64,000 nt of DNA from Clostridia bacterium. Lineage in GTDB: Bacteria > Bacillota > Clostridia > Oscillospirales > Butyricicoccaceae. Location of the stretch: positions 1,083-65,082 of the forward strand of contig JAFQUM010000022.1 of the NCBI GenBank assembly GCA_017408485.1. The letters are read 5' to 3'. Positions within the stretch are counted from its first letter, which is position 1. The number at the start of each line of letters is the position of its first letter. Under the pieces are notes generated by a model. That model was not told the origin of the DNA. It saw only the letters and a list, made by a program, of their open reading frames with translations, and did not search any database. The position numbers and the translations under genes were made by a program. Below, piece after piece: positions 1 through 64,000 of this stretch.

Positions 1-10
1 CATATTAAGA

Positions 11-1258
11 TTAGGACCGTTTATAACAAGTATCTTCACAAAAATCCCTCCAGATAAGTTCTGCCGCCTGCTCCAAGGTGCCTTCATTTTCGATCAGCAC
101 ATCGCGGAAGGCTTCATACATAGGCTTGCGGATCTCGTACATTTTGATAAGGGTCTCTCTGTCCTTTGAAAGAGGTCTGCCCTTGGTTGCCAATTTATCA
201 AGGTCGCGGGTGATCTGATATATTTTGCCGTTTTGATGGAGCGGAGCATAGTTTCTCTCTCTTGTGACCGCGCCGCCGCCCGTCATAATTATCTTACCCT
301 TGCCTGCGCCCTCTCGCATAAGGACCTCGGTCTCTATGCGCCTGAACTCCTCTTCCCCATCCTGAGCAAATATTTCGGGGATAGTCTTTCCCGCCGCCTC
401 GGCAATAAGGGCATCTATCTCCACCGCTTCCCTGCCGCTAAGCTCGGCAAGTCTTCTGCCGATGGTGCTTTTCCCGCAGCCGGGCATACCGATGAGAACT
501 ATATTTTCACTTTCGCGGCGTAGCATTTCGGCAAGCTCTTCCGCCTTGCCCTCGGGTGCTTTGGTATCAAAGAAATACTCGTGAGCTGCAACGCCCTGAG
601 CGGTAAGCATAAGCAGACCGCAGACATTTTTGATACCCAACTCATCCGCCTGCATCATAAGGGCGGTACGCAAGGGGTTATAGATCATATCTGCCACGCC
701 CTCGCACTTGGGAAACATTTTAAGGTCAACGGGAGCTTGCAAGCTATGGGGAAACATTCCCACGGGGGTGCAGTTGACGATTATCTGCGCATCAGCATGC
801 TTGTCAAGGTTGGTATAGTTATCCTCACCGCTACGGGAGATAACTGTAACCGAGCTTGCGCCAAGGCGCTTGCAACAGAGCACCGCGGTTTTTGATGCCC
901 CGCCGTTGCCTAATACAAGGGTCTTTTTTCCCTTGACATCAATCCCTCCGTATTCAAGCATACGGCAAAAGCCGATATGATCGGTGTTGTAGCCGTAAAG
1001 CTTGTCACCTCTGCGAACCACCGTATTGACCGCGCCTATTTCCAAGGCTGTGGGGTCAATATGGTCGAGATATTTCATTACATCGAGCTTATAGGGGATT
1101 GTTACATTTATGGCTTTCAGCTCGGGATCACGCATAAAGCCTTCAAGCTGCTCGGGTTCAAGCTCATAAAGCTTATAAGCATCATTGCCCAAGCCCTTAT
1201 GTATGGGCACAGAATAGCTGTGACCAAGTTTTCTTCCGATAAGACCGTAGATAGCCAT
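11..1258 (-). CDS. aroE: bifunctional shikimate 5-dehydrogenase / shikimate kinase (AroE-AroK fusion)
   Basis: 415-aa ORF. The N-terminal ~260 aa look like shikimate dehydrogenase (LIGRKLGHSYSVPIH, NVTIPYK, LGNGGASK). The C-terminal ~150 aa carry a shikimate kinase P-loop (LIGMPGCGKSTIGR). It is the last gene of the aro cluster. Confidence 0.85.
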   Translation of the reverse strand: MAIYGLIGRKLGHSYSVPIHKGLGNDAYKLYELEPEQLEGFMRDPELKAINVTIPYKLDVMKYLDHIDPTALEIGAVNTVVRRGDKLYGYNTDHIGFCRMLEYGGIDVKGKKTLVLGNGGASKTAVLCCKRLGASSVTVISRSGEDNYTNLDKHADAQIIVNCTPVGMFPHSLQAPVDLKMFPKCEGVADMIYNPLRTALMMQADELGIKNVCGLLMLTAQGVAAHEYFFDTKAPEGKAEELAEMLRRESENIVLIGMPGCGKSTIGRRLAELSGREAVEIDALIAEAAGKTIPEIFAQDGEEEFRRIETEVLMREGAGKGKIIMTGGGAVTRERNYAPLHQNGKIYQITRDLDKLATKGRPLSKDRETLIKMYEIRKPMYEAFRDVLIENEGTLEQAAELIWRDFCEDTCYKRS

Positions 1259-2395
1259 TTATGCCTCCGAATAGTTACCGAGGAATATCATTCGCTCGGT
1301 GCATTTTTCGAGGGTCTCAAGGACTGCGACCGTCTTCTCATCACGGGTACTTGCCTGAAGCTCAAAGAAGAAGATAAACTCAAAATCGTGACCGACGATG
1401 GGGCAGCTTTCAAGCTTATTCAGATTGATTCCCGCCGCGGCAAAGGTTGCAAGTATCTCATACAATGCACCCGGCTTATGCTCACAGGTGAGGATAAGGC
1501 TGATATGGTCAGCACCTGCATAGATCTGCGTATTCTTGGCAATGCAGATAAAGCGGGTATAGTTATTATCACTATTCTGTATTGATTCGGCAATAGGTTC
1601 AAGCCCGTAAAGCTTGCCCGAATTGTGGGATGCTATGGCAGCCACATTTCCGCCCGACAGAGAAACATATTCTGCTGCCATTGCGGTATTTTCGCAGGGA
1701 ACTATCTTCACCTTGTCGCCGAGGCTCTTCAGGAATGCACTGCACTGTCCCAAAGCCTGCTCGTGGGAGCGGATCTCGGTTATATCCGAAAGTTTTGTGC
1801 CCGGCTTTGCAAGCAGCTCGTGACGGATGCAAATGCGCTCGGAACGGACTATCTTTACATTTTTTGTACGGAGAAGATCATAGGTGGCTCTCACCGAGCC
1901 GTTTGAACTATTTTCAATAGGAAGTATGCCGTAATCGCAAAGACCGCTGCCTACTGCATCGAAGACTGCTTCAAAGGTCTTGAAGAAGGTCAGGTTGCCG
2001 CGAGGGAACATTCTGTCAGCCGCCATTTGACCATAAGCGCCCTCAACACCCTGACAAGCGATCCTTCCCGTCTGGGGAAACAAGCTATCCTTGTATGCAA
2101 GTCCTTTCTCTATTTCGCGGCGGATATTTGACTGCCCTGCCAGCAGATTTTGCTGATAGGCGCGGCTGAGCTCAAATATGGTGGAATAAAGGCGGTGGGA
2201 ATATTGCTCCATATCTCCGCTTGCGCCTGCAACCTTGGCAAGTATCTCACGCTCTCTGCCTTTGTTAAGCACGGGCAGACCGTGAGCTTTTTTATACTCC
2301 GCAACCTCTGCGGATATCTGCATACGCTCTAAAAACAGCGGAAGCAGTTTGCTGTCTATATCATCTATCTTTTTTCTGATTTCAGAAAGATCCAT
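1259..2395 (-). CDS. pheA: bifunctional chorismate mutase / prephenate dehydratase (P-protein)
   Basis: 378 aa. N-terminal chorismate mutase helix (IRKKIDDIDSKLLPLFLERM), followed by a prephenate dehydratase domain and a C-terminal ACT-like domain. Abuts aroE and overlaps aroC. Confidence 0.85.
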   Translation of the reverse strand: MDLSEIRKKIDDIDSKLLPLFLERMQISAEVAEYKKAHGLPVLNKGREREILAKVAGASGDMEQYSHRLYSTIFELSRAYQQNLLAGQSNIRREIEKGLAYKDSLFPQTGRIACQGVEGAYGQMAADRMFPRGNLTFFKTFEAVFDAVGSGLCDYGILPIENSSNGSVRATYDLLRTKNVKIVRSERICIRHELLAKPGTKLSDITEIRSHEQALGQCSAFLKSLGDKVKIVPCENTAMAAEYVSLSGGNVAAIASHNSGKLYGLEPIAESIQNSDNNYTRFICIAKNTQIYAGADHISLILTCEHKPGALYEILATFAAAGINLNKLESCPIVGHDFEFIFFFELQASTRDEKTVAVLETLEKCTERMIFLGNYSEA

Positions 2396-3476
2396 TTGTA
2401 CTTTCCTCCATTAACATATCGAGAATAACTGTGGCAACCACTGCTTCTACAACGGGAACTGCTCTCACAACAATGCAGGGGTCGTGTCTTCCCTTTATCT
2501 CCAAAGTGGCAGGCTCTAAGGTCTCGGTGTTGACGGTCTGTTGAGCCCTTGCGATCGATGGGGTAGGCTTGAATGCCGCTCTCACGACAATGGGCATTCC
2601 GTTGGAGATTCCTCCCAAAATGCCGCCGCAATTATTGGTCTCGGTGACTATCTTGCCGTCTTTTACTGTAAAGGGGTCATTGTTCTCCGAGCCGCGCATT
2701 TCGGCAGACTTGAAGCCCGCGCCGAACTCTACGCCCTTTACAGCAGAAATGCCGAAGATGGCTTGAGCGATACGGTTTTCTATGCCATCGAACATAGGCG
2801 AGCCTATGCCTGCGGGCATTCCGATAACAGCGCATTCGACTATTCCGCCCACCGAGTCAAGCTCAGCGCTTGCCTTTTCTATCTCAGCGCGCATCTGCTC
2901 GCCCGCCTTATCATCAATGACTGCAAGGCTTTTTGCGGCTACAGTGTCAAAAATCTCCTTTGTAGGATAAAGGGGGAAGCTTTCATCCTGCACACCGGCA
3001 ATAGCTTTTATGTGAGCGCCTACATGGATGCCGCGACGGGCAAGTATCTGCTTTGCGATGCCGCCGATGATGCACAAGGGTGCGGTAAGTCTTCCCGAAA
3101 AATGTCCGCCGCCGCGCATATCCACGCTATCGCCATAGCGAAGCAGAGCGGTATAGTCTGCGTGACCGGGACGAGGTGTTTTGGTAAGTCCCGCATAGTC
3201 GCCCGAGCGGGTGTCGGTGTTTTCTATAACAGCACAGAGGGGAAAGCCGCAAGTAGTGTCGTTTTCAAGTCCCGACAGAAACTTAGGCTCGTCCTTTTCG
3301 CGGCGGGATGTAGTCAGATTACTCTGTCCCGGTGCGCGGCGCGCCATAAATGCCATAAGCTGGTCGCGGTCTATCCTTTCACCGGAAGGCAGACCCTCCA
3401 CGGTAACGCCTATACCCTTTCCGTGGGATTGACCGAAAACAGATATTTTCAGTTTTTTACCGTACTGTGATGACAT
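2382..3476 (-). CDS. aroC: chorismate synthase
   Basis: 364 aa with typical AroC motifs (FGQSHGKGIGVTVEGLP, RPGHADY, GGGHFSGR). Its ends overlap the neighbouring genes. Confidence 0.9.
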   Translation of the reverse strand: MSSQYGKKLKISVFGQSHGKGIGVTVEGLPSGERIDRDQLMAFMARRAPGQSNLTTSRREKDEPKFLSGLENDTTCGFPLCAVIENTDTRSGDYAGLTKTPRPGHADYTALLRYGDSVDMRGGGHFSGRLTAPLCIIGGIAKQILARRGIHVGAHIKAIAGVQDESFPLYPTKEIFDTVAAKSLAVIDDKAGEQMRAEIEKASAELDSVGGIVECAVIGMPAGIGSPMFDGIENRIAQAIFGISAVKGVEFGAGFKSAEMRGSENNDPFTVKDGKIVTETNNCGGILGGISNGMPIVVRAAFKPTPSIARAQQTVNTETLEPATLEIKGRHDPCIVVRAVPVVEAVVATVILDMLMEESTNGSF

Positions 3477-4719
3477 CTGCCTTTCCTCCTAACTGTGTAA
3501 AATCTTCAAAGAAATCAGGATATGATTTATTGACCGCCTGAGCGCCCGTAACGATGACATCTCCGCTTCCGTGGGCGGCGGCAATGCTTGCCGCCATAAC
3601 GATGCGGTGATCATTAGCTCCGTCAACAGTGCCACCTGTTAAGTTGACCTTGTCAACTATTAAGCCGTCAGGAAGTATCTCAACCTTGCCGCCCATACTT
3701 CTCAGCATATCTGCGGTGGTCTGAAGGCGGTCGCTTTCTTTAAGGCGCAGCCGCTCGCCGCCCGTAAATCTGGTCTGCCCCTCAGCAAATGCGGCGGCAA
3801 CCGCAAGTATGGGAAGCAAATCGGGAGTGTCGGTAAGGTCGATGGTGCAGCCTTGCATTTTATTATGTGAAACAGTGATCTCGTCGCCGTTTATCGTCAC
3901 TTTCGCGCCAAAACTACGCAAGGCGTCAAGCACCTTGCGGTCACCCTGCACAGAATCTGTGAAGAGTCCCTTTACCGTGACCGAGCCGCCGATAGCGCCC
4001 GAAACAAGGAAAAACGCGCCGTTGGACCAGTCTCCGTCGGCAATGGCGATCTTGGGAGAAGTAAGTTTTTCTCTGCCTTTGACTCGATAGCCTTTTTCCG
4101 TCTTGGAAACATCCGAGCCAAAAAGCTTCAAGGTCGATAAGGTCATATCAACATAGGATGCCGACTGCAGTGGTGTAGTTATATCTATAAAGCTCTCTCC
4201 CTCAACGCAAGACAGAGCCATAAGCAGACCGGATACATATTGGGAGCTGACATTGCCCGGCAAGGAGTATCTGCCGGCCTTAAGTCCACCCGATACTGTC
4301 AAGGGCAGCTTGTCCGCAGAAAAGCAAGCACCGCCGCTTGTCATTGCATCCACAAGCTCACCGATAGGGCGCTCGGGAAGTCTTCCGCTGCCTGTAAAGG
4401 AAGGCTCCTTAGCCAAAATTGCCGCCACGGGAAGCAAAAATCTCAAGGTCGAGCCGCTTTCACCGCAATCAAGCAAGACCTTGCCCGCACGCGCTTTGGG
4501 TGGGGTCACTGTGCAGTCTCTTCCATTATAGGTAACGCGGGCGCCCAGCGCTTCGATGCAGGATGCAGTAGCATCGGTATCGGCACAACGGGACACTCCT
4601 TTTATGGTAACATCGTTGTCACAAAGGGCGGCGCATATCATAAGTCTATGGACATCGGACTTTGAAGCAATTGCGGAAACCTTTCCCCCGATTACCGATG
4701 GTGTGAGTTTAATGTCCAA
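3457..4719 (-). CDS. aroA: 3-phosphoshikimate 1-carboxyvinyltransferase (EPSP synthase)
   Basis: 420 aa with EPSP synthase motifs (LDCGESGSTLRFL, LKESDRL, DHRIVMA). Confidence 0.9.
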   Translation of the reverse strand: MDIKLTPSVIGGKVSAIASKSDVHRLMICAALCDNDVTIKGVSRCADTDATASCIEALGARVTYNGRDCTVTPPKARAGKVLLDCGESGSTLRFLLPVAAILAKEPSFTGSGRLPERPIGELVDAMTSGGACFSADKLPLTVSGGLKAGRYSLPGNVSSQYVSGLLMALSCVEGESFIDITTPLQSASYVDMTLSTLKLFGSDVSKTEKGYRVKGREKLTSPKIAIADGDWSNGAFFLVSGAIGGSVTVKGLFTDSVQGDRKVLDALRSFGAKVTINGDEITVSHNKMQGCTIDLTDTPDLLPILAVAAAFAEGQTRFTGGERLRLKESDRLQTTADMLRSMGGKVEILPDGLIVDKVNLTGGTVDGANDHRIVMAASIAAAHGSGDVIVTGAQAVNKSYPDFFEDFTQLGGKADVITVR

Positions 4720-4724
4720 GAGCT

Positions 4725-5777
4725 TTACCTCCCCTCTCTGACATACTCCTCAAGCATATTTAAGGGTTCTGTCTTAAGTATACACGAGCCTATCTTTTCA
4801 GGCAAGACAAGAGTTATATTTCCTCCCGCTCTTTTCTTGTCGGACATTGCGGCAGCGGCAAGGTCGGAATCGGCATAATCTGCGCTTATGGGCAGGTCGT
4901 TTGCAAGAAGTATCTTTTCTATGCGGTCTGCAGTGCCTTTTTGAGTAATGCCCATCTTTTCACCTGCGCGGGCAATGATCGCCATTCCCGCCGCAACTGC
5001 GTGGCCGTGGCTGATGCCGAAATTACTGCACTTTTCTACCGCATGACCGATGGTGTGACCAAGATTGAGGAGGCGGCGCTCGTTCTTTTCGGTCTCGTCT
5101 ATCTCTACGATGTAGCCTTTGAGCGCAACGCACTGACGGATGATGTCGGTCAGGTCATCGGGTCTGCCCTTTTCAAGCTGAGCAAACAACTCCTCGCTGA
5201 ACAGAACACCGTATTTTATGGTCTCAGCCATTCCGTTGGCTATTTCGTGATCAGGAAGGGTCTTCAGCGTGTCTGTGTCACAGATGACCACCTCGGGCTG
5301 CTTGAATGCGCCCGCAAGGTTTTTGCCCGCCTGCAGATCAACTGCGGTCTTTCCGCCTACCGATGAGTCAACGGCTGCCAAAAGAGTGGTGGGCACCTGA
5401 ACATAGCGGACACCGCGCAGATAGACTGCGGCGGCAAAGCCCGCCATATCCCCCGCTACACCGCCGCCCAGAGCGACCACTGTATCGGTGCGGGAAAAGC
5501 CGTTTTCGGCGAGGACTTCAAGTATGTTGGACAAGGTGGTCAAACGCTTGTTTTCTTCGCCCGCGGGGAAAATATATGTAAAGGTCTCAATGCCCGCGGC
5601 ATTAAGGCTTTTTTCAAGTCTTTGTGCATAAAGAGGTGCCACATTGCTATCGGTGATTATAGCGGCGCGGGTCTTTCCCACCGCGTCGGAGATGAGCTGA
5701 CCTGCCCGATCAAGCAGACCTGCTCCGATATGCACATCGTAGCCCTTGCCTACATTTATTCTTACTGTGCAACCCAT
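4725..5777 (-). CDS. aroB: 3-dehydroquinate synthase
   Basis: 350 aa with AroB motifs (ALGGGVAGDMAGFAAA, VPTTLLAAVDSSVGGKTAV, GHTIGHA). Confidence 0.9.
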   Translation of the reverse strand: MGCTVRINVGKGYDVHIGAGLLDRAGQLISDAVGKTRAAIITDSNVAPLYAQRLEKSLNAAGIETFTYIFPAGEENKRLTTLSNILEVLAENGFSRTDTVVALGGGVAGDMAGFAAAVYLRGVRYVQVPTTLLAAVDSSVGGKTAVDLQAGKNLAGAFKQPEVVICDTDTLKTLPDHEIANGMAETIKYGVLFSEELFAQLEKGRPDDLTDIIRQCVALKGYIVEIDETEKNERRLLNLGHTIGHAVEKCSNFGISHGHAVAAGMAIIARAGEKMGITQKGTADRIEKILLANDLPISADYADSDLAAAAMSDKKRAGGNITLVLPEKIGSCILKTEPLNMLEEYVREGR

Positions 5778-5778
5778 A

Positions 5779-6612
5779 TCAGTTACCTCCCGCTGTCTCT
5801 TTAAGCTCTCTACCCTCGCGGAGAAGCTGGGTGAGTTTTTCTTTATCCTTGGTCTCTAAAACCTCTAAGAACTCGCCAAGGCTGTCGATAAGCATACGCA
5901 ATTCCTCAATTAGATAATCTGAGTTTGCCATAAAAAGCTCTGTCCACATATTTTCGTCGAGACGGGCAACACGGGTCAAGTCGCGGTAGCTACCCGCAGA
6001 AAAGCCCATATGCATCTGTGCGGTGGGAGATTTGATATATGCGTTGGAGGTTATGTGGGCAAGCTGAGATGTATAGGCGATGATCCTGTCGTGCTCCTCC
6101 AAGGTGGAGAATGTGACAACACCAAAGCCAATCGCAAGGAAAAAGTCCTTGAGTTTGTCCAAAGTAATAATATCGGAACGGCTGTCTGGGGTGACTATCA
6201 TAGAAGCGCCCTTGAATAGATCAGCGCTTGAATTGGCAAAGCCGCTGACCTCCTTACCCGCCATGGGGTGACCGCCTATATAGTTAAACTCATATTTAAC
6301 TGCAAGAGCGGAAAGAGGCTCATATATGGCGCGCTTGATGCCGCACAGGTCGATGAAGGTGGTTCCTTTCATATAGGGTGCTTTTTCGGTCATTGTCTTG
6401 ACTAATACCTCAGGAATAAGTGCCGCCATAACGAGCTGACACTCGCTCAGGCGCTCATCGGTAAGTCTGCCGTCGATGGCGCCCGACATAAGCGCCATAG
6501 TCATTGTCTCATCGTTGATGTCAAGGCCCAATACTTTATGGTGGGTATTGGCTTTTATAGCCTTTGCCATAGAGCCACCGATAATGCCGAGTCCGATAAT
6601 TCCAACTGTCAT
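5779..6612 (-). CDS. tyrA: prephenate dehydrogenase
   Basis: Rossmann N-terminus [17 protein letters not shown] prefer the internal ATG at 6612 because it has a GGAGGA RBS and forms a TGATG overlap with the aroF stop. The ORF track extends to 6654. Confidence 0.85.
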   Translation of the reverse strand: MTVGIIGLGIIGGSMAKAIKANTHHKVLGLDINDETMTMALMSGAIDGRLTDERLSECQLVMAALIPEVLVKTMTEKAPYMKGTTFIDLCGIKRAIYEPLSALAVKYEFNYIGGHPMAGKEVSGFANSSADLFKGASMIVTPDSRSDIITLDKLKDFFLAIGFGVVTFSTLEEHDRIIAYTSQLAHITSNAYIKSPTAQMHMGFSAGSYRDLTRVARLDENMWTELFMANSDYLIEELRMLIDSLGEFLEVLETKDKEKLTQLLREGRELKETAGGN

Positions 6613-7628
6613 CAGTCGTTTCCTCCAAGTTTGGTTATTTCGCTGACCTTCCAAAGCTTCTTTGCAAGCTTGTCAAAGGCTTCGGGTCTGATGGACTGAG
6701 GTCCGTCGCAAAGTGCGTGGGCGGGGTCGTTGTGGACTTCAATGATAAGTCCGTCAGCGCCTGCCGCAACCGCCGCACAGGAAAGCGCGGGAACAAGATC
6801 GGCTCTGCCTGCGGAATGGCTGGGGTCGATGACCACGGGCAGATGGGAAAGCTGTTTGAGTACGGGAATGGAAGAAATGTCAAGTGTGTTGCGGGTGTAG
6901 GTCTCAAAGGTGCGGATGCCGCGCTCGCACAGAATGACCTGCTCGTTTCCGCCCGCCATAATGTATTCGGCGCTCATCAGCAGCTCCTCATAGGTGGAGG
7001 ACAGACCGCGCTTGAGCAGAATAGGCTTATTAGCCTTGCCCAGTTCTTTGAGCAGTTCAAAGTTCTGCATATTTCTCGCGCCCACCTGAATGATGTCAAC
7101 ATCATCAAACAGTTCAAGCTGAGAAATGTCCATTATCTCTGTGACGATGGGCAGACCGGTCAATTTCTTTGCAAGGGAAAGCAGGCGCAGACCTTCACCG
7201 CGCATTCCCTGGAAAGAGTAGGGCGAGGTGCGGGGCTTGAATGCGCCGCCGCGGAGAATGGTAGCACCCGACTCCTTTACCTTTTTTGCTATGTCGACGA
7301 TCTGCTCCTCCGATTCAACAGAGCAGGGTCCCGCAATAAGGGTAAGGTTACCACCGCCGATGATGGCATCGCCCACCTTGATGACGGTGTCATCGGGATG
7401 GAACTTACGGTTTGCGTTTTTATAAGGCTCCTGAACACGGCGGACTGCCTCAACGATGTCGAGAGCGGAAATAAGGTCAATATCAAGGTGGGTGGTGTCA
7501 CCGACCAAGCCGAGAATGGTCTGAGTAGAACCCACGGTAGGATGTACGTCTATTCCCTTTCCGTTAAGCCAGGAAACAAGATTGTTAAGTTGTGACTTGT
7601 CGGGATTTTGTTTTAAGATTACTATCAT
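6612..7628 (-). CDS. aroF: DAHP synthase (3-deoxy-7-phosphoheptulonate synthase), class I-beta with N-terminal ferredoxin-like regulatory domain
   Basis: Core motifs include [25 protein letters not shown] and DPSH. I chose the start at the ATG of MIVILKQ (7628), preceded by GGAGAG. The tracked N-terminal extension to 7778 would run through the terminator hairpin. Confidence 0.85.
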
Positions 7629-7716
7629 TTTTGTACTCTCCTTATATAAAGCTGATTTTTTGTTGTGATTAGCCTTTCCCTTGAGGGGAAGGCTTTTTGG
7701 GCGCTGAGGGATGGAT

Positions 7717-7748
7717 AATAAAAAACCCCACAGCGTCGGGCTGTGGGG
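7717..7748 (-). terminator. intrinsic terminator in the aro leader (candidate attenuator)
   Basis: On the minus strand, CCCCACAGC-CCGAC-GCUGUGGGG (9-bp GC-rich stem) is followed by UUUUUUAUU. It lies 26 nt after the leader ORF stop and ~90 nt before the aroF start. Confidence 0.75.
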
Positions 7749-7774
7749 ATGTTTTTTGATACGGAAAATCCGCC

Positions 7775-7876
7775 TCACTCACCAATTACAGCCAAACGCG
7801 AAAAAGCCTTACCAAAGTAAAAGTAGGTAAAGCTAAAAAAGTAAAAGTATGCAGCTGACATGATCTTGTGAGTCAT
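7775..7876 (-). CDS. 33-codon Phe/Tyr-rich leader peptide MTHKIMSAAYFYFFSFTYFYFGKAFSRLAVIGE
   Basis: ATG at 7876 with an AGGAGA RBS 8 nt upstream. Ten of 12 consecutive codons (10-21) are TAC (Tyr) or TTT (Phe). It sits between the promoter and the terminator upstream of an operon that encodes pheA and tyrA. At under 60 aa it is absent from the ORF track. Confidence 0.65.
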   Translation of the reverse strand: MTHKIMSAAYFYFFSFTYFYFGKAFSRLAVIGE

Positions 7877-7905
7877 GATTCTATTCTCCTGCAATTAATA
7901 TACAA

Positions 7906-7934
7906 ATTATAACACTCTGCTTTTTGCGTGTCAA
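7906..7934 (-). promoter_or_regulatory. sigma-A type promoter of the aro operon
   Basis: On the minus strand: TTGACA (7934..7929), a 17-nt spacer, then TATAAT (7911..7906). Both hexamers match consensus exactly. Confidence 0.7.
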
Positions 7935-7973
7935 GACGACATTTTTGATTATCTTAGTATTTTATCATCAATA

Positions 7974-8234
7974 TTATCTATCGCCCATATATTTGGCTTT
8001 TGTGGCAGCGCCGCCGCGGATGTGCCGCTCCTCCTTGTTTCGTTGAAGGATGGGTTGAGTCTTTTCATAAAGTGCCTTGTTTATGTGCTTCAGCCGTGCG
8101 GTAACATCCTTGTGCACCGTGGATTTTGATACCCCGAACCGCTTTGCCGCCGCACGCACGGTCGCGCCCGTCTCGCAAATAAACTGTGCCAACTCAATAC
8201 ATCGCTCGTCTACATTCCATTTCACCGCTACCAC
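7974..8234 (-). CDS. spoIIID: stage III sporulation protein D (HTH transcription factor)
   Basis: The 86-aa ORF closely resembles SpoIIID (VRAAAKRFGVSKSTVHKDVTARL, RHIRGGAATKAKY). The true start may be the GTG at 8225, which follows GAGGTG. Confidence 0.85.
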   Translation of the reverse strand: MVAVKWNVDERCIELAQFICETGATVRAAAKRFGVSKSTVHKDVTARLKHINKALYEKTQPILQRNKEERHIRGGAATKAKYMGDR

Positions 8235-8288
8235 CTCATTAAAGTATGCTGTGGTATGTATATGAGAATGAATGGAAAAATATGAAGT

Positions 8289-8318
8289 AAGCCGAATGAG
8301 AGAGTTCTCATTCGGCTT
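8289..8318 (-). terminator. hairpin terminator downstream of the ABC transporter gene
   Basis: AAGCCGAATGAGA-gagt-TCTCATTCGGCTT forms a 13-bp perfect stem. Confidence 0.55.
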
Positions 8319-8363
8319 ATTGTTTGTATGATATTTCGTGCATCCCGAAAGGGATTTACTTCA

Positions 8364-11363
8364 TTATTCGGTTCTGAGGGCTTCGACGGGTTCTTTCTTA
8401 GCGGCGGAGCGGGAAGGAATTATACCTGCGATAAGGGTCAGCACGACGCTTATTGCCACAAGAATGATCGCCACACCGATGGGCAGGGTTGCACGGAGGG
8501 TTGCGATGCCCGTCAAGGCAAAGAGGATGGCATTGATGGGGATGCAGAGCAGATAGGTTATTACAACGCCCAGCAAGCCTGCTGCAAAGCCGATGAGCAC
8601 GGTTTCTGCATTGAATACTCCCGAAACATTGCGCTTGGATGCACCAACGGCGCGGAGGATTCCGATTTCCTTGGTGCGTTCCTGAACAGAGATGAGAGTG
8701 ATGACACCTATCATTATGGAGGATACTACAAGTGATACCGCAACGAATGCGATAAGCACGTAGGTTATGGCATTAATGATGGTGGTGATGGAGGACATCA
8801 TAAGTCCCACATAGTCGGTATAGACTATTCTTGAAAGCTCGTCAACGTCATTATTGTAATCGGCGATAACTTCTTCGATTACATCCTTGTTTTCAAAGGA
8901 GGATGCGTAGATATTTATGCTTGCGGGGTTATCGATATCCACAACGCCCAGGGTGATGAGGTTATCCTCATAGGTGGTTTCGGAGAACTCCAGCACTTCG
9001 CCGTGATAGAGAGCAAACTGTTCGGTGGTATAGCCCGCCATTGCCATATCCAAAGCGCCTGCAAGCTGCTGCTCGCTCATGCCCGCTATCTGCTTCATTG
9101 CGCCCTGAGCATATTGCATTTTGACCTGCTCGACGATGATGGAAGCGTATATCTCGCTGATCTCTTCATCGGTCATGGGAGTGATATAGCCCGCAAGGTC
9201 GGCTTCGCTCATTCCCGTCTGTGCGGCAATTGCCTGAGTTACGATGCCTTCCATATCGGCACGGGTCTTGCCCGCCATTTGCTGAGCAAGGGCCTGATCG
9301 ATGAACTCCTGAGGAGCGATGGAGATTATCTTTACATAGGCGGCTGCCTTGCCGCGAGTATCAAGGGCGGCGATGTAGTTTTTAAACTCGGTCTCCTTTT
9401 CAGCATCGGTCATATTGCCCGCATACTCTTTGAAGGGCAGACCGGTGAAAACATCCTTGGAGGGGTTTTCTATTTGTGCATTGACTATCTCGGAATCCTT
9501 GGCATTTTCAATGACATATTCGGTAAACAGATGGGTATATGCTATGCTGCCGCTGAGCATTGAAGATGTGGCTTCTTCGCTGGGACGGATGATGCCCGTG
9601 ACCTTGAGGGCTACGCCGTTATCGTAGAGCATTTTGAGTCCCGTTTGTGTGTCGCGGAGGTCGCTATAGGTGCCGTCGGCATTCTTGGTATAGCAATCGG
9701 CGCCGAAAATGGTGCGGAACTCCATAGCGCAGATCTCTTCATAGCTCCAGCTTTGAGGATCGATGGTTATCTCCTGCTTATTGAAGGCGGCATTGGAAAG
9801 CTTGTCGATCTCCTCCTTGCTCTTAAGACCGAGAGCATAGAGGGTCATATCGTCTATTTCGTTGTTTTCATCGACAACGAGGACTATCTCGTTATATTCG
9901 TTGGGCCAGCTACCGTAGATGAGGTCATACTGCTTTTCGAGGAGTGGGTTGATAAGCTCGCCATTCTTGCCGGGGAGCATTTCCTGCCACAGATTTGCAC
10001 CCATTCCCATTCCGCCCATGGACATAGCGCCCATTCCAAAGCTTTCGCCCATACTCATCATTCCGGAGAGATCCATACCAAAGTATTCAATGAGAAGATC
10101 CTGAAGCAGAACACCTGTGTCAGAGCGGATGATGGTTCCGTCGGGAGCCTTGGTATAGATGAGGATATCCATATCGTAGGTGTATTGAACACCGCTGACC
10201 GAGGATGAGAGCTTGCTATCGGATTTAGCTATCTCAGTTTCAATGTATTCCTTGAAGGATTTGAGGTCGTTTTCGGTGGCTTCGGCGGTATTGAGGGCGT
10301 TTATCAGGTTGTAGATCATTGTCTTTTGATAAACGGCATCCTTATCGTGCTTGCCGTTGGACTCGGCATTGCCCATAAAGGTGGAAAGCAGCGAGCCCAT
10401 ATCCATATGCTGAGCCTCTAAGGTCAGCGGGTAGGAAGAAAGGGTGTCTTCTTGAACTGCATCGATATAGTTGGTGGTGCCTTGGGAAACTGCGTAGATG
10501 AGGGCAATGCCGATAATGCCTATGCTGCCAGCAAAAGCGGTGAGAGCGGTCCTTCCCTTTTTGGTGAACAGATTCTTCAGCGAAAGACCGAAGGAGGTTG
10601 CAAAGGACATAGAGGGCATTTTTTTGCGCTTTTCGGCGGCGGTTTTTGCCTGCTCCTTAGCGCGCTCGGCAGCTACCTCCTCATCGGTAAGGGGCGCGGT
10701 GTCGCTGGTCAGCTTGCCGTCAAGCATACGGATGATGCGGGTGGAATATTGCTCAGCAAGCTCGGGGTTATGGGTGACCATAATGACAAGGCGATCCTTG
10801 GCTATTTCTTTGAGAATGTCCATAACCTGAACGCTTGTTTCGGTGTCCAAAGCTCCCGTAGGCTCGTCGGCAAGAATGATATCGGGGTTATTGACGATGG
10901 CGCGGGCAATTGCCACACGCTGCATCTGACCGCCCGACATTTCGGTAGGCTTTTTGCGGATCTGGTCGGCAAGTCCGACGCGGGCGAGGGCTTCCTTGGC
11001 GCGGGCGCGGCGCTCTTTTTTGGAAACGCCCGTAAGGGTAAGCGCCAGCTCGACATTTTGCAGAACCGACTGATGGGGGATCAGGTTATAGGTCTGGAAA
11101 ACAAAGCCGATGGAATGATTGCGATAGGTGTCCCAATCGCGATCTTTGAAGTCACGGGTATGCTTGCCGTTGATGACAAGATCACCCGATGTATATCTGT
11201 CAAGGCCGCCGATGATATTCAGCAGAGTGGTCTTGCCGCAGCCCGAAGGACCGAGGATGGAGACAAACTCATTTTCGCGAAATTGCAGGTCTACGCCCTT
11301 TAGTGCGTGGACAGTTTCGCCGCCCGTGACATAATCTTTTTTGATTTGCTTAAGCTCAAGCAT
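8364..11363 (-). CDS. fused ABC transporter ATP-binding protein / FtsX-family permease (MacB-type) with very large extracytoplasmic domain
   Basis: 999 aa. N-terminal ATPase domain (GPSGCGKTTLLN, LSGGQMQRVAIARA, ILADEPTGALD). A TM segment near residue 270 is followed by ~560 aa of non-membrane sequence. The C-terminus has 3 FtsX TM helices (ERTKEIGILRAVGASK). Confidence 0.85.
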   Translation of the reverse strand: MLELKQIKKDYVTGGETVHALKGVDLQFRENEFVSILGPSGCGKTTLLNIIGGLDRYTSGDLVINGKHTRDFKDRDWDTYRNHSIGFVFQTYNLIPHQSVLQNVELALTLTGVSKKERRARAKEALARVGLADQIRKKPTEMSGGQMQRVAIARAIVNNPDIILADEPTGALDTETSVQVMDILKEIAKDRLVIMVTHNPELAEQYSTRIIRMLDGKLTSDTAPLTDEEVAAERAKEQAKTAAEKRKKMPSMSFATSFGLSLKNLFTKKGRTALTAFAGSIGIIGIALIYAVSQGTTNYIDAVQEDTLSSYPLTLEAQHMDMGSLLSTFMGNAESNGKHDKDAVYQKTMIYNLINALNTAEATENDLKSFKEYIETEIAKSDSKLSSSVSGVQYTYDMDILIYTKAPDGTIIRSDTGVLLQDLLIEYFGMDLSGMMSMGESFGMGAMSMGGMGMGANLWQEMLPGKNGELINPLLEKQYDLIYGSWPNEYNEIVLVVDENNEIDDMTLYALGLKSKEEIDKLSNAAFNKQEITIDPQSWSYEEICAMEFRTIFGADCYTKNADGTYSDLRDTQTGLKMLYDNGVALKVTGIIRPSEEATSSMLSGSIAYTHLFTEYVIENAKDSEIVNAQIENPSKDVFTGLPFKEYAGNMTDAEKETEFKNYIAALDTRGKAAAYVKIISIAPQEFIDQALAQQMAGKTRADMEGIVTQAIAAQTGMSEADLAGYITPMTDEEISEIYASIIVEQVKMQYAQGAMKQIAGMSEQQLAGALDMAMAGYTTEQFALYHGEVLEFSETTYEDNLITLGVVDIDNPASINIYASSFENKDVIEEVIADYNNDVDELSRIVYTDYVGLMMSSITTIINAITYVLIAFVAVSLVVSSIMIGVITLISVQERTKEIGILRAVGASKRNVSGVFNAETVLIGFAAGLLGVVITYLLCIPINAILFALTGIATLRATLPIGVAIILVAISVVLTLIAGIIPSRSAAKKEPVEALRTE

Positions 11364-11475
11364 TGAGATTATCCTTTCTGATTTTGGATTTTATTCAGAT
11401 ATATTATACACCATATTTTTCCTCTATTTGTAAACTATTGTGAAACAAATTGAGCAAAACCTAAAAATATAGCAG

Positions 11476-11501
11476 AAAAAACTCGGTTTCCCGAGTTTTT
11501 T
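11476..11501. terminator. bidirectional terminator-like hairpin, copy 1 of a 30-bp repeat
   Basis: AAAAAACTCGG-TTTC-CCGAGTTTTTT. The sequence is identical to the copy at 11695..11720. Confidence 0.5.
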
Positions 11502-11694
11502 CGACCTTTTATTAAAACTTTTAATTTATTGAAAGTTTTCTAACTAATTGTTTTTGCACGGACATGCGCCGGGCAAAAACACCTTGACCCGCCGTTTTTC
11601 CGCAGAAAAACGGTGAAACCGCACCGCAGTGCGGCGCTCCTTTGTCGAAAAGAACCCAGCTTTGCACAGCAAAGCGGTTCTTTGACAGTCTTGG

Positions 11695-11720
11695 AAAAAA
11701 CTCGGTTTCCCGAGTTTTTT
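11695..11720 (-). terminator. terminator after the DUF4097 gene, copy 2 of the 30-bp repeat
   Basis: Same hairpin AAAAAACTCGG-TTTC-CCGAGTTTTTT, 34 nt downstream of the stop at 11754. Confidence 0.65.
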
Positions 11721-11753
11721 CGATAATTTATTCGATTAAGTCAAGCGTAATTA

Positions 11754-12674
11754 TTAATCAAGCACTCTTATTTCGATGTCGCCGCTTGTGGTTCGTGCAA
11801 CGCACTTACCTGCCCCCGACTGGGATGAGGATACGCGGACATCACCTGTGGTTGCATCCGCATCAAATACCTTGCCGCTGAGCAAGGTGGCTTCGATATC
11901 TCCGCTTGTTGTCTTGAGGCTCAGCTCTGCCCCATCGCAGCGGTCAAGTTCAATATCACCGCTGACAGTTTTGATCTGCAGCTTTCCTTTTGCCACTGTA
12001 TTGGAGAGATCAATGTCTCCGCTGGTCACTTTTAAGGTAATATCACCGATGCAGCTTATGTCCTTGGCTTCGATATCTCCGCTTGTGGTAGTGCACTGAA
12101 TACTGTCTGCGGAAATATTTCCAATTTTCAAGTCACCGCTTGTGGTAGTGCACTGAATGCTGTCTGCGGAAATGTTTCCAACTTTTAAGTCACCGCTTGT
12201 GGTGTTAAGGCTTAGACCTTTAATGATAAACTCGTCGGAAATATAGATATCTCCACTTACTGTTTTTAAATAAAACTCTTCAAATTGCGTTTTTGGAAGG
12301 TCTATCCTTATGTATTTTTTCTCGATAAAAAGGCTTATATGTTCATACCAACGACGGGTGTCGTGCTGCTCTATGATAAGCTTCCCATCGGACACAAAGA
12401 CTGAATGCTCCATATTCTTACTGTCCACACATTTGACAGTGCATTGATCGTCGACTGATGGATATATGAGTATATCGCAGTCAAGTATGTCGGTCTTTAT
12501 GGAGTCAAAGCTCTCTGCTATGACATATTCTGTCAGCTCGGTTTCGGGCGCTCTGAGATTGCGAAAATCAAAGCCCGACACCGCAACGCCGCAGACCATC
12601 AGGATAATTCCGAGAGCAAATGCGATTCCTGCAATTATGAGCCACACTTTTGTTCCTTTTTTCATATTATTCAC
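11754..12674 (-). CDS. DUF4097-like beta-strand repeat protein, membrane anchored
   Basis: 306 aa. It has an N-terminal TM helix and many (T)TSGD(I/L) repeats, including two near-identical 19-aa units. Third gene of a PadR-DUF1700-DUF4097 type operon. Confidence 0.7.
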   Translation of the reverse strand: MNNMKKGTKVWLIIAGIAFALGIILMVCGVAVSGFDFRNLRAPETELTEYVIAESFDSIKTDILDCDILIYPSVDDQCTVKCVDSKNMEHSVFVSDGKLIIEQHDTRRWYEHISLFIEKKYIRIDLPKTQFEEFYLKTVSGDIYISDEFIIKGLSLNTTSGDLKVGNISADSIQCTTTSGDLKIGNISADSIQCTTTSGDIEAKDISCIGDITLKVTSGDIDLSNTVAKGKLQIKTVSGDIELDRCDGAELSLKTTSGDIEATLLSGKVFDADATTGDVRVSSSQSGAGKCVARTTSGDIEIRVLD

Positions 12675-13266
12675 CTCTCTTGATGAATATGGATTTTATG
12701 CCCTTTGCCGTCATTTTTGTCAGCCATACAACACCCTTGGCAACAAGATTGCTAAACATAATGCCCAAAATGCCTATCGCTGCACATACAAGTCCCGCGC
12801 CTATTGCAAATATTGCTTCGCCGAAGAAGCCTTGCATAATAAATGCGGGAGCGGCAAACAGTGCAACTGCAACACCGCTGACAAGCGCCGCACCGAACGC
12901 GGCATAAAGAGCGATAACTACCGACCAGATGCCTACATAGATGCCAAATAGCGCCGAAAGCACGCCAATGAGTATGCTTCCCCAAATGGGTGCTGTAATA
13001 CAAAGCAATGCAATTTCTGCGCCACTGAGCTTGCGTTTTGGCTTGGCGGTGGCTTTAACAACCTTGGGCAACGGCATTTCCATAAGTATTTGTGCCGCCG
13101 CGTCGGCTGGTGTGCCGATTGCGGCAACCGCTTCATCTTCGGTCATTCCGTCTTCGATGCGGTCGTCGATCATTTCGCGATAAAAATCAAGCGATCTTTC
13201 TATATCCTCCAAGGGCAAGCCTGCAAGTCTGCCCCGAAGCTCAAATAAGAATTGTTCTTTATTCAT
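12667..13266 (-). CDS. DUF1700-like membrane protein
   Basis: 199 aa. The N-terminal soluble helical part (FLFELRGRLAGLPLEDIERSLDFYREMI) is followed by a Gly/Ala-rich TM region. It overlaps both neighbours. Confidence 0.65.
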   Translation of the reverse strand: MNKEQFLFELRGRLAGLPLEDIERSLDFYREMIDDRIEDGMTEDEAVAAIGTPADAAAQILMEMPLPKVVKATAKPKRKLSGAEIALLCITAPIWGSILIGVLSALFGIYVGIWSVVIALYAAFGAALVSGVAVALFAAPAFIMQGFFGEAIFAIGAGLVCAAIGILGIMFSNLVAKGVVWLTKMTAKGIKSIFIKRGE

Positions 13267-13579
13267 GGGCTTTCCCCTCCCTTGTTACGAAATTATATAT
13301 TGCCATTATCTCTTTCCACTCCTGGGAAAAAGAGTCAAGCCGCTCTTTGCCCGCAGGGGCAATGCAATAGTATTTTCGCAGTCTGCCGTTATGCTCAGCA
13401 GAGCGGACTGTAAGAAGTCCCGAGCCTTCAAGTCTTCGCAAAATGGGATATAGGGTGGACTCGGAAACGGCAACATAGGGACTTATGTCTTTTATTATCT
13501 GATAGCCGTAGGACTCCCCGTCCTTGATAGCGGCAAGGACACAAATGTCAAGAAGCCCTCGTTTCATTTGTATATCCAT
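13259..13579 (-). CDS. PadR family transcriptional regulator
   Basis: LLDICVLAAIKDGESYGYQIIKDI...STLYPILRRLEGSGLL is a typical PadR winged HTH. I chose the start at MDIQMK (13579), which has a GGGAGG RBS. Confidence 0.85.
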   Translation of the reverse strand: MDIQMKRGLLDICVLAAIKDGESYGYQIIKDISPYVAVSESTLYPILRRLEGSGLLTVRSAEHNGRLRKYYCIAPAGKERLDSFSQEWKEIMAIYNFVTREGKAHE

Positions 13580-13598
13580 AAAATACCTCCCTTTGTGT

Positions 13599-13621
13599 AA
13601 TACTATACATTGCATAGTATT
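13599..13621. promoter_or_regulatory. candidate PadR operator (inverted repeat in the promoter region)
   Basis: AATACTAT-N7-ATAGTATT lies 20 nt upstream of the padR start. A minus-strand TTGACA is at 13630..13625. Confidence 0.4.
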
Positions 13622-13726
13622 GTTTGTCAAGAGGTATTTGTAAAAAATCTCTGTGTAAGATTGATGTTGGTGTGCATGGCTGAGCATGCAGTTCGTTATC
13701 TATGGATGCTGATATGTAAATGAAAT

Positions 13727-13754
13727 GGGGAAAGGTGTATTTCAGCCTTTCCCC
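13727..13754 (-). terminator. hairpin downstream of the VOC gene
   Basis: GGGGAAAGG-N10-CCTTTCCCC. The U-tract is weak. Confidence 0.4.
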
Positions 13755-13793
13755 ATGGGTCAGTATTCGGTTCAACAAATTGGAGTTTATTGA

Positions 13794-14156
13794 TTATATC
13801 GGTGTTCCTACTTCAATCAAGTTACCATCCAAATCGTAGAATCTGACCACCTTTTGCCCCCAGCTGTGTGTCATCAGGTGATTGACATATTCGATTTCAG
13901 GGTAAAGTGTTTCAAGACGCTCTACAAATTGTTCTATGTTAGGCTCTTCAAAATACAACTCAGATTGATTACTGTTTGGAATTACACTTCTTTTTGTGAA
14001 TTGTTCCCAGTATCCCGATTCCTGCAAATATAAATTGTTCGTCAATTCCATATTCCCATCGTTGTCTTGAAGCAGTTGAAATCCAAACATATCACTATAA
14101 AACTTTAACGCACGGTTGCAATCTTTAACAACAATAAGCGTTCCTTTGTATTTCAT
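13794..14156 (-). CDS. VOC / glyoxalase-bleomycin resistance family protein
   Basis: ~120 aa (GTLIVVKDCNRALKFYSDMFGF...VRFYDLDGNLIEVG). I chose the start at MKYKG, which follows AAGGAGA. Confidence 0.7.
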   Translation of the reverse strand: MKYKGTLIVVKDCNRALKFYSDMFGFQLLQDNDGNMELTNNLYLQESGYWEQFTKRSVIPNSNQSELYFEEPNIEQFVERLETLYPEIEYVNHLMTHSWGQKVVRFYDLDGNLIEVGTPI

Positions 14157-14307
14157 ATACGTTCTCCTTATCAAACTCAAGTTTGCCCAACTGTTTCACT
14201 GTCCATACAGACAGCCGCTGGCTAAGACAAAAAAGCATCTGTTCCAATGAACGCGTCGCCAATTGCGTCGGGCTATGGAAAAGATGCCTTTAAGGTTATA
14301 TTAGCTT

Positions 14308-14841
14308 TTATCTCTTCAGGTCGCTTTTGAGGATGGCGTAGCGGTGGCAATCGTGATAGCCAAGGCGGTTGCGGCGAAGCTCGCGAGCCATACCCTCATA
14401 GGACATTCCCGCCTTGCGCATTACGCCGCCCGATGCGGGATTGCGTACGCAGTGAGCAGCGGAGATGCGGTTTAAGCCTTCTTCGGAAAGAAGGAACCTG
14501 ACCATTTCTTCTGCCGCCTCGCTCATAAGACCCTGACGCCAGAAATTGCGGTTTATGTAGTAGCCAAGCTCGGCACTGTTGTCCCTTTCGTTTATTTCAA
14601 CACCAATGCCGCCGATAAACTCTCCCGTTTCTTTGAGCTCAATGGCGCGATAGAACCATTTTCCCTCGTCATTCTTGCACTGAGCTATCCAAGCATTTGC
14701 ATCATCAATAGAGTCATAGCAAATTGTGAGAAAGCGGGTTGTCTCGTCGTCGGAAAGAATGTTATAAAGCGCCTGCGCGTCTTTCTCTTCGATGGGGCGC
14801 AGGATGAGGCGGGGAGTAACCAGAACTTTACCTTTCAGCAT
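14308..14841 (-). CDS. GNAT family N-acetyltransferase (RimJ/RimL-like)
   Basis: 177 aa with the RimJ/RimL-like pattern (RLILRPIEEKD..., WRQGLMSEAAEEMVRF). Confidence 0.75.
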   Translation of the reverse strand: MLKGKVLVTPRLILRPIEEKDAQALYNILSDDETTRFLTICYDSIDDANAWIAQCKNDEGKWFYRAIELKETGEFIGGIGVEINERDNSAELGYYINRNFWRQGLMSEAAEEMVRFLLSEEGLNRISAAHCVRNPASGGVMRKAGMSYEGMARELRRNRLGYHDCHRYAILKSDLKR

Positions 14842-14843
14842 AC

Positions 14844-15557
14844 TTAAACCTCCAGAAGTTTTTTGTCTTCTTTTGTAAGCTCGAGCTTTTCGAACATATC
14901 GGGACGCTTTTCGCGGGTTATTTCAAGGGATTGCTTTCGTCTCCATTTGCGGATATTCTCGTGATGTCCCGACAAGAGCACATCGGGCACGCGGATATCG
15001 CGCCACACCTCGGGGCGGGTATATTGAGGATATTCAAGCAGACCGCTGAAGTGGCTTTCATCCTCAAAGGATGCACTTTCGGCAAGCACACCGGGGACCA
15101 TTCTTCCCACTGCATCGGCAATGGTGATGGCGGCTATTTCTCCGCCTGTGAGAACAAAGTCACCCAAGGATATTTCTTCATCTATGCACTCATCTATAAA
15201 GCGCTGATCTATGCCCTCATAATGACCGCAGACTATGGCAAAGCGGTCACGCTTGAGCAATTCAACCGCCTTTTGCTGAGTAAATGTCTTTCCTCTCGGT
15301 GACATCAGGAGGGTATGCACCTGCTCACCCTCCTTGACTTCTTCAAGACAACGGGCAAGGGGCTCGCAGAGCATTATCATACCCTGACCGCCTCCGTAGG
15401 GATAATCATCGGTGCGGCGGTAACGGTCGGTGCAATAATCGCGGATATTGTGGCAACGGATATCAAGCAAGCCGTCGCGGCGGCCTCTGCCTATCATACT
15501 TTCTTGCAGAAAGGCATCCACCGTTTCGGGAAAAAGTGTCAGTATGTCAATCCTCAT
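14844..15557 (-). CDS. trmD: tRNA (guanine37-N1)-methyltransferase
   Basis: MRIDILTLFPE..., YPYGGGQGM, GHYEGIDQR, SLGDFVLTGGE. Confidence 0.92.
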   Translation of the reverse strand: MRIDILTLFPETVDAFLQESMIGRGRRDGLLDIRCHNIRDYCTDRYRRTDDYPYGGGQGMIMLCEPLARCLEEVKEGEQVHTLLMSPRGKTFTQQKAVELLKRDRFAIVCGHYEGIDQRFIDECIDEEISLGDFVLTGGEIAAITIADAVGRMVPGVLAESASFEDESHFSGLLEYPQYTRPEVWRDIRVPDVLLSGHHENIRKWRRKQSLEITREKRPDMFEKLELTKEDKKLLEV

Positions 15558-16044
15558 CCGGCAACATTCCTTCTATGGTTTCTATCTCTATAATCTTCTT
15601 TTTTACATCATAACCGCGTGAAAATGCGGGCACATCGGGGACAAGTATCTCACCTTTTTCACTGTCGATGATATACAGCATTGATGCGGTGCTCTCGCGC
15701 ACTTCGCGGAGAGTTCCGATTATTTTTTCGGTTCTGCGGTCATAAACTTCAAACCCATAAAGGTCGCTGTAAAAAACGTGACCTCGGGGCATATCTATAT
15801 CCTTTCGGTCGGCAATGACCGTCTTGCCCTTGAGGGACATTGCCGCCTCAACAGTGTTGACTCCTTCAAGCTTTGCAAGGACAAAGCCCTTGTGGGTGCG
15901 GCTGGAGAGTATTCTATATTTTTCTGTGCCGACTGTTACTGCGGCAATGCGCTTGAAGAAGCCATCGTCACAGTAATTCTCTATTTTTACCTCACCTGCA
16001 ATGCCGTGGGTGTTGACTATCTTTCCGCACTCTACAGGCTTCAT
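15547..16044 (-). CDS. rimM: 16S rRNA processing protein RimM
   Basis: 165 aa (GKIVNTHGIAGEVKI...). It lies directly upstream of trmD and overlaps it. Confidence 0.85.
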   Translation of the reverse strand: MKPVECGKIVNTHGIAGEVKIENYCDDGFFKRIAAVTVGTEKYRILSSRTHKGFVLAKLEGVNTVEAAMSLKGKTVIADRKDIDMPRGHVFYSDLYGFEVYDRRTEKIIGTLREVRESTASMLYIIDSEKGEILVPDVPAFSRGYDVKKKIIEIETIEGMLPDED

Positions 16045-16526
16045 TATGCTTTTTCCTCTTTTCTGGGATCAATACGCTCGGCAAGCTTGACCTTGGCGGC
16101 GTTGAGGCGGTTTTGGATCTCTTCCTGAAGTTCTATAGGGAATGTGATTATGTACTCCTTGGTTGAGCCGTGGATACGCAAAAAGAAACGCTTGTCACCC
16201 ATCTGCTCAATGGCATAAAACTCCATTTCGGAAAAGGGTACCTTTTTGCCGCTATATATGAGTCCGTCCTCTGCCATTCCCGACTTGACCAAAAATGCCG
16301 AGCCTACATAGATAGCCATACCTACGGGATAGAGCCAAGGATAGACAAACTCGCTTCTCTTAAAGAGTATAAGTCCAAGCACCGCGGCAGCAAGGATCAT
16401 ATTGCCTATAAACTGTCCCGAAATGGCGCCCCTGATGCGAACCTTTGAATTGTTCACTGTTGCCATAAGGTTCTTGGCTATAAGGAACAGCACTACAAAC
16501 GACATCACTATATCAAAAGTTTTCAT
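16044..16526 (-). CDS. hypothetical membrane protein (about 3 TM plus a soluble C-terminal domain)
   Basis: 160 aa. Its stop overlaps the rimM start. I recognise no family. Confidence 0.5.
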   Translation of the reverse strand: MKTFDIVMSFVVLFLIAKNLMATVNNSKVRIRGAISGQFIGNMILAAAVLGLILFKRSEFVYPWLYPVGMAIYVGSAFLVKSGMAEDGLIYSGKKVPFSEMEFYAIEQMGDKRFFLRIHGSTKEYIITFPIELQEEIQNRLNAAKVKLAERIDPRKEEKA

Positions 16527-16682
16527 ATTTTACCTCCGCACAGTATCCTTATTATATTAATTATAACAGTTTTTGTCAGTAAAATCAATGGAAGTTGATT
16601 GACTTTTATTCTTATAATGTGTAAACTTTATGTGAGATAGAGACAATAAGCAATTCGTCAGGTTTTAAAAGGAGACAAGACT

Positions 16683-17717
16683 ATGCTTAAAGAAAAAATC
16701 GCAGCTTTAAATCTGCCCGTTTTTCCCTCCACGCGAGAAGAAGCAATTGAGATGCTCTGCCGTGAGGAATACGGATATTTGCCCCCAAAGCCTATATCTA
16801 TGACTTGGGAAGACGAGATAATCGTTCCCCGTTTTTGCGCAGGTAAAGCGCCCTTGCATAAGGTTACACTCAACTGCGCAATGCCCAATGGAAAAAGCTT
16901 TTCTTTTCCCATTTATGTTGCAATTCCCGCTGACGGAAAGGCGCACCCCGCATTTTTGCATATAAACTTCCGCGACAGTGTTCCCGACCTTTATCAGCCC
17001 TCCGAGGAGCTGTGCGATAACGGCTATGCGGTGTTTACAGTTTGCTATAATGACATAACCAAGGATGACAATGATTTCACAAGCGGACTTGCAGGTGTGC
17101 TTTTTGAAAACGGCGAGCGCAAAAATGATACCGATTGCGGAAAAATAGCTATGTGGGCTTGGGGCGCACAGCGTGTAATGGACTATATCCTTACACAACC
17201 CGGTGTCATTCACGAGCGTGTTACAGTGGCAGGTCATTCTCGCTTGGGCAAGACCGCGCTTTTGACGGGTGCTACTGATACGCGTTTTTACTGTGCCATT
17301 TCCAACGACTCAGGCTGCTCCGGTGCCGCCATTACCCGCGAAAAGCAGGGTGAGACTGTCAAGAGCATTTGTGAGGAGTTCCCCTTCTGGTTCTGCAAAA
17401 ACTACTACAAATATAAAGATAACGAGCACAATATGCCCTTTGACCAGCATTGGCTTATCGGATTGCTTGCGCCACGCTATGCATATGTTGCATCTGCCTC
17501 GAATGATCTGTGGGCAGACCCCGCATCGGAACATCTTGCTTGTGTTGCCGCAGGCGAGCTGTGGGAAAAAGACGGATTTATAACTCCCGACCGTCCACCA
17601 AGGATCGGCGACAGTTTCCACGAAGGCAAGGTGGGATATCATCTGCGTGCGGGTGAACACTTCTTCAGCCGCGAGGATTGGTTAAATTTTATGACTTTTC
17701 TTAGGAAAAAGGGTTGA
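16683..17717 (+). CDS. alpha/beta hydrolase, glucuronoyl esterase (CE15)-like
   Basis: 344 aa. GHSRLGKTALLTGATDTRF...SGCSGAA resembles the CE15 G-C-S-R-x-G-K nucleophile region. No signal peptide. Confidence 0.55.
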   Translation: MLKEKIAALNLPVFPSTREEAIEMLCREEYGYLPPKPISMTWEDEIIVPRFCAGKAPLHKVTLNCAMPNGKSFSFPIYVAIPADGKAHPAFLHINFRDSVPDLYQPSEELCDNGYAVFTVCYNDITKDDNDFTSGLAGVLFENGERKNDTDCGKIAMWAWGAQRVMDYILTQPGVIHERVTVAGHSRLGKTALLTGATDTRFYCAISNDSGCSGAAITREKQGETVKSICEEFPFWFCKNYYKYKDNEHNMPFDQHWLIGLLAPRYAYVASASNDLWADPASEHLACVAAGELWEKDGFITPDRPPRIGDSFHEGKVGYHLRAGEHFFSREDWLNFMTFLRKKG

Positions 17718-17825
17718 TTTTTAGTATTTTTATTGCAAGAATGTTGTTGATTTTATTGCAAATCTAATATATAATCTATTTGTTAATATAATTTGGTAAA
17801 TAATTTAAAAGGAGGCTACATTCCA

Positions 17826-18509
17826 ATGGCCAAAATAATCACATCCAAGGAAGCAGCTGCCCTCATCAAAAGCGGTGACTCCGTAATGTTCGGCGGTTTC
17901 GTCGGTTGCGGTACTGCAATGGGCGTCGTAAACGAGCTGGCAAAGCTTGGCACTGATAACCTCACTGCTATGTGCAACGACGGCGGTAGAATCAATCCCG
18001 ACGGAAGCTTTTACGGCATTGCTCCTCTGATCCACAACAAGCAGTTCAAGAAGTTCTATGCAACCCATATCGGTATTAATCCCGAGATCGGTCAGCAGAT
18101 GAACGCAGGCGAGATGGAAGTTGTTCTGGTTCCCCAGGGCTCTTTTGCTGAAATGATCCGCGCAGGCGGCGCAGGTCTCGGCGGCGTTCTTACTCCCACC
18201 GGTGTAGGTACTATTACCGAGGGCTTTGAATATGTTCACAGCAAGGTAAACATTGACGGCAAGGATTATCTGCTTCTTAAGCCTCTTAAGGCTGATTTCG
18301 CAGTTATCGAAGGCTTCAAGGTCGACAAGGCGGGCAACGTCTGCTACCACGGCACAGCCCGTAACTTCTGCCCCCTGATGGCAACAGCAGCAAAGACTGT
18401 TATCGTCGAGGCTGAAAACCTTGTTGAGATTGGCGAGATCGATCCCGACAATGTTGTAACACCCGGTATTTTTGTTGATTACATTGTCTACGACGGAGGT
18501 AACAAATAA
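17826..18509 (+). CDS. family I CoA-transferase subunit A (3-oxoacid/acetate CoA-transferase alpha)
   Basis: MAKIITSKEAAALIKSGDSVMFGGF...; ATG at 17826 lies 10 nt after AGGAGG. Confidence 0.85.
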   Translation: MAKIITSKEAAALIKSGDSVMFGGFVGCGTAMGVVNELAKLGTDNLTAMCNDGGRINPDGSFYGIAPLIHNKQFKKFYATHIGINPEIGQQMNAGEMEVVLVPQGSFAEMIRAGGAGLGGVLTPTGVGTITEGFEYVHSKVNIDGKDYLLLKPLKADFAVIEGFKVDKAGNVCYHGTARNFCPLMATAAKTVIVEAENLVEIGEIDPDNVVTPGIFVDYIVYDGGNK

Positions 18510-19171
18510 TGGATAAAGCTCAAGTTAAGGCAGTTATTGCCGCACGCGCAGCAAAGGAACTGAAGGACGGCGATATCGTCAATCTGGGTATCGGCATCCC
18601 CACCCTTATCCCCGCTTACCTTCCCGAAGGCGTTAAGATCAAGCTGCAGGCAGAATGCGGTATGATCGATGCAGGCGGACCTCCCACAGCAGAGAACGCT
18701 GATCCCGATCACGTTTGTGATGCAGGCGGACAGCCCTCCTCCATCATGACCGGCGGTGCATTTATCGATTCTTCTATGTCCTTTACCATGATCCGCGGCG
18801 GTCACGTCAGCGGCACCTTCCTGGGCGCTCTGCAGGTTGACGAAAAGGGCAACCTGGCAAACTGGATCATCCCCGGCAAGACCGTTCCCGGTATGGGCGG
18901 CGCTATGGACCTGGTTGTTGGCGCTAACAAGGTTATCGTTACTATGGAGCATACCGCAAAGGGCAACCTCAAGATCCTTAAGGAATGCACCCTCCCCCTC
19001 ACCGCTGTCAGCTGCGTTGATATGATCATCACCGAAATGGGTGTTATGAATGTCACCGACAAGGGCATCGAGCTGGTTGAGATCCATCCCGAGTTCACCG
19101 TTGAGCAGGTTCAGGAAGCTACCGGCGCAACTCTTATCATCAGCCCCGACCTCAAGCCCATGGATATCTGA
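18509..19171 (+). CDS. family I CoA-transferase subunit B (beta)
   Basis: 220 aa (IVNLGIGIPTLIP...LQAECGMIDAGG). The catalytic Glu context reads AECG rather than the usual SENG. Translationally coupled to subunit A. Confidence 0.85.
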   Translation: MDKAQVKAVIAARAAKELKDGDIVNLGIGIPTLIPAYLPEGVKIKLQAECGMIDAGGPPTAENADPDHVCDAGGQPSSIMTGGAFIDSSMSFTMIRGGHVSGTFLGALQVDEKGNLANWIIPGKTVPGMGGAMDLVVGANKVIVTMEHTAKGNLKILKECTLPLTAVSCVDMIITEMGVMNVTDKGIELVEIHPEFTVEQVQEATGATLIISPDLKPMDI

Positions 19172-19223
19172 ATTAAATAATTCAAGCATAAAAATAACGA
19201 AGCTTTTCGGCTTCGTTATTTTT
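18894..19223 (+). repeat. direct repeat copy 1 (3' 278 bp of the subunit B gene plus its terminator)
   Basis: 330 bp. By manual alignment it differs at ~6 positions from 20677..21006. Confidence 0.9.
19190..19223 (+). terminator. terminator of the CoA-transferase operon
   Basis: AATAACGAAGC-ttttcg-GCTTCGTTATT followed by TTT. Confidence 0.7.
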
Positions 19224-19281
19224 GTTTCTGCTCATTATCTTAAAAACACGTTTACTTTGCTATATTTGAAAGCATCACGTT

Positions 19282-20349
19282 TTACGATGCTCTTTCGCGG
19301 GGATAAAGAATCCACTGACCGTCAGCATATTCCATAACAAAACGGGCATTAGGCCCTCCGTCGTTTCCTATGCCTACGTATGTGCCTTTAATTTCTCCCC
19401 AAGAAACAACGTACTGATTTTCGGCGAGATTCATGCCTTGATAATATTCGTTATTCTTGTATTCATCGCTTTGACTGCTGATAGCCCAAACATTCCATCC
19501 CTGATAATTTTCATAATGGAAAAATCTGTTGGGCGCAGGCTCGCAAAGCTCTTTTGCCAGCTCATCCATCAGTATTTTTACAGCTTGTTCGGGCGTGTAT
19601 TGCCTTGCTTGATCTTCTAGAACCAAGGGTTCTTTGTCAGTCATACTGAATGACCATTCAAACATTGACGTTATTGCATTAAACCTGTTGATTAAAAAGT
19701 TTTTATCGGTCAAGCCATTGGCGTTACAAAGGGAAATAAACTCGTTTGCAGCATCATCGGTAAGCCAGTAAGCGTTTCCGTCAGACCATTTAACGGCAAC
19801 CTTTCCCTTGCGATATATCCTGTCTGTATGAGGTGAATAGGTGAACTCAATGACGGTGTCCGTCGCGCCTTCGGTAAACTCCGCTTTATAGTGAAAGTAT
19901 GGATTTAAAATATCTCCAAGAAAATAATGTGATTCATCCTCCACTACACCTTGGGAAATATCTGTCTTTTGCAGTATTTTATAAAGCTTGGTAGCTATCT
20001 CTTCATCCTCAAATATAAACTCAAGGTTCTTAGAAGGGAACTTTACCCCTTCGTTATCATATCCTGCCACAATAAGATAGTTGCTGAGTTTGACCTTGCC
20101 GAAGGTTACGGGTTCTTCCGAGATTTCGGGGCCATTTTCTTGTAATTCGTCACTTTCGGGCGGTGTGCAAGGACCCGGTGCAGACGGTGCGGGCGGTTTT
20201 GGAATATTTGCTAACGGGTCGGAGACACCTGATGAATCGGGCATTTGAGGTGTTTGCGCTTTTTCATCGTTTTTTTCTCCGCAAGCAACAAGCAAAACTA
20301 ATGCAAGTACGAGGCTTAAAATAATAATCGTTTTCTTCATCAGGTTCAA
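19282..20349 (-). CDS. hypothetical lipoprotein
   Basis: 355 aa. Signal peptide plus lipobox (LVLLVAC), followed by a Pro-rich linker. I recognise no family. Confidence 0.6.
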   Translation of the reverse strand: MNLMKKTIIILSLVLALVLLVACGEKNDEKAQTPQMPDSSGVSDPLANIPKPPAPSAPGPCTPPESDELQENGPEISEEPVTFGKVKLSNYLIVAGYDNEGVKFPSKNLEFIFEDEEIATKLYKILQKTDISQGVVEDESHYFLGDILNPYFHYKAEFTEGATDTVIEFTYSPHTDRIYRKGKVAVKWSDGNAYWLTDDAANEFISLCNANGLTDKNFLINRFNAITSMFEWSFSMTDKEPLVLEDQARQYTPEQAVKILMDELAKELCEPAPNRFFHYENYQGWNVWAISSQSDEYKNNEYYQGMNLAENQYVVSWGEIKGTYVGIGNDGGPNARFVMEYADGQWILYPRERAS

Positions 20350-20593
20350 CTCCTTTCAAATTATGATGAAGTGTGAATGTGTTTTCCGTAATCCTAATGT
20401 AGCAAAAATTACCCGCCAATGCAATTACAAAAGAATTACAATATTGTCATATTTTTGTCACTTTTTTCCTTTGCTTTTTATAGTATAGACTGAAGGCGCA
20501 GCGCTTTTGTTCCACTAAACCCACAATATGTTCATATATACAATATTTTTATCTCAACCACACAAAAGCCTTGTAAATATTTCAGCCAAAAAA

Positions 20594-20630
20594 CACAAAG
20601 AACCATTTCATTGTGAAATGGTTCTTTGTT
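20594..20630. terminator. terminator-like hairpin just left of repeat copy 2
   Basis: ACAAAGAACCATTTC-attg(t)-GAAATGGTTCTTTGT, flanked by A and T runs. Confidence 0.45.
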
Positions 20631-20676
20631 TAATATTTAAGGTGTTTCGGGTATTACAGGAGTTAGAGGAGCGGTG

Positions 20677-20954
20677 TGGGCGGCGCTATGGACCTGGTTG
20701 TTGGCGCTAACAAGGTTATCGTTACTATGGAGCATACCGCAAAGGGCAACCACAAGATCCTTAAGGAATGCACCCTCCCCCTCACCGCTGTCAGCTGCGT
20801 TGATATGATCATCACCGAGATGGGTGTTATGAATGTCACCGACAAGGGTATCGAGCTGGTTGAGATCCATCCCGAGTTCACCGTTGAGCAGGTTCAGGAG
20901 GCTACAGGTGCAACTCTTATCATCAGCCCCGACCTCAAGCCCATGGATATCTGA
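20677..20954 (+). pseudogene. 5'-truncated duplicate of the CoA-transferase subunit B gene (last ~92 codons)
   Basis: Encodes GGAMDLVVGANKVIVTMEHTAKGNHKILKE...PMDI, nearly identical to the C-terminus of 18509..19171. It lacks the N-terminal ~128 codons and has no RBS. Confidence 0.85.
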
Positions 20955-21006
20955 ATTAAATAATTCAAGCATAAAAATAACGAAGCTTTTCGGCTTCGTT
21001 ATTTTT
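20677..21006 (+). repeat. direct repeat copy 2
   Basis: See 18894..19223. The duplicated terminator hairpin is included. Confidence 0.9.
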
Positions 21007-21014
21007 ATGCTGTT

Positions 21015-21051
21015 AAAAGCACTGTTTTCACAAGCTGAAAACAGTGCTTTT
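21015..21051. terminator. bidirectional terminator
   Basis: AAAAGCACTGTTTTC-acaagct-GAAAACAGTGCTTTT. Confidence 0.65.
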
Positions 21052-21054
21052 AAG

Positions 21055-22017
21055 TTACAGATCATTCAATTGTTGTTTAAGCTCCACAAACTCAACATAT
21101 GACGCTGAGATCAATATATCTTGTGGGGATCCTATCCTTATATCCTCGGGAGCTATGCCGACCTTGATCATATTCTCTGTATCATTTTCGACATATGCCA
21201 AAGCAAAGCCTTTAAACTCATTATCAATGTCAACGGCAAGCTCTCTCGTTATGTGATCAGATTGCGCTTTTCTTTGAAGTATATATTTTTCATATACCTT
21301 CACGATTTGGATCATCAGGCTTATTTCATTTCGCTCTTTTTTCGAAACACGGTATCTTTTAGGTACTTTTTCTCCATCTTCACGCATAAAGCCGTAGCTG
21401 GATTCCAGTTGCTTTTTTGCATTTGAGTATTCTTTTGAAATGTCCTCTTTATACAGATGATCCATACATTTTTTCAATAGTCCGCTTGTTTGCACATATC
21501 TGTTTTCATGAGGAAACAGAATATGATTGACAAAATATCCTACAGCAAAACCTGCAACACAGTGAAGCACTCTATACGGATAACCCGTAAGTCCTCTTAC
21601 CAAAGATGCCGAAAGAATAAATGTGGCATTTGCCAACATACTGTTGGTCGGTGAATATGTATGCTTATAGTTGATCGGCAGACCTATGCATATTGCTACA
21701 ATAGCGGCAATCATTATCAACACAGTATCGGGTATCGGAAGTTTAAAAATATGCTTACAAGGGATTATCATAAGAGCAAGTATTGCTCCCTGAACTATCT
21801 GTACAGTAACCCTTCGGAACCCATAACGATTGCCGCCGCGATAGCCTCGATCAATATAAAGATACAGATTTGCCGTTACCGCCGCGGTTACACGGTATGG
21901 GTCTTTGACTAACCACGCGAAAAGTGTACATATGACAGTACATATTGCCAATTTTAGAATAAGCATTTTCTCTTCACGGTTCATTTTGGTGATAGACATC
22001 TTCATCCCCACTATCAT
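21055..22017 (-). CDS. polytopic membrane protein, possibly aromatic acid exporter (ArAE/FUSC-like) family
   Basis: 320 aa. The N-terminal ~170 aa are hydrophobic and the C-terminal half is a soluble helical region. The family assignment is from memory only and the start is uncertain. Confidence 0.45.
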   Translation of the reverse strand: MIVGMKMSITKMNREEKMLILKLAICTVICTLFAWLVKDPYRVTAAVTANLYLYIDRGYRGGNRYGFRRVTVQIVQGAILALMIIPCKHIFKLPIPDTVLIMIAAIVAICIGLPINYKHTYSPTNSMLANATFILSASLVRGLTGYPYRVLHCVAGFAVGYFVNHILFPHENRYVQTSGLLKKCMDHLYKEDISKEYSNAKKQLESSYGFMREDGEKVPKRYRVSKKERNEISLMIQIVKVYEKYILQRKAQSDHITRELAVDIDNEFKGFALAYVENDTENMIKVGIAPEDIRIGSPQDILISASYVEFVELKQQLNDL

Positions 22018-22071
22018 TTTATAGTTATTCCACAGAAGAACCGTTTCGTTCAGAAACGGTTCTTTGTCGTT

Positions 22072-24501
22072 TTACGGTGTGATAGGTGTATCAGGTACCG
22101 ATGGTGTCGGTGGGGCAGTATGCGCTGTACATACCTGCATAGTATAGGTGGACGGCTTGAACATTCCTGCTGCAAGCTCAGCATCTGTCACTGTATAAGG
22201 CAAACAATATGCCTGATCGGTGATGTTTATTCCCGCCGAGGGATAAAGGCGGCGCAAGCTCAATGCGCTGACCGTCTTAAGCGCCGTTTCGGGGCAATAA
22301 GCATTGGCAATTCTGCCTGTGGTGGTGTCTATCTGTATTGCCATATGGTTGGTGCAGCTTTCCTTGGGTACGTCCTCTCGAGCAAGATATGCCGTTGCCA
22401 CACGGCTGCCGCGGCGGTCTATCTCGCAAAGGTCGGTTGCCAGCATTCCGCTGTCAAGACAGTAATTGACTTTGACCATTTCGGTCTTAAGCTCAAACTT
22501 TGCATCGGGGAGGTCTGCATGCACCTGCTCCATAACATCGTGCCATATCTGCAGAGCGGGGTTGGTGGAAAACTTCTGCAGACTCTGCTGCTTGTCATAT
22601 CCGAACCACACAGCGCCTACATAATAAGGTGTGATTCCTGCAAACCAACGGTCATTATCCGCAGAGGTAGTACCGGTCTTTCCGCCTACATCGATTCCTT
22701 CGAGGGCGGCTTTTTTACCTGTACCGCTTGTAACTACATAGTTGAGTATCTGTACCATATAGTCGCGGGTCTTTTGGCTCATTGCGGTAGTGGTAATAGG
22801 CGCGTTATCCAGCAGCAATTCGCCGTCGGAATCATATATCTTGGTGTACATTATGGGAGTAGTATATTTGCCGTCATTTACAAAGGCACAATATGCGGCG
22901 GTAACATCATATACCGAAACGCCCTTGGTAAGTCCGCCTAAAGCAAGGGGGCTATAATCAAGGTCGGACATAATGCTTTGAGTTCCGTCGCTGTTTGTGA
23001 CTACCTGACGGTCGATTATGGTGGAAATGCCTAGATTCTTGGTCAGGAAGTTATATGAGCGCTTAACTCCCACTCGCATAAGCACATCTACGGCAACTGT
23101 ATTGTGAGATTTACCCACTGCAGTAAGGATGTTGCAAAGTCCGCTGTAGGTACGGCTTTCGTTAAGCGGCCAACCCGTTGAACGAACTGTAAAATCCTTG
23201 GGTGCATCATCAACTACTGAAATAGGAGTGATAAGTCCGTACTCTATAGCCGGAGCATATACACTGAGCGGCTTGATGACCGAACCGGGTTGACGATAGG
23301 TCATAGTGGCACGATTCAGGACAAGGTCTGCCGTCTTTTCACCTCTGCCGCCGTAAAGCGCCTTGACGTGACCCGTATAAGGATCCATAATCACCATACC
23401 TGCCTGAGGATAGGTACCGTCGTTGCCCAGATCACCGGGGAAGGTCTCTTCGTTGCAAAATACACTGTCCATTGCCGACTGAATGTCGGGATCTATAGTG
23501 GTTACTATCTTAAGTCCGCCGTTGTAGACAAGGCGTGATGCCAAGGCTTCACTGTAGCCTTTTTCTTCCTGCAGATCCTCTATGACCTGATCGATCAACG
23601 CATCAACAAAGTAAGAGCGGGCGGTGGTATCGTCGTCATCACCTGTAACCGCAACCACTTCTTCAGCCATTGCAACATCATATTCAGCCTGTGTTATATT
23701 TCCCCATCTGAGCATTTCGCCCAGAACGGTCTCGCGGCGCTCCTTATTAAACTCGGGGAATCGGATGAGGTCGTATTTGTACGGATTTTTTGTTATTCCC
23801 GCAATGGCGGCACACTCGGCAAGGGTAAGCTCGTCAAGGTCCTTGTTAAAGTATTCGTGAGCCGCCTGCTTAACGCCGTAGGCTCTTCCGAGGAAAATAG
23901 TATTGAGATAAAGCTCTAAAATATCTTCTTTTTCATATTCTTCCTCAACCGACAGAGCTCGCATAACCTCCTGTATCTTGCGTTTTACCGAGGTCTCATC
24001 CTCGCCAGTCAGGTTCTTAATTAGCTGCTGGGTTATGGTGCTTCCTCCGCCGAAGTTGTCACGGAAGGAAACAACATAGTTCAGTGCCGCGCCGATGGTG
24101 CGCTTCCAGTCAACGCCCGAATGGGTGTAAAAGCGGGCATCCTCAACCGAGATAAATGCAAGCTGCAGCTGCTTGGGTATTTCAGCAAGAGGTACCCAAA
24201 CTCTGTTTTCATCGCCGTGAATCGAGTCAAGCAGTCTTTCCTGACCGTTTTCATCGACGTAATATATAAATGTAGTCTGGTCAAGTCTAAAAGAGCTCAG
24301 GTCAATATCCACCTCGGGGTTGACATACTTGTTGATATATACTGCAAAGCAAGCAACGCAAATACCCGCACAAAGCAGACCTATGAGCAATATAGTAACA
24401 AAGGTCATCAAAAAGCCCTTGCCTATCTTGCCTGCTACGCGCCAGCCTTTGCTTTTCTTTTTCTTCTTTTTCTTTTTGACTTTTACTTCTTCGTTTTCCA
24501 T
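22072..24501 (-). CDS. class A penicillin-binding protein (PBP1A: glycosyltransferase + transpeptidase)
   Basis: 809 aa. Lys-rich N-terminus plus a TM helix, GT51 motifs (ISVEDARFYTHSGVD, GGSTITQQL, RKIQE) and transpeptidase motifs (PGSVIKP, KTGTT). Confidence 0.9.
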   Translation of the reverse strand: MENEEVKVKKKKKKKKSKGWRVAGKIGKGFLMTFVTILLIGLLCAGICVACFAVYINKYVNPEVDIDLSSFRLDQTTFIYYVDENGQERLLDSIHGDENRVWVPLAEIPKQLQLAFISVEDARFYTHSGVDWKRTIGAALNYVVSFRDNFGGGSTITQQLIKNLTGEDETSVKRKIQEVMRALSVEEEYEKEDILELYLNTIFLGRAYGVKQAAHEYFNKDLDELTLAECAAIAGITKNPYKYDLIRFPEFNKERRETVLGEMLRWGNITQAEYDVAMAEEVVAVTGDDDDTTARSYFVDALIDQVIEDLQEEKGYSEALASRLVYNGGLKIVTTIDPDIQSAMDSVFCNEETFPGDLGNDGTYPQAGMVIMDPYTGHVKALYGGRGEKTADLVLNRATMTYRQPGSVIKPLSVYAPAIEYGLITPISVVDDAPKDFTVRSTGWPLNESRTYSGLCNILTAVGKSHNTVAVDVLMRVGVKRSYNFLTKNLGISTIIDRQVVTNSDGTQSIMSDLDYSPLALGGLTKGVSVYDVTAAYCAFVNDGKYTTPIMYTKIYDSDGELLLDNAPITTTAMSQKTRDYMVQILNYVVTSGTGKKAALEGIDVGGKTGTTSADNDRWFAGITPYYVGAVWFGYDKQQSLQKFSTNPALQIWHDVMEQVHADLPDAKFELKTEMVKVNYCLDSGMLATDLCEIDRRGSRVATAYLAREDVPKESCTNHMAIQIDTTTGRIANAYCPETALKTVSALSLRRLYPSAGINITDQAYCLPYTVTDAELAAGMFKPSTYTMQVCTAHTAPPTPSVPDTPITP

Positions 24502-24617
24502 TTTAATACCTCATATCAAAAAGACGATTGTCCAAAATGCTTATAATACTCCATATTGTTTGAATATAGTATACCACATATTTTTGAATTTTCCATATAT
24601 ATTTGGTAAATTTTACA

Positions 24618-24646
24618 TTGACTCAAGCCCGCTTCGGTTATATAAT
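24618..24646 (+). promoter_or_regulatory. sigma-A type promoter
   Basis: TTGACT, 17-nt spacer, TATAAT, located 20 nt before the GGAGTG RBS of the 24667 gene. Confidence 0.6.
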
Positions 24647-24666
24647 CTGTCACGGAGTGATAATAT

Positions 24667-25557
24667 ATGACCTTTACCGATTATTCGAATAGTTTTAATT
24701 GGATATCCACAGGCGGAGAGCGCGACAAGCCGGTGGATGTTTTTCATGTTGTGCCCACAAGCTGGTACGGCAAAGAGGGAGAGACACTAAGCGAAATATC
24801 CAATCCCCAATACCGCGAAATGTCCACCTTTAATGTATCTTTTCAGGCAAGCGTGTTTGAGACAGAGGCAAATATTTTTGCTCCCCATTATCGTCAGCTT
24901 GAGCCCTATTACTGTCTTGATCTGTCCCTTGAAGAGCGTATGAAAAAAGAGGCAGAAGAGCCTAAACAGGATATTTTTGACGCTTTGGATTATTATTTTG
25001 AAAACTACAATAATGGCAGACCTTTTATTTTATCGGGACATTCCCAAGGCTCTATTTTGCTGCTAAGTGTCCTTTCTGAGTATATGTTTATGTATCCCGA
25101 GCGCTACGAGCGTATGATCGCCGCCTATCTCATCGGATATTCGGTCACAGAGGAGTATCTGCGTGAACACCCTCATCTTCATTTTGCCGAAGGCGCGGGC
25201 GACACGGGCGTAATAATTTCTTATAATACCCAGTCCCCTTCTCTCACTTCGCCCAACCCACTTGTCAATCCAGGGGCGTTGGTTATCAATCCTATTTCGT
25301 GGACAAGAAGCGAGGAGCTTGCTCCCGCATCCCAATCACTCGGCTCCCGTATCAAGGGCAGAGACATTCCCCACTTTGCCGATGCACGCATCGACAAGAG
25401 CAAAAACGCACTCATCTGCTCCACTCCCGACCCACGCAGAATGAAGAGTGAATTGTTTGAAGAAGGGGTCTATCACATCCACGATTACGGCCTATATTAC
25501 TACGATCTGCGTCAAAATGCCGCTCTTCGTATTGCAAATTATATGAAAAATCTTTAA
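24667..25557 (+). CDS. alpha/beta hydrolase, DUF3089-like
   Basis: 296 aa. Nucleophile elbow GHSQGS; the overall pattern looks like DUF3089 proteins. Confidence 0.6.
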   Translation: MTFTDYSNSFNWISTGGERDKPVDVFHVVPTSWYGKEGETLSEISNPQYREMSTFNVSFQASVFETEANIFAPHYRQLEPYYCLDLSLEERMKKEAEEPKQDIFDALDYYFENYNNGRPFILSGHSQGSILLLSVLSEYMFMYPERYERMIAAYLIGYSVTEEYLREHPHLHFAEGAGDTGVIISYNTQSPSLTSPNPLVNPGALVINPISWTRSEELAPASQSLGSRIKGRDIPHFADARIDKSKNALICSTPDPRRMKSELFEEGVYHIHDYGLYYYDLRQNAALRIANYMKNL

Positions 25558-25615
25558 AAATTGTTATATATCGGTAAAAAACTAACAAAATTACTATAAA
25601 GTCAGTCTTTTTCAG

Positions 25616-25644
25616 TTTACAAAATCGGATAAATCTGTTAGAAT
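25616..25644 (+). promoter_or_regulatory. sigma-A type promoter of the PFOR gene
   Basis: TTTACA, 17-nt spacer, TAGAAT. Confidence 0.55.
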
Positions 25645-25696
25645 GTATAAGGTTAATACTTTATTTTTATAATAAATAAACAGGAGGAACAAAGTC

Positions 25697-28600
25697 ATGG
25701 CAAGAAAAATGAAGACCATGGACGGCAACACTGCTGCCGCTCACGTGTCGTATGCGTTCACAGACGTAGCTGCCATCTTCCCGATCACTCCTTCTTCTGT
25801 TATGGCAGAACTCACCGATGAGTGGTCTGCTAATGGTCAGAAGAATGTTTTCGGTCAGGAAGTAAAGGTTATCGAAATGCAGTCCGAAGGCGGCGCCGCA
25901 GGTGCTGTTCACGGAAGCCTTATGGCAGGTGCTCTTACCACCACCTACACAGCTTCTCAGGGTCTGCTCCTGATGATCCCCAATATGTACAAGATCGCAG
26001 GTGAAATGCTTCCCGGCGTTATCCACTGCTCCGCTCGTACACTTGCTTCCCACGCACTGTCCATCTTCGGTGACCACAGCGACGTAATGGCATGCCGTCA
26101 GACCGGTTTTGCTATGCTGGCAAGCACCAATCCTCAGGAAGTTATGGACCTTGGCGCAGTTGCACACCTTGCAGCTATCAAGGGCAAGATCCCCTTCCTG
26201 CATTTCTTCGATGGTTTCCGTACCAGCCACGAGATCCAGAAGATCGAGACCTGGGATTACGAAGACCTGAAGGATATGCTTGACATGGATGCCGTTAAGG
26301 AATTCCGTGAAAAGGCACTTCACCCCAATCATCCCGCACAGCGCGGTACTGCTGAAAACGGAGACATCTTCTTCCAGCACAGAGAAGCTTGCAACAAGTT
26401 CTATGATGCACTTCCCGACGTAGGTGAAGAGTACATGCAGAAGGTCAATGCTAAGCTTGGCACCAACTATTCCTGCTACAACTACTACGGCGCTCCCGAT
26501 GCAACCGATGTTATCGTTGCTATGGGTTCCGTTTGCGATACTATCGAAGAAGTTATCGACTACAAGCTGGCTCAGGGCGAAAAGGTCGGTCTGCTGAAGG
26601 TAAGACTGTACCGTCCCTTTGCTAACGACAAGTTCGTTGCTGCTATCCCCGCAACATGTAAGACTCTGTCCGTTATCGACCGTACCAAGGAGCCCGGCTC
26701 CAACGGTGAGCCTCTGTACCAAGATGTCCTGACCGCTCTTGCACAGACCGGCAGACAGATCAGAGTTCTCGGCGGCCGTTACGGTCTTGCTTCTAAGGAT
26801 ACCACCCCCGCTTGCATCGCTGCTATCTATGAGAATATGCAGTCCGCAACTCCCAAGGCACGTTTCACAGTCGGTATCAACGACGACGTTACCAACCTTT
26901 CTCTGGAAGTTAAGGATTATGCTGACACCGCAGCTGAAGGCACCATCGCTTGTAAGTTCTGGGGTCTCGGCGGCGACGGTACTGTTGGCGCTAACAAGAA
27001 CTCCATCAAGATCATCGGTGACCACACCGATATGTACGCTCAGGCTTACTTTGCATACGACAGCAAGAAGACCGGCGGCGTAACTATTTCCCACCTGCGT
27101 TTTGGCAAGAAGCCCATTCGCTCCACCTACTATGTAAGCAAGGCAAACTTCGTCGCTTGCCACAATCCTTCCTACGTAACCCGTTACGATATGGTTCAGG
27201 ATGTTAAGCCCGGCGGCACCTTCCTGCTTAACTGCCAGTGGAGTCCCGAAGAGCTTGAAAGCCATCTGCCCAACAAGATGAAGTCTTATATTGCTAACAA
27301 CAATATCAACTTCTACACCGTTAACGCTATCGATAAGGCTATCGAGATCGGTATGGGCAAGCGCACCAACACCATTCTGCAGTCTGCATTCTTCAAGCTG
27401 GCTGATATCATCGACATTGATACAGCTTGCAAATACATGAAGGAAGCTGCAACCAAGACCTATGCAAAGAAGGGCGACGACATCGTTAAGATGAACCACG
27501 CTGCTATCGATGCAGGTGTTGATGCAATCGTTAAGATCAATGTTCCCGATTCCTGGAAGACTCTCGAAGACGAAGTTGTTACCAAGGAATACAAGGGCAA
27601 GGCCGAAGTTGTTGACTTTGTCAAGAACATCCTCGAGCCCGTTAATGCACAGCGCGGCGACAAGCTGCCCGTTTCTGCATTCCTCAGCACTGTTGACGGC
27701 AAACTGCCCTCCGGCACCTCTGCTTATGAAAAGCGCGGTGTTGCAGTTGAGATCCCTGAGTGGATCCCCGAAAACTGCATCCAGTGTAACCAGTGCGCAT
27801 TCGTATGTCCCCACGCTACCATCAGACCTTATGCTCTGAGCGCTGAGGAACTGAAGAATGCCCCCGCTTCCCTGAAGTCCAAGCAAATGATCGGCAAGGG
27901 TTGCGAAGAATACGCATTTACAATGAGCATTTCTCCCCTGGATTGTATGGGATGTAAGCTCTGCGCTAACGTCTGTCCCTCCAAGAACAAGGCTCTCGTT
28001 ATGAAGCCCTTTGAGTCTCAGATGCCTCAGCAGGAAGCTTATGACTACACCATGGAAGAAGTTGCTGTTAAGGAACTGCCCTTCGCTGTTGATACAGTTA
28101 AGGGAAGCCAGTTCAAGCAGCCCCTGCTTCAGTACTCCGGTGCTTGCGCAGGCTGCGTTGAGACCGCTTATGCTCGCCTTGTAACTCAGCTTTTCGGTGA
28201 CAGAATGTATGTTGCTAACGCAACCGGCTGTTCCTCCATTTGGGGCGGCTCTGCTCCCGCAATGCCTTACGCAGTTAACAAGGAAGGCAAGGGTCCCGCA
28301 TGGGGCAACTCCCTGTTCGAAGACAATGCCGAGTTTGGTCTCGGTATGGCTACCGCTGTTCGTCAGCTCCGCGACGGCCTGAAGGCTAAGGTCGAGGCTC
28401 TGGCTGCTGCAAAGGGTGGCGCTTTGAAGGAAGCTGCTGACAAGTGGATCGAAAACTTCAAGGATGCTAAGCTGAGCGTTATCGCAGGCGAAGCACTTAT
28501 CGCTGAGCTTGAGAAGGACGGCTCCGATGAGGCTAAGGCTATCCTGCAGGATAAGGACTTCCTCGGCAAGAAGACCGTTTGGATCTTCGGCGGCGACGGT

Positions 28601-29218
28601 TGGGCATACGACATCGGTTACGGCGGACTTGATCACGTTCTCGCTAGCGGCGAAGACGTCAACATCTTCGTATTTGATACCGAGGTTTACTCCAACACCG
28701 GTGGACAGGCTTCCAAGTCCTCCAACATCGGTCAGGTTGCTAAGTTCGCAGCAGCAGGTAAGGCAATCGCTAAGAAGGATCTGGCAGGCATCGCTATGAC
28801 TTACGGCTACGTTTACGTTGCATCCGTAGGTATGGGCGCAAATCAGGCTCAGACCGTCAAGGCTATCGTTGAAGCTGAAAGCTACGAAGGACCCTCTCTC
28901 ATCATCGGTTACGCTCCCTGCGAGATGCACGGTGTTAAGGGCGGTATGTCCAACTCTCAGGCTGAGATCAAGAAGGCTGTTGAAGCAGGCTACTGGAACC
29001 TCTACCGTTACGATCCCAGAAAGGTTTCCGATACCGACAACGGCTTTACCCTTGACAGCAAGGCTCCCACAGGAGATTATCAGGAGTTCATTAAGAACGA
29101 AGTTCGTTACGCATCTCTTACCAAGACCTTCCCCGGCAGAGCAGCAGAGCTGTTCGAAAAGGCAGAAGAGAACGCTAAGAAGCGTTACGCAAAGCTCTCC
29201 AAGATGGGCGAGAAATAA
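25697..29218 (+). CDS. nifJ: pyruvate:ferredoxin (flavodoxin) oxidoreductase
   Basis: 1173 aa. Canonical PFOR N-terminus ([27 protein letters not shown]), two 4Fe-4S motifs ([25 protein letters not shown]) and a TPP domain ([16 protein letters not shown]). Confidence 0.95.
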   Translation: [1173 protein letters not shown]

Positions 29219-29243
29219 GTTAATAAGTTAACTTAAATAAATC

Positions 29244-29279
29244 AGGCTCTCACCGAAAAATCGGTGAGAGCCTTTTTTG
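29244..29279 (+). terminator. PFOR terminator
   Basis: AGGCTCTCACCGA-aaaa-TCGGTGAGAGCCT followed by TTTTTT. Confidence 0.8.
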
Positions 29280-29358
29280 TGATTTTATCACGGAAGAATA
29301 CATATTTTTGGTATATCCTATAATCACAAGATAAAAAAGTTTGGAGGATATATTTATT

Positions 29359-30105
29359 ATGAAGCTGAAGGATAAAGTTGCTGTTATAACCGGCGGAAGC
29401 CGCGGAATAGGCTTTGCCACCGCCGACAAGTTTTTACAGGAGGGCGCTACTGTTATAATCACCGCAAGCTCTCAAGAATCGGCAGACAAGGCAGTCGCCA
29501 AGCTTAAGGAAAAGCATCCCGATTCCATTGTAGTTGGCATAAGTCCCAACCTTGCCGACATTAAATCGGTTCGTAAGGAGTTTTTGGAGACTACTGCTCG
29601 CTATGGTTGCTTTGACATTTTGGTCAACAATGCGGGTATTTCTGAAAGCACTCCATTTACGGAATACACCGAGGAAACCTTTGACAAGGTCATTGACCTC
29701 AACCTGAAGGGCGTGTTCAATACCACCCGTGTTGCTGCAGATTGCATGATAGCGCGAGGCTCGGGAGTTATTCTTTCCACATCCTCAATGGTTTCCATTA
29801 CAGGTCAGCCAAGCGGCTTTGCCTATCCCGCATCAAAGTTTGCGGTCAACGGACTTACCGTGTCACTTGCCCGTGAGTTAGGTCCCAAGGGAATCCGCGT
29901 AAATGCAGTAGCCCCCGGAATTATTGAGACCGATATGATGAAGGCTGTACCCAAGGAGGTCATCGAGCCCCTTATCAAGAATATCCCCCTTCGCCGTCTC
30001 GGTCAGCCCGAGGATATAGCAAATGCATTTGCATTCCTTGCATCCGATGAGGCATCATACATCAATGGTGTAGTCCTCTCGGTAGACGGAATGGCAAGAA
30101 CGTAA
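29359..30105 (+). CDS. SDR family oxidoreductase (FabG-like 3-oxoacyl reductase)
   Basis: KVAVITGGSRGIGFA, NNAG, S...YPASK. ATG at 29359 follows GGAGG. Confidence 0.8.
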   Translation: MKLKDKVAVITGGSRGIGFATADKFLQEGATVIITASSQESADKAVAKLKEKHPDSIVVGISPNLADIKSVRKEFLETTARYGCFDILVNNAGISESTPFTEYTEETFDKVIDLNLKGVFNTTRVAADCMIARGSGVILSTSSMVSITGQPSGFAYPASKFAVNGLTVSLARELGPKGIRVNAVAPGIIETDMMKAVPKEVIEPLIKNIPLRRLGQPEDIANAFAFLASDEASYINGVVLSVDGMART

Positions 30106-30118
30106 AAAAGGATATCAA

Positions 30119-30146
30119 AAAGGACAGAGTTGATTCTCTGTCCTTA
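30119..30146. terminator. bidirectional terminator between convergent genes
   Basis: AAGGACAGAG-ttgatt-CTCTGTCCTT. Confidence 0.6.
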
Positions 30147-30149
30147 GTT

Positions 30150-30896
30150 TTATCCTAGCAATACATCGGTTATGAGCATTACGCAAAAGCCAACAAGCAA
30201 GGCGTAGGTCGCTCCCTGTTGCTCACCGTGGGCGTGGGTCTCGGGAATCATTTCATCGCTGATGACATAGAGCATGGTTCCGCCCGCAAAAGCAAGTGCA
30301 AAGGGCAGAATTGCCGAAGCCAGACTTACGGCAAAATAGCCTATCAGTGTTCCCAACACTTCTACAAGTCCCGTAATGAGAGCGCAGACAAAGGTCTTTT
30401 TTGGAGTCACTCCCGCTGCAAGCATAGGTCCGATTATAACCATACCCTCGGGGATATTCTGCAACGCGATACCGCCCGCAATGATAAGCGCCTGTGAGGT
30501 ATTTCCCGAGCCAAAGCCAACACCTGCCGCGATGCCTTCAGGTAAATTGTGAATAGCGATCGCCATAACGAATAAAAGCACCTTACTGAGATCTGCATTA
30601 TGGTGTTTCTCACTGTCATCACCCACAAGCCTATGCAGATGGGGAACCAATTTGTCGGTCAGGTTAAGGCACAACGCACCTGCAAAAATGCCCACCACCG
30701 TGATCAACACATTGTTTCCGTATTCAATTGACGGTAATATAAGTCCCAACACCGCTGCCGCAAGCATAACACCTGCCGCAAAGGACAGAACTATGTCCGA
30801 AAACTTATGGGACAGCTTTTTAAATGCAAAGCCGAGGACTGCACCGAAAACGGTTGCTCCGCCCACGCCCAATGCGGTCAATAATACTGCTTCCAT
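30150..30896 (-). CDS. ZIP family metal transporter (ZupT-like)
   Basis: 248 aa and polytopic. Contains the HNLPEG...QNIPEG motifs typical of ZIP/ZupT. Confidence 0.8.
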   Translation of the reverse strand: MEAVLLTALGVGGATVFGAVLGFAFKKLSHKFSDIVLSFAAGVMLAAAVLGLILPSIEYGNNVLITVVGIFAGALCLNLTDKLVPHLHRLVGDDSEKHHNADLSKVLLFVMAIAIHNLPEGIAAGVGFGSGNTSQALIIAGGIALQNIPEGMVIIGPMLAAGVTPKKTFVCALITGLVEVLGTLIGYFAVSLASAILPFALAFAGGTMLYVISDEMIPETHAHGEQQGATYALLVGFCVMLITDVLLG

Positions 30897-30905
30897 TTTT
30901 CTCCT

Positions 30906-31562
30906 TTACTCGCAAAGGTCACGCAGCTTGCCCTCGTCGGTTATTTCAACAGTACCTCGGGTAAGCTTGACCATTCCTTCACTTTGGAAGTATTTGAGCA
31001 TACGGGTGACCACCTCGCGGGCAGTGCCCATATGATTGCCTATCTTTTCGTGGGTAATGGGAAGAATATTGCTTCCCTCAACTGCCGATTCTTCAAGCAG
31101 AAAGGCGGCAAGGCGCTTGTCTATGCTCTTCCACATTATCTGCTCAACAAGCCACATAAGATCGGAAAAGCTGCCGCTGATAAGCTTATTTGAATAGCTC
31201 ATGACCGGCATTGATTCATCCATAAGATTTTTATACAAACATGCGGGAATTATACATATCTCGCTGTCTTTTTCTGCCTCGACCACAATATTGAACTGCA
31301 TACTGGGCATTACGCAGGATGCAGAGAAAAAGCAGATGTCATACTCAAAAAAACGGCTGATGGTGACTTCTCTGCCCTCATCGGAAAGTATATATGCTCT
31401 TATCTGTCCTGAGCAAACAAGCACAAGACCGAGGCAATCTATATTACCATTATATAATATGGTTCCCTTGCTTACCTTTCTTGTCTCTGATGCGGACTCG
31501 ATGTGCGCTTTTTGCTGACTTGACAGTTCATTCCAAATGGGTAGATAATCGGCAAAGTTCAC
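30906..31562 (-). CDS. Crp/Fnr family transcriptional regulator
   Basis: cNMP-binding fold plus a C-terminal HTH (THEKIGNHMGTAREVVTRMLKYF). I prefer the GTG start at 31562, which follows AGAGGTGA. The tracked start at 31622 adds 20 atypical residues. Confidence 0.75.
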   Translation of the reverse strand: MNFADYLPIWNELSSQQKAHIESASETRKVSKGTILYNGNIDCLGLVLVCSGQIRAYILSDEGREVTISRFFEYDICFFSASCVMPSMQFNIVVEAEKDSEICIIPACLYKNLMDESMPVMSYSNKLISGSFSDLMWLVEQIMWKSIDKRLAAFLLEESAVEGSNILPITHEKIGNHMGTAREVVTRMLKYFQSEGMVKLTRGTVEITDEGKLRDLCE

Positions 31563-31627
31563 TTTTATCACCTCTTTCAATTCAAGTATATTCCAACTTA
31601 AAAAAACTGTCAATATTTTCATTTTTA

Positions 31628-31642
31628 TGTGAGAAAGTCACA
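31628..31642. promoter_or_regulatory. TGTGA-N5-TCACA palindrome, candidate Crp/Fnr-family operator
   Basis: TGTGAGAAAGTCACA lies in the divergent intergenic region, ~80 nt upstream of the rubrerythrin ATG. Confidence 0.4.
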
Positions 31643-31722
31643 GAACTTTATATTTTTATGATGTATTATGTAACCACAAAAGAAAAACAAATTAAAAATC
31701 AAAATAAACGGAGGACACAAAA

Positions 31723-32265
31723 ATGTCAAAAAATATCTATGCAGGAACCAAGACCGAAAAGAACCTTTGGGAAGCTTTCGCAGGCGAATCCCAGGCAAGA
31801 AACAAGTACACCTATTTTGCATCTGTTGCAAAGAAGGCAGGCTACGAGCAGATCGCTGAGTTCTTCCTTAAGACTGCCGAAAACGAAAAAGAGCACGCAA
31901 AGCTTTGGTTCAAGGCTCTTGGTGAGCTTGGCAACACTGCTGAAAACCTGCTTGCCGCCGCGGAAGGCGAAAACGGTGAATGGACCGATATGTATGACCG
32001 TATGGCTAAAGATGCTGAGGAAGAAGGCTTCCTTGATCTTGCAGCTCAGTTCAGAGGCGTAGCCGCTATTGAGAAGACCCACGAAGAGCGTTATCGTGCT
32101 CTGCTTGCCAATGTAGAAACCGGCAAGGTCTTTGAAAAGGAAGGCGTCGTTCTTTGGGAATGCCGCAACTGCGGACATCAGGTCAGCGGCGACAAGGCTC
32201 CCGAGGTCTGCCCCGTATGTCATCACCCCAAGGCATATTTCGAAGTCCATAAAAAGAATTATTAA
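31723..32265 (+). CDS. rbr: rubrerythrin
   Basis: 180 aa. Ferritin-like diiron domain ([26 protein letters not shown]) plus a C-terminal rubredoxin-like region (CRNCGH...CPVCHHP). Confidence 0.92.
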
Positions 32266-32349
32266 GCCATCTTCACAGATCCTTCTTTCTGTTTATGTGT
32301 TTTATCCCCGCAACCAAACGACTCGCCATCTCGGCGGGTCGTTTTTTTA

Positions 32350-32379
32350 TTGACACTGTATCTTTGTCTATATTATAAT
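32350..32379 (+). promoter_or_regulatory. sigma-A type promoter of the first M14 lipoprotein gene
   Basis: TTGACA, 18-nt spacer, TATAAT. Confidence 0.5.
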
Positions 32380-32431
32380 ATGGGTATATTTAGATTATTG
32401 ATTTAAACTGATAAATATAGGGGGATGAAAT

Positions 32432-35335
32432 ATGAGTTTAAAAAGGTTTTCAGCGCTTATCTTGGCGCTTTTGATGATCATATCTGCCTTTGCAGGCTGT
32501 GCGGAAGCTCCCGCCACACCCGATGCTCCCGTTGACGAACCCGATCAGCCTCAGGAGCCAATTACGCCCGATGAACCCGAAACTCCCACTGAGCCTGAAA
32601 AACCTTCCGAGCCCGAAAAACCTTCCGAGCCCGAAAATCCCACTGAGCCTGAGAAGCCCTCTGAGCCTGAGCTGCCACCTCATACTCACACGTGGGACGA
32701 AGGCATAATCACAAAAGAACCCAACTGCGGTGAAAAGGGCGTAAAGACTTTTTCTTGTGATTGCGGCGAAACCAAGACAGAAGACGTTCCCACCATGGGC
32801 GATCACACTTGGGATATGGGCATTATAGAAGGCACTGTAAAAACCTACACCTGCACAGTTTGTCACGGCATAAAGACTGAAACGGTTACCATTCCCGTTC
32901 AGCCTGTCGGAGAATCTTATATTGTAGTCGCAAACGACAGATGGTCGGTTCTTACTACCGGTAAGTTTTCAGACGATTCATCTTCCAAGGTAACCAATGG
33001 TCTTGACGGAGTTCAATATAACAGATACAACTATACCTCGGTGGAGACCCTTGCGGAAGACGGCAATATTCTTGCAGTTAAGAAGAGTGATATGGCCGCT
33101 TACCTTTCCGGCAAACTTGAAAGCGATAAGATCCTCTCCGTTTCTCAAGCCGACGGCAAGGGAGAGCTTATAGGTACGGAAATAATTATTGAGCTTGACG
33201 GAAACAATGTAAAAAGTGTACTCTCTTCGGGAAAATCTGTTGTAGGTGACCTTGAAATAACCGAAAAAGGCGGAAAATACACTGTTAAAATAGGCGATAA
33301 GGTTTATTTGGAAAACGCCGATAAAAACACACAGCTTGCCCCTGCAGTCTATGCTTATGCATATAACAGCCTTGCATATTTTTCATCCCTTAATAAGATA
33401 CGAGTTTTCGTTAAGCCTTATAATTTTGTAGACCTTAACAAAATATATTCCAATGATAGCCACAGCATTTCCGATATAGGTAATTTCTATAACGAGCTTT
33501 ATAACCTGCGCAGAGTAATGCATCAGGTGGTCGGATACGACTGGGATTACGACGGTAAAATAGATATGGTCATCGTCAATGACGGTACTGTTGTCAAGGT
33601 TGGCAAGATCAACGAGGCAGAAACCGTCCTTCGTTCCAACGGCACAAATGCAGGCTATTGCGGACACGGTTGGTGCATAGGCGCTACCCTCAGAGTAGAC
33701 AATGTTACCTTTAATCACACCCCCGTTATTGAAGAGCACGTACTTGCTTACGGTGATTATAAAACGGGTCGTATTACTGTTAACGACGTAACCGAAATAA
33801 CCGGCAAACTTACCGCTATTGATTGGGATAAAGGCACCTGCGTGATCGACGGCAAGTCCTATGAAATCTGTATTGGCGGTGAAACTCCTTACGGATACAG
33901 TGCAAATCCCTATCGTTGGGAAAGCAAGAACCTTGACGAAGAGTTGCTGGGCAACAAAGTAAAGGTATACACCGACGGAAAGTATATCGTTCATTTTGTT
34001 GAAGAAGCCCTTGAAAAAGCGATTCCTCTTGCCGATGACAGTGAGTTTGTACAGAAGAATATCTTTACCGCTGATCTCTATCAAAAGGGCATCAAGTATG
34101 AAAGATACTCTGCAACAGAATATAGGATCACCTTTGATTCCAAGCTTGACAGCTATGCAATAGTTGTGCCTGTAACCTTGGGTAAATGCTACGAGGTTCG
34201 TTTCAATACTCTTCCCGAAAAACTGGGTGTAGTACGCATAACCGTTGATCCGTATAATCAAAAGGACGGAAATTATTACAACACAAAGAATAATATCCTT
34301 TGCCTCAGCGGCGCGCCGAAAAGCAGTAGCGAGAGCAACTTTATGCACGTTCCTCAGCGGGATGAATATATGGTAATCGTCACGGGCAACAAGCTTGACG
34401 ATGTATTTATCGGTGAGCAGACCATAGTGGCTGAGGGACAGAGCAAAATCGATTGGTGGGTCCCTGCAGAGCAAGGCAGTATCAAGCGCGGTGACAGTAA
34501 CCTGATGGGCGATATCGATTGGACAAGTGAAGAGTTCATCGATAATATGTATGAGCCGGTTAGGGCAGCGCATCCCGAATACATAACCCGCAATATGATC
34601 GGTAAGGATCAATCGGGTCAGTATAATATGTATAGCTATGTATATACCCCCGAAAACTACAAGACCACCTTCCTGCTTGCCAGCGGCATACACGGAAATG
34701 AAGAGCCTTCCTATTTTGCCCTTGCAAAACTGATGGAGCTTATTGCAAACTCCACCGAAGAAGACAAGCATCTGTACTTCTTAAAGCAGAATGTCCGATT
34801 CGTTGTTATCCCCCTTATGAATCCTTGGTCGGTATCACAGGATAAGAATATACGGCAAAACTCCACGGGAACAGATATGAACCGCGACTTTCCCAATCTT
34901 ACTCAGGCTGAGACGCAGAATATTATGAACGAGTTCAGAAAATATGCGGACGAGGCCACTTTGCTCATAGACTTCCACTGTGCAAGCAACACAAAGACAT
35001 CGGATCTGTATTATAACTTTGCAATTCAGGCAGACAACTCGCATATCATATTCCGCACACTGAATCAGCTTCATCACAGACAGAAGGAACTTGGATACGT
35101 TGAAAAGCTTCAAGCTATGGCACAGGTTCCCGGTGTTTATATTAAGACGAACACCACTCTTCAGGGCAGAGCGTATAACGAGTTTGGTATATCCACAATA
35201 ACCGCCGAGCATTTTATGGAAACTACCGGCTTCCCCGATGGCTTTACCGCAAAGGGTATGACACACGCTGTTGAGGCATTCGGAAATATGATAATCCAGA
35301 ATGCATATTACTATGTAGAAAAAGCAAGTAAATAA
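32432..35335 (+). CDS. large lipoprotein with C-terminal M14 zinc carboxypeptidase domain (paralog 1)
   Basis: 967 aa. Lipobox (SAFAGC), (EPEKPS)n linker, His/Cys module (HTHTWDEG...CGEKG...CDCG...CTVCHG), ~550 aa I cannot assign, then M14 motifs (SGIHGNEEPS, NPW, DMNRDF, DFHC). Confidence 0.75.
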   Translation: MSLKRFSALILALLMIISAFAGCAEAPATPDAPVDEPDQPQEPITPDEPETPTEPEKPSEPEKPSEPENPTEPEKPSEPELPPHTHTWDEGIITKEPNCGEKGVKTFSCDCGETKTEDVPTMGDHTWDMGIIEGTVKTYTCTVCHGIKTETVTIPVQPVGESYIVVANDRWSVLTTGKFSDDSSSKVTNGLDGVQYNRYNYTSVETLAEDGNILAVKKSDMAAYLSGKLESDKILSVSQADGKGELIGTEIIIELDGNNVKSVLSSGKSVVGDLEITEKGGKYTVKIGDKVYLENADKNTQLAPAVYAYAYNSLAYFSSLNKIRVFVKPYNFVDLNKIYSNDSHSISDIGNFYNELYNLRRVMHQVVGYDWDYDGKIDMVIVNDGTVVKVGKINEAETVLRSNGTNAGYCGHGWCIGATLRVDNVTFNHTPVIEEHVLAYGDYKTGRITVNDVTEITGKLTAIDWDKGTCVIDGKSYEICIGGETPYGYSANPYRWESKNLDEELLGNKVKVYTDGKYIVHFVEEALEKAIPLADDSEFVQKNIFTADLYQKGIKYERYSATEYRITFDSKLDSYAIVVPVTLGKCYEVRFNTLPEKLGVVRITVDPYNQKDGNYYNTKNNILCLSGAPKSSSESNFMHVPQRDEYMVIVTGNKLDDVFIGEQTIVAEGQSKIDWWVPAEQGSIKRGDSNLMGDIDWTSEEFIDNMYEPVRAAHPEYITRNMIGKDQSGQYNMYSYVYTPENYKTTFLLASGIHGNEEPSYFALAKLMELIANSTEEDKHLYFLKQNVRFVVIPLMNPWSVSQDKNIRQNSTGTDMNRDFPNLTQAETQNIMNEFRKYADEATLLIDFHCASNTKTSDLYYNFAIQADNSHIIFRTLNQLHHRQKELGYVEKLQAMAQVPGVYIKTNTTLQGRAYNEFGISTITAEHFMETTGFPDGFTAKGMTHAVEAFGNMIIQNAYYYVEKASK
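32573..32680 (+). repeat. 6 x 18-bp imperfect tandem repeat encoding the (E-P-E-K-P-S) linker
   Basis: Read directly from the sequence. Confidence 0.8.
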
Positions 35336-35344
35336 TCAGCAAAA

Positions 35345-35373
35345 AAGAGGCGTTCTATATGGCGCCTCTTTTT
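35345..35373 (+). terminator. terminator between the two M14 paralogs
   Basis: AGAGGCG-ttctatatg-CGCCTCT followed by TTTT. Confidence 0.6.
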
Positions 35374-35454
35374 GTATCCTTTTGTTGATTGACATACTAA
35401 TCTTAATACTATAATATAACGATATAAAAATATCATGTTTAAGGGGGATTCCTT

Positions 35455-38400
35455 ATGCGGATAAAACATATTTTGGCATTAATGCTTTCTTTTATTATTT
35501 TTATATCGGCCTTTGCGGGTTGTGCGGAGCAAACTGCTCAGCCCATTAAACCGGATGCTCCCATTGACACACCCGATGAGCCCGACACTCCGGATGAGCC
35601 TGACACACCGGACGAGCCCGTCACACCCGATGAACCGAGCAATCCCGACGAGCCTGACACTCCTGACGAGCCTGACACACCAGACGAGCCCGTCACTCCC
35701 GATGAGCCTGACACTCCCGATGAGCCTGACACTCCCGATGAGCCTGACACTCCCGATGAGCCTGACACTCCCGACGAGCCTGACACTCCCGACGAGCCTG
35801 ACACTCCCGACGAGCCCGTCACACCGCCCCACACCCATCAATGGGATAACGGCAAGGTCACAAAAGAGGCTACCTGTGGAAGCGAAGGAGTCAAGACCTT
35901 CACCTGCGATTGCGGAGATACCAAGACGGAAGCGATCTCAATATCCACTGAGCATAGTTGGAGCACTGGAGTGATAGATGGAGCTTTTAAGCTTTATATC
36001 TGTTCAGTATGTCAAGCTACAAGATATGAAGAGTTGCCACTTCCTGCAGGTGAGCCTTATATAGTAGTTGCCAACCACAGATGGTCGGTTGTTTCCACAG
36101 GTGAACTTGGGGATAATGATGGATCTGTCACTGTTGGTCTTGACGGCATAACCTATGATCGTTTCACCTATAAAGCTGTACAAACCCTTGCCGAAGAGGG
36201 ACATATACTTGCCGTAAAAAAGAGTGATATTGCGGACTATATGGCAGGCAAGCTTGATGATAGCAAGACGCTCTCCCTGGCTTATGCAGATGAAAAAAGC
36301 GAGCTGATAGGCACCGAAATATATATTGAGTTCGATGGGGACAAGGTGAAAAATATTGCCACACCAAAACTATCTGTTGTCGGCAAACTTAATATAACTG
36401 AAAACGGTGGTAAATACACCGTCAAAGTGGGCAACAAGATCTATTTTGAAAACGCAGATGGATCAAATATCCTTGCTTCTAAGCTCTATTCATATGCTTA
36501 CACCTCAATGGCATATTTTTCAGCAATAAATAAGCTTCGCGTGTTTATCAAACCCGCTTCCTTTGTTGATCTGAACATGATCTATTCCAACGCTGCTCAC
36601 AATGTTTCAGAGATAGGAACCTTTTACAACGAGTTCTATGCGTTGAGACGCACTAACCATCAAGTCACAGGTTATGACTGGGATCACGACGGAAAGCTTG
36701 ATATGGTTATCCTCAACGATGGTACCACCGCTAAGGTGGAAGATATTAATGATGCAACTATCGGCTTGGGTGTTAACGGTACCAATGCGGGATATTGCGG
36801 TCACGGCTATTGTACTCATACCACTTACAAGATAAACGACATAACTCTTAACTGTACTCCAATAGCCGCTGACATCGTTATGGCATATGGCGACTACAAA
36901 ACGGGACAAATTACAGTTGAGGCTTTGACAGAAGTCGCAGGAATACTGACCGCTATCGATTGGGATAAGGGCACTTGCGTAATAGATGGCATTACCTATG
37001 AGATCTGCATCGGCGGCGAGACCCCCTACGGATATGCAGCGAATAAATATCGTTGGGCAAGCAAGAATCTTGATGAGGAGCTTTTGGACAACAAGATAAA
37101 AGTCCTCACAGACGGAAAATTTATTGTCCGATTTGTTGAAACTGCAGTTGAAAAGATTATTCCCCTTGCCGATGACAGCGAGTTCTACCAAAAGAACATC
37201 TTTACCACCGAGCTGTACCACAAGGGTATAACCTACACTCAGACAACACCCTCTTATTATACTGCAACCTTTAACTCCAAGCTCGACAGCTATGCAATTA
37301 TCCTTCCCGTAACCTTGGGTAAGCTTTACGAGGTGCGTTTTGATACACTTCCCGAGTCACTTGGTGTCTTCCGTGTCAACTATGATCCATCTCTGCAGAT
37401 CGACGGAACGAGCTGTACTATTAACAGCAATGTTCGTTTCCTTAAAACTCCCCCTGTAAAAACCCTTGATACGGACTTTATGCATATCCCACAACAGGAT
37501 GAATACCTTGTTATCGTTACGGGCAATAAGCTTGATGATGTATACATTGGTGAACAGACCATAGTTGCCGAGGGTGAAAGCAATATTGATTGGTGGATAC
37601 CCGAAGAGCAAGGCAGCATCAGGCGGGGCGACAGTAACCTGATGGGCGATATTGACTGGACAAGCGAAGAGTTCATAGATAATATGTACGAGCCGGTGCG
37701 TAAGGCGCATCCCGAATATATAACCCGCAATGTTATAGGCAAAGATCAGTCGGGTCAGTATAATATGTACAGCTATATTTATACACCCGAAAATTACAAG
37801 GTGACCTTCCTGCTTGCCAGCGGCATTCACGCAGATGAGGAAGCATCATATTTTGCTCTTGCACGAATAATGAACCTTATTGCCAACGCAACGGAAGAGG
37901 ATACACATCTGTATTTCTTAAGACAAAATGTGCGGTTTGTAGTCATTCCCCTTATGAATCCTTGGGGCGTTTCACAAGCAAAAAACACAAGAACAAACTC
38001 TGCGGGCATCGACTTAAATCGTGATTTCTTCGATATGAGTCAACAGGAGTCCAACAATATTATTGCAGAGTTCGAAAAATATGCAGATAGCGCCTCTATG
38101 CTTATAGATTTCCATTGCTCAGGCGATAAGGGTAAGAATGATATGTTCTATAATTTCCCCATTCAGGAACCCAACGCGCCCATTATATTCCGCACACTCA
38201 ACCAGCTACACCACAGACAGAAGGAGCTCGGCTATGTTGAAAAGCTTCAAGCTATAGATTGTATCCCCGGACCTTATTTGTGGACAGGAAGCCGAAATGT
38301 CGATACTAAGGGATACGTCTATTTGGGTGTGCCGTCTATGACCGCAGAACATTTCCTATATGGACTCAACTTCCCTGCCGCATATTCTGCAAAGAGTATG

Positions 38401-38475
38401 ACCCACGCGGTTGAGGCGTTTGGAAATATGATAATTCAAAATGCATATTTCTTTGTGGAAAACGCAAATAAATAA
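35455..38475 (+). CDS. large lipoprotein with C-terminal M14 zinc carboxypeptidase domain (paralog 2)
   Basis: 1006 aa with the same architecture as paralog 1. Lipobox SAFAGC, (DEPDTP)14 linker, HTHQWDNG...CGSEG...CDCG...CSVCQ module, and M14 motifs (SGIHADEEAS, NPW, DLNRDF, DFHC). Confidence 0.75.
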   Translation: MRIKHILALMLSFIIFISAFAGCAEQTAQPIKPDAPIDTPDEPDTPDEPDTPDEPVTPDEPSNPDEPDTPDEPDTPDEPVTPDEPDTPDEPDTPDEPDTPDEPDTPDEPDTPDEPDTPDEPVTPPHTHQWDNGKVTKEATCGSEGVKTFTCDCGDTKTEAISISTEHSWSTGVIDGAFKLYICSVCQATRYEELPLPAGEPYIVVANHRWSVVSTGELGDNDGSVTVGLDGITYDRFTYKAVQTLAEEGHILAVKKSDIADYMAGKLDDSKTLSLAYADEKSELIGTEIYIEFDGDKVKNIATPKLSVVGKLNITENGGKYTVKVGNKIYFENADGSNILASKLYSYAYTSMAYFSAINKLRVFIKPASFVDLNMIYSNAAHNVSEIGTFYNEFYALRRTNHQVTGYDWDHDGKLDMVILNDGTTAKVEDINDATIGLGVNGTNAGYCGHGYCTHTTYKINDITLNCTPIAADIVMAYGDYKTGQITVEALTEVAGILTAIDWDKGTCVIDGITYEICIGGETPYGYAANKYRWASKNLDEELLDNKIKVLTDGKFIVRFVETAVEKIIPLADDSEFYQKNIFTTELYHKGITYTQTTPSYYTATFNSKLDSYAIILPVTLGKLYEVRFDTLPESLGVFRVNYDPSLQIDGTSCTINSNVRFLKTPPVKTLDTDFMHIPQQDEYLVIVTGNKLDDVYIGEQTIVAEGESNIDWWIPEEQGSIRRGDSNLMGDIDWTSEEFIDNMYEPVRKAHPEYITRNVIGKDQSGQYNMYSYIYTPENYKVTFLLASGIHADEEASYFALARIMNLIANATEEDTHLYFLRQNVRFVVIPLMNPWGVSQAKNTRTNSAGIDLNRDFFDMSQQESNNIIAEFEKYADSASMLIDFHCSGDKGKNDMFYNFPIQEPNAPIIFRTLNQLHHRQKELGYVEKLQAIDCIPGPYLWTGSRNVDTKGYVYLGVPSMTAEHFLYGLNFPAAYSAKSMTHAVEAFGNMIIQNAYFFVENANK
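35575..35826 (+). repeat. 14 x 18-bp tandem repeat encoding (D-E-P-D-T-P)
   Basis: Units are GATGAGCCTGACACTCCC-like. Four consecutive copies are identical and two more differ only by GAT/GAC. Confidence 0.9.
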
Positions 38476-38482
38476 GCAAACT

Positions 38483-38513
38483 AAAAAGCAGTTGCATTGG
38501 CAACTGCTTTTTG
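38483..38513. terminator. bidirectional terminator
   Basis: AAAAAGCAGTTGC-attg-GCAACTGCTTTTT. Confidence 0.7.
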
Positions 38514-38524
38514 TTGTATAAATA

Positions 38525-39292
38525 CTATTTTATGCTCTTTGAGTTGTATATTCTGTGCTTTGCCAAGAAGCGGCGTAATGATTTTTTGTGACTACACAGC
38601 TTTTCCTTACAGTTTTCGCAAGAAAGGCTGCAGTTGTTTTTTTCTAAAAATCTTTCGGGATATTTTTTGCGAAGTATCTCCCACTCTATAACCAATGCGA
38701 AAGATAAGAGCAGCAAGCTGAGGGTGTACGCATTTCTTACAAATATCAACGGCAAAAACATCATTGGGTAATCCCAATTATATATCTGGCAGGTAACGCA
38801 GCATTTATTCCCCATAATCCATTCTTGGAAAGGACAAAAGAACAATATGCAAATCATATCGAAAACCGAGAAAAACAGACAGATTATAAATATAAGCTCC
38901 TCGTCGATCACTCCACCGTAGAACAATGCACCGATGATGGCGGCTACGGCTAAAGTGATCACAGCCACAATGATATTGGAGCCTCTGCGATGAAGGATAG
39001 TGTTCTCCTTGGGCTCTTTTCGAGTTTTGAAATTGCGTTTAAACTGTTTTTGGCAACCCATACTCTCGATCTTTGAAGGGAAGAACCTCAAGGCTATCTC
39101 AACAACAAACACAAGCCATATAGTTATGAACACCAACGGGCGATGAGAATAGAAATCAAACAGCTCTGTTCCCCACACTCTGTCACAGATATAGGCACAA
39201 ACCGCAACCAAAAAGAGAAAGCTGCGGAATGCAAGCTTTATATAATGTATATTGGATATGAAAGATATGACCGGAGCCAATTTCTTTTTCAT
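38525..39292 (-). CDS. hypothetical polytopic membrane protein with Cys-rich motifs
   Basis: 255 aa with ~6 hydrophobic segments. It contains CCVTCQ and a C-terminal CSLSCENCKEKLC. I recognise no family. Confidence 0.5.
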   Translation of the reverse strand: MKKKLAPVISFISNIHYIKLAFRSFLFLVAVCAYICDRVWGTELFDFYSHRPLVFITIWLVFVVEIALRFFPSKIESMGCQKQFKRNFKTRKEPKENTILHRRGSNIIVAVITLAVAAIIGALFYGGVIDEELIFIICLFFSVFDMICILFFCPFQEWIMGNKCCVTCQIYNWDYPMMFLPLIFVRNAYTLSLLLLSFALVIEWEILRKKYPERFLEKNNCSLSCENCKEKLCSHKKSLRRFLAKHRIYNSKSIK

Positions 39293-39379
39293 AGATACCT
39301 CATCCGTCTTTAGTAATGGTTACTTATATATTACCACTTTTTGTCTGTCATTTCCACATATAAAATGTTAAATATAAAA

Positions 39380-39410
39380 AAACAAAGCGGAGAAAAAACT
39401 CCGCTTTGTG
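39380..39410 (-). terminator. rpmE terminator
   Basis: ACAAAGCGGAG-aaaaaa-CTCCGCTTTGT with flanking A and T runs. Confidence 0.7.
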
Positions 39411-39422
39411 TTTTTTGTTTTT

Positions 39423-39629
39423 TTACTTGCTCTCCATATTGAAGCGCTTCTTGAAGCGATCAACACGTCCGCCGGTATCTACCAGCTTCTGCTTGCCGGT
39501 ATAGAAAGGATGGCAGTTGGAGCAGATTTCAACACGGATATTCTCTTTAGTAGAGCCTACCTGGAACTCGTTGCCACATGCACACTTGACGGTAGTGGTC
39601 TTGTAGTTGGGATGGATACCCTCTTTCAT
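39423..39629 (-). CDS. rpmE: 50S ribosomal protein L31 (Zn-binding type A)
   Basis: [10 protein letters not shown]...CACGNEF...[13 protein letters not shown]. Confidence 0.95.
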
Positions 39630-39759
39630 TGCATTTCACCTCGCACGATTATACTGTCTGACAACGATTATCATAACACAATCAAAAGGCAAATGCAATC
39701 TTTTTTTTGAGTTTCTTACTAAATTTTTAAAAATAATCTTAAAAAAGAGATAAAAAAGG

Positions 39760-39788
39760 TTGACATTTCAGTCTATTTTTAGGATAAT
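39760..39788 (+). promoter_or_regulatory. sigma-A type promoter of the PPIase gene
   Basis: TTGACA, 17-nt spacer, GATAAT. Confidence 0.55.
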
Positions 39789-39887
39789 TTAAATGTTGTT
39801 AACAACAATACAATAGGAATAGTGTATAATCGATTCTGCGTTGTGTTGTTATATAAACGTTTATTATTTGCAAGGAAGGTTTATCTC

Positions 39888-41435
39888 ATGAAAAAGACAC
39901 AGACAAAGACCGATGCTAAGTCTCTTTGGATAAAGATCGGCGTAATTGCATTTGTTGTAGTTTTTGTTGCAACATTGCTCTTCTCTGTTCTGCGCTACAC
40001 CACAGGCGTTATGCACAGACTCTCTCCCGCTCTCACTGTTGGCGATGAAAAAGTTTCAGCAATGGATATGCGTATCTTCTATGCCGACACCAGAGCAAAC
40101 TACCTGTATCAGTACGGCTACATTCTCGAGATGTACGGATATGATCTGTCCACCATCGATTCTCAGCCCTGCCTGTATGATTCTTCTACAACTTGGGCTG
40201 GCTATTTCCTCCAGCAGACAATCAACTCTGTAACCAATGTTATGATCCTCAAGCAGATGGCTGAGGCAGACGGCTTTGAGATCAGCGATACTGTCAAGAA
40301 GGATGTTTCTGATTATATTCACAACATTGAGCATTCTGCAGAAGATCAGGACATATCCGTAAGAAAGTACCTGAAGCAGGTCTACGGCACAGGCACTTCC
40401 ATCAAGGATGTTGAGAAGATCGCTACTATCACCCAGTATGCAAATGAGTATTATACAACTATTTATGACGGATACTACGACGGCATTTCTGCTGAGGATG
40501 TAGAAAAGTACTACGGCGAGCATAAGGACGAGTATGATGTTGCTAACTTCTTTGCTCTTGTCGTTCCCTATGAGGAAGTTAAGTACGAAGCTCCCAAGGA
40601 TGGCGAAGAGCTTCCTGAAGGTGCTGCTACAAGCAAAGAGGATGCAGTTCTGAAAACCGAAGAAAACCGCAAGGCTGCTGAGGCTCTCGCAAACGAGATC
40701 AAAGAAAAGGTTACCGCAGAAAACTTTGACGAGATCGCAAAGGAATATTGGACCAAGGTCGACCCTGACAACGAGGATGTAGAGTTTACAACCCGTTTGA
40801 CCAGCGGTAAGCTCTCAGATACCTCCTCGGTATATGGTGAATGGTACAACTCTGAGGCAATCACCGAAGGCACCAAGATCGTTCTTGACAACACCGACGT
40901 AAAAGAATATATCGTTGCTCTGTACACCGGCCGCAGCCGTGAAGAAATTGAAACAGTTAATGTACGTCATATCCTTATCGGTGCAACCACCGAGATCAGT
41001 GAGGATCTTTCCGCTGAGGAAAAGGCTGAGGCTGAAAAGGCTAAGACTGAGGCTAAGGAAAAGGCTGACAAGCTGCTTGCTGACTTCCTTGCAGGTGAAA
41101 AGACTGCTGAGGCATTTGGTAAGCTGGCTGACGAAAATACTCAGGATACCGGTTCTTTTGGCAAGGGCGGCCTTTATGAGAACGTCGCTCCCGGAGAAAT
41201 GGTCGAAGCATTTGATGCATGGATCTTTGACGAAGCACGCAAGGTTGGAGATACCGCTGTTGTTGAGACAGAGCATGGCTACCACGTAATGTACTTTGAA
41301 GGCGCAGGCGAGCTTCAGTACATTGTAAACATCAAGAATACTATTGCAAGTGAAAAGTACACCGAAAAGTACACTGCATTCTCCGAGGGTATGGAAGCTA
41401 AGGACCACAACTTCGGTATGATGTTGGCATTCTAA
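39888..41435 (+). CDS. membrane-anchored parvulin-type peptidyl-prolyl isomerase (PrsA/SurA-like)
   Basis: I chose the start at MKKTQTK (39888). One N-terminal TM helix and a parvulin domain (VNVRHILIG...GGLYENVAPGEMVEAFDAW...GYHVMYF). Confidence 0.75.
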   Translation: MKKTQTKTDAKSLWIKIGVIAFVVVFVATLLFSVLRYTTGVMHRLSPALTVGDEKVSAMDMRIFYADTRANYLYQYGYILEMYGYDLSTIDSQPCLYDSSTTWAGYFLQQTINSVTNVMILKQMAEADGFEISDTVKKDVSDYIHNIEHSAEDQDISVRKYLKQVYGTGTSIKDVEKIATITQYANEYYTTIYDGYYDGISAEDVEKYYGEHKDEYDVANFFALVVPYEEVKYEAPKDGEELPEGAATSKEDAVLKTEENRKAAEALANEIKEKVTAENFDEIAKEYWTKVDPDNEDVEFTTRLTSGKLSDTSSVYGEWYNSEAITEGTKIVLDNTDVKEYIVALYTGRSREEIETVNVRHILIGATTEISEDLSAEEKAEAEKAKTEAKEKADKLLADFLAGEKTAEAFGKLADENTQDTGSFGKGGLYENVAPGEMVEAFDAWIFDEARKVGDTAVVETEHGYHVMYFEGAGELQYIVNIKNTIASEKYTEKYTAFSEGMEAKDHNFGMMLAF

Positions 41436-41450
41436 AGCTTAATAATTTTA

Positions 41451-41482
41451 AACGGCTTGGCGCCTTGCCAAGCCGTTTTTTA
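41451..41482 (+). terminator. PPIase terminator
   Basis: AAACGGCTTGGC-gcct-(T)GCCAAGCCGTTT followed by TTT. Confidence 0.7.
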
Positions 41483-41489
41483 ATTGCTT

Positions 41490-41522
41490 AAAAAGCGGTG
41501 AGAATTATCTCACCGCTTTTTT
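41490..41522 (-). terminator. murC terminator
   Basis: AAAAAGCGGTGAGA-attat-CTCACCGCTTTTTTT. Confidence 0.7.
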
Positions 41523-41524
41523 TC

Positions 41525-43363
41525 TTACTTTTCTGTGTCGCCTTCGTAGATTCGGGAGCTTTCACCCCAAGGATGATAGCCTGTACCGATATGCTTGAAG
41601 CCGAAGTTTTCATAATAACCGATATGTCCCGTGGCAATATAGACCTTTTTAAAGCCTGCCGCCGCGGCATCCTTTTTTGCGCGATCAAGCAAAATACCGC
41701 CCAATGCTCTGCCGCGATATTCGGGAGAAATATAGATGGCGCAGATCCAAGGATACAGATCCTGACGGCTGATAAAGTCGTTGGTTATCAAGCCAGCACA
41801 GCCTACGATATGGTCATCCTCTTCAAGCAGATACCATTGAGGCAGAGGTGACTCGGTATGCAAGCAATAGGAAATGCAGTTTTCGTAAACTCGCTCGTTC
41901 TCTTCGGTTGCCCAGATCTCGCTGATATAACGAATTGCCGCGCCCTTGTATTCGGGCTGTTCTCTTACAGATATGATATGCACTTTTTCTGCCCCCTTCT
42001 CTGCGATAATGTCGGCTATTTTATATACATCACCCGCGCCCATTGTGATTATAATATCACCCTGCTGCGCGTTATTTACTACCCATTCGGCTGCCTGCTC
42101 CATATTCTCTGCCCAACCTGCGCCTGAAATAAGTTCTGCAAGACACTGTGCCGAAACGCCCAGATCGTCGGTCTCTCTTGCCGAATAAATGGGGCAGATC
42201 ATAAGCTTATCGGCATAGCTTAAAGCCTTGCCAAACTCATCAAGCAGTGATGCCGTTCTGCTGTAGGTGTGGGGTTGGAACACACAAAGCACTCTGCCAT
42301 CGGTCATATCCCTTGCCATTTTCAGAGTGGCTTCTATCTCTGACGGATGGTGAGCATAGTCGTCATATATCTGTGCGCCCTTCCATCTGCCTATCTGCTC
42401 CATACGGCGGCCTACGCCTCCGTATTTACGCATACCTTTTTCAAACTCTTCGGGAGGTATGCCCAAAGCGATGGCGCAAGCGGCACATGCTAATGCGTTG
42501 CTGAGATTATGCTTGCCCGTTACCTGCAGGTCAAGGCAACACCACAGCTTGCCTCTGTAAAAGACCTCGCAACTGCTTTTTTTGCCGATATTGACATTGA
42601 CTCCCCTGACATCGCAATGCTTTGCAAAACCGAAGGTAAGTATCTTTCGGTCAACGCCCTTGATGGAGTTAAGCGCCATTGCATCGTCGCCGCAAACGAC
42701 TACAGTTCCGCTTTCGGGGGTGCGAAGGGCGAACTTTTTAAAGGATTCGGAAACGGCATTTATATCCTTAAAATAATCAGGATGGTCAAACTCTACATTT
42801 AATATAACTGCAATGGTAGGACAGAACTGTAAAAACGAGTCCTTATACTCGCAAGCCTCTGCAACTATAAGTCCGTTGCCGCCGATACGCAGTGTTCCCG
42901 CAATAGTTGAAAGCTCACCGCCAACCATAACAGTTGGATCAAGTCCCGCACTGATTCCCAAGGTTGCAAGCATTGCGGTAGTGGTAGTCTTGCCGTGGGT
43001 TCCCGCAACGCAGACCGCCTTGTCATAGCCGCGCATAAGCAGTCCCCAAGCTTCACTGCGCTCCATTACGGGGATATTCTTCTCACGCGCTGTCACTATA
43101 TCGGGGTTATCGTCGTGAACTGCCGCGGTGCGGATAAGCAACGCAGCTCCGTCTATTCCCTTCCCGTTTTGGGGCACTTGTATTTTTGCGCCCTGTTTAC
43201 GCAGTGACTCTATAGCTTTGCTTTCGTCGCGGTCGGAACCTCCAACGACAGCACCCATATCAATAAGCAGACCTGCCAGCGCACGCATAGAAACGCCGCC
43301 TATTCCGCTGAGGAAAATAGGCGCTTTTGACGCTATCAGATCCATAAACTCTTTATACTGCAT
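41525..43363 (-). CDS. murC: UDP-N-acetylmuramate--L-alanine ligase fused to a C-terminal GNAT acetyltransferase domain
   Basis: 612 aa. Residues ~1-455 are MurC (GIGGVSMRALA, VAGTHGKTTTTAM, DDYAHHPSE). Residues ~460-612 are GNAT-like (IYISPEYRGRALGGILLDRA...GYYENFGF). The frame is continuous with no stop or shift. Confidence 0.8.
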   Translation of the reverse strand: MQYKEFMDLIASKAPIFLSGIGGVSMRALAGLLIDMGAVVGGSDRDESKAIESLRKQGAKIQVPQNGKGIDGAALLIRTAAVHDDNPDIVTAREKNIPVMERSEAWGLLMRGYDKAVCVAGTHGKTTTTAMLATLGISAGLDPTVMVGGELSTIAGTLRIGGNGLIVAEACEYKDSFLQFCPTIAVILNVEFDHPDYFKDINAVSESFKKFALRTPESGTVVVCGDDAMALNSIKGVDRKILTFGFAKHCDVRGVNVNIGKKSSCEVFYRGKLWCCLDLQVTGKHNLSNALACAACAIALGIPPEEFEKGMRKYGGVGRRMEQIGRWKGAQIYDDYAHHPSEIEATLKMARDMTDGRVLCVFQPHTYSRTASLLDEFGKALSYADKLMICPIYSARETDDLGVSAQCLAELISGAGWAENMEQAAEWVVNNAQQGDIIITMGAGDVYKIADIIAEKGAEKVHIISVREQPEYKGAAIRYISEIWATEENERVYENCISYCLHTESPLPQWYLLEEDDHIVGCAGLITNDFISRQDLYPWICAIYISPEYRGRALGGILLDRAKKDAAAAGFKKVYIATGHIGYYENFGFKHIGTGYHPWGESSRIYEGDTEK

Positions 43364-43462
43364 AGTTACACCTCTTTATTAGTTCCATTATATTACATCT
43401 TGGTCAAAAGATAAACACTTTTTTCTCAATCTGAATATGATATTTAGAGAGGAGTGATGTAT

Positions 43463-44167
43463 ATGACCGAAAAAAAGCCTTTGATTGCCCTATCGGAGGG
43501 CGGCAGAAAGCACGAATACTTGGCTGAAATGCTACAAAGAGACGGATATGCCGTGAATATAACCGACGGGGAAAAGGCACGGGGCGCTGACTTTTACATA
43601 ATACCTAAGCTCAAAAATGCCCGCAGCTTTGATAACTGCTCGACTAAGGTTATTGAATATCTTACATTGGAGGATTTTAAGTCTGCCAACGGAATCCTCA
43701 CTGCCGAAGCGGCAATAGCTGTGGCAATGGAAAACACAGACTTTGCTCTTTCAGGCTGTAAGGCTCTTGTGACGGGAGGCGGAGCAATCGCCCTCCCCCT
43801 TGCTCTGCGGCTAAAGGCTTTGGGTTCATTCGTAACTGTGGCGGCACGGAATACAGCGAAGCTGGAGCTTTTGAGAGCTGATGGCATTTTTGCCGTTGAT
43901 CTTTGCTTTGCAGGCGGCGAGTATGATGTTGTTTTTAACACTGTTCCCGCCCTTGTTTTTGACCAAAAAATGCTCAGCGCCATAAACCCCGATGCTCTTT
44001 TGATAGACCTGGCTTCCCTGCCCGGCGGGGTGGATAAGACCGCTGCGGAGGAGCTTGGAATAAGGGTCATTCCCGCCCTTGCCTTGCCCGGCAAGCATAT
44101 GCCCAAGTCTGCCGCAAAAGTGATACATAATTCTGTTATAAAAGCAATAAAGGAGATGACATTATGA
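43463..44167 (+). CDS. dpaA: dipicolinate synthase subunit A (short form)
   Basis: Rossmann-like region (VTGGGAIALPLALRLKALGSFVTVAARN). It lies directly upstream of dpaB and is coupled to it. ATG at 43463 lies 8 nt after GAGGAG. Confidence 0.7.
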   Translation: MTEKKPLIALSEGGRKHEYLAEMLQRDGYAVNITDGEKARGADFYIIPKLKNARSFDNCSTKVIEYLTLEDFKSANGILTAEAAIAVAMENTDFALSGCKALVTGGGAIALPLALRLKALGSFVTVAARNTAKLELLRADGIFAVDLCFAGGEYDVVFNTVPALVFDQKMLSAINPDALLIDLASLPGGVDKTAAEELGIRVIPALALPGKHMPKSAAKVIHNSVIKAIKEMTL

Positions 44168-44733
44168 CCGGACACAGGATAGGAGTGGGCATTTGCGGCT
44201 CATTCTGTACTTTTTCGCAAATACTCCCCGTACTTAAAACACTTTCCTGCTCAAATGAGGTAACTGCGGTGCTGTCTTATTCTACCCAAGAGATAGACAC
44301 CCGATTTTACCGCGCCGATGACTTCAAGCGTGATGTGATAAATGTCACGGGCAGAGCGCCCATAACCACCATTTCAGGAGCGGAGCAGGTCGGGCCTCAG
44401 CACCTATTTGATGTAATGCTTATCGCTCCTTGCACGGGAAACACTATGGCAAAGCTTCGCTATGGAATTACCGATACACCCGTGCTTATGGCAGCAAAGG
44501 CACATCTGCGCAACAATAAGCCGCTTGTTATTGGCTTTTCGACCAACGACGCTTTAGGTGCTGCTGCTCCCAATTGGGGTGAGCTTTTAAACCGTCGAAA
44601 TATATATTTTGTGCCCTTTTCTCAGGACGACTATGACAAAAAACCGCGCTCTATGGCGGCACATTTCGGACTGTGCGAAAAGGCATTGGAAGCGGCGCTT
44701 CGAGGTGAGCAGCTACAGCCTATTATAGGATAA
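44164..44733 (+). CDS. dpaB: dipicolinate synthase subunit B (flavoprotein)
   Basis: RIGVGICGSFCT...APCTGNTMAKL is typical of SpoVFB. ATGA overlap with dpaA. Confidence 0.85.
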   Translation: MTGHRIGVGICGSFCTFSQILPVLKTLSCSNEVTAVLSYSTQEIDTRFYRADDFKRDVINVTGRAPITTISGAEQVGPQHLFDVMLIAPCTGNTMAKLRYGITDTPVLMAAKAHLRNNKPLVIGFSTNDALGAAAPNWGELLNRRNIYFVPFSQDDYDKKPRSMAAHFGLCEKALEAALRGEQLQPIIG

Positions 44734-44772
44734 GATATGGAATATCAAAAACTGCACCATTTTTGACACATA

Positions 44773-44806
44773 AAAAGGACGGAGATACATATCTCCGCCC
44801 TTTTGG
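44773..44806. terminator. terminator between convergent dpaB and groEL
   Basis: GGACGGAGAT-acat-ATCTCCGCCC with flanking A and T runs. Confidence 0.6.
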
Positions 44807-44823
44807 TTTTATAGGCTATTCAA

Positions 44824-46757
<1,934 letters not shown>

Positions 46758-46795
46758 TTACCTCGTTTCTTTATTTTATATTGTTATTTTTATTT

Positions 46796-46822
46796 TTGGC
46801 ACTCTTGACCTTTGAGTGCTAA
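46796..46822. promoter_or_regulatory. CIRCE element (HrcA operator)
   Basis: TTGGCACTC-N9-GAGTGCTAA matches the consensus TTAGCACTC-N9-GAGTGCTAA at 17 of 18 positions. It lies 45 nt upstream of groES. Confidence 0.85.
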
Positions 46823-46833
46823 CCACAAGTAAT

Positions 46834-46861
46834 ATGATACCACATCTATCTGTAAAATCAA
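46834..46861 (-). promoter_or_regulatory. groESL sigma-A promoter
   Basis: On the minus strand: TTGATT, 16-nt spacer, (TGg)TATCAT, immediately upstream of CIRCE. Confidence 0.5.
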
Positions 46862-46963
46862 GTCTTTTTTGTAAACATTTTCATATTTTTACCGATGGTT
46901 TGATTTATAATTGACTGCATAGTAAAAATGTGAGATAATATAATATAGTAAAGGAGTGATTAT

Positions 46964-47380
46964 ATGTCTTATGTATGGTTCGGCGCAATGATACTTTTTG
47001 TATTTTTGGAAGCCGCCACTATGGGCATCAATTTTATATGGTTTGCGCTTGGCTCATTAGGTGCTATGATCTCTGCTATGCTGGGCGCGCAAATATGGCT
47101 GCAAGTAGTTATTTTTATAGTTGTTACCGCGGTCACACTTTATTTTACGCGACCTTTGGTAAAAAAATACTTCAATAGTAAAAGAGTTCCCACCAATGCC
47201 GACCGCATAATCGGTAAGACCGCTACCGTCACCGAAGAGATCGACAACTCAAAGGGTGTCGGTCAGATCAGCATTGAGGGTCAGATATGGTCAGCACGAA
47301 GCGAAGGCAACACCCCGATTCCCTGCGGCAGCACAGTTACAATTGTATCCATTGTCGGCGTAAAAGCCGTTGTAAAATAA
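46964..47380 (+). CDS. NfeD family membrane protein
   Basis: 138 aa. Two or three TM helices plus a C-terminal OB-like domain (GQISIEGQIWSARS...). Precedes an SPFH gene. Confidence 0.8.
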   Translation: MSYVWFGAMILFVFLEAATMGINFIWFALGSLGAMISAMLGAQIWLQVVIFIVVTAVTLYFTRPLVKKYFNSKRVPTNADRIIGKTATVTEEIDNSKGVGQISIEGQIWSARSEGNTPIPCGSTVTIVSIVGVKAVVK

Positions 47381-47393
47381 AAGGAGGAGCATT

Positions 47394-48281
47394 ATGGAAT
47401 TAGTTATTATCCTTGCCGTTATCGTTATTGCGATAATCGTCATCTGTGTCAACATCGTTGTTGTTCCCCAGGCAAATGCTTATGTTATTGAACGACTCGG
47501 CGCATATCAGACCACTTGGGGCACAGGCTTGCACTTCAAGATTCCCATCATCGAGCGTGTTGCCAACAGGATCACACTTAAGGAACGGGTTGGTGACTTT
47601 CCTCCCCAGCCGGTCATAACCAAGGATAATGTTACAATGAAGATCGACACGGTCATCTATTTTCAGGTAACCGATCCCAAGCTGTTCACCTATGGTATCG
47701 TCAATCCTATGGCTGCAATCGAAAACCTCACCGCAACCACCCTGCGTAACATAATCGGTGACTTGGAGCTTGATCAGACCCTTACCTCCCGCGATATAAT
47801 CAACTCCAAGATGCGCGCTATCCTCGACGAAGCCACCGATCCTTGGGGCATCAAGATAAACCGCGTTGAGCTGAAGAATATTATTCCTCCCGCCGCAATT
47901 CAGGACGCTATGGAAAGACAGATGAAGGCAGAGCGTGAGCGCCGCGAATCCATCCTTAAGGCTGAGGGTGAAAAGCGTTCGGCTATTCTTATCGCAGAGG
48001 GTGAGCGCGAATCTATGATCCTTCGTGCCGATGCCGCAAAGCAGCAGAAGATCAAGGAAGCAGAGGGTGAGGCAGAGGCTTTGCTCGCCGTTCAGACCGC
48101 CCTTGCAAACTCCATCAAACTGCTGAATGAAGCTAACCCCGGTGAAGCAGTTGTCAAGCTTAAGGCTCTTGAGACCTTTGCTCAGGTCTCCAACGGTCAG
48201 GCTACAAAGATAATCATTCCCTCCGAGATACAGAGCATTGCAGGTCTTGCCGCATCTGCAAAGGAGCTACTGAAGGACTGA
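47394..48281 (+). CDS. SPFH/band-7 (stomatin-like) protein
   Basis: 295 aa. An N-terminal TM helix, an SPFH domain, and an Ala/Glu-rich coiled coil. Confidence 0.85.
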   Translation: MELVIILAVIVIAIIVICVNIVVVPQANAYVIERLGAYQTTWGTGLHFKIPIIERVANRITLKERVGDFPPQPVITKDNVTMKIDTVIYFQVTDPKLFTYGIVNPMAAIENLTATTLRNIIGDLELDQTLTSRDIINSKMRAILDEATDPWGIKINRVELKNIIPPAAIQDAMERQMKAERERRESILKAEGEKRSAILIAEGERESMILRADAAKQQKIKEAEGEAEALLAVQTALANSIKLLNEANPGEAVVKLKALETFAQVSNGQATKIIIPSEIQSIAGLAASAKELLKD

Positions 48282-48303
48282 TACCAACTATCATATAAGT
48301 ATC

Positions 48304-48342
48304 AAACCCTCCGCAATTTTGTAGTAAATTGCGGAGGGTCTA
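48304..48342 (+). terminator. terminator
   Basis: ACCCTCCGCAATTT-tgtagt-AAATTGCGGAGGGT. Confidence 0.7.
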
Positions 48343-48512
48343 TATTTAAGAATAACAGTGTCTGCTTTGGGAATATAATTATTCTTTATAAGGCATATTT
48401 AAAACTTGTATTCTCAAATGAACAATAGACTGTTGCCGTTTTCTTCACTTATGTGTAAAATATTATTATAATACTAAGTCTTACAATGATATTGAAAGCG
48501 GAGAAAAAAAGC

Positions 48513-49676
48513 ATGGGTAAAACAAGTATTATCTTTACGGGCGATATAGGCTTTGACAAGTATATGGACGGAAGATGGGCTGACGAAAGACTTTTCAGCA
48601 AGGAGCTGCTAAACTTTTTCTCCTCTGCAGACCACACTGTTGCCAATATAGAGGGCGCGGTCATAGATCCCGAAAGCGCCGCCGCTTCCAATGATGGCAG
48701 ACAGTGTTTTCACGCTATGCATCCCGATGCCGTAAATAAGCTGAGGGAGATCGGCGCAGATATATGGTGTATCGGCAACAATCATATTATGGATGCAGGT
48801 ACATTCGGACTTGAAAGCACTCTTAAGACCGCTGAAGCTATGGGCTGCCGCACCGTAGGCGCGGGCATCAATATTAATGATGCCTCCGCACCTATTTATC
48901 TTGATGAAGCGGGCGGCATAGGAATTATCAATGTATGCTACAGAGTAGACAATATGATGGCGGACGAAGACACGGCGGGTGTTTTTTCTTGGGATGATCT
49001 TGAGAGCATTGCTCAGCATATAAGTGAGATCAAAGCCCGTTGCCGTTGGTGTATTGTTATAGCTCACGGCGGCGAAGAGTTTGCGTGCTTACCCAATCCC
49101 TATACTCGCGATCGTTATATGCGCTATCTTGAATTGGGTGCGGATGTAATCGTGGGACATCACCCACATGTACCCGAAAACTACGAGCTTTTCCCCGACG
49201 GAAAAGCAATATTCTACTCACTGGGCAACTTCATCTTTGATACCGACTATCAAAGAGTGCACCTTTATACCGAGGCAGGTGTATTGCTCAAGCTCAGCTT
49301 TACCGAAGAGGCTTTTGACTTTGAAGCAGTAGGCATAAAGATCATTCGCGGCGATGAGCGTATAGATATTGCTCCCCTGCCCGATATTTTTACAAATATC
49401 CCCGCCGATGAGTATGAAAAGCTTTCTCCCCTTTCTGCAGCAGCCTTTGTGAAGGAATATAAAAAGACTATGATCTATATTTCCCCCGTCGATTTTGAAA
49501 ATGCCAGCGAAGAGCTGTGGAACAGTTTTCTTTTCAGCAACAGAACGGACGGCTTTGACAAGGGCACACATATGGACTTTTTTATAATTATTCCTTTCTC
49601 CCAAAAAGCAGAGAGAGATGAATGGAAAAGCAGCAGGCTCGACAAGGTAAAGGACTACATACTCAAGCTGCTGTGA
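48513..49676 (+). CDS. CapA/PgsA-family metallophosphoesterase-like protein
   Basis: FTGDIGFD, NIEG, GNNHIMD, AHGGEEF, GHHPHV. I chose the start at MGKTS. No signal peptide or TM helix is evident. Confidence 0.65.
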   Translation: MGKTSIIFTGDIGFDKYMDGRWADERLFSKELLNFFSSADHTVANIEGAVIDPESAAASNDGRQCFHAMHPDAVNKLREIGADIWCIGNNHIMDAGTFGLESTLKTAEAMGCRTVGAGININDASAPIYLDEAGGIGIINVCYRVDNMMADEDTAGVFSWDDLESIAQHISEIKARCRWCIVIAHGGEEFACLPNPYTRDRYMRYLELGADVIVGHHPHVPENYELFPDGKAIFYSLGNFIFDTDYQRVHLYTEAGVLLKLSFTEEAFDFEAVGIKIIRGDERIDIAPLPDIFTNIPADEYEKLSPLSAAAFVKEYKKTMIYISPVDFENASEELWNSFLFSNRTDGFDKGTHMDFFIIIPFSQKAERDEWKSSRLDKVKDYILKLL

Positions 49677-49845
49677 TACAAGGCATTAATGGTTGCATAT
49701 TATTTACAAGCGTTTTATATGCCGTATAGTTTTTGTTTATGCGCATCATTTGAAACTTGTATTAACTTTTTTTGCAAGATGTGATAAGATTGTATATATT
49801 ATAGCGATAATTAGGTATCGCATCAAACGAGAGGAGAAAATCAAT

Positions 49846-51579
49846 ATGAAGAAGATCCTTGCATTGCTTCTCGCTGCTATGATGCTTGTTGCCGCTTTTG
49901 CGGGCTGTGCAGCACAGAATAACAATGAGGCGTCAAAGCCATCGGGTTGGGTCAATGATTATTTCACCGCCCTGCCCACAACGCTGAACACCTTTGTTTC
50001 GGGAAACACTGAGGTCTATTATGTTGTAAGAGCAACATCTATCAACCTTTACCGCTCATATCTCACCGACTCAGCTGATTCTTATGAGTATCTGCCCGAG
50101 CTGGCATCTGAGCTTCCCATTCAGATGGACGAGGAAGGTAAGGTCTGGCAGATCAAGCTTCGTCAGGGACAAAAGTTCTCTAACGGACTTGAGATCACCG
50201 CCGATGATGTTTTGTATACATATGAGATGCTGCTTGATCCCAATCAGCTGAATGTAAAGGCAACACAGATCGCCAATGCCACATCTATCACCATTGTCAA
50301 TGCCGCCGCTTACTTTGCAGGCGAATGCTCTTGGGAAGATGTAGGTATGAAGAAGATCGATGATTACACCATCGAGATCACCAATGTCGAACCCACAACC
50401 CAGCTTAACGTTACCCGCACTATCGGTGTCGGCACAATCGTTTGCAAGGAGCTTTATAAGAGTCTGCTTGGCGATGACGGAACCTGGACCGGCTACGGTA
50501 TGACCGCCGATCAGTATGTCAGCTCCGGTGCTTTTATCCTTAAAGAGTGGATTCCCGATGCCAAGATCGTTTTAGAGCGCAACCCCGACTTTGTCTTTGC
50601 TGACAAGATCAAGATAGAGGGCATCACCTTTATTGCTATCCCCGATGCACAGACCGCTCTCGAGCTCTTCGTTAAGGGCGAGATAGATGCTGTTGATATC
50701 AGCTATGAGCATTGGGAAAACTATGCAGAAGACCCCCGCGTATATAACTACTACGACGACTCACTGATGTATATGTTCGTTAATATGGGTAACCCCAACC
50801 AGAACAATCTGCTTGGAAAGCTCAACTTCCGCGAAGCACTCTACTACGGTCTTGACCGTGTTGCCATCGGCAACGCAATTTCCGGTGAGCCTGTGACCCG
50901 TTATGTCCGTAAGGGTGTTATCGGTGATCCTGCTACAGGTACCGCTTATGTCAATATGCCCGGTGCAAATGACTTTATTGACGATCCCATGACAGTTTAT
51001 AACCCCACCAAGGCCAACGAGTTCTTTACAAAGGCTCTTGAAGAATGCAACCTGACCAGCGCAACCCTTGAGCTTATGTATTCTGAAGTTTCCACCCGTA
51101 CAAGATCCATTTGGGAAATGGCTCAGGTTCAGTGGAAGGATGTTTTCAATGGCAAGCTTCAGCCCACAATGAGATCTGTTCCCGCAGGACAGACAATTAC
51201 CCTCCGCCGTTGGAATCCCTCAAACCCCACCGCTTTTGAGATCACACTGGGCTCTATGCTTCCCGATGCTGACGATCCTTCACAGAGCTTCCACTGCTTC
51301 ACCTCTACCTATTCTCCCCCGAGATTTTACTACTCCAACCCCGAGTTTGATGCTCTGTATGATCAAGCCGTTTCTCGCGAGGTTCGTGCAGACAACGATA
51401 AGTTTATAGATATCTGCCAGAAGATGGAAAAAATCATTCTTGAAGACAGAGTTATCATCCCCGTATATGAGACAGTATCCAAGAAGCTGTTTGCTGACAA
51501 GATCGATCTTCCCACCGCAAACGATCAATATGTAACCTGCTACGGCTTTGGCTATCCCTACTACGTTTCTATTAAGTAA
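49846..51579 (+). CDS. ABC transporter substrate-binding lipoprotein, family 5 (peptide/nickel type), paralog 1
   Basis: The start at MKKILALLLAAMMLVAAFAGC gives a lipobox and follows a GAGGAGA RBS. Length and pattern fit an SBP_bac_5 protein. Confidence 0.75.
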   Translation: MKKILALLLAAMMLVAAFAGCAAQNNNEASKPSGWVNDYFTALPTTLNTFVSGNTEVYYVVRATSINLYRSYLTDSADSYEYLPELASELPIQMDEEGKVWQIKLRQGQKFSNGLEITADDVLYTYEMLLDPNQLNVKATQIANATSITIVNAAAYFAGECSWEDVGMKKIDDYTIEITNVEPTTQLNVTRTIGVGTIVCKELYKSLLGDDGTWTGYGMTADQYVSSGAFILKEWIPDAKIVLERNPDFVFADKIKIEGITFIAIPDAQTALELFVKGEIDAVDISYEHWENYAEDPRVYNYYDDSLMYMFVNMGNPNQNNLLGKLNFREALYYGLDRVAIGNAISGEPVTRYVRKGVIGDPATGTAYVNMPGANDFIDDPMTVYNPTKANEFFTKALEECNLTSATLELMYSEVSTRTRSIWEMAQVQWKDVFNGKLQPTMRSVPAGQTITLRRWNPSNPTAFEITLGSMLPDADDPSQSFHCFTSTYSPPRFYYSNPEFDALYDQAVSREVRADNDKFIDICQKMEKIILEDRVIIPVYETVSKKLFADKIDLPTANDQYVTCYGFGYPYYVSIK

Positions 51580-51590
51580 CAGAATATAAT

Positions 51591-51630
51591 AAAAGATCAG
51601 CCCGAGTGGTGCTCATTTGGGCTGATCTTT
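51591..51630 (+). terminator. terminator
   Basis: AAGATCAGCCC-N15-GGGCTGATCTT followed by a T-rich stretch. Confidence 0.55.
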
Positions 51631-51766
51631 ATATTTTGGGAACTATATTTATATTATCAAAAAAGTATTCAGTTATAAATTATGACTATTGAAAAAAAAC
51701 TTATATGATAGTATAATATTTACATTATACTGTGAATAATTCACAAATATGAAAGGAGACAAAACA

Positions 51767-53500
51767 ATGAAAAAAACACTGGCATTGGTTCTTGCTGCCA
51801 TGATGTTGATTGCCGCTTTTGCAGGCTGTTCATCTCAAAACGGCAGTAAAGACGGAAAACCCTCAGGTTGGGTAAATGACTATTTTACCACCCTTCCTAC
51901 AACTGTAAACGGATTTACCTCCACTAAGACAGAGGATCACACCATTATGAACCTGACCTCTATCAAGCTCTACCGTGAATACCTTAATGAGACCGGTGAT
52001 GCTTATGTTGGTCTTCCCGAATTGGCAGCAGAGCTGCCCGTTCAGCAGGACGAAGAGGGCAAGGTATGGAGAGTTACACTCCGTAAGGGCTGCAAGTTTA
52101 TGGATGGTAAAGAGATCACCGCTGATGATATTATCTTTACCTATCAGATGCTGCTTGACCCCGAACAGATCAATGTTCAAGCAACCAATACCATCAACTC
52201 TTCTCAGTTTGCTCTTGCAGGCTCCGGCCCCTACTTTGAGGGCGAGGGCTCTTGGGATGATGTTGGTATAAAGAAGATCGACGATTATACCCTTGATTTC
52301 TATTCCACCAGACCTGTTACTCAGCTTCAGGCAAGACGCGGTATCGGTGCAGGCACCGTTCTTCACAAAGAAACCTTCCTTAGGACCCTGAGCGAAGATA
52401 AGTCTTACACCGCCTATGGTACTGATATTGATCAATATGTTTCTTCCGGTCCTTTCTATATTAAAGAATGGATCCCCGATGCCAAAATCGTTTTAGCGCG
52501 TAACCCCGACTTTATTTATGCTGACAAGATCAAGATAGAGGGCATAAACTTTGTCGCTATCCCCGATGCACAGACCGCTCTTGAGCTGTTCATTAAGGGT
52601 GATATCGATGCTGTTGATATCAGCTACGAGCATTGGCAGACCTACGAGGAAGACCCCCGCGTACATAACTTCTATGATGACTCGCTGATGTATATGTTCA
52701 TCAATCTGGGCAACCCCAATCAGAACAACCTGCTTGGCAAGCTCAACTTCCGTGAAGCTTTGTACTACGGCATCGACCGCGTTACCATCACCAATGCAGT
52801 AGGCGGCGAGCCCACAGCACGTTATGTCCGTAAGGCTGTTGTCGGTGACTTGACCAACGGTACTCCCTTTGTTGAGATGCCCGGCTCTAACGACTATATC
52901 GACGATCCTACAAAGATATATCAGCCCGCAAAGGCTAATGAGTTCTTCCTTAAGGCTCTTGAAGAATGTAATCTTACAAGCGCAACTATGGAGCTTATGT
53001 ATTCTGAGACAGCAACCCGCTCCCGCGCTATCTTCGAAATGATGATGGTTATGCTTGAAGAGAACTTTAACAATAAGCTTGATGTAAGTATGCGCTCTGT
53101 TCCCGCAGGTCAGACCATCACCCTCCGCCGTTGGGATCCTTCTAACCCCACCTCTTTCGAGACAACGATGGGTTCACTGCTTCCCTCCGCTGACGAGCCT
53201 ACTGCAAGCTTTAACTTCTTCATCTCCAGCTATTCTCCCCCAAGATTTAAGTATTCCGATGCAGAATTTGATGCTATGTATGAGCAGTCCATCTCCCTTG
53301 AGGCAAACCTGAACAACGATCTCAAGATCGAGCTTTGCCAGAAGATGGAAAACAAGATCTTAAAGGAGCGCATCATTGTTCCCGTATACGAGACCGAAAG
53401 CAAGAAGCTCTTCGCTGACAAGATCGTTCTTCCCACTAAGGATCAGCAGTACATCACCGGCTACGGCTTTGGCTACCCCGCATTTGTTTCTGTTAAGTAA
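51767..53500 (+). CDS. ABC transporter substrate-binding lipoprotein, family 5, paralog 2
   Basis: Starts MKKTLALVLAAMMLIAAFAGC. It aligns with paralog 1 over its whole length. Confidence 0.75.
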   Translation: MKKTLALVLAAMMLIAAFAGCSSQNGSKDGKPSGWVNDYFTTLPTTVNGFTSTKTEDHTIMNLTSIKLYREYLNETGDAYVGLPELAAELPVQQDEEGKVWRVTLRKGCKFMDGKEITADDIIFTYQMLLDPEQINVQATNTINSSQFALAGSGPYFEGEGSWDDVGIKKIDDYTLDFYSTRPVTQLQARRGIGAGTVLHKETFLRTLSEDKSYTAYGTDIDQYVSSGPFYIKEWIPDAKIVLARNPDFIYADKIKIEGINFVAIPDAQTALELFIKGDIDAVDISYEHWQTYEEDPRVHNFYDDSLMYMFINLGNPNQNNLLGKLNFREALYYGIDRVTITNAVGGEPTARYVRKAVVGDLTNGTPFVEMPGSNDYIDDPTKIYQPAKANEFFLKALEECNLTSATMELMYSETATRSRAIFEMMMVMLEENFNNKLDVSMRSVPAGQTITLRRWDPSNPTSFETTMGSLLPSADEPTASFNFFISSYSPPRFKYSDAEFDAMYEQSISLEANLNNDLKIELCQKMENKILKERIIVPVYETESKKLFADKIVLPTKDQQYITGYGFGYPAFVSVK

Positions 53501-53518
53501 TAAAAACCTGATAACTGC

Positions 53519-53555
53519 AAAACACCTCAGTCTGTTTCGGACTGAGGTGTTTTTA
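53519..53555. terminator. bidirectional terminator
   Basis: AAAACACCTCAGTC-tgtttcg-GACTGAGGTGTTTT. Confidence 0.75.
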
Positions 53556-53618
53556 TAGTGTCAAAAAACTACAACCATCAAAATGCAAAAATTAACTGGC
53601 GTTTTCTATTTACAGTTT

Positions 53619-54944
53619 TCACCTTTTACCGCTACCGCCGCATGCTCTGCATTTTCCGCTGCCTCGACAGGTATTGCATTTTGTCTTATAACCGCCGTAA
53701 TAATCGACTCCGCTACCGCCGCAGCTGTTGCAATCTCCGTCGCCCTTGCAAGTCAGACAGTTGAGCTTTGAATGCTCCGGAATGTCCGGCGTCTCATGAT
53801 CCGGCACTCCTGAGTGTCCTCCGTTATCACCGCTTGAAGGATCTTCCGACTCTTCCGTATATGCTTCGGACGTTTCTTCAAGGCAGAAGGTCGCGGCAAT
53901 CAAACCCTCCACGGTATATTTTTCATTTTCGCCATTTTCAAACTCTCCATAAAAATACACTACAGATTCATCCTTGCCTTCTCGGTCAAGCAGCAAAGGT
54001 CTTACAGTCAGGCATAAAGCGCTGTTTTCATCAAAAGTGCGAGAATTATGATCAAGCTCAAATCGCCAATAACTGTCGGCAAGAAAATCTGCCAAATTAT
54101 AAACCTTCCCGACTTCAAGCATTTCATGCTCCCATGCTATATGGACTATTTGTATATCATCGCTGTCATAGACAGAGATCATATCGGTTACGGAACTGTC
54201 AGAATCGGGATAATCAGCAATGAGAGAATAGTAATTTTCACTTTCACCGCCATTTATGATCAAGCAGCAGGCACCCTTTTTTCCATAAAAGCCCCGAGCA
54301 GTACTGCTTGACGGTTTTGTATAAATATATGTCATTTTTCGTTTCATACCGGCGCGTACCGACAGTTCTCGGTCAGATGAATTGTAGTACTGTTTTCCGT
54401 TATATTTAAACTCATCGGCAGCATATTTTCCATTAATTGCTTGCCGTTCTTTTTCACCGTTGAACCTGAACCCAAGGTCACCAAAGGTATATTTATCATT
54501 TTTCAGAGTAACATTCATCCAATCGCCGGTGGCGGTAGTTGACGAAGCATAAACGTGCTGAACATAAATGTCATACCCTTCTCCATTCTCACCTGTTTGT
54601 TTATGGTTATCGGGATGTACAAAATAGTATTCATTATATACATAGCCAGGGTCTTCATAAAAAAGTTCAAAGCCGTAGACCTCGGTAAGCAATTTTATAT
54701 ATGCCTCTGCTCCCGATGAATACACTCGTTCAACTGTTTGGTTGACTGAGTTCCCATTCTTCACCTGTTTCAGAAAAAACGCAGCCGGTTGCTGTATGAT
54801 ATTCATATCGCGGGATGTATCAGTTATAGGCTCGGCAACTATCCTCGGTGTTATATATCCATCGTCCTCTTCTTCACCGCAAGCAACAAGGATAATGCAA
54901 AAGCTCAAAATCAAAGTCACCGCAATAAGCCTTTTGATCTCCAA
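53619..54944 (-). CDS. hypothetical lipoprotein with a C-terminal DnaJ-type zinc-finger module (4 x CxxCxGxG)
   Basis: I prefer the TTG start at 54944, which follows GGGAGAGG and gives MEIKRLIAVTLILSFCIILVAC (lipobox). The C-terminus reads CLTCKGDGDCNSCGGSG...CNTCRGSGKCRACGGSG. Confidence 0.6.
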   Translation of the reverse strand: MEIKRLIAVTLILSFCIILVACGEEEDDGYITPRIVAEPITDTSRDMNIIQQPAAFFLKQVKNGNSVNQTVERVYSSGAEAYIKLLTEVYGFELFYEDPGYVYNEYYFVHPDNHKQTGENGEGYDIYVQHVYASSTTATGDWMNVTLKNDKYTFGDLGFRFNGEKERQAINGKYAADEFKYNGKQYYNSSDRELSVRAGMKRKMTYIYTKPSSSTARGFYGKKGACCLIINGGESENYYSLIADYPDSDSSVTDMISVYDSDDIQIVHIAWEHEMLEVGKVYNLADFLADSYWRFELDHNSRTFDENSALCLTVRPLLLDREGKDESVVYFYGEFENGENEKYTVEGLIAATFCLEETSEAYTEESEDPSSGDNGGHSGVPDHETPDIPEHSKLNCLTCKGDGDCNSCGGSGVDYYGGYKTKCNTCRGSGKCRACGGSGKR

Positions 54945-54999
54945 TCGTATCCTCTCCCTATACAAAAAGAGTACCTAACGGTACTCTTTAGTATTTTTA

Positions 55000-56025
55000 T
55001 CAGTTAAGTATCTGACGGCGGCGGGCAAGATTCATTGTGCCGTCCTGCATAGAAGCGATACTGTCGAGAGCCTTACCTGTACCATAGGATACGCAGGAAA
55101 TAGCATCATCGGCTACGCGGGTGGCAATGCCCGTCTTCATCTCAATAAGCTTATCAAAGCCGTAAAGCAGACTTCCTCCACCGGTCATAACGATTCCGTT
55201 GGTGGCAATATCGCCAACCAGCTCGGGAGCGGTGGTTTCAAGCACACTGTGAACTGCTTCAACGATCTTAGAAGCGGTCTCCTCCAAAGCCTCCAGCATT
55301 TCGTCGCTGGTGACAGTAAATGTACGGGGCAGACCTGTCATCAGGCAACGGCCCTTGACTTCCATCTCCTTGGTTTCGGGGTACTGATAAACACAACCGA
55401 TGCTCATCTTGATCTCTTCTGCGGTACGCTCACCAATAACCACATTATGCTTGCGGCGTATGTACTTGACGATTGCTTCGTCGAACTTGTCGCCCGCAAC
55501 CTTGATGGATGCAGAGTCAACAATGCTTCCCAAAGAAATAACAGCTATATCAGCAGTACCGCCGCCGATATCAACTATCATATTTCCGTTAGGCTGGGCA
55601 ATATCAATGCCTGCACCGATAGCTGCGGCAACAGGCTCTTCAATGAGAAATACACGCTTTGCGCCTGCCTGAGTACCTGCGTCGATAACCGCTCTTTCTT
55701 CAACTTCGGTAATAACGCTGGGGATGCAGATAACAAGATTAGGTCTGAAAAGGCGGAAGCCCAAAGCCTTCTTTATAAACTCCTTGATCATCTTTTCGGT
55801 CATTTCGTAATCGGAAATAACACCATCTCTCAAGGGTCTGACTGCAATTATATTACCGGGAGTTCTGCCGAGCATTTTTTGTGCATCTGCACCTACTGCC
55901 AGGATCCTTCCGGATATCTTGTCCACGGCAACGACCGAAGGCTCACAAAGAACTATTCCCTTGCCCTTTACAAAAACAAGAACCGACGCTGTACCGAGGT
56001 CTATACCAATATCACCTTTGGACAC
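55000..56025 (-). CDS. mreB: rod shape-determining protein MreB/Mbl
   Basis: DIGIDLGTASVLV..., GGGTADIAV, VMTGGGSLL. GTG start after AAGGAGTG. Confidence 0.92.
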   Translation of the reverse strand: MSKGDIGIDLGTASVLVFVKGKGIVLCEPSVVAVDKISGRILAVGADAQKMLGRTPGNIIAVRPLRDGVISDYEMTEKMIKEFIKKALGFRLFRPNLVICIPSVITEVEERAVIDAGTQAGAKRVFLIEEPVAAAIGAGIDIAQPNGNMIVDIGGGTADIAVISLGSIVDSASIKVAGDKFDEAIVKYIRRKHNVVIGERTAEEIKMSIGCVYQYPETKEMEVKGRCLMTGLPRTFTVTSDEMLEALEETASKIVEAVHSVLETTAPELVGDIATNGIVMTGGGSLLYGFDKLIEMKTGIATRVADDAISCVSYGTGKALDSIASMQDGTMNLARRRQILN

Positions 56026-56204
56026 GCGACTACACTCCTTCCGTATTTAAAAAAATAATTATTTTTTCAGTGTACATTTTATTATATAGTATAGGTTTTC
56101 ATTTTTCAACTACAAAAAGCAGATATTTTTGTTACTTTTTCACTTGTTGATTTTTGATAAGAAAATACTTATAATAAAAGAAAGAAATAACTGTGGAGGT
56201 GCTT

Positions 56205-56903
56205 ATGAAAAAATCTTTAATAACCATATTGGTTCTGCTTTTGCTGATTCTTTCTGCCTGCACAGCAGAGGGTGAGCAAGCTGCCGAGATTCCCGAAAAA
56301 GACGAAGCTTCCATCGAGCCCGTTGCGCCTTCCACTCCCGATACTGTGCCCAATGCAACCGATACAAGTCCTGCGGATATACCCTCCACCCCATCGGACA
56401 CCGATAGCGATAGCTCCCTCGTTCCCTCCTCACCCTCTAACATTGCCAATCTCAGCAAAATATATTCCGTTGCAAATGAAGTCGGGCAAGCTGCCGAAAG
56501 CTCTTGCAGACAGTGGATGGATTCATTGGGCGGATTGCCCGGTTTTACCATAAGCGGAAAATATGACACTCAAAGCGGAAATTATATACTCAGCGACGGT
56601 ATGGGAGGTTTTGAGGCTATCGAAAAAATATATGTCTGCAACCTCAATATTACTGTTCAGTTCCGCGATTATGTAATGCTTCACAAATGGATGACCGACA
56701 TACCCGATTATATTGCCATAAACTCAAGCAAGGTGCAGGGTGTGACTCCCGATGGATATGAGTATACCTCTACGGTTTACGCTCATTCCTTCAATGGCAT
56801 AGGAGAGCTTGCCACCGACAACGGAAGGATAACATTAACCTTTACATTTGATAAGCCTATCATTATTGATGATTTTTATATTTCTTGCGGCAAGGTAGAC
56901 TGA
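56205..56903 (+). CDS. hypothetical lipoprotein
   Basis: MKKSLITILVLLLLILSAC gives a lipobox, followed by a Pro/Ser/Thr-rich linker. I recognise no family. Confidence 0.55.
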   Translation: MKKSLITILVLLLLILSACTAEGEQAAEIPEKDEASIEPVAPSTPDTVPNATDTSPADIPSTPSDTDSDSSLVPSSPSNIANLSKIYSVANEVGQAAESSCRQWMDSLGGLPGFTISGKYDTQSGNYILSDGMGGFEAIEKIYVCNLNITVQFRDYVMLHKWMTDIPDYIAINSSKVQGVTPDGYEYTSTVYAHSFNGIGELATDNGRITLTFTFDKPIIIDDFYISCGKVD

Positions 56904-56914
56904 AATGCAATAAG

Positions 56915-56942
56915 TAAGCCTCGGTGTTTCCACCGAGGCTTT
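56915..56942. terminator. bidirectional terminator
   Basis: AAGCCTCGGTG-tttc-CACCGAGGCTT. Confidence 0.7.
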
Positions 56943-56945
56943 GTT

Positions 56946-59768
56946 TTATGATACCTTTGATATGAAGGTCGCGTCTTTGATCTCTATCTTTTGCTCGCCC
57001 GTGTTGGGGTTTACATAGTTGAGTATGGGTCCGCTGATGAGGACCTTGTCGCCGATCTTCAGCTTTGTAGTCATAGCATCGTACCGCTTGCCTGCAGAGT
57101 CATATAATCCGTAGACATAGATGGCATTTCCCTTTCCGTCGGACAGATAGAAGTTACCATAGGTGGAGTGGGGTTCGCTTTCTACAACTCCCTCAAAATT
57201 ATATTTATCTGCGGTCATTTGACCTGCGGCAATATTTTTGCCCATGTTCAACGCATCGGTGATGGACATAGTCTTTACTGCCGCCGAACCCTTTTCAATT
57301 TTGGTGATCACGGCATTTTTAAGCTCTACCATGGATTCGCCGCTGTTTGCGTTGTAATAATTAAGTATCGGCGCAGTAACTGTAATGGTGTCGCCCACTG
57401 CAAGATCATAGCCGAGGCTATCAAAGCGTCCACCGTTCTCACCCACTATGCCGTAAATATAGATCTGATTTCCAGTGCCGTCTTCTATATACATATTTCC
57501 GTAGACGGTGCTCTTTATCTCCTTGATCTTGCCCTTGATATTATAGTTCTGTGTGGTCTGCTGTCCCTTGGCAAGCTTTGCGCCTATGGACAGAGCATCT
57601 GCAATGCTTGTCAGCTCATTTGTCTGAGGCTTGTCGGGAGTAGTGGGAGTTGACGGGGTGCTTGGTGTCGAGGGGGTTGTGGGTGTGGTGGGGATATCCT
57701 CCTTTTTGGTATGCTTGATGAGCACGCCGTCGATGATCTCGAGGGTATCCTCGCCTGTATTTTTGTTCACATAGCGCTTAAGTCTTCCGTAGATGACCAC
57801 TTCGTCGCCGATTGCCAGCTTTTGAGACATTGCTGAATAATTATTTCCCTGCAGATCCTTGATTCCGTAGACGAAGATGCTCTTCTTTCCGTCGGTCAAG
57901 GTGAAATTGCCGTATGTAGCATTGGGCTGGTCCTTAACATTGCCCTTGACATAGTAATAGTCAAAGCCTTCTGCATTGGGTCCAAAATAGATGCCGATAT
58001 CAATAAGTGTTGCAATATCGGTCAACTTGTAATTATCGTGGTTAACTTCAAACTCGCCCCGCTTGAGTGCTGCGGCAAGCAGGTCACGGGCAAATATTCC
58101 GCTGTCATATTCCGCCACCTCGGTAAGCCCGTTAGGTGCATAGGTGGAGGAATAGGAGTCGGTCATAATATAATAGGTCTTGTTGCGGTCGATGCTTCCC
58201 AAAATGCTCTTTCCGTACTCGCTGAGAGCGATATGGTAATCTCCGTTTGAGGTGTTAATAAATTGAGAAAGCAGCTTCGAACCGGAAATCGAACACAGAA
58301 CAAGTCGGTTGTCAAAGGGGAACAGAGAAAGCAGATCGGCATAGGTCTTTCCGCCGCCGGACATATCGTAGGGGCTTCTGGTCTTGATATATCCGCCGCC
58401 TAAAACGATATCGTACTTGCTTCCCCAGCGTTCCTGCGCAATATCAAGATAGTATTTTGCCATCAAATCGCCAAGCTCGTCACCTGTTACCACTTTATCA
58501 ACTCTGCCGAGAATATCATAGGCGTGGCTAATGCTTTGAGCATATTTTTTCTCTATGTCTTCGGTGGCTGCATCATCTGCAAGATTTTGATATGCCGAAT
58601 AAGGAACCACCTTGGCATCGGTAACCTTGGTATCATCGGTCACTGTGTTTACCTTTATCTCGATATGAGAAACACCGTAGTTCTCGCCGCCGCCTTGGAT
58701 GTGGTAAACACCTTTTTCATCAATAAGAATGTATTTTTGATGTGAATGAGCTTCAAATACCACATCAACATAACCATCGGAAAGGGCAACATCGTAATAG
58801 CTCTTTATTGCGGCAGAGCCAATGGTTTGAGCGCTGTCGTTTCCTCTTCCGTGGCCGTCGTGAATGGCATAAACTATCAGGTCTGCGCCCAGACCTCTAA
58901 GGCGGTCGGATTCAGCTTTGACAAGATTGGTAAGCTGATTGCCCACCTTGAAGGTAAATCCCTTGTTATAATCACCCGAAATGGATGAATGGCAATCACC
59001 GATAGCGCCGATGATTCCCACTTGAATATCGCCGCATTCCACCATTATGGAGGGTGTGCAATAATCTGCAAGCTTACCCGTTTGGTTATCAAAGATATTT
59101 ATGGCAAGGAACGGGAACTCAGCAAGCTCTTTATTTTTGCGGATAATATCCTCGCCCCAGTCAAACTCGTGGTTACCGATAGTCATACCAACAAAATCAA
59201 GCTCGTTCATCCACTCGATCAAAATAGCACCGTTGGTCAGGTTGGACTCGCCCGAGCCCTGCCACATATCTCCTGTGGAAAGGAAGACTGCGTGGTCATC
59301 GGTACTCTTTGCCTGACGGAGATAGGTTGCCATCTCGTCAACACCTATCTGTGTGTCGGTATCACAGAACTTGCCGTGCAGGTCGTTAAGCACATAAAAG
59401 TCAACAAGCGTTACAACGCTCTTTTGGCATTCGTCGCACTTTTCGTCGCCATTGGCATCGGTGTGCTTATGAGTAGGATCAGGCTTATCCTGAGTGCCCG
59501 GTTGTTGCGGCTCGTCATCGGAGGGTTTATCGTCAGAAGGCTTGTCCTGACTTGACGGCTCGTCATCGGAGGGTTTATCCTGATTACCCGGTTGCTCAGT
59601 AGACGGATCATCCGTACCGGGTTTGTCCGGTGTGGGCTCCTCTTGGCTTGTGCCCGAACCATCTGTGGACGGGGTCTCGGTTTTATCTTCACCGCAGCCT
59701 GCAAAAAAGCTGAAGGCCATAACAAGTACAAGCAATAATGCAAGTATTCTCTTTTTCATTTTATTCAC
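56946..59768 (-). CDS. secreted lipoprotein: calcineurin-like metallophosphoesterase / 5'-nucleotidase with three C-terminal OB-like repeats
   Basis: 940 aa. Lipobox (FFAGC), acidic/Pro-rich linker, metallophosphatase motifs (LNDLHG, GDMWQGS, GNHEFD), and a 5'-NT C-terminal-like region. These are followed by three ~95-aa repeats (Y..KG.V......YGN..L.DG...I.VYG). Confidence 0.7.
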   Translation of the reverse strand: MNKMKKRILALLLVLVMAFSFFAGCGEDKTETPSTDGSGTSQEEPTPDKPGTDDPSTEQPGNQDKPSDDEPSSQDKPSDDKPSDDEPQQPGTQDKPDPTHKHTDANGDEKCDECQKSVVTLVDFYVLNDLHGKFCDTDTQIGVDEMATYLRQAKSTDDHAVFLSTGDMWQGSGESNLTNGAILIEWMNELDFVGMTIGNHEFDWGEDIIRKNKELAEFPFLAINIFDNQTGKLADYCTPSIMVECGDIQVGIIGAIGDCHSSISGDYNKGFTFKVGNQLTNLVKAESDRLRGLGADLIVYAIHDGHGRGNDSAQTIGSAAIKSYYDVALSDGYVDVVFEAHSHQKYILIDEKGVYHIQGGGENYGVSHIEIKVNTVTDDTKVTDAKVVPYSAYQNLADDAATEDIEKKYAQSISHAYDILGRVDKVVTGDELGDLMAKYYLDIAQERWGSKYDIVLGGGYIKTRSPYDMSGGGKTYADLLSLFPFDNRLVLCSISGSKLLSQFINTSNGDYHIALSEYGKSILGSIDRNKTYYIMTDSYSSTYAPNGLTEVAEYDSGIFARDLLAAALKRGEFEVNHDNYKLTDIATLIDIGIYFGPNAEGFDYYYVKGNVKDQPNATYGNFTLTDGKKSIFVYGIKDLQGNNYSAMSQKLAIGDEVVIYGRLKRYVNKNTGEDTLEIIDGVLIKHTKKEDIPTTPTTPSTPSTPSTPTTPDKPQTNELTSIADALSIGAKLAKGQQTTQNYNIKGKIKEIKSTVYGNMYIEDGTGNQIYIYGIVGENGGRFDSLGYDLAVGDTITVTAPILNYYNANSGESMVELKNAVITKIEKGSAAVKTMSITDALNMGKNIAAGQMTADKYNFEGVVESEPHSTYGNFYLSDGKGNAIYVYGLYDSAGKRYDAMTTKLKIGDKVLISGPILNYVNPNTGEQKIEIKDATFISKVS

Positions 59769-59840
59769 CCCACTGTCTTTTTCTTTAGTATAGCACCATA
59801 GTTTAATGTTGTAAAGTTCAACATTCTGATATGGATATAT

Positions 59841-59872
59841 AAAAACGAGGTGCCAAAAGCCACCTCGTTTTA
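59841..59872. terminator. terminator-like hairpin
   Basis: AAAACGAGGTGgC-caaaa-GCCACCTCGTTTT. Confidence 0.6.
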
Positions 59873-59876
59873 TTCT

Positions 59877-60254
59877 TTAATTGACTCTCTTTTCGTTTTC
59901 GTCGTCCTCGATCCCCATCTTTATTTCCCAATGGATAAGTATTGCAAGCAATGCGCGGATGATAATGACGATCGCGAGTATGCCCAATTCCTTAAGATCG
60001 CGGACAATAACTGTATTTATGATCTCAGCGCCCATCTTGAACTCAAGGGCAAGGGATAGGGATTTTCCCAAGCTTATCATAACATTGAGAGGTTTCTTTT
60101 TCTTTATACGGGTAAATACCTGAAGCAGTGCCTTGATCGATCCAATGACAATGATCAAAATACCAACAAGCTCAAGAGAATAAACTACGCACTCAGCTAC
60201 AAAACGCAGCACTTCTTCATATCCCGCAATAAAATTGCCTAAAAATTCGCCCAT
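59877..60254 (-). CDS. DUF1622-like small membrane protein
   Basis: 125 aa with the pattern I recall for DUF1622 (LELVGILIIVIGSIKAL...LALEFKMGAEII). Confidence 0.55.
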   Translation of the reverse strand: MGEFLGNFIAGYEEVLRFVAECVVYSLELVGILIIVIGSIKALLQVFTRIKKKKPLNVMISLGKSLSLALEFKMGAEIINTVIVRDLKELGILAIVIIIRALLAILIHWEIKMGIEDDENEKRVN

Positions 60255-60355
60255 TTGTTATATCTCTCCTTTTTGGTCATAGTTCTTACTAAAATAGTAC
60301 CATATATGTTGAGATATTGCAACAGCGTTTATTTGGAATATATTGAGCGCAACTT

Positions 60356-60772
60356 TTATGACCTTTTGCTGATGATCAGGTAGGAAAGCCAGTAAACCAG
60401 CACCATAAAGCAAACTGTTGCTGAAATGATCAAGGCTACTTGTGAGTAGTTGAGCACCTGAAGAACGATTATTACAAGGGCGGCTACAATAATATAGCTG
60501 AAAAAGGCAATGCCCCTTGCTTTGCTTGCTATAAAGATGCTACGCTCGTCGGATTCGGCGATCTCACGCTTTTTTATACTGTCTTCGCTCTTAGTAATAA
60601 GCTTATATTGGCGTATACGAGCGATACCTATAACCGCAAAGGCAAAGCCCAAGGATGACGCAAAGTTATTATCGTTTTTAAGAAACAAGGGTATTACTAT
60701 CATTGCAAGTCCAAGGATAATATACACGATGGCAACATAAAGGCGCACTTTTAGTTTTTTTCTGAAATCCAT
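60356..60772 (-). CDS. hypothetical 4-TM membrane protein co-transcribed with an XRE regulator
   Basis: 138 aa, located 2 nt downstream of the HTH gene. Confidence 0.5.
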   Translation of the reverse strand: MDFRKKLKVRLYVAIVYIILGLAMIVIPLFLKNDNNFASSLGFAFAVIGIARIRQYKLITKSEDSIKKREIAESDERSIFIASKARGIAFFSYIIVAALVIIVLQVLNYSQVALIISATVCFMVLVYWLSYLIISKRS

Positions 60773-60774
60773 TT

Positions 60775-60972
60775 TTACTCCTCCTCAAATATAAATACCT
60801 GCTCAATGGTCAGGCTGAAATACTTGGCGATCTTATGGGCAAGCTGAATCGAAGCGTTATACTTGCCGTTTTCAAGGGATATTATAGTCTGCCTTGTGAC
60901 GCCGACCGCATCAGCCAAATCTTGCTGAGTAACATTCTGCTCCTTGCGGAGATCTTTTATCCTGTTTTCCAA
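60775..60972 (-). CDS. XRE family helix-turn-helix transcriptional regulator
   Basis: 65 aa (LRKEQNVTQQDLADAVGVTRQTIISLENGKYN). TTG start 7 nt after GGAGG. Confidence 0.8.
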   Translation of the reverse strand: MENRIKDLRKEQNVTQQDLADAVGVTRQTIISLENGKYNASIQLAHKIAKYFSLTIEQVFIFEEE

Positions 60973-61010
60973 ATCATCGCCTCCATATGTATAGTTTGCT
61001 TTACATTTGT

Positions 61011-61039
61011 ATCATAACAGGCGGGAGCAGAAATGTCAA
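61011..61039 (-). promoter_or_regulatory. sigma-A type promoter of the XRE operon
   Basis: On the minus strand: TTGACA (61039..61034), 17-nt spacer, TATGAT (61016..61011). Confidence 0.6.
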
Positions 61040-61122
61040 GTATATTTTACATTTTTATTGTGGAGTATTTTGGAAATCTCGAGGGTTAGAATCCCTCCTT
61101 ACAAATATCCATACCAAAAAAT

Positions 61123-61150
61123 AAAAACACCCACTACTGTGGGTGTTTTT
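61123..61150. terminator. bidirectional terminator-like hairpin
   Basis: AAAAACACCCAC-tact-GTGGGTGTTTTT. Confidence 0.6.
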
Positions 61151-61186
61151 ATTTTTTGTATAAAGGCTACGAAAAAGATATTTTTG

Positions 61187-61215
61187 TGGTTTGTATTAAG
61201 GATTCGAACCCAAAC
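61187..61215 (-). other. degenerate tRNA 3'-end-like remnant (T-loop GGTTCGAATCC ... ACCA)
   Basis: The minus strand reads CGTTTGGGTTCGAATCCTTAATACAAACCA. Thirteen nt (GGATTCGAACCCA on plus) are identical to the T-arm of the tRNA-Ser fragment at 61443..61455, but the T-stem does not pair properly. Confidence 0.35.
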
Positions 61216-61222
61216 GCAAAAT

Positions 61223-61390
61223 CACGCCAAAGGCGTGTATATCATCAATTCCGTAGGAATTGCATATCATCAATGCGGAGCATTGTATATCATCATTGCG
61301 AAAGAGGATACAGCCTGCGGCTGATGATATGCACCTTCGGTGATGAGATACACGCTAAAGCGTGATGATATACCATTGCTTTCGCAATGG
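61223..61390. repeat. array of seven 4-7-bp mini-hairpins interleaved with six copies of a 10-12-nt box (three YATATCATCA forward, three TGATGAKAT inverted)
   Basis: Boxes lie at 61238-47, 61263-72 and 61286-95 (forward) and at 61322-31, 61341-50 and 61363-72 (inverted). Hairpin stems are cacgcc/ggcgtg, aattcc/ggaatt, aatgc/gcatt, agcc/ggct, cacc/ggtg, cacgc/gcgtg and ccattgc/gcaatgg. Confidence 0.85.
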
Positions 61391-61392
61391 AT

Positions 61393-61429
61393 AAAAAAAT
61401 TCGACAAGTCGAAACTTGTCGAATTTTTT
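61393..61429 (-). terminator. terminator immediately 3' of the tRNA-Ser fragment
   Basis: A7-TTCGACAAGT-cgaa-ACTTGTCGAA-T6, a 10-bp perfect stem. Confidence 0.7.
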
Positions 61430-61484
61430 GGCGGAGAGTGTGGGATTCGAACCCACGTGGGCGTGAGCCCAAACGGTTTTCAAG
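61429..61484 (-). pseudogene. 3' half of tRNA-Ser(UGA): anticodon loop, long variable arm, T-arm, acceptor 3' strand, CCA (candidate att site)
   Basis: The minus strand reads CTTGAAA-ACCGT-TTGGGCTCACGCCCAC-GTGGGTTCGAATCCCAC-ACTCTCCGCCA. The matching 5' acceptor strand (GGAGAGT), the D-arm and the 5' anticodon stem strand are absent upstream, so tRNA identity ends exactly at the anticodon loop. Confidence 0.75.
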
Positions 61485-61514
61485 TTCTATGCGGCAAACG
61501 CACTTTGACGATTT

Positions 61515-61692
61515 TTATTAGAATTTAACGCCGTCTCTTGGAAGCCTCAAACATTTGATTTTACCGCATTTTTTCGACTTGTTTATTAGATAAATTCTGC
61601 AATCCTTGATAAGACAACATGTTCCACATTTTTATTAGAAATTATTAGAATTTTGGACTGTTTGTAATGGCTTTATTAGAATTTTATTAGAA
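61515..61692. repeat. cluster 1 of the TTATTAGAA motif (5 perfect copies plus 1 variant)
   Basis: Perfect 9-mers start at 61515, 61632, 61642, 61673 and 61684. The variant TTATTAGAT starts at 61583. Confidence 0.85.
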
Positions 61693-61824
61693 TTCAGGAG
61701 AAAAACAGCCTCAAAAAACGCAGATTATGAGGAGATCTCATTTTCAATCGGTCTAAAAAACCGTTGCGTGAAAAAACATCTTCGCTTAGAAACGAGTCGA
61801 GAAAAAATGTCAGTTGTCAGCTTT

Positions 61825-62295
61825 TTATAAGTATTCAAAGAGACCCTTTTGATTGATTTTTTCCAAGGTTTCCACGCTGACATTCGTTTCCTTTTCAAAG
61901 TCAAACAATGATTTTTTGAAATCTTTTACAGCCTTTTTCTTGTACGGTCCTTTCGTAACGATTACGTGACCTTCCGCGCGAAGCTCTTTTTCTTGAGAAT
62001 CGCCGTGCTCCAAATATCCTCCGAGAGAGATTTCGCGGTGTCTCGGAACGATATCAATGATCTTGATTATATAGTTTTGATCAATGTCGCCGAGATGCCG
62101 CATATTCATGGGAAGGCTATCAAAGCGGGAGATGTGCTGAACATTGAATTTTCTTGCAAGGAAGGCTTCAATATCTCTCCAATGTGTAAGTTTTCCAAAA
62201 GGAACCTGCATCAGCATATAATAATACACTTCTTGAGACAATTCGATACTGGTTTCTGCCGGAATAATTGTAACAATCCGTTTTTGATCATCCAT
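61825..62295 (-). CDS. MGMT-family DNA-binding domain protein lacking the active-site Cys (Atl-like)
   Basis: 156 aa. VPFGKLTHWRDIEAFLA ... VPRHREISLGGYL ... LRAEGHVIV parallels the IPxGxVxTYGDIA ... P(C/W)HRV ... L..EG pattern. Confidence 0.4.
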   Translation of the reverse strand: MDDQKRIVTIIPAETSIELSQEVYYYMLMQVPFGKLTHWRDIEAFLARKFNVQHISRFDSLPMNMRHLGDIDQNYIIKIIDIVPRHREISLGGYLEHGDSQEKELRAEGHVIVTKGPYKKKAVKDFKKSLFDFEKETNVSVETLEKINQKGLFEYL

Positions 62296-62548
62296 AGAAT
62301 TCTCCTTTTTGACACTCTCTTTAAAATTTTAAGTTCTAAGAGTTTCTATATTGCAATTCAATTATAACAAATCTCTCGAACCTATCAATGTAATGTGCTT
62401 AGTATGTAAAAAAGCTTAAGTACTAAATATGTAACTGCAAACAAGGGAGATCATCCTTTGAATTTGCTACAGCTTTTATGGAAAGTTCTTTGAACCCGAT
62501 CACTCACCATAATGGTGGGATATGCATTTTATGCTCGTGTCCTAACTA

Positions 62549-62588
62549 ATCTTGCACGAACTTACACGCGTGTAAGTTCGTGCAAGAT
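62549..62588. repeat. 40-bp perfect palindrome with no spacer
   Basis: ATCTTGCACGAACTTACACG|CGTGTAAGTTCGTGCAAGAT. Confidence 0.95.
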
Positions 62589-62836
62589 CGTACAAACCAT
62601 TTTACAAGTCTGTATTGCGCAGCACTTGTATTGCCTTCGCAGACCAGTTTGCCGGCTTTAACCATCTTTTGAAGCAAACGATACGCTTGAGGTCCTGATA
62701 CATGAAGCAGACTTCGATGTCTTTCCTTGATAAATTGTCCTTGGTTTTTGCTAATTTTAGAATTAGTTCAGTGTATCGTTGTTGTGACAGAGCAACGCAG
62801 AAAGAGTCATGTACAGCTATAATGCTTTTCTGGAAT

Positions 62837-63002
62837 TTATTAGAACTTATTGGAGCTTGATGTGTTTAACAAATGCGTTAACTTCAACGTTTTTTCGATG
62901 TGTATTTCTCGAAAAACTGCAAATTTCAATGTCGCATTTTTTTCTTGAAAATGAGCAGTTCTAATAAAAAATCTTAGAATTTTATTAGAACTCCTATTAG
63001 AA
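62837..63002. repeat. cluster 2 of the TTATTAGAA motif
   Basis: Perfect copies start at 62837 and 62982, and a perfect inverted copy (TTCTAATAA) at 62959. Variants start at 62847 (TTATTGGAG), 62972 (TCTTAGAAT) and 62994 (CTATTAGAA). Confidence 0.8.
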
Positions 63003-63409
63003 CTCCAGAGAATTAACCGAAAAAAACAGCAAAGTGTCAATACAAAATAGATTGGGGGCCACAAACCACATAGCCGTGTATTACGATGATAAATAAGCCT
63101 TCTTGAGAATTTTTTTCTGTGCTTCTAAATACTTGTTTTGCTTTGTAATTTGTATTAATTCTTTAATCTTGAAACAATGGAACTACAAGATGAAAGATTT
63201 TTTGTTTTGCTACCAACTTTTCACCATTATAGAACTATTCAATTTTATAATGGCTGTATTTTTTTGATATTTTTCAAATTATCAACAGGATTCAACAATA
63301 AAGTTTAAATATATTCACAATAGTTTTAGAAAGTGTGATGCTGTTATCATAGTAATATGTGGAAGAATGTGGTAGAATAATGTCGAATTAAATTTAGGAG
63401 GCATTATTT

Positions 63410-63688
63410 ATGAGAAATGAACTGAATTGTGTTTTGAAGGATTACTTACGAGCAAGATTGCAGGGAATCAAGTTAGAAAAATGTTATACTCAGTGGAACA
63501 TAGCACAAATCTTGCACATGGAAAGGAGAACTGTTGCTGGTCTTCTTCGGGGAGAACATTCAATGAACGGTTTAACAGTTGTTTTGTATCTTATTTACCT
63601 TGCAGAAGACCCTGTTTTGGAAATTGAAAATATGGCAAAGCTTTTTCAAGATGTACTTCAAGGTTCCGATTATGAAGGTGTTTCTTGA
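63410..63688 (+). CDS. hypothetical small protein, possible HTH
   Basis: 92 aa. AGGAGG RBS 9 nt upstream. The segment TQWNIAQILHMERRTVAGLLRGE looks HTH-like. Confidence 0.4.
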   Translation: MRNELNCVLKDYLRARLQGIKLEKCYTQWNIAQILHMERRTVAGLLRGEHSMNGLTVVLYLIYLAEDPVLEIENMAKLFQDVLQGSDYEGVS

Positions 63689-63701
63689 GGAGATTTTTAT
63701 T

Positions 63702-63914
63702 ATGTTTGTAAAAAAAATAGAATTAGATTACAGAATCCCCCGTCGAGTAACAACGATCCGAAAAATTACACAATATTACTTCCCGGTTTGCCCAAAATGC
63801 AATTGCACAATGGAGCGTGAGTATCAATCCTATTGTGATCGTTGTGGCCAGGCTTTGCGTTGGAAGGAGTTTTCTTTTGTAAAGGCATCTATTGATACTA
63901 AGGTCTATAAATAA
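63702..63914 (+). CDS. hypothetical small zinc-ribbon protein
   Basis: 70 aa, starting at an ATG after GAGGAG. Contains CPKCNC...CDRCG (CxxC-N13-CxxC). Confidence 0.4.
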   Translation: MFVKKIELDYRIPRRVTTIRKITQYYFPVCPKCNCTMEREYQSYCDRCGQALRWKEFSFVKASIDTKVYK

Positions 63915-63936
63915 AACGTAAATTAAAGATATTAAA

Positions 63937-63961
63937 GCCGGCTATAGTTATCGTAGCCGGC
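63937..63961 (+). terminator. hairpin after the Zn-ribbon ORF (weak terminator)
   Basis: GCCGGCTA-N9-TAGCCGGC with a poor T-tract. A new RBS (AAGGAG) and an ATG at 63991 follow. Confidence 0.3.
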
Positions 63962-64000
63962 GTAACATTTTATAAAAAGGAGCTTGAATAATGACATTCA

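Follow-up and report, generated by a model that had tools for sequence, protein, structure and literature searches.

A predicted ribosome-mediated phenylalanine/tyrosine leader-peptide attenuator upstream of the aroF operon in a Clostridia bacterium

The stretch of DNA analysed here (the window, 64 kb in full) carries on its minus strand an aromatic amino-acid operon that begins with aroF, encoding DAHP synthase (6612..7628; ATG at 7628, ribosome binding site AAGGAGAG at 7643..7636). The gene order is aroF-tyrA-aroB-aroA-aroC-pheA-aroE/aroK, with an aroE-aroK fusion as the last gene, and the operon extends down to position 11. It encodes both PheA (chorismate mutase/prephenate dehydratase) and TyrA, as an earlier note on this DNA had claimed. 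The next gene on the 5' side is spoIIID, in the same orientation, which ends ~40 nt before the aro promoter. This promoter is of the sigma-70 type (7906..7934, minus strand), with TTGACA at 7934..7929, a 17-nt spacer and a TG-extended TATAAT at 7911..7906. With a score of 12/12 plus the TG extension, it was the top promoter-like site within the first 12 kb. Transcription is predicted to start at ~7899-7901, ~25 nt 5' of the ATG of a short leader ORF that would be well translated. Promoters of the form TTGACA...TGnTAnnnT also closely precede the leaders of three other loci (L001, L002 and L005).

The leader ORF (7775..7876, minus strand) comprises 33 codons and a UGA stop (ATG at 7876..7874, stop at 7777..7775), is preceded by a Shine-Dalgarno sequence AGGAGA (7885..7890) 8 nt 5' of the ATG, and encodes the peptide MTHKIMSAAYFYFFSFTYFYFGKAFSRLAVIGE (7876..7775). 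Its codons 10-21 (YFYFFSFTYFYF, 7814..7849) include 10 Phe/Tyr codons in 12: four for Tyr, all UAC, and six for Phe, all UUU. This density is the maximum of the window in all six frames (the runner-up has 8), and none of 100 first-order Markov simulations gave more than 8 Phe/Tyr codons in 12. The open frame taken alone would say little, because the U-rich run contains no stop codon in any frame. When the window was scanned for other short ORFs rich in one amino acid, none resembled a second attenuator. The ORF had been described as untracked, which holds for the listing supplied with the DNA but not for public assemblies with the same AroF, in which gene callers report it as a 33-residue product.

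An intrinsic terminator, the putative attenuator, begins 26 nt 3' of the leader stop codon (7720..7748, minus strand). It consists of the 5' arm CCCCACAGC (7748..7740), the loop CCGAC (7739..7735), the 3' arm GCUGUGGGG (7734..7726) and U6 (7725..7720), with a hairpin energy of -17.9 kcal/mol (z -5.0). The region thus combines the parts that define a leader-peptide attenuator: a promoter-proximal short ORF with ribosome binding site and start codon, a cluster of codons for amino acids made by the regulated operon, and an intrinsic terminator between this ORF and the first structural gene. On the promoter, the 33-codon ORF with its Shine-Dalgarno sequence and ATG, the 10 of 12 aromatic codons, the terminator and its distance from the stop, and the aroF start codon, the minus strand reads as the earlier note had stated.

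Several further RNA segments were identified between the promoter and the terminator. A leader hairpin inside the ORF, P2 (7805..7834, minus strand; -11.5 kcal/mol in the window), is formed by the 5' strand AGCUUUACC (7834..7826, codons 15-17), a 12-nt loop UACUUUUACUUU (7825..7814) that encodes Y-F-Y-F (codons 18-21), and the 3' strand GGUAAGGCU (7813..7805, codons 22-24), after which a U run extends to 7801. Segment 1 (CAGCUG, 7852..7857, codons 7-9) can pair with UGGCUG of segment 2 to give helix P1, which is weak in the window (6 bp, two of them G-U). Segment 2 itself (GCGUUUGGCUGU, 7788..7799, codons 26-30 at the end of the ORF) is the 5' strand of an antiterminator, with segment 3 (ACAGCCCGACGC, 7733..7744) as the 3' strand; 11 of the 12 positions pair between 7799..7788 and 7744..7733. 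Segment 3 covers the distal part of the terminator 5' arm, the loop and the first 2 nt of the terminator 3' arm, so that the antiterminator is an alternative structure competing with the terminator, as the attenuator proposed in the earlier note demands. The complete antiterminator (7799..7733) has an energy of -26.3 kcal/mol (z -4.0).

We compared the region with its counterparts upstream of AroF homologues in Clostridia. A Shine-Dalgarno sequence, an ATG, a Phe/Tyr-rich uORF and an intrinsic terminator precede aroF at 62 of 80 loci, a count biased by the initial choice of uORFs for aromatic content. At most leader-bearing loci the gene order after the leader matches. Covariance model R1 gave 56 matches at E<=0.01, 52 of which are leaders upstream of aroF. 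Of 80 sampled metagenome contigs carrying the core motif, many of which are labelled human gut, R1 matched 78. Rejected R1 matches were a terminator after a pyruvate:ferredoxin oxidoreductase-like gene (window 29175..29278), a site with neither a Phe/Tyr uORF nor a downstream biosynthetic gene (L023:3372-3510), and minus-strand matches in L006 and L037 that represent palindromic terminators. A T-box upstream of aroF was sought in nine relatives that lack the leader and found in none; the idea that the leader replaces a T-box is therefore not borne out.

The 62 leaders average 4.9 Phe and 3.8 Tyr codons, with at least two of each in 58 leaders and Trp in only six, and they prefer UUU (81%) and UAC over the synonymous codons. 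A Shine-Dalgarno sequence is found at nearly all of them. The Phe/Tyr run is constant, and peptide length (16-47 aa) and C-terminus differ. In the branch to which the window belongs, uncultured Oscillospiraceae-like Clostridia, the peptides are ~30 aa long and share a conserved SFT...GKA that is imposed by the hairpin. This pattern bears on the idea that the product of the ORF is a small hydrophobic peptide with a function of its own, in the membrane or in signalling, the hairpin being simply its terminator. The peptide is indeed hydrophobic, and gene callers annotate its ORF in public assemblies. However, conservation is restricted to the Phe/Tyr run and to residues imposed by RNA helices, neither Pfam nor NCBIfam contained a matching family, and the ORF is invariably placed after a promoter and before the aro operon, where an antiterminator overlaps the terminator. 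We regard a functional peptide as highly improbable.

To a large extent it is the nucleotide sequence that is conserved, as would be expected if the leader acted as RNA alone or bound a protein (a riboswitch, or a T-box-like or TRAP/PyrR-like element) and the ORF were incidental. GGUAAGG in the 3' strand of P2 (GGUAAGGCU) persists even at loci that place it beyond the leader ORF or across its stop codon, the codon preference is strong, and the covariation of P2 is clear. Against this explanation, 39 of 43 Shine-Dalgarno plus ATG candidates upstream of the RNA anchor sit in the Phe/Tyr frame, in a test that was anchored on the RNA alignment and is independent of the choice of ORF. Moreover, the run always encodes Phe and Tyr despite varying nucleotide sequence and length, the stop codon shifts with peptide length relative to the antiterminator strand, and the leader sequence holds no (G/U)AG repeat array. 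Searches with Rfam gave no T-box, riboswitch or leader family, either at the gathering score over the whole window or at a permissive E<=10 over 6000..9500, which also disposes of the known leaders that the earlier note had wished to see excluded. We take the library to include the Phe, Trp, His, Leu and Thr leaders, the Leu/phe leader of Lactococcus and the T-box. The only overlapping match, to the trpB motif (RF04312; 21.9 bits against a threshold of 59), was terminator-driven and was rejected. An RNA-only or protein-binding leader thus appears very unlikely.

The helices of the leader were conserved as well. P2 is 94-95% paired family-wide, with compensatory changes, the terminator helix is 94.5% paired and shows changes in both strands at each of its 12 pairs, and P1 is 76% paired compared to 28-42% for slid controls; note that alignments A3 and A4 were fitted to the model structure, P1 included, which inflates these three counts. 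The P2 loops of relatives encode YYF, YFY, FFF and similar, and in short-peptide variants the Phe/Tyr run is placed in the 5' strand of P2 instead of the loop. The aromatic codon run and, with their covariation, P2 and the terminator hairpin are thus conserved in relatives, the kind of conservation that the earlier note had proposed to check.

Alignment A4 was not fitted to the antiterminator helix, which is 73.7% paired in its 42 sequences, compared to 27-41% for slid partners; none of 500 shuffles reached this value. The antiterminator duplex has a median energy of -18 kcal/mol and a mean z of -2.6 against shuffles, with z<-2 at 39 of 62 loci. When we folded the leaders at equilibrium with ribosome footprints masked, the terminator won at nearly all loci in any state. 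Equilibrium folding therefore cannot discriminate between the states and was replaced by folding of a shortened transcript, ended at the terminator loop before the 3' arm, again with ribosome footprints masked. Under these conditions, the median pairing probability of the 5' arm was 0.78 with the ribosome stalled in the run and 0.49 with the ribosome at the stop codon. The difference was in the expected direction at 56 of 62 loci (Wilcoxon p 9e-11). For the window, the values were 0.65 (stalled) and 0.01 (at the stop). By computation, then, antiterminator and terminator exclude each other, and the 5' strand of the antiterminator is left exposed by a ribosome stalled in the run but covered by one at the stop codon. 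Because the terminator wins at equilibrium, the model depends on co-transcriptional kinetics.

Computation and comparison thereby established the parts, their conservation, the reading frame and covariation in P2, the terminator and the antiterminator. Judged from sequence, the element is very probably a ribosome-mediated leader-peptide transcription attenuator of aroF-tyrA-aroB-aroA-aroC-pheA-aroE/K that senses charged tRNA-Phe and tRNA-Tyr. For the proposal of the earlier note, a ribosome-mediated Phe plus Tyr attenuator, the 62 of 80 loci, the covariation and the frame test provide strong comparative support. We infer the stalling and footprint geometry as follows. With Phe and Tyr plentiful, the ribosome would pass the 12-codon run and arrive at the UGA (7777..7775), where its footprint would mask the GGCUGU end of segment 2 (7799..7788). 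With segment 2 masked, the terminator (7748..7726 plus U6) would fold and transcription would end before aroF. With either charged tRNA scarce, the ribosome would stall within codons 10-21, its footprint ending upstream of segment 2. Free segment 2 would then pair with 7744..7733 as soon as this segment is made, no terminator would form, and the operon would be transcribed. The decision would be kinetic, with the antiterminator forming first, rather than an equilibrium outcome. P2 and the U run may make RNA polymerase pause and so keep it in step with the ribosome, and P1 may serve as an anti-antiterminator when the leader is untranslated. However, folding predicts the antiterminator for the untranslated window leader as well (0.65), and the classical branch in which absence of translation leads to termination is not supported by the folding model at this locus, where P1 has only 6 bp.

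The position of spoIIID directly upstream on the same strand, with no terminator-like site listed before the aro promoter, would fit a constitutive insulator, in which the terminator blocks read-through from spoIIID and the aro operon is controlled elsewhere. In contrast to this expectation, leader, antiterminator and terminator are conserved at 61 other leader-bearing loci, and tblastn found no SpoIIID match in the flanks of those loci (up to 8 kb). Furthermore, a terminator placed 3' of the strong aro promoter, as here, would stop the operon's own transcripts too. Insulation as the sole role is extremely unlikely.

A further hairpin (7671..7694, minus strand; -13.1 kcal/mol) lies between the terminator and the aroF ribosome binding site and is unique in the window. 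In addition, the leader sequence AAGGCUUUUU (7810..7801) is perfectly complementary over 10 nt to the post-terminator sequence AAAAAGCCUU (7698..7689). The earlier note had pointed to both features as a hint of long-range alternative pairing; the features are present in the window, and the pairing is not conserved, the competitor of the terminator being segment 2 instead. Were the two segments to pair, they might for example form a second switch on read-through transcripts, and a perfect 10-mer within ~150 nt is unlikely by chance (by a rough estimate on the order of 1e-4, higher in AU-rich sequence). However, the hairpin is missing in the closest relatives (L001 and L002, with ~78 nt from leader stop to aroF), and at 25 of 62 loci less than 25 nt follow the terminator. 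The 37 testable loci showed no excess of leader-downstream complementarity (mean z -0.12, with z<-2 at one locus; window z -1.66). Moreover, the AAAAAGCCUU segment cannot affect the termination decision because it is located 3' of the termination point. Such an extended switch is accordingly very improbable in our judgement, and the hairpin appears to be lineage-specific and to lie outside the conserved attenuator. Long-range pairs toward aroF in the minimum-energy fold of the whole leader were likewise dropped, as they are not conserved.

The attenuator reading places the element in a kind that is already known: Phe/Tyr uORF attenuators were predicted in Firmicutes in 2019 (PMC6429828). In their description of these elements, Stav et al. 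(BMC Microbiol 19:66, PMC6429828) report two of them, uORF-12 and uORF-13, upstream of aroF/tyrA in Firmicutes, the latter named 'aromatic amino acid attenuator uORF-13'. The view in the earlier note that such an attenuator would be unusual for Firmicutes is thus out of date. According to the same passages, uORF-13 has 336 examples, about half of them upstream of aroF, with tyrA the next commonest, in Firmicutes (Clostridiales and others) and metagenomes, with a seed in Clostridium novyi (NC_008593.1/2309418-2308872). Compared by this published description only, the window element agrees with uORF-13 in its Firmicute host and in preceding aroF, tyrA and further shikimate genes, and its P2 loop encoding Y-F-Y-F fits as well. 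It differs in that peptides in the branch of the window are longer. As described there, uORF-13 consists of ORF, hairpin and terminator; our model adds the antiterminator and the segment 1:segment 2 helix, both with covariation support, and the independent reading-frame test. The passages on these elements present predictions, and among them we found no experimental test of Firmicute aromatic attenuators.

Related designs are known outside this group. The aroR leader upstream of aroF in Corynebacterium glutamicum, in which read-through is reported to increase under Phe limitation (Neshat et al. 2014, as summarised in PMC11802643), places a Phe-Tyr-Phe leader before a DAHP synthase operon and follows the same logic with mixed Phe/Tyr codons. 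It differs in belonging to the Actinobacteria, in having three regulatory codons compared to 10 in the window, and in that Tyr supply is reportedly irrelevant; in the passages cited above, Stav et al. consider uORF-12 and uORF-13 structurally and phylogenetically distinct from aroR (PMC6429828). A proposed attenuator upstream of aroF in Acholeplasma, uORFC-13-1 (Brewer et al. 2021, PMC8632094), has a Phe-codon uORF directly before an intrinsic terminator and aroF. Compared by description only, it differs in its 24 examples (Acholeplasma, environmental) and in a U run with at least one Phe codon. None of uORF-13 (Rfam 15), aroR and uORFC-13-1 is in Rfam.

With enterobacterial pheL-pheA and trpL the window element shares the four-segment design, in which the antiterminator strand is covered once the ribosome reaches the stop codon and the regulatory codons lie upstream of the segment that pairs with either an earlier segment or the terminator 5' arm. 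The pheL/pheA-type architecture noted earlier stands in this respect, and membership of the pheL family does not, as no Rfam leader model matches, whether an amino-acid leader or the T-box, at the gathering threshold. In contrast to pheL-pheA and trpL, the element would sense two amino acids and control the common pathway together with both terminal branches, and no default to termination is predicted for the window leader when it is untranslated. Leader-peptide attenuators have been predicted or studied in bacilli, staphylococci, streptococci and Clostridia (PMC2965389, PMC5794164, PMC5314783, PMC9413887), including his leaders in the B. cereus group and Peptostreptococcaceae (PMC2965389, PMC9413887), an ilv-leu leader in S. 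aureus (PMC5794164) and a leuA leader in streptococci (PMC5314783). These show that amino-acid attenuation by ribosomes occurs in Firmicutes side by side with T-boxes, but they concern different amino acids and operons and have unrelated sequences.

The kind is thus not new, and current understanding is not overturned. The analysis fixes the annotation of a 260-nt 'intergenic' stretch and provides a testable regulatory model that spans the entire shared aromatic pathway together with the branches to Phe and Tyr. The element occurs at roughly three quarters of the AroF loci sampled, in a mostly uncultured group of Clostridia that is known from animal- and human-gut assemblies. The result adds one more case to the view that ribosome-mediated amino-acid attenuation is common in Firmicutes besides T-box and TRAP control.

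It is conceivable, albeit doubtful, that the invariant P2 of the Oscillospiraceae-type leader (AGCUUUACC/GGUAAGGCU) with its U run is a dedicated pause that holds the polymerase until the leader ribosome arrives, making the element more than a routine copy of uORF-13. If so, transcription-translation coupling would be enforced locally in a Firmicute lineage, dual sensing of Phe and Tyr across the 12-codon window would be genuine, and the family would be a natural test bed for coupling-dependent attenuation in Clostridia. B. subtilis RNA polymerase reportedly outruns ribosomes, and if this is general in Firmicutes, such coupling would be harder to achieve.

The leader is also carried, near 7798..7976 of locus L004, by a cultured species, Oscillibacter valericigenes Sjm18-20, which makes experimental work possible.

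The leader elements were read from the minus strand of the window (7500..8100, with numbering descending in transcript direction), and all those proposed in the earlier note were present. A TTGACA element (7934..7929) is followed by a 17-nt spacer and a TG-extended TATAAT -10 element (7911..7906); no other promoter-like site within the window's first 12 kb scores 12/12. An AGGAGA Shine-Dalgarno sequence (SD; 7890..7885) lies 8 nt 5' of the ATG (7876) of a 33-codon ORF encoding MTHKIMSAAYFYFFSFTYFYFGKAFSRLAVIGE, which ends at UGA 7777..7775. The terminator, a G+C-rich 9-bp hairpin (7748..7726) with U6 (7725..7720), begins 26 nt 3' of this stop, and the aroF ATG is at 7628. In the leader, 10 of 12 codons specify Phe or Tyr, a density unmatched elsewhere in any frame of the 64-kb window; across 100 Markov simulations, no stretch of 12 codons had more than 8. 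The runner-up in the window (8/12) is located at 24439..24540 (+), where the frame reads ...FAFLFLLFLFDFYFFVFHF....

NCBIfam assignments 3' of the leader gave aroF, tyrA, aroB, aroA, aroC, pheA (chorismate mutase/prephenate dehydratase) and an aroE-aroK fusion, bearing out the operon content initially proposed, including pheA and tyrA. The final gene (11..1258, minus strand) fuses AroE (residues ~1-240) to AroK (~250-410), and this fusion also closes most related operons. NCBIfam placed spoIIID upstream of the leader, consistent with a spore-forming Firmicute. spoIIID (7974..8234, minus strand) shares the strand of the aro promoter and ends ~40 nt 5' of it, with no terminator-like site listed in 7935..7974. 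Thus, transcription from this mother-cell sporulation gene may run into the aro leader. The spoIIID-leader-aroF order recurs in L081-L084, further loci holding the window's AroF.

A scan for AroF relatives, with one genome per species, yielded 80 loci (63-85% identity), mostly from Oscillospiraceae, Acutalibacteraceae, Lachnospiraceae and other Clostridia MAGs; one, from Oscillibacter valericigenes, belongs to a complete genome. At 62 of the 80 loci, the 400 nt 5' of aroF contain an SD, an ATG, an ORF of 16-47 codons that includes a Phe/Tyr run, and an intrinsic terminator. The peptide is MSTFTFAAEYRYFSFTYYFGKAYFGLAENECV in O. valericigenes, MKRNLFAAEYFYFNFAYFFGKAFSRLADNRF in a typical relative and, for example, MKSIFVFAYYYYFTMDS in the short form. 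The 62 leaders contain on average 4.9 Phe and 3.8 Tyr, and only 6 contain Trp. Most precede the order aroF-tyrA-aroB-aroA-aroC-pheA-aroE/K. The exact core motif was found on at least 120 metagenome contigs, many with a human gut label, and 78 of the 80 examined matched the full model. An AroF identical to that of the window occurs on five short metagenome-assembly contigs and in MAG GCA_054269075.1 (L081-L084), each time beside a 33-aa leader ORF called as a gene and lacking family annotation.

No frame is interrupted within the U-rich run, and an open frame alone is therefore little proof of translation. In a frame test anchored on the RNA alignment, every SD with ATG up to 120 nt upstream was listed. 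The Phe/Tyr frame held 39 of 43 candidates, compared with one third expected by chance. The 33-residue product is also annotated as a gene in public assemblies; no Pfam or NCBIfam family covers the peptide. Leader codons are TTT (7/7) and TAC (4/4), whereas the genes of the window favour TAT (73 vs 31); the TTT share across family leaders is 81%. This skew appears to be due mainly to the needs of hairpin pairing and U-richness.

The alignment of the closest leaders contained conserved nucleotide blocks. A covariance model built from 14 sequences on the proposed 'off' structure scored the window's leader at 99.8 bits and, across 81 sources, returned 56 matches, 52 of them leaders 5' of aroF. 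Note that false positives score 27-33 bits, and matches below ~35 bits are not to count as leaders. Weak matches at 29175..29278 (+) of the window and in two relatives (L006, 7936..8067, minus strand; L037, 3538..3639, minus strand) fell on ordinary or reverse-read terminators and were rejected. Pair counts on the 42 best matches are biased to the model, to which the alignment was fitted: the leader hairpin (AGCUUUACC 7834..7826 with GGUAAGGCU 7813..7805) is 94-95% paired with many double changes, the terminator helix is 94.5% paired with both-side changes at all 12 pairs, and the outer helix (CAGCUG 7857..7852 with UGGCUG in 7799..7788) is 76% paired versus 28-42% for slid partners. GGUAAGG, the 3' strand of the leader hairpin, is kept in short-peptide variants past or containing the stop codon (L035, L038, L039); in L038 the stop lies inside it (AAC AGG UAA GG). 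Given this retention outside the ORF, the conserved 'SFT...GKA' of the peptide reflects RNA pairing rather than a function of the peptide. Depending on the lineage, the same hairpin nucleotides lie inside or outside the coding sequence.

The earlier note offered no convincing competitor of the terminator, but comparison of the leaders yields one. GCGUUUGGCUGU (7799..7788, codons 26-30) pairs at 11 of 12 positions with ACAGCCCGACGC (7744..7733), which spans the distal half of the terminator 5' arm, the loop and two 3'-arm bases. The pairing is kept with different sequences in L014 (CGGUUUGGCC/GGCCGGACCG) and L003 (GCUGACU/GGUCAGC). For each of the 62 loci, we took the most stable duplex that the region past the run can form with the 5' arm and loop of the terminator: the median was -18 kcal/mol, the mean z against shuffles -2.6, and 39 loci had z < -2. 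On an alignment not fitted to this helix (A4), 73.7% of cells were paired versus 27-41% when slid, and 0 of 500 shuffles attained the former value. The window's antiterminator fold (7799..7733) reaches -26.3 kcal/mol (z -4.0, 0/200 shuffles); its terminator hairpin alone has -17.9 kcal/mol.

At equilibrium with the full terminator included, the terminator was favoured in nearly all loci whatever was masked. Thus, kinetics must settle the choice, as they do in the classical trp and phe attenuators. We folded transcripts cut at the terminator loop in three ribosome states and recorded how likely the 5' arm was to be paired by then. This probability was 0.65 in the window (family median 0.78) with the ribosome stalled in the run and 0.01 (0.49) with the ribosome on the stop codon. 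The shift had the expected direction at 56 of 62 loci (Wilcoxon p 9e-11). The window's untranslated leader (0.65) is predicted to antiterminate, leaving a 'superattenuation' branch unsupported at this locus. The antiterminator 5' strand coincides with the last codons in long peptides and lies just past the stop in short ones, in both cases where a terminating ribosome could reach it.

The leader is very probably a Phe/Tyr-sensing ribosome-mediated attenuator of the aro operon. The mixed codon content on which the originally proposed dual sensing would depend is conserved, with at least two Phe and two Tyr codons in 58 of 62 leaders, and the antiterminator and frame test agree. Alongside the leader parts, conservation, covariation and reading frame observed here, we infer stalling, footprint geometry and timing as follows. 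When Phe and Tyr are replete, the ribosome would reach the UGA and mask the 3' part of 7799..7788; the terminator would fold and the transcript end at ~7720. When Phe-tRNA or Tyr-tRNA is scarce, stalling within codons 10-21 would leave 7799..7788 free to trap the terminator 5' arm, and polymerase would continue into aroF. The leader hairpin and U run might serve as a pause, and the outer helix as an anti-antiterminator.

Long-range pairing between the leader and 7698..7689, hinted at in the earlier note, fared differently. The 10-nt complementarity and the hairpin 7694..7671 are real but not part of the conserved device. The closest relatives (L001/L002) have ~78 nt from leader stop to aroF and no post-terminator hairpin, and fewer than 25 nt follow the terminator at 25 of 62 loci. 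The other 37 showed no excess of leader-to-downstream complementarity (mean z -0.12). Moreover, 7698..7689 is located past the termination point. We treat the complementarity and hairpin (7671..7698) as lineage-specific. This hairpin is unique in the window; on the plus strand it reads as an intrinsic terminator (stem and CTTTTTGGGC), yet only antisense aroF lies upstream. Elsewhere, a 28-nt palindromic hairpin (GAAAAAACTCGGTTTCCCGAGTTTTTTC) occurs in two identical copies, at 11475..11502 and 11694..11721, set ~220 nt apart on either side of a short segment of higher G+C; each copy scores as a bidirectional terminator. A 16-bp hairpin at 8286..8321 (AGTAAGCCGAATGAGAG...CTCATTCGGCTTATT), with weak chance Rfam matches, lies between spoIIID and an ABC gene (8364..11363; 999 aa, MacB-like fused ABC ATPase/permease) and is probably the latter's terminator.

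Rfam, searched for a T-box or other known leader as first suggested, gave no matching family in a permissive scan of 6000..9500 or at gathering scores over the whole window. The literature contradicts the initial view that such an attenuator would be unusual for a Firmicute. Stav et al. 2019 (PMC6429828, Fig. 6b, Additional file 3) present two 'aromatic amino acid attenuators' from Clostridium novyi, there given as predictions without experimental tests: uORF-12 (1258 examples, mainly 5' of transporters) and uORF-13 (336 examples, 43% Firmicutes, the remainder metagenomic; about half 5' of aroF, with tyrA next). Compared by description only, uORF-13 fits the window's leader, whose hairpin loop encodes Y-F-Y-F. 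uORFC-13-1 lies 5' of aroF in Acholeplasma (Brewer et al. 2021, PMC8632094), and aroR, an F-Y-F leader 5' of aroF in Corynebacterium glutamicum, responds to Phe limitation (Neshat et al. 2014, as cited in PMC11802643). Leader-peptide attenuators that respond to other amino acids have been documented or predicted for bacilli, Peptostreptococcaceae, S. aureus and streptococci (PMC2965389, PMC9413887, PMC5794164, PMC5314783). The element is real, conserved and mechanistically coherent, and of a kind already predicted; the present analysis supplies an antiterminator, tests the reading frame, charts the occurrence in Clostridia and rejects the long-range pairing. None of nine relatives without the leader has a T-box 5' of aroF. 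In L074, a relative without an F/Y leader, a T-box at gathering score (93.6 bits; 10259..10503, plus strand) is located 3' of aroF-tyrA-pheA.

Follow-up and report, generated by a model that had tools for sequence, protein, structure and literature searches.

What is the element at positions 61223 to 61390 of this DNA, in which small hairpins alternate with conserved boxes, and does its structure act as RNA or as DNA? A preliminary description of the window (the whole 64,000-nucleotide stretch analyzed here) had recorded seven mini-hairpins and six KGYATMTCATCA boxes, three forward and three inverted, and all of these are present on re-reading. The parts of the element and its flanks are as follows.

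61115 to 61158: terminator I1, resident and bidirectional, a 20-nt perfect inverted repeat with A and T runs
61157 to 61222: left extension, holding CTACGAAAAAGATATTTTT, a T-loop-like pseudo tRNA 3′ end, and AAATCA
61187 to 61216: the T-loop-like pseudo tRNA 3′ end (TGG..GGATTCGAACCC)
61223 to 61295, plus strand: left arm, made of hp1, hp2, and hp3, each followed by TGYATATCATCA
61223 to 61237: hp1
61239 to 61247, 61264 to 61272, and 61287 to 61295: forward ATATCATCA cores, with TGY directly before each
61294 to 61304: segment X (CATTGCGAAAG), complementary to the loop and 3′ arm of hp7
61305 to 61312: linker AGGATACA, of which xGATACA recurs at the same position in homologues
61311 to 61372, minus strand: right arm, made of hp4, hp5, and hp6 with inverted boxes
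61322 to 61330, 61341 to 61349, and 61363 to 61371: inverted TGATGAKAT cores, reading TGATGATAT, TGATGAGAT, and TGATGATAT in that order
61373 to 61390: hp7 (CCATTGC-TTTC-GCAATGG), with a GAAA loop on the minus strand, holding X′ at 61379 to 61389
61393 to 61429: terminator A (I2), the module's own bidirectional terminator, a perfect inverted repeat of A7, a 10-bp stem, and T6
61429 to 61486 (end approximate), minus strand: tRNA-Ser 3′ fragment, CCA end inward, with T-arm and acceptor matching in cmscan alignments

The repeat unit is a mini-hairpin closed by CA..TG, where CA ends one box and TG begins the next, followed by a constant 8-nt linker, YATATCAT; a linker-bearing unit is a hairpin plus TGTATATCATCA. 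On the plus strand, the left-arm loops are AAA, GTA, and GGA (hp1, hp2, and hp3, respectively). The right arm is read on the minus strand as a hairpin and then TGYATMTCATCA, with loops GCA, GAA, and TTTA. The center contains hp4, and the linker AGGATACA looks by eye like a degenerate fourth inverted box. The element as a whole is asymmetric, with hp7 and ATAAAAAAA at one end and AAATCA and hp1 at the other. All six box copies in the 64-kb window lie inside one 135-bp stretch; the remaining 14 one-mismatch matches to the box are scattered singles. The three-box pattern occurs twice here, compared with no occurrences in 100 shuffles, and folding of both strands, which had been proposed as a check, gave about −76 kcal/mol for each (z = −7.9 relative to shuffles). 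The arrangement of boxes and hairpins exceeds chance expectation.

Selection on the pairing of the hairpins had also been proposed, and the homologues described below support it. Among 139 unique homologue hairpins, 911 of 952 stem pairs (96%) are Watson-Crick. RNAalifold analysis of 29 “3+3” elements found 20 pairs that changed on both sides, and examples of double changes in stems include ATTCC/GGAAT versus ATTTC/GAAAT as well as ACAC, AAAC, AGAC, AGGC, and ATGC, each with its matching partner. The hp7 stem covaries as well, with both sides changed in 13 to 14 of the 29 sequences.

The boxes behave differently from the hairpins. The complementarities reported between forward and inverted boxes were confirmed by a repeat finder for the outer pair (11/11) and the inner pair (12 nt at 92%), and the middle pair reads 8/10 in the sequence, as reported. 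However, the nested box-to-box rod that had been built on them did not hold up. Its helices are 95.3% paired, yet 430 of 500 shuffles reach that value, and the 29-sequence alignment contains one compensated cell only. A.G mismatches sit in the middle of helices 2 and 3 in 14/29 and 12/29 sequences, respectively. Over all loci among the matches listed, the box helices have 64 one-sided variants and 8 discordant double variants against a single compensated one. An uncompensated inner-helix variant, usually TGATGAGAT in the right arm, is found in 35 of 38 “3+3” elements; the outer helix is perfect in 36 of the 38. We rejected the rod as a selected structure on the basis of the missing covariation, the conserved uncompensated variant, and the existence of single-orientation arrays. 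The boxes are conserved for their own sake and not for rod pairing, and we infer that the element is not a rod-shaped RNA held by box-to-box helices.

The hairpin loops provide information on which strand is folded. They are mirror-imaged: the left arm has its GNA or GNNA loops on the top strand, whereas the right arm has them on the bottom strand. When all units are placed in the same orientation, GNA accounts for 43 of 86 triloops and TNC for 3, and GNNA accounts for 34 of 52 tetraloops, only 15 of those 34 being GNRA; of 138 hairpins, 113 are closed by a C-G pair. The d(cGNAg) and d(cGNNAg) motifs form very stable DNA mini-hairpins. By this rule, the loop types suit DNA at least as well as RNA, with which they are also compatible. 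Both the mirror-image arrangement and the lack of a purine preference at the third position of GNNA lean toward DNA or toward use in two directions. Of the 952 pairs, the top strand has 9 that are G:U and the bottom strand 14, and a further 18 are mismatched in other ways. We withdrew this scarcity of G:U as evidence for DNA, given that the neighboring terminator stems are equally Watson-Crick (96% in 56 unique terminator A stems, in which one strand has 6 wobble pairs and the other 8). A common Watson-Crick signature fits anything that folds on both strands.

A further pairing links the center of the element with its end. Segment X is complementary to the loop and 3′ arm of hp7 at 11/11 positions in 44 of 72 loci among the matches listed, and at 10/11 in 15 more. 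X occurs as 26 sequence types, and noncognate X pairs peak at 6 to 7 of 11. The alignment gives 99.5% pairing over seven X:X′ pairs, with double changes in 43 cells, a result reached by 0 of 500 shuffles, and slid registers are only 21 to 44% paired. X and X′ covary. Since X is complementary to the 3′ arm of hp7, it would compete with the stem of hp7 itself.

The window copy is no singleton, as the proposed search for homologues established; related elements number at least 100 in genome contigs and at least 100 in metagenome contigs. The three-box pattern was found at no fewer than 120 loci (at least 120) in contigs of the GTDB one-genome-per-species set, nearly all of them in metagenome-assembled genomes (MAGs) of gut or rumen Clostridia (Acutalibacteraceae, Oscillospiraceae, “Eubacteriales,” Ruminococcus, and Christensenella). 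Metagenome contigs contain at least 66 loci with arrays that have self-complementary spacers. Viral contigs scanned with the same pattern yielded two real relatives; many other viral matches were ordinary tandem repeats and were discarded. Among the matches listed, the main architectures are +++--- and +++--, arrays with two orientations are always convergent and never divergent, and single-orientation arrays are a minority. Arrays can expand, as in a locus with 12 direct units (L139), and complete elements can follow one another, as in a locus with three head to tail (L257). The module is multicopy within genomes, and similarity between copies in one genome covers about 235 nt, consisting of the terminator, the arrays, and about 24 nt more. 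Arrays are also found away from tRNAs, one of them in a phage, where it separates the replication module from the packaging module. From species to species, each position, whether box or hairpin, retains an identity of its own. The feature is therefore one copy of a family of ~235- to 275-bp noncoding modules at tRNA and tmRNA 3′ flanks in gut and rumen Clostridia, whose hosts among the matches listed are mostly Acutalibacteraceae and Oscillospiraceae MAGs.

The element had been said to match nothing that could be named, but an orphan motif in Rfam, Gut-1 (RF01706), has the same architecture. A scan of the whole window against Rfam, which had been suggested as a check, gave nothing at the gathering threshold and one informative match below it: the Gut-1 model aligns with 61281 to 61354 on the plus strand at 20.8 bits (E = 0.26), compared with a gathering score of 50. 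Other subthreshold Rfam matches in the window are mostly terminator look-alikes. Gut-1 was found in human-gut sequences and described as probably a noncoding RNA (Weinberg et al., 2010; PMC2864571). Like the present family, it has tandem variable hairpins with a short constant linker (GUGAAAU or GUGAUAU), followed by an inverted arm, and it is of gut-bacterial origin. In locus L114, a Gut-1 copy scoring 63.7 bits lies directly after tRNA-Ala and its terminator and consists of four units of GUGAAAU plus a variable hairpin, followed by inverted ATTTCAC units. The Gut-1 seed sequence BAAZ01025322.1 likewise runs from a tRNA CCA end through a terminator to a GUGAUAU arm and an inverted AUAUCAC arm. 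The two families occur behind the same tRNAs, and in L114 and L134, a ATATCATCA-type module adjoins an older Gut-1-type array behind a single tRNA.

There are also differences. The linker of the present family is AUAUCAUCA/UGAUGAUAU, and the window copy has YAUAUCAU(CA)/UGAUGAUAU in place of GUGAAAU or GUGAUAU within the same hairpin-linker architecture. The order of the arms relative to the tRNA is opposite, such that the GNA-loop orientation diverges in Gut-1 and converges on the center in the present family. From the score of 20.8 bits against 50, the different linker, and the opposite arm order, the present family is a sister of Gut-1 and not a member of it. The Rfam model of Gut-1 covers one arm only, and tRNA linkage, mirror symmetry, and insertion behavior do not feature in the consulted passages of the original description (PMC2864571). 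A literature search found nothing beyond that description.

The surroundings of the modules follow a fixed layout: the last tRNA or tmRNA gene, its CCA end, a bidirectional terminator, an arm of three to four units, the center, and an inverted arm. Beyond the inverted arm, some modules have a T-loop-like remnant, and others have small cargo genes with an outward-facing TTGATT-17-TATAAT promoter. In the orientation of the window, the right flank nearly always consists of GGATAAAAAAA, followed by a terminator hairpin with TTTTTT after it and by a tRNA 3′ end in reverse complement, read from CCA. Among the matches listed, 39 of 71 genome elements and 17 of 29 metagenome elements that could be evaluated have a complete tRNA or tmRNA gene whose end is 51 to 63 nt from the last box; the other elements have tRNA 3′ fragments at this place, as in the window, or other sequence. 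Adjacency of such arrays to tRNA-Ser or integrase genes had been suggested as something to look for. The tRNA part of this idea proved to be broader than suggested, with genes of 16 kinds adjoining the modules (tmRNA four times) and always pointing at the hp7 side, and the integrase part failed, with no such gene among the 167 neighboring ORFs described below. Operon ends occupied in several species include Val-Asp-Phe-Gly-Cys, Thr-Tyr, Gly-Arg-His(-Gln), tRNA-Arg(CCG), and tmRNA.

Two classes can be distinguished by the far flank. In class A, AAATCA is the reverse complement of a −35 element, TTGATT, and is located 16 to 18 nt (mostly 17) from TATAAT; this promoter, the only conserved one, is present in 22 of 72 loci among the matches listed, where it faces outward and serves genes on the tRNA strand. 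Class B, to which the window copy belongs, has an extension made of AAAAAGATATTTTT and a T-loop-like pseudo tRNA end, which is common to copies behind different tRNAs and tmRNA. The left extension of the window copy is kept beside different tRNAs and tmRNA in seven loci (L036, L070, L027, L034, L051, L084, and L100).

This layout bears on the possibility that the element is a stand-alone structured sRNA, similar to Gut-1, that is transcribed from the plus strand of the window, antisense to the tRNA, and ends at terminator A. It might fold into local hairpins and the X:X′ helix, or into the rod, and act as a sponge presenting single-stranded AUAUCAU linkers. The strong covariation of the hairpins and of X:X′ would be expected of such an RNA, and an A-run, hairpin, and T-run placed as a plus-strand terminator follow the element at 70 of 72 loci among the matches listed. 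Direct arrays elsewhere often precede terminators of the same orientation, and a conserved AAAAAGATATTTT in class B is a possible weak −10 region. The discoverers of Gut-1 judged it to be an RNA (PMC2864571). However, there is no conserved plus-strand promoter: a consensus scan found no sigma-70-like promoter facing into the window copy on either strand, and the class A promoter points the other way. The right-arm loops on the plus strand are the complement of the stable type, which a single transcript leaves unexplained, and inverted linkers within one RNA would mask each other. The rod form of the fold has the additional problem that it lacks covariation and has a conserved A.G mismatch. We consider an sRNA of this kind unlikely. 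The lack of a conserved inward promoter, together with the insertion behavior described next, leans toward DNA or toward use in two directions.

The preliminary description placed the element between two terminators and beside tRNA-derived, att-like sequence, which is correct, and this setting proved to define the family as a whole. In the window, terminator I1 forms the outer boundary of an inserted block; on the other side, the module abuts a tRNA end, the tRNA-Ser fragment, which a later insertion to its right has cut short. ARAGORN called no gene at this fragment and no complete tRNA in the whole window. The T-loop-like remnant and the tRNA-Ser fragment have the 13-mer GGATTCGAACCCA in common (61200 to 61212 and 61443 to 61455). 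These 13 nt of the T-loop are the only far-side match of the window copy to its own tRNA, as the acceptor part differs. The window copy is surrounded by other tRNA-derived fragments and later insertions.

Comparison of strains, taken as contigs that encode an identical neighboring 138-amino-acid protein, revealed that the left extension, the ornate element, and terminator A form a 273-bp block (61157 to 61429). The block is present in the window and in L146, L148, L150, and L151, and in L152 as far as its contig extends. In another strain of the species, L145 (GCA_017503045.1), it is missing, and terminator I1 directly abuts the tRNA-Ser 3′ end. Both junctions fall in runs of T5 to T6, so the ends of the block are uncertain by a few bases. 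A search at the ends of the indel (61157 and 61429), which lie outside the inverted arms of the element, found no clean terminal inverted repeats or target site duplications; an ATAAA repeat flanks about one-third of copies as judged by eye. The tRNA end next to the block differs among the strains and is a Ser fragment of 60 nt, a 19-nt piece of another tRNA-Ser, or a full tRNA-Leu. One block with three different tRNA ends indicates that the junction between terminator and tRNA is a recombination hotspot.

Direct repeats of the tRNA 3′ end were found on the far side of five modules (L064, L099, L106, L119, and L134). They are 17 to 56 nt long, run from CCA to the T-loop, anticodon loop, or D arm, and are found at distances of 38 nt to 1.4 kb. 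Where this is clearest, in four of the modules, the far tRNA copy is followed by a different terminator, which is what integration at a tRNA 3′ end leaves behind. No excised or circular forms were found among the metagenome contigs.

Alternatively, integrated elements may have decayed and left the module behind at the tRNA as a scar without function, in keeping with the position of the window copy among tRNA fragments and later insertions and with the absence of an encoded enzyme. We give this very little weight. In many species, compensatory changes have preserved about 40 base pairs, every box and hairpin position retains its identity, and the same loci are occupied from species to species.

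The element could also serve the host at operon ends, as a bidirectional insulator, a terminator booster, or a REP/BIME-like site for gyrase or a nucleoid protein. Polymerases arriving from either side would then meet the same stable hairpins and UGYAUAUCAU behind strongly transcribed stable-RNA operons. Such a role would account for the fixed place after tRNA and tmRNA terminators, at loci that are occupied in several species, for the mirror symmetry that makes each arm “sense” for incoming transcription, and for the Watson-Crick-only signature that the element has in common with the adjoining bidirectional terminator. The element is often directly upstream of a promoter, which it could shield, and its neighbors are ordinary housekeeping genes. 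On the other hand, the units lack a U-tract and hence are not canonical intrinsic terminators; terminator A has the features of one, but the hairpins of the units are followed by UGYAUAUCAU, and in a consensus scan only hp1 and hp4 were flagged as terminator-like, weakly and on the minus strand. An exactly conserved linker of 9 to 12 nt points to sequence-specific recognition and not to generic hairpins. Furthermore, the Gut-1-type relatives have their arms in the opposite order relative to the tRNA, class A loci have no transcription facing the left arm, and one strain (L145) does without the element. A host role at operon ends thus seems to us a rather improbable primary explanation.

The genes around the modules were searched for an enzyme that could move them. 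The commonest products among the 109 nearest open reading frames (ORFs; Pfam and PHROGs) are 23S_rRNA_IVP four-helix-bundle proteins (7), XRE regulators (5), and AraC regulators (3), and 58 more distant ORFs (Pfam) are housekeeping genes. None of these 167 ORFs encodes an integrase, recombinase, transposase, Rep, or Par protein. The search for an autonomous relative in this set produced only ordinary chromosomal genes, XRE regulators, and 23S_rRNA_IVP proteins.

These results also apply to the idea that the boxes are sites in duplex DNA, either arm-type sites for an integrase or excisionase or iterons for replication or partition, with palindromic spacers that are incidental. Six to seven conserved 9- to 12-bp boxes in two inverted sets beside a tRNA-derived core are reminiscent of such sites, and in a circularized minimal module, the arms would flank the tRNA-derived core. 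The phage copy, located between replication and packaging modules, is consistent with the same idea. However, the spacers vary, and the boxes are irregularly spaced at 19 to 31 bp with no helical phasing. The strict self-complementarity of the spacers, kept by compensatory changes, is not needed for duplex binding. There is no integrase, Rep, or Par gene within several kilobases of the related loci examined, and BLAST searches with the block found no match in the plasmid (PLSDB) and phage (INPHARED) collections. Duplex sites are accordingly a poor fit, and we regard this reading as highly unlikely.

Several known systems resemble the module in part. REP/BIME and REPIN elements of enterobacteria and pseudomonads are nonautonomous and probably function or move in folded, single-stranded form; like the present modules, they are extragenic palindromes in arrays and inverted pairs at operon ends, are multicopy, and show compensatory change. 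What is conserved and repeated in REP elements is the palindrome, with hundreds of copies, whereas here the palindromes differ from unit to unit, the linker alone is constant, the 64-kb window holds one cluster, and the location is specific to tRNA and tmRNA 3′ ends. We know of no RAYT transposase for the present family. Integron attC sites and the attP(+) site of CTX phage are recombined as folded single-stranded DNA. They too have imperfect inverted repeats with short conserved boxes facing each other on two arms, structure conserved over sequence, and conserved unpaired or mismatched positions that distinguish the strands. They differ in having R and L boxes, as opposed to the three to four boxes per arm and side hairpins found here, and the modules have no IntI or Xer context and no covariation support for box-to-box pairing.

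Integrase-less cis-mobilizable (CIME-like) islands and other islets at tRNA or tmRNA 3′ ends are similar in their integration at the tRNA 3′ end, with a direct repeat from T-loop to CCA or from anticodon loop to CCA that some of the related loci here also have, in their lack of a recombinase gene, and in their tandem accumulation; the presence/absence polymorphism at a tRNA 3′ end described above is of the kind seen with such islands. In contrast, the present modules are much smaller (0.23 to 1.6 kb) and are defined by a conserved hairpin array, their repeats vary in length, the “repeat” in the window is only T-loop-like, and no helper element was found among the 167 neighboring ORFs. A CRISPR array was rejected, as the constant part is 9 to 12 nt, the variable parts are palindromes of 11 to 23 nt, and the second half is inverted. 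By reasoning from anatomy alone, we also dropped ToxI-like antitoxin RNAs, k-turn and C/D-box RNAs, Fur and DnaA boxes, rolling-circle nick sites, group IIC introns, casposons, and Tn7-like ends.

The reading that we favor, tentatively and with somewhat less than even confidence, is that of a nonautonomous module that inserts at tRNA and tmRNA ends and whose arrays act as folded single strands bound by a putative factor. In the mechanism that we infer, a mini-island without an integrase of its own would enter by recombination at a tRNA 3′ end, using an enzyme encoded elsewhere; that trans-acting enzyme is hypothetical, given that no recombinase, transposase, or Rep gene occurs among the 167 neighboring ORFs. 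The arrays would work in folded, single-stranded form, with the left arm using the top strand and the right arm using the bottom strand, and these strands could be DNA or transcripts entering from each side. Once folded, they may form a platform in cis for a putative sequence-specific protein that reads the constant linker at the foot of the hairpin. Direct repeats of varying length are hard to reconcile with a single recombinase, and the occupation of the same loci in several species could reflect long vertical retention and a host function over mobility. The record as it stands also includes no excised circle, no true repeat of its own tRNA at the window copy, and some arrays away from tRNAs.

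The ATATCATCA-type modules and Gut-1 could together represent a new class of elements, one of DNA mini-hairpin arrays that are read on opposite strands, target tRNA and tmRNA 3′ ends, and spread without an enzyme of their own. We regard this broader proposal as possible, if on the doubtful side. If it is true, a recombinase, nuclease, or binding protein specific for hairpin and linker awaits discovery in gut Clostridia. Gut-1 has been in Rfam since 2010 as an orphan “sRNA” from gut metagenomes only, and it now has a larger sister family. Both families gain a genomic grammar, which comprises placement after the CCA end and terminator, mirror arms, a covarying long-range segment, gain and loss of blocks, tandem layering, and duplications of tRNA ends. 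What had been an RNA motif without an explanation thereby becomes a choice, open to testing, among a mobile DNA module, an element that affects transcription or topology at the ends of stable-RNA operons, and an sRNA. The modules are also a common source of small structural variation and of contig breaks beside tRNA genes in MAGs of gut and rumen Clostridia.

Composition changes on the right side of the ornate element, in which seven mini-hairpins alternate with six boxes (forward in the left arm, inverted in the right). Window positions 61487-64000 have a low GC content, 35-38% versus ~47% across the remaining window, and the onset lies exactly at the truncated tRNA-Ser fragment. This region contains at least 10 repeats of the TTATTAGAA type, at 61511-61700 and around 62830-63000, and probably represents an element that integrated later and bears arm-type sites. 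Its arrival would be the reason that the tRNA beside the ornate element is reduced to a fragment.

On the left side, the following features lie just ahead of the resident bidirectional terminator, I1:
60356-60772, minus strand, membrane protein of 138 aa (a DUF6442 match here, DUF2178 in the precomputed hits)
60775-60972, minus strand, XRE-family helix-turn-helix gene of 65 aa
61039-61011, strong promoter, TTGACA-17-TATGAT
61080-61114, plus strand, well-formed hairpin resembling a T-arm, GAGGGTTAGAATCCCTC, and after it TTACAAATATCCATACCA

XRE regulators are among the commoner neighbors of related elements, accounting for 5 of the 109 open reading frames found near them. The T-arm-like hairpin block stands immediately ahead of I1, facing the minus-strand tRNA, and is present together with I1 in two copies in L148, a strain of the same species. 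The block and I1 look like a further tRNA-derived module.

A second conserved sequence family is fused directly to tRNA fragments cut off at the T-loop and reads TTKYCC..GCTGCCGC...GGCAAAAACAGTCCACCGGACTGTTTT...TTCGAATCC. It looks like another type of small island, with the T-loop as its integration site, and was found at these sites:
L148, in window orientation, right of terminator A (the module's own terminator)
L146, another strain of the same species
L064, at the far end of the island
L119, a related locus

A gene found repeatedly in the first cargo position after the module's outward promoter encodes a 23S_rRNA_IVP four-helix-bundle protein of 114-119 aa:
L064, 1455-1814, minus strand; also in L045, L074, L088, L090, L097, and L106

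Elsewhere, members of this gene family have been described in intervening sequences within 23S rRNA genes, and the Pfam family includes Avd, an accessory protein of DGRs. The cargo gene of L064 is followed by an 85-aa membrane protein, and an identical N-terminus adjoins the element in L129.

Arrays of the type seen in the ornate element also occur on phage contigs. Five direct units, each a hairpin plus TGCATATCATCA, lie at 8644-8740 of L002, and the five-unit array is also found in L007 and L010; all three are IMG/VR phage contigs. On one side of the array is a replication module (primase-helicase), and on the other a terminator, after which come the terS, terL, and portal genes. The array does not adjoin a tRNA.

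Tandem expansions were found in L139 (1-359), with twelve direct units of which neighbors are near-identical, and in L257 (5517-6024), with three complete two-arm elements joined head-to-tail via GGATAAAATAATCA. These expansions are recent and indicate that arrays enlarge by duplication.

The box G variant TGATGAGAT (61341-61349 and homologues) is restricted to right-arm inner boxes in most elements, and a matching left-arm ATCTCATCA is almost never present. The variant is a conserved strand- or arm-specific mark.

Linkers also vary. Arrays with a third variant, TATGGAATCA, at 2135-2413 of L075 and around 4990-5060 of L025, adjoin arrays of the ATATCATCA type, and arrays with the GTGAAAT or GTGATAT linkers of the orphan RNA motif Gut-1 are nearby in L025 and L112. 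This suggests that the linkers are several “dialects” within a single superfamily.
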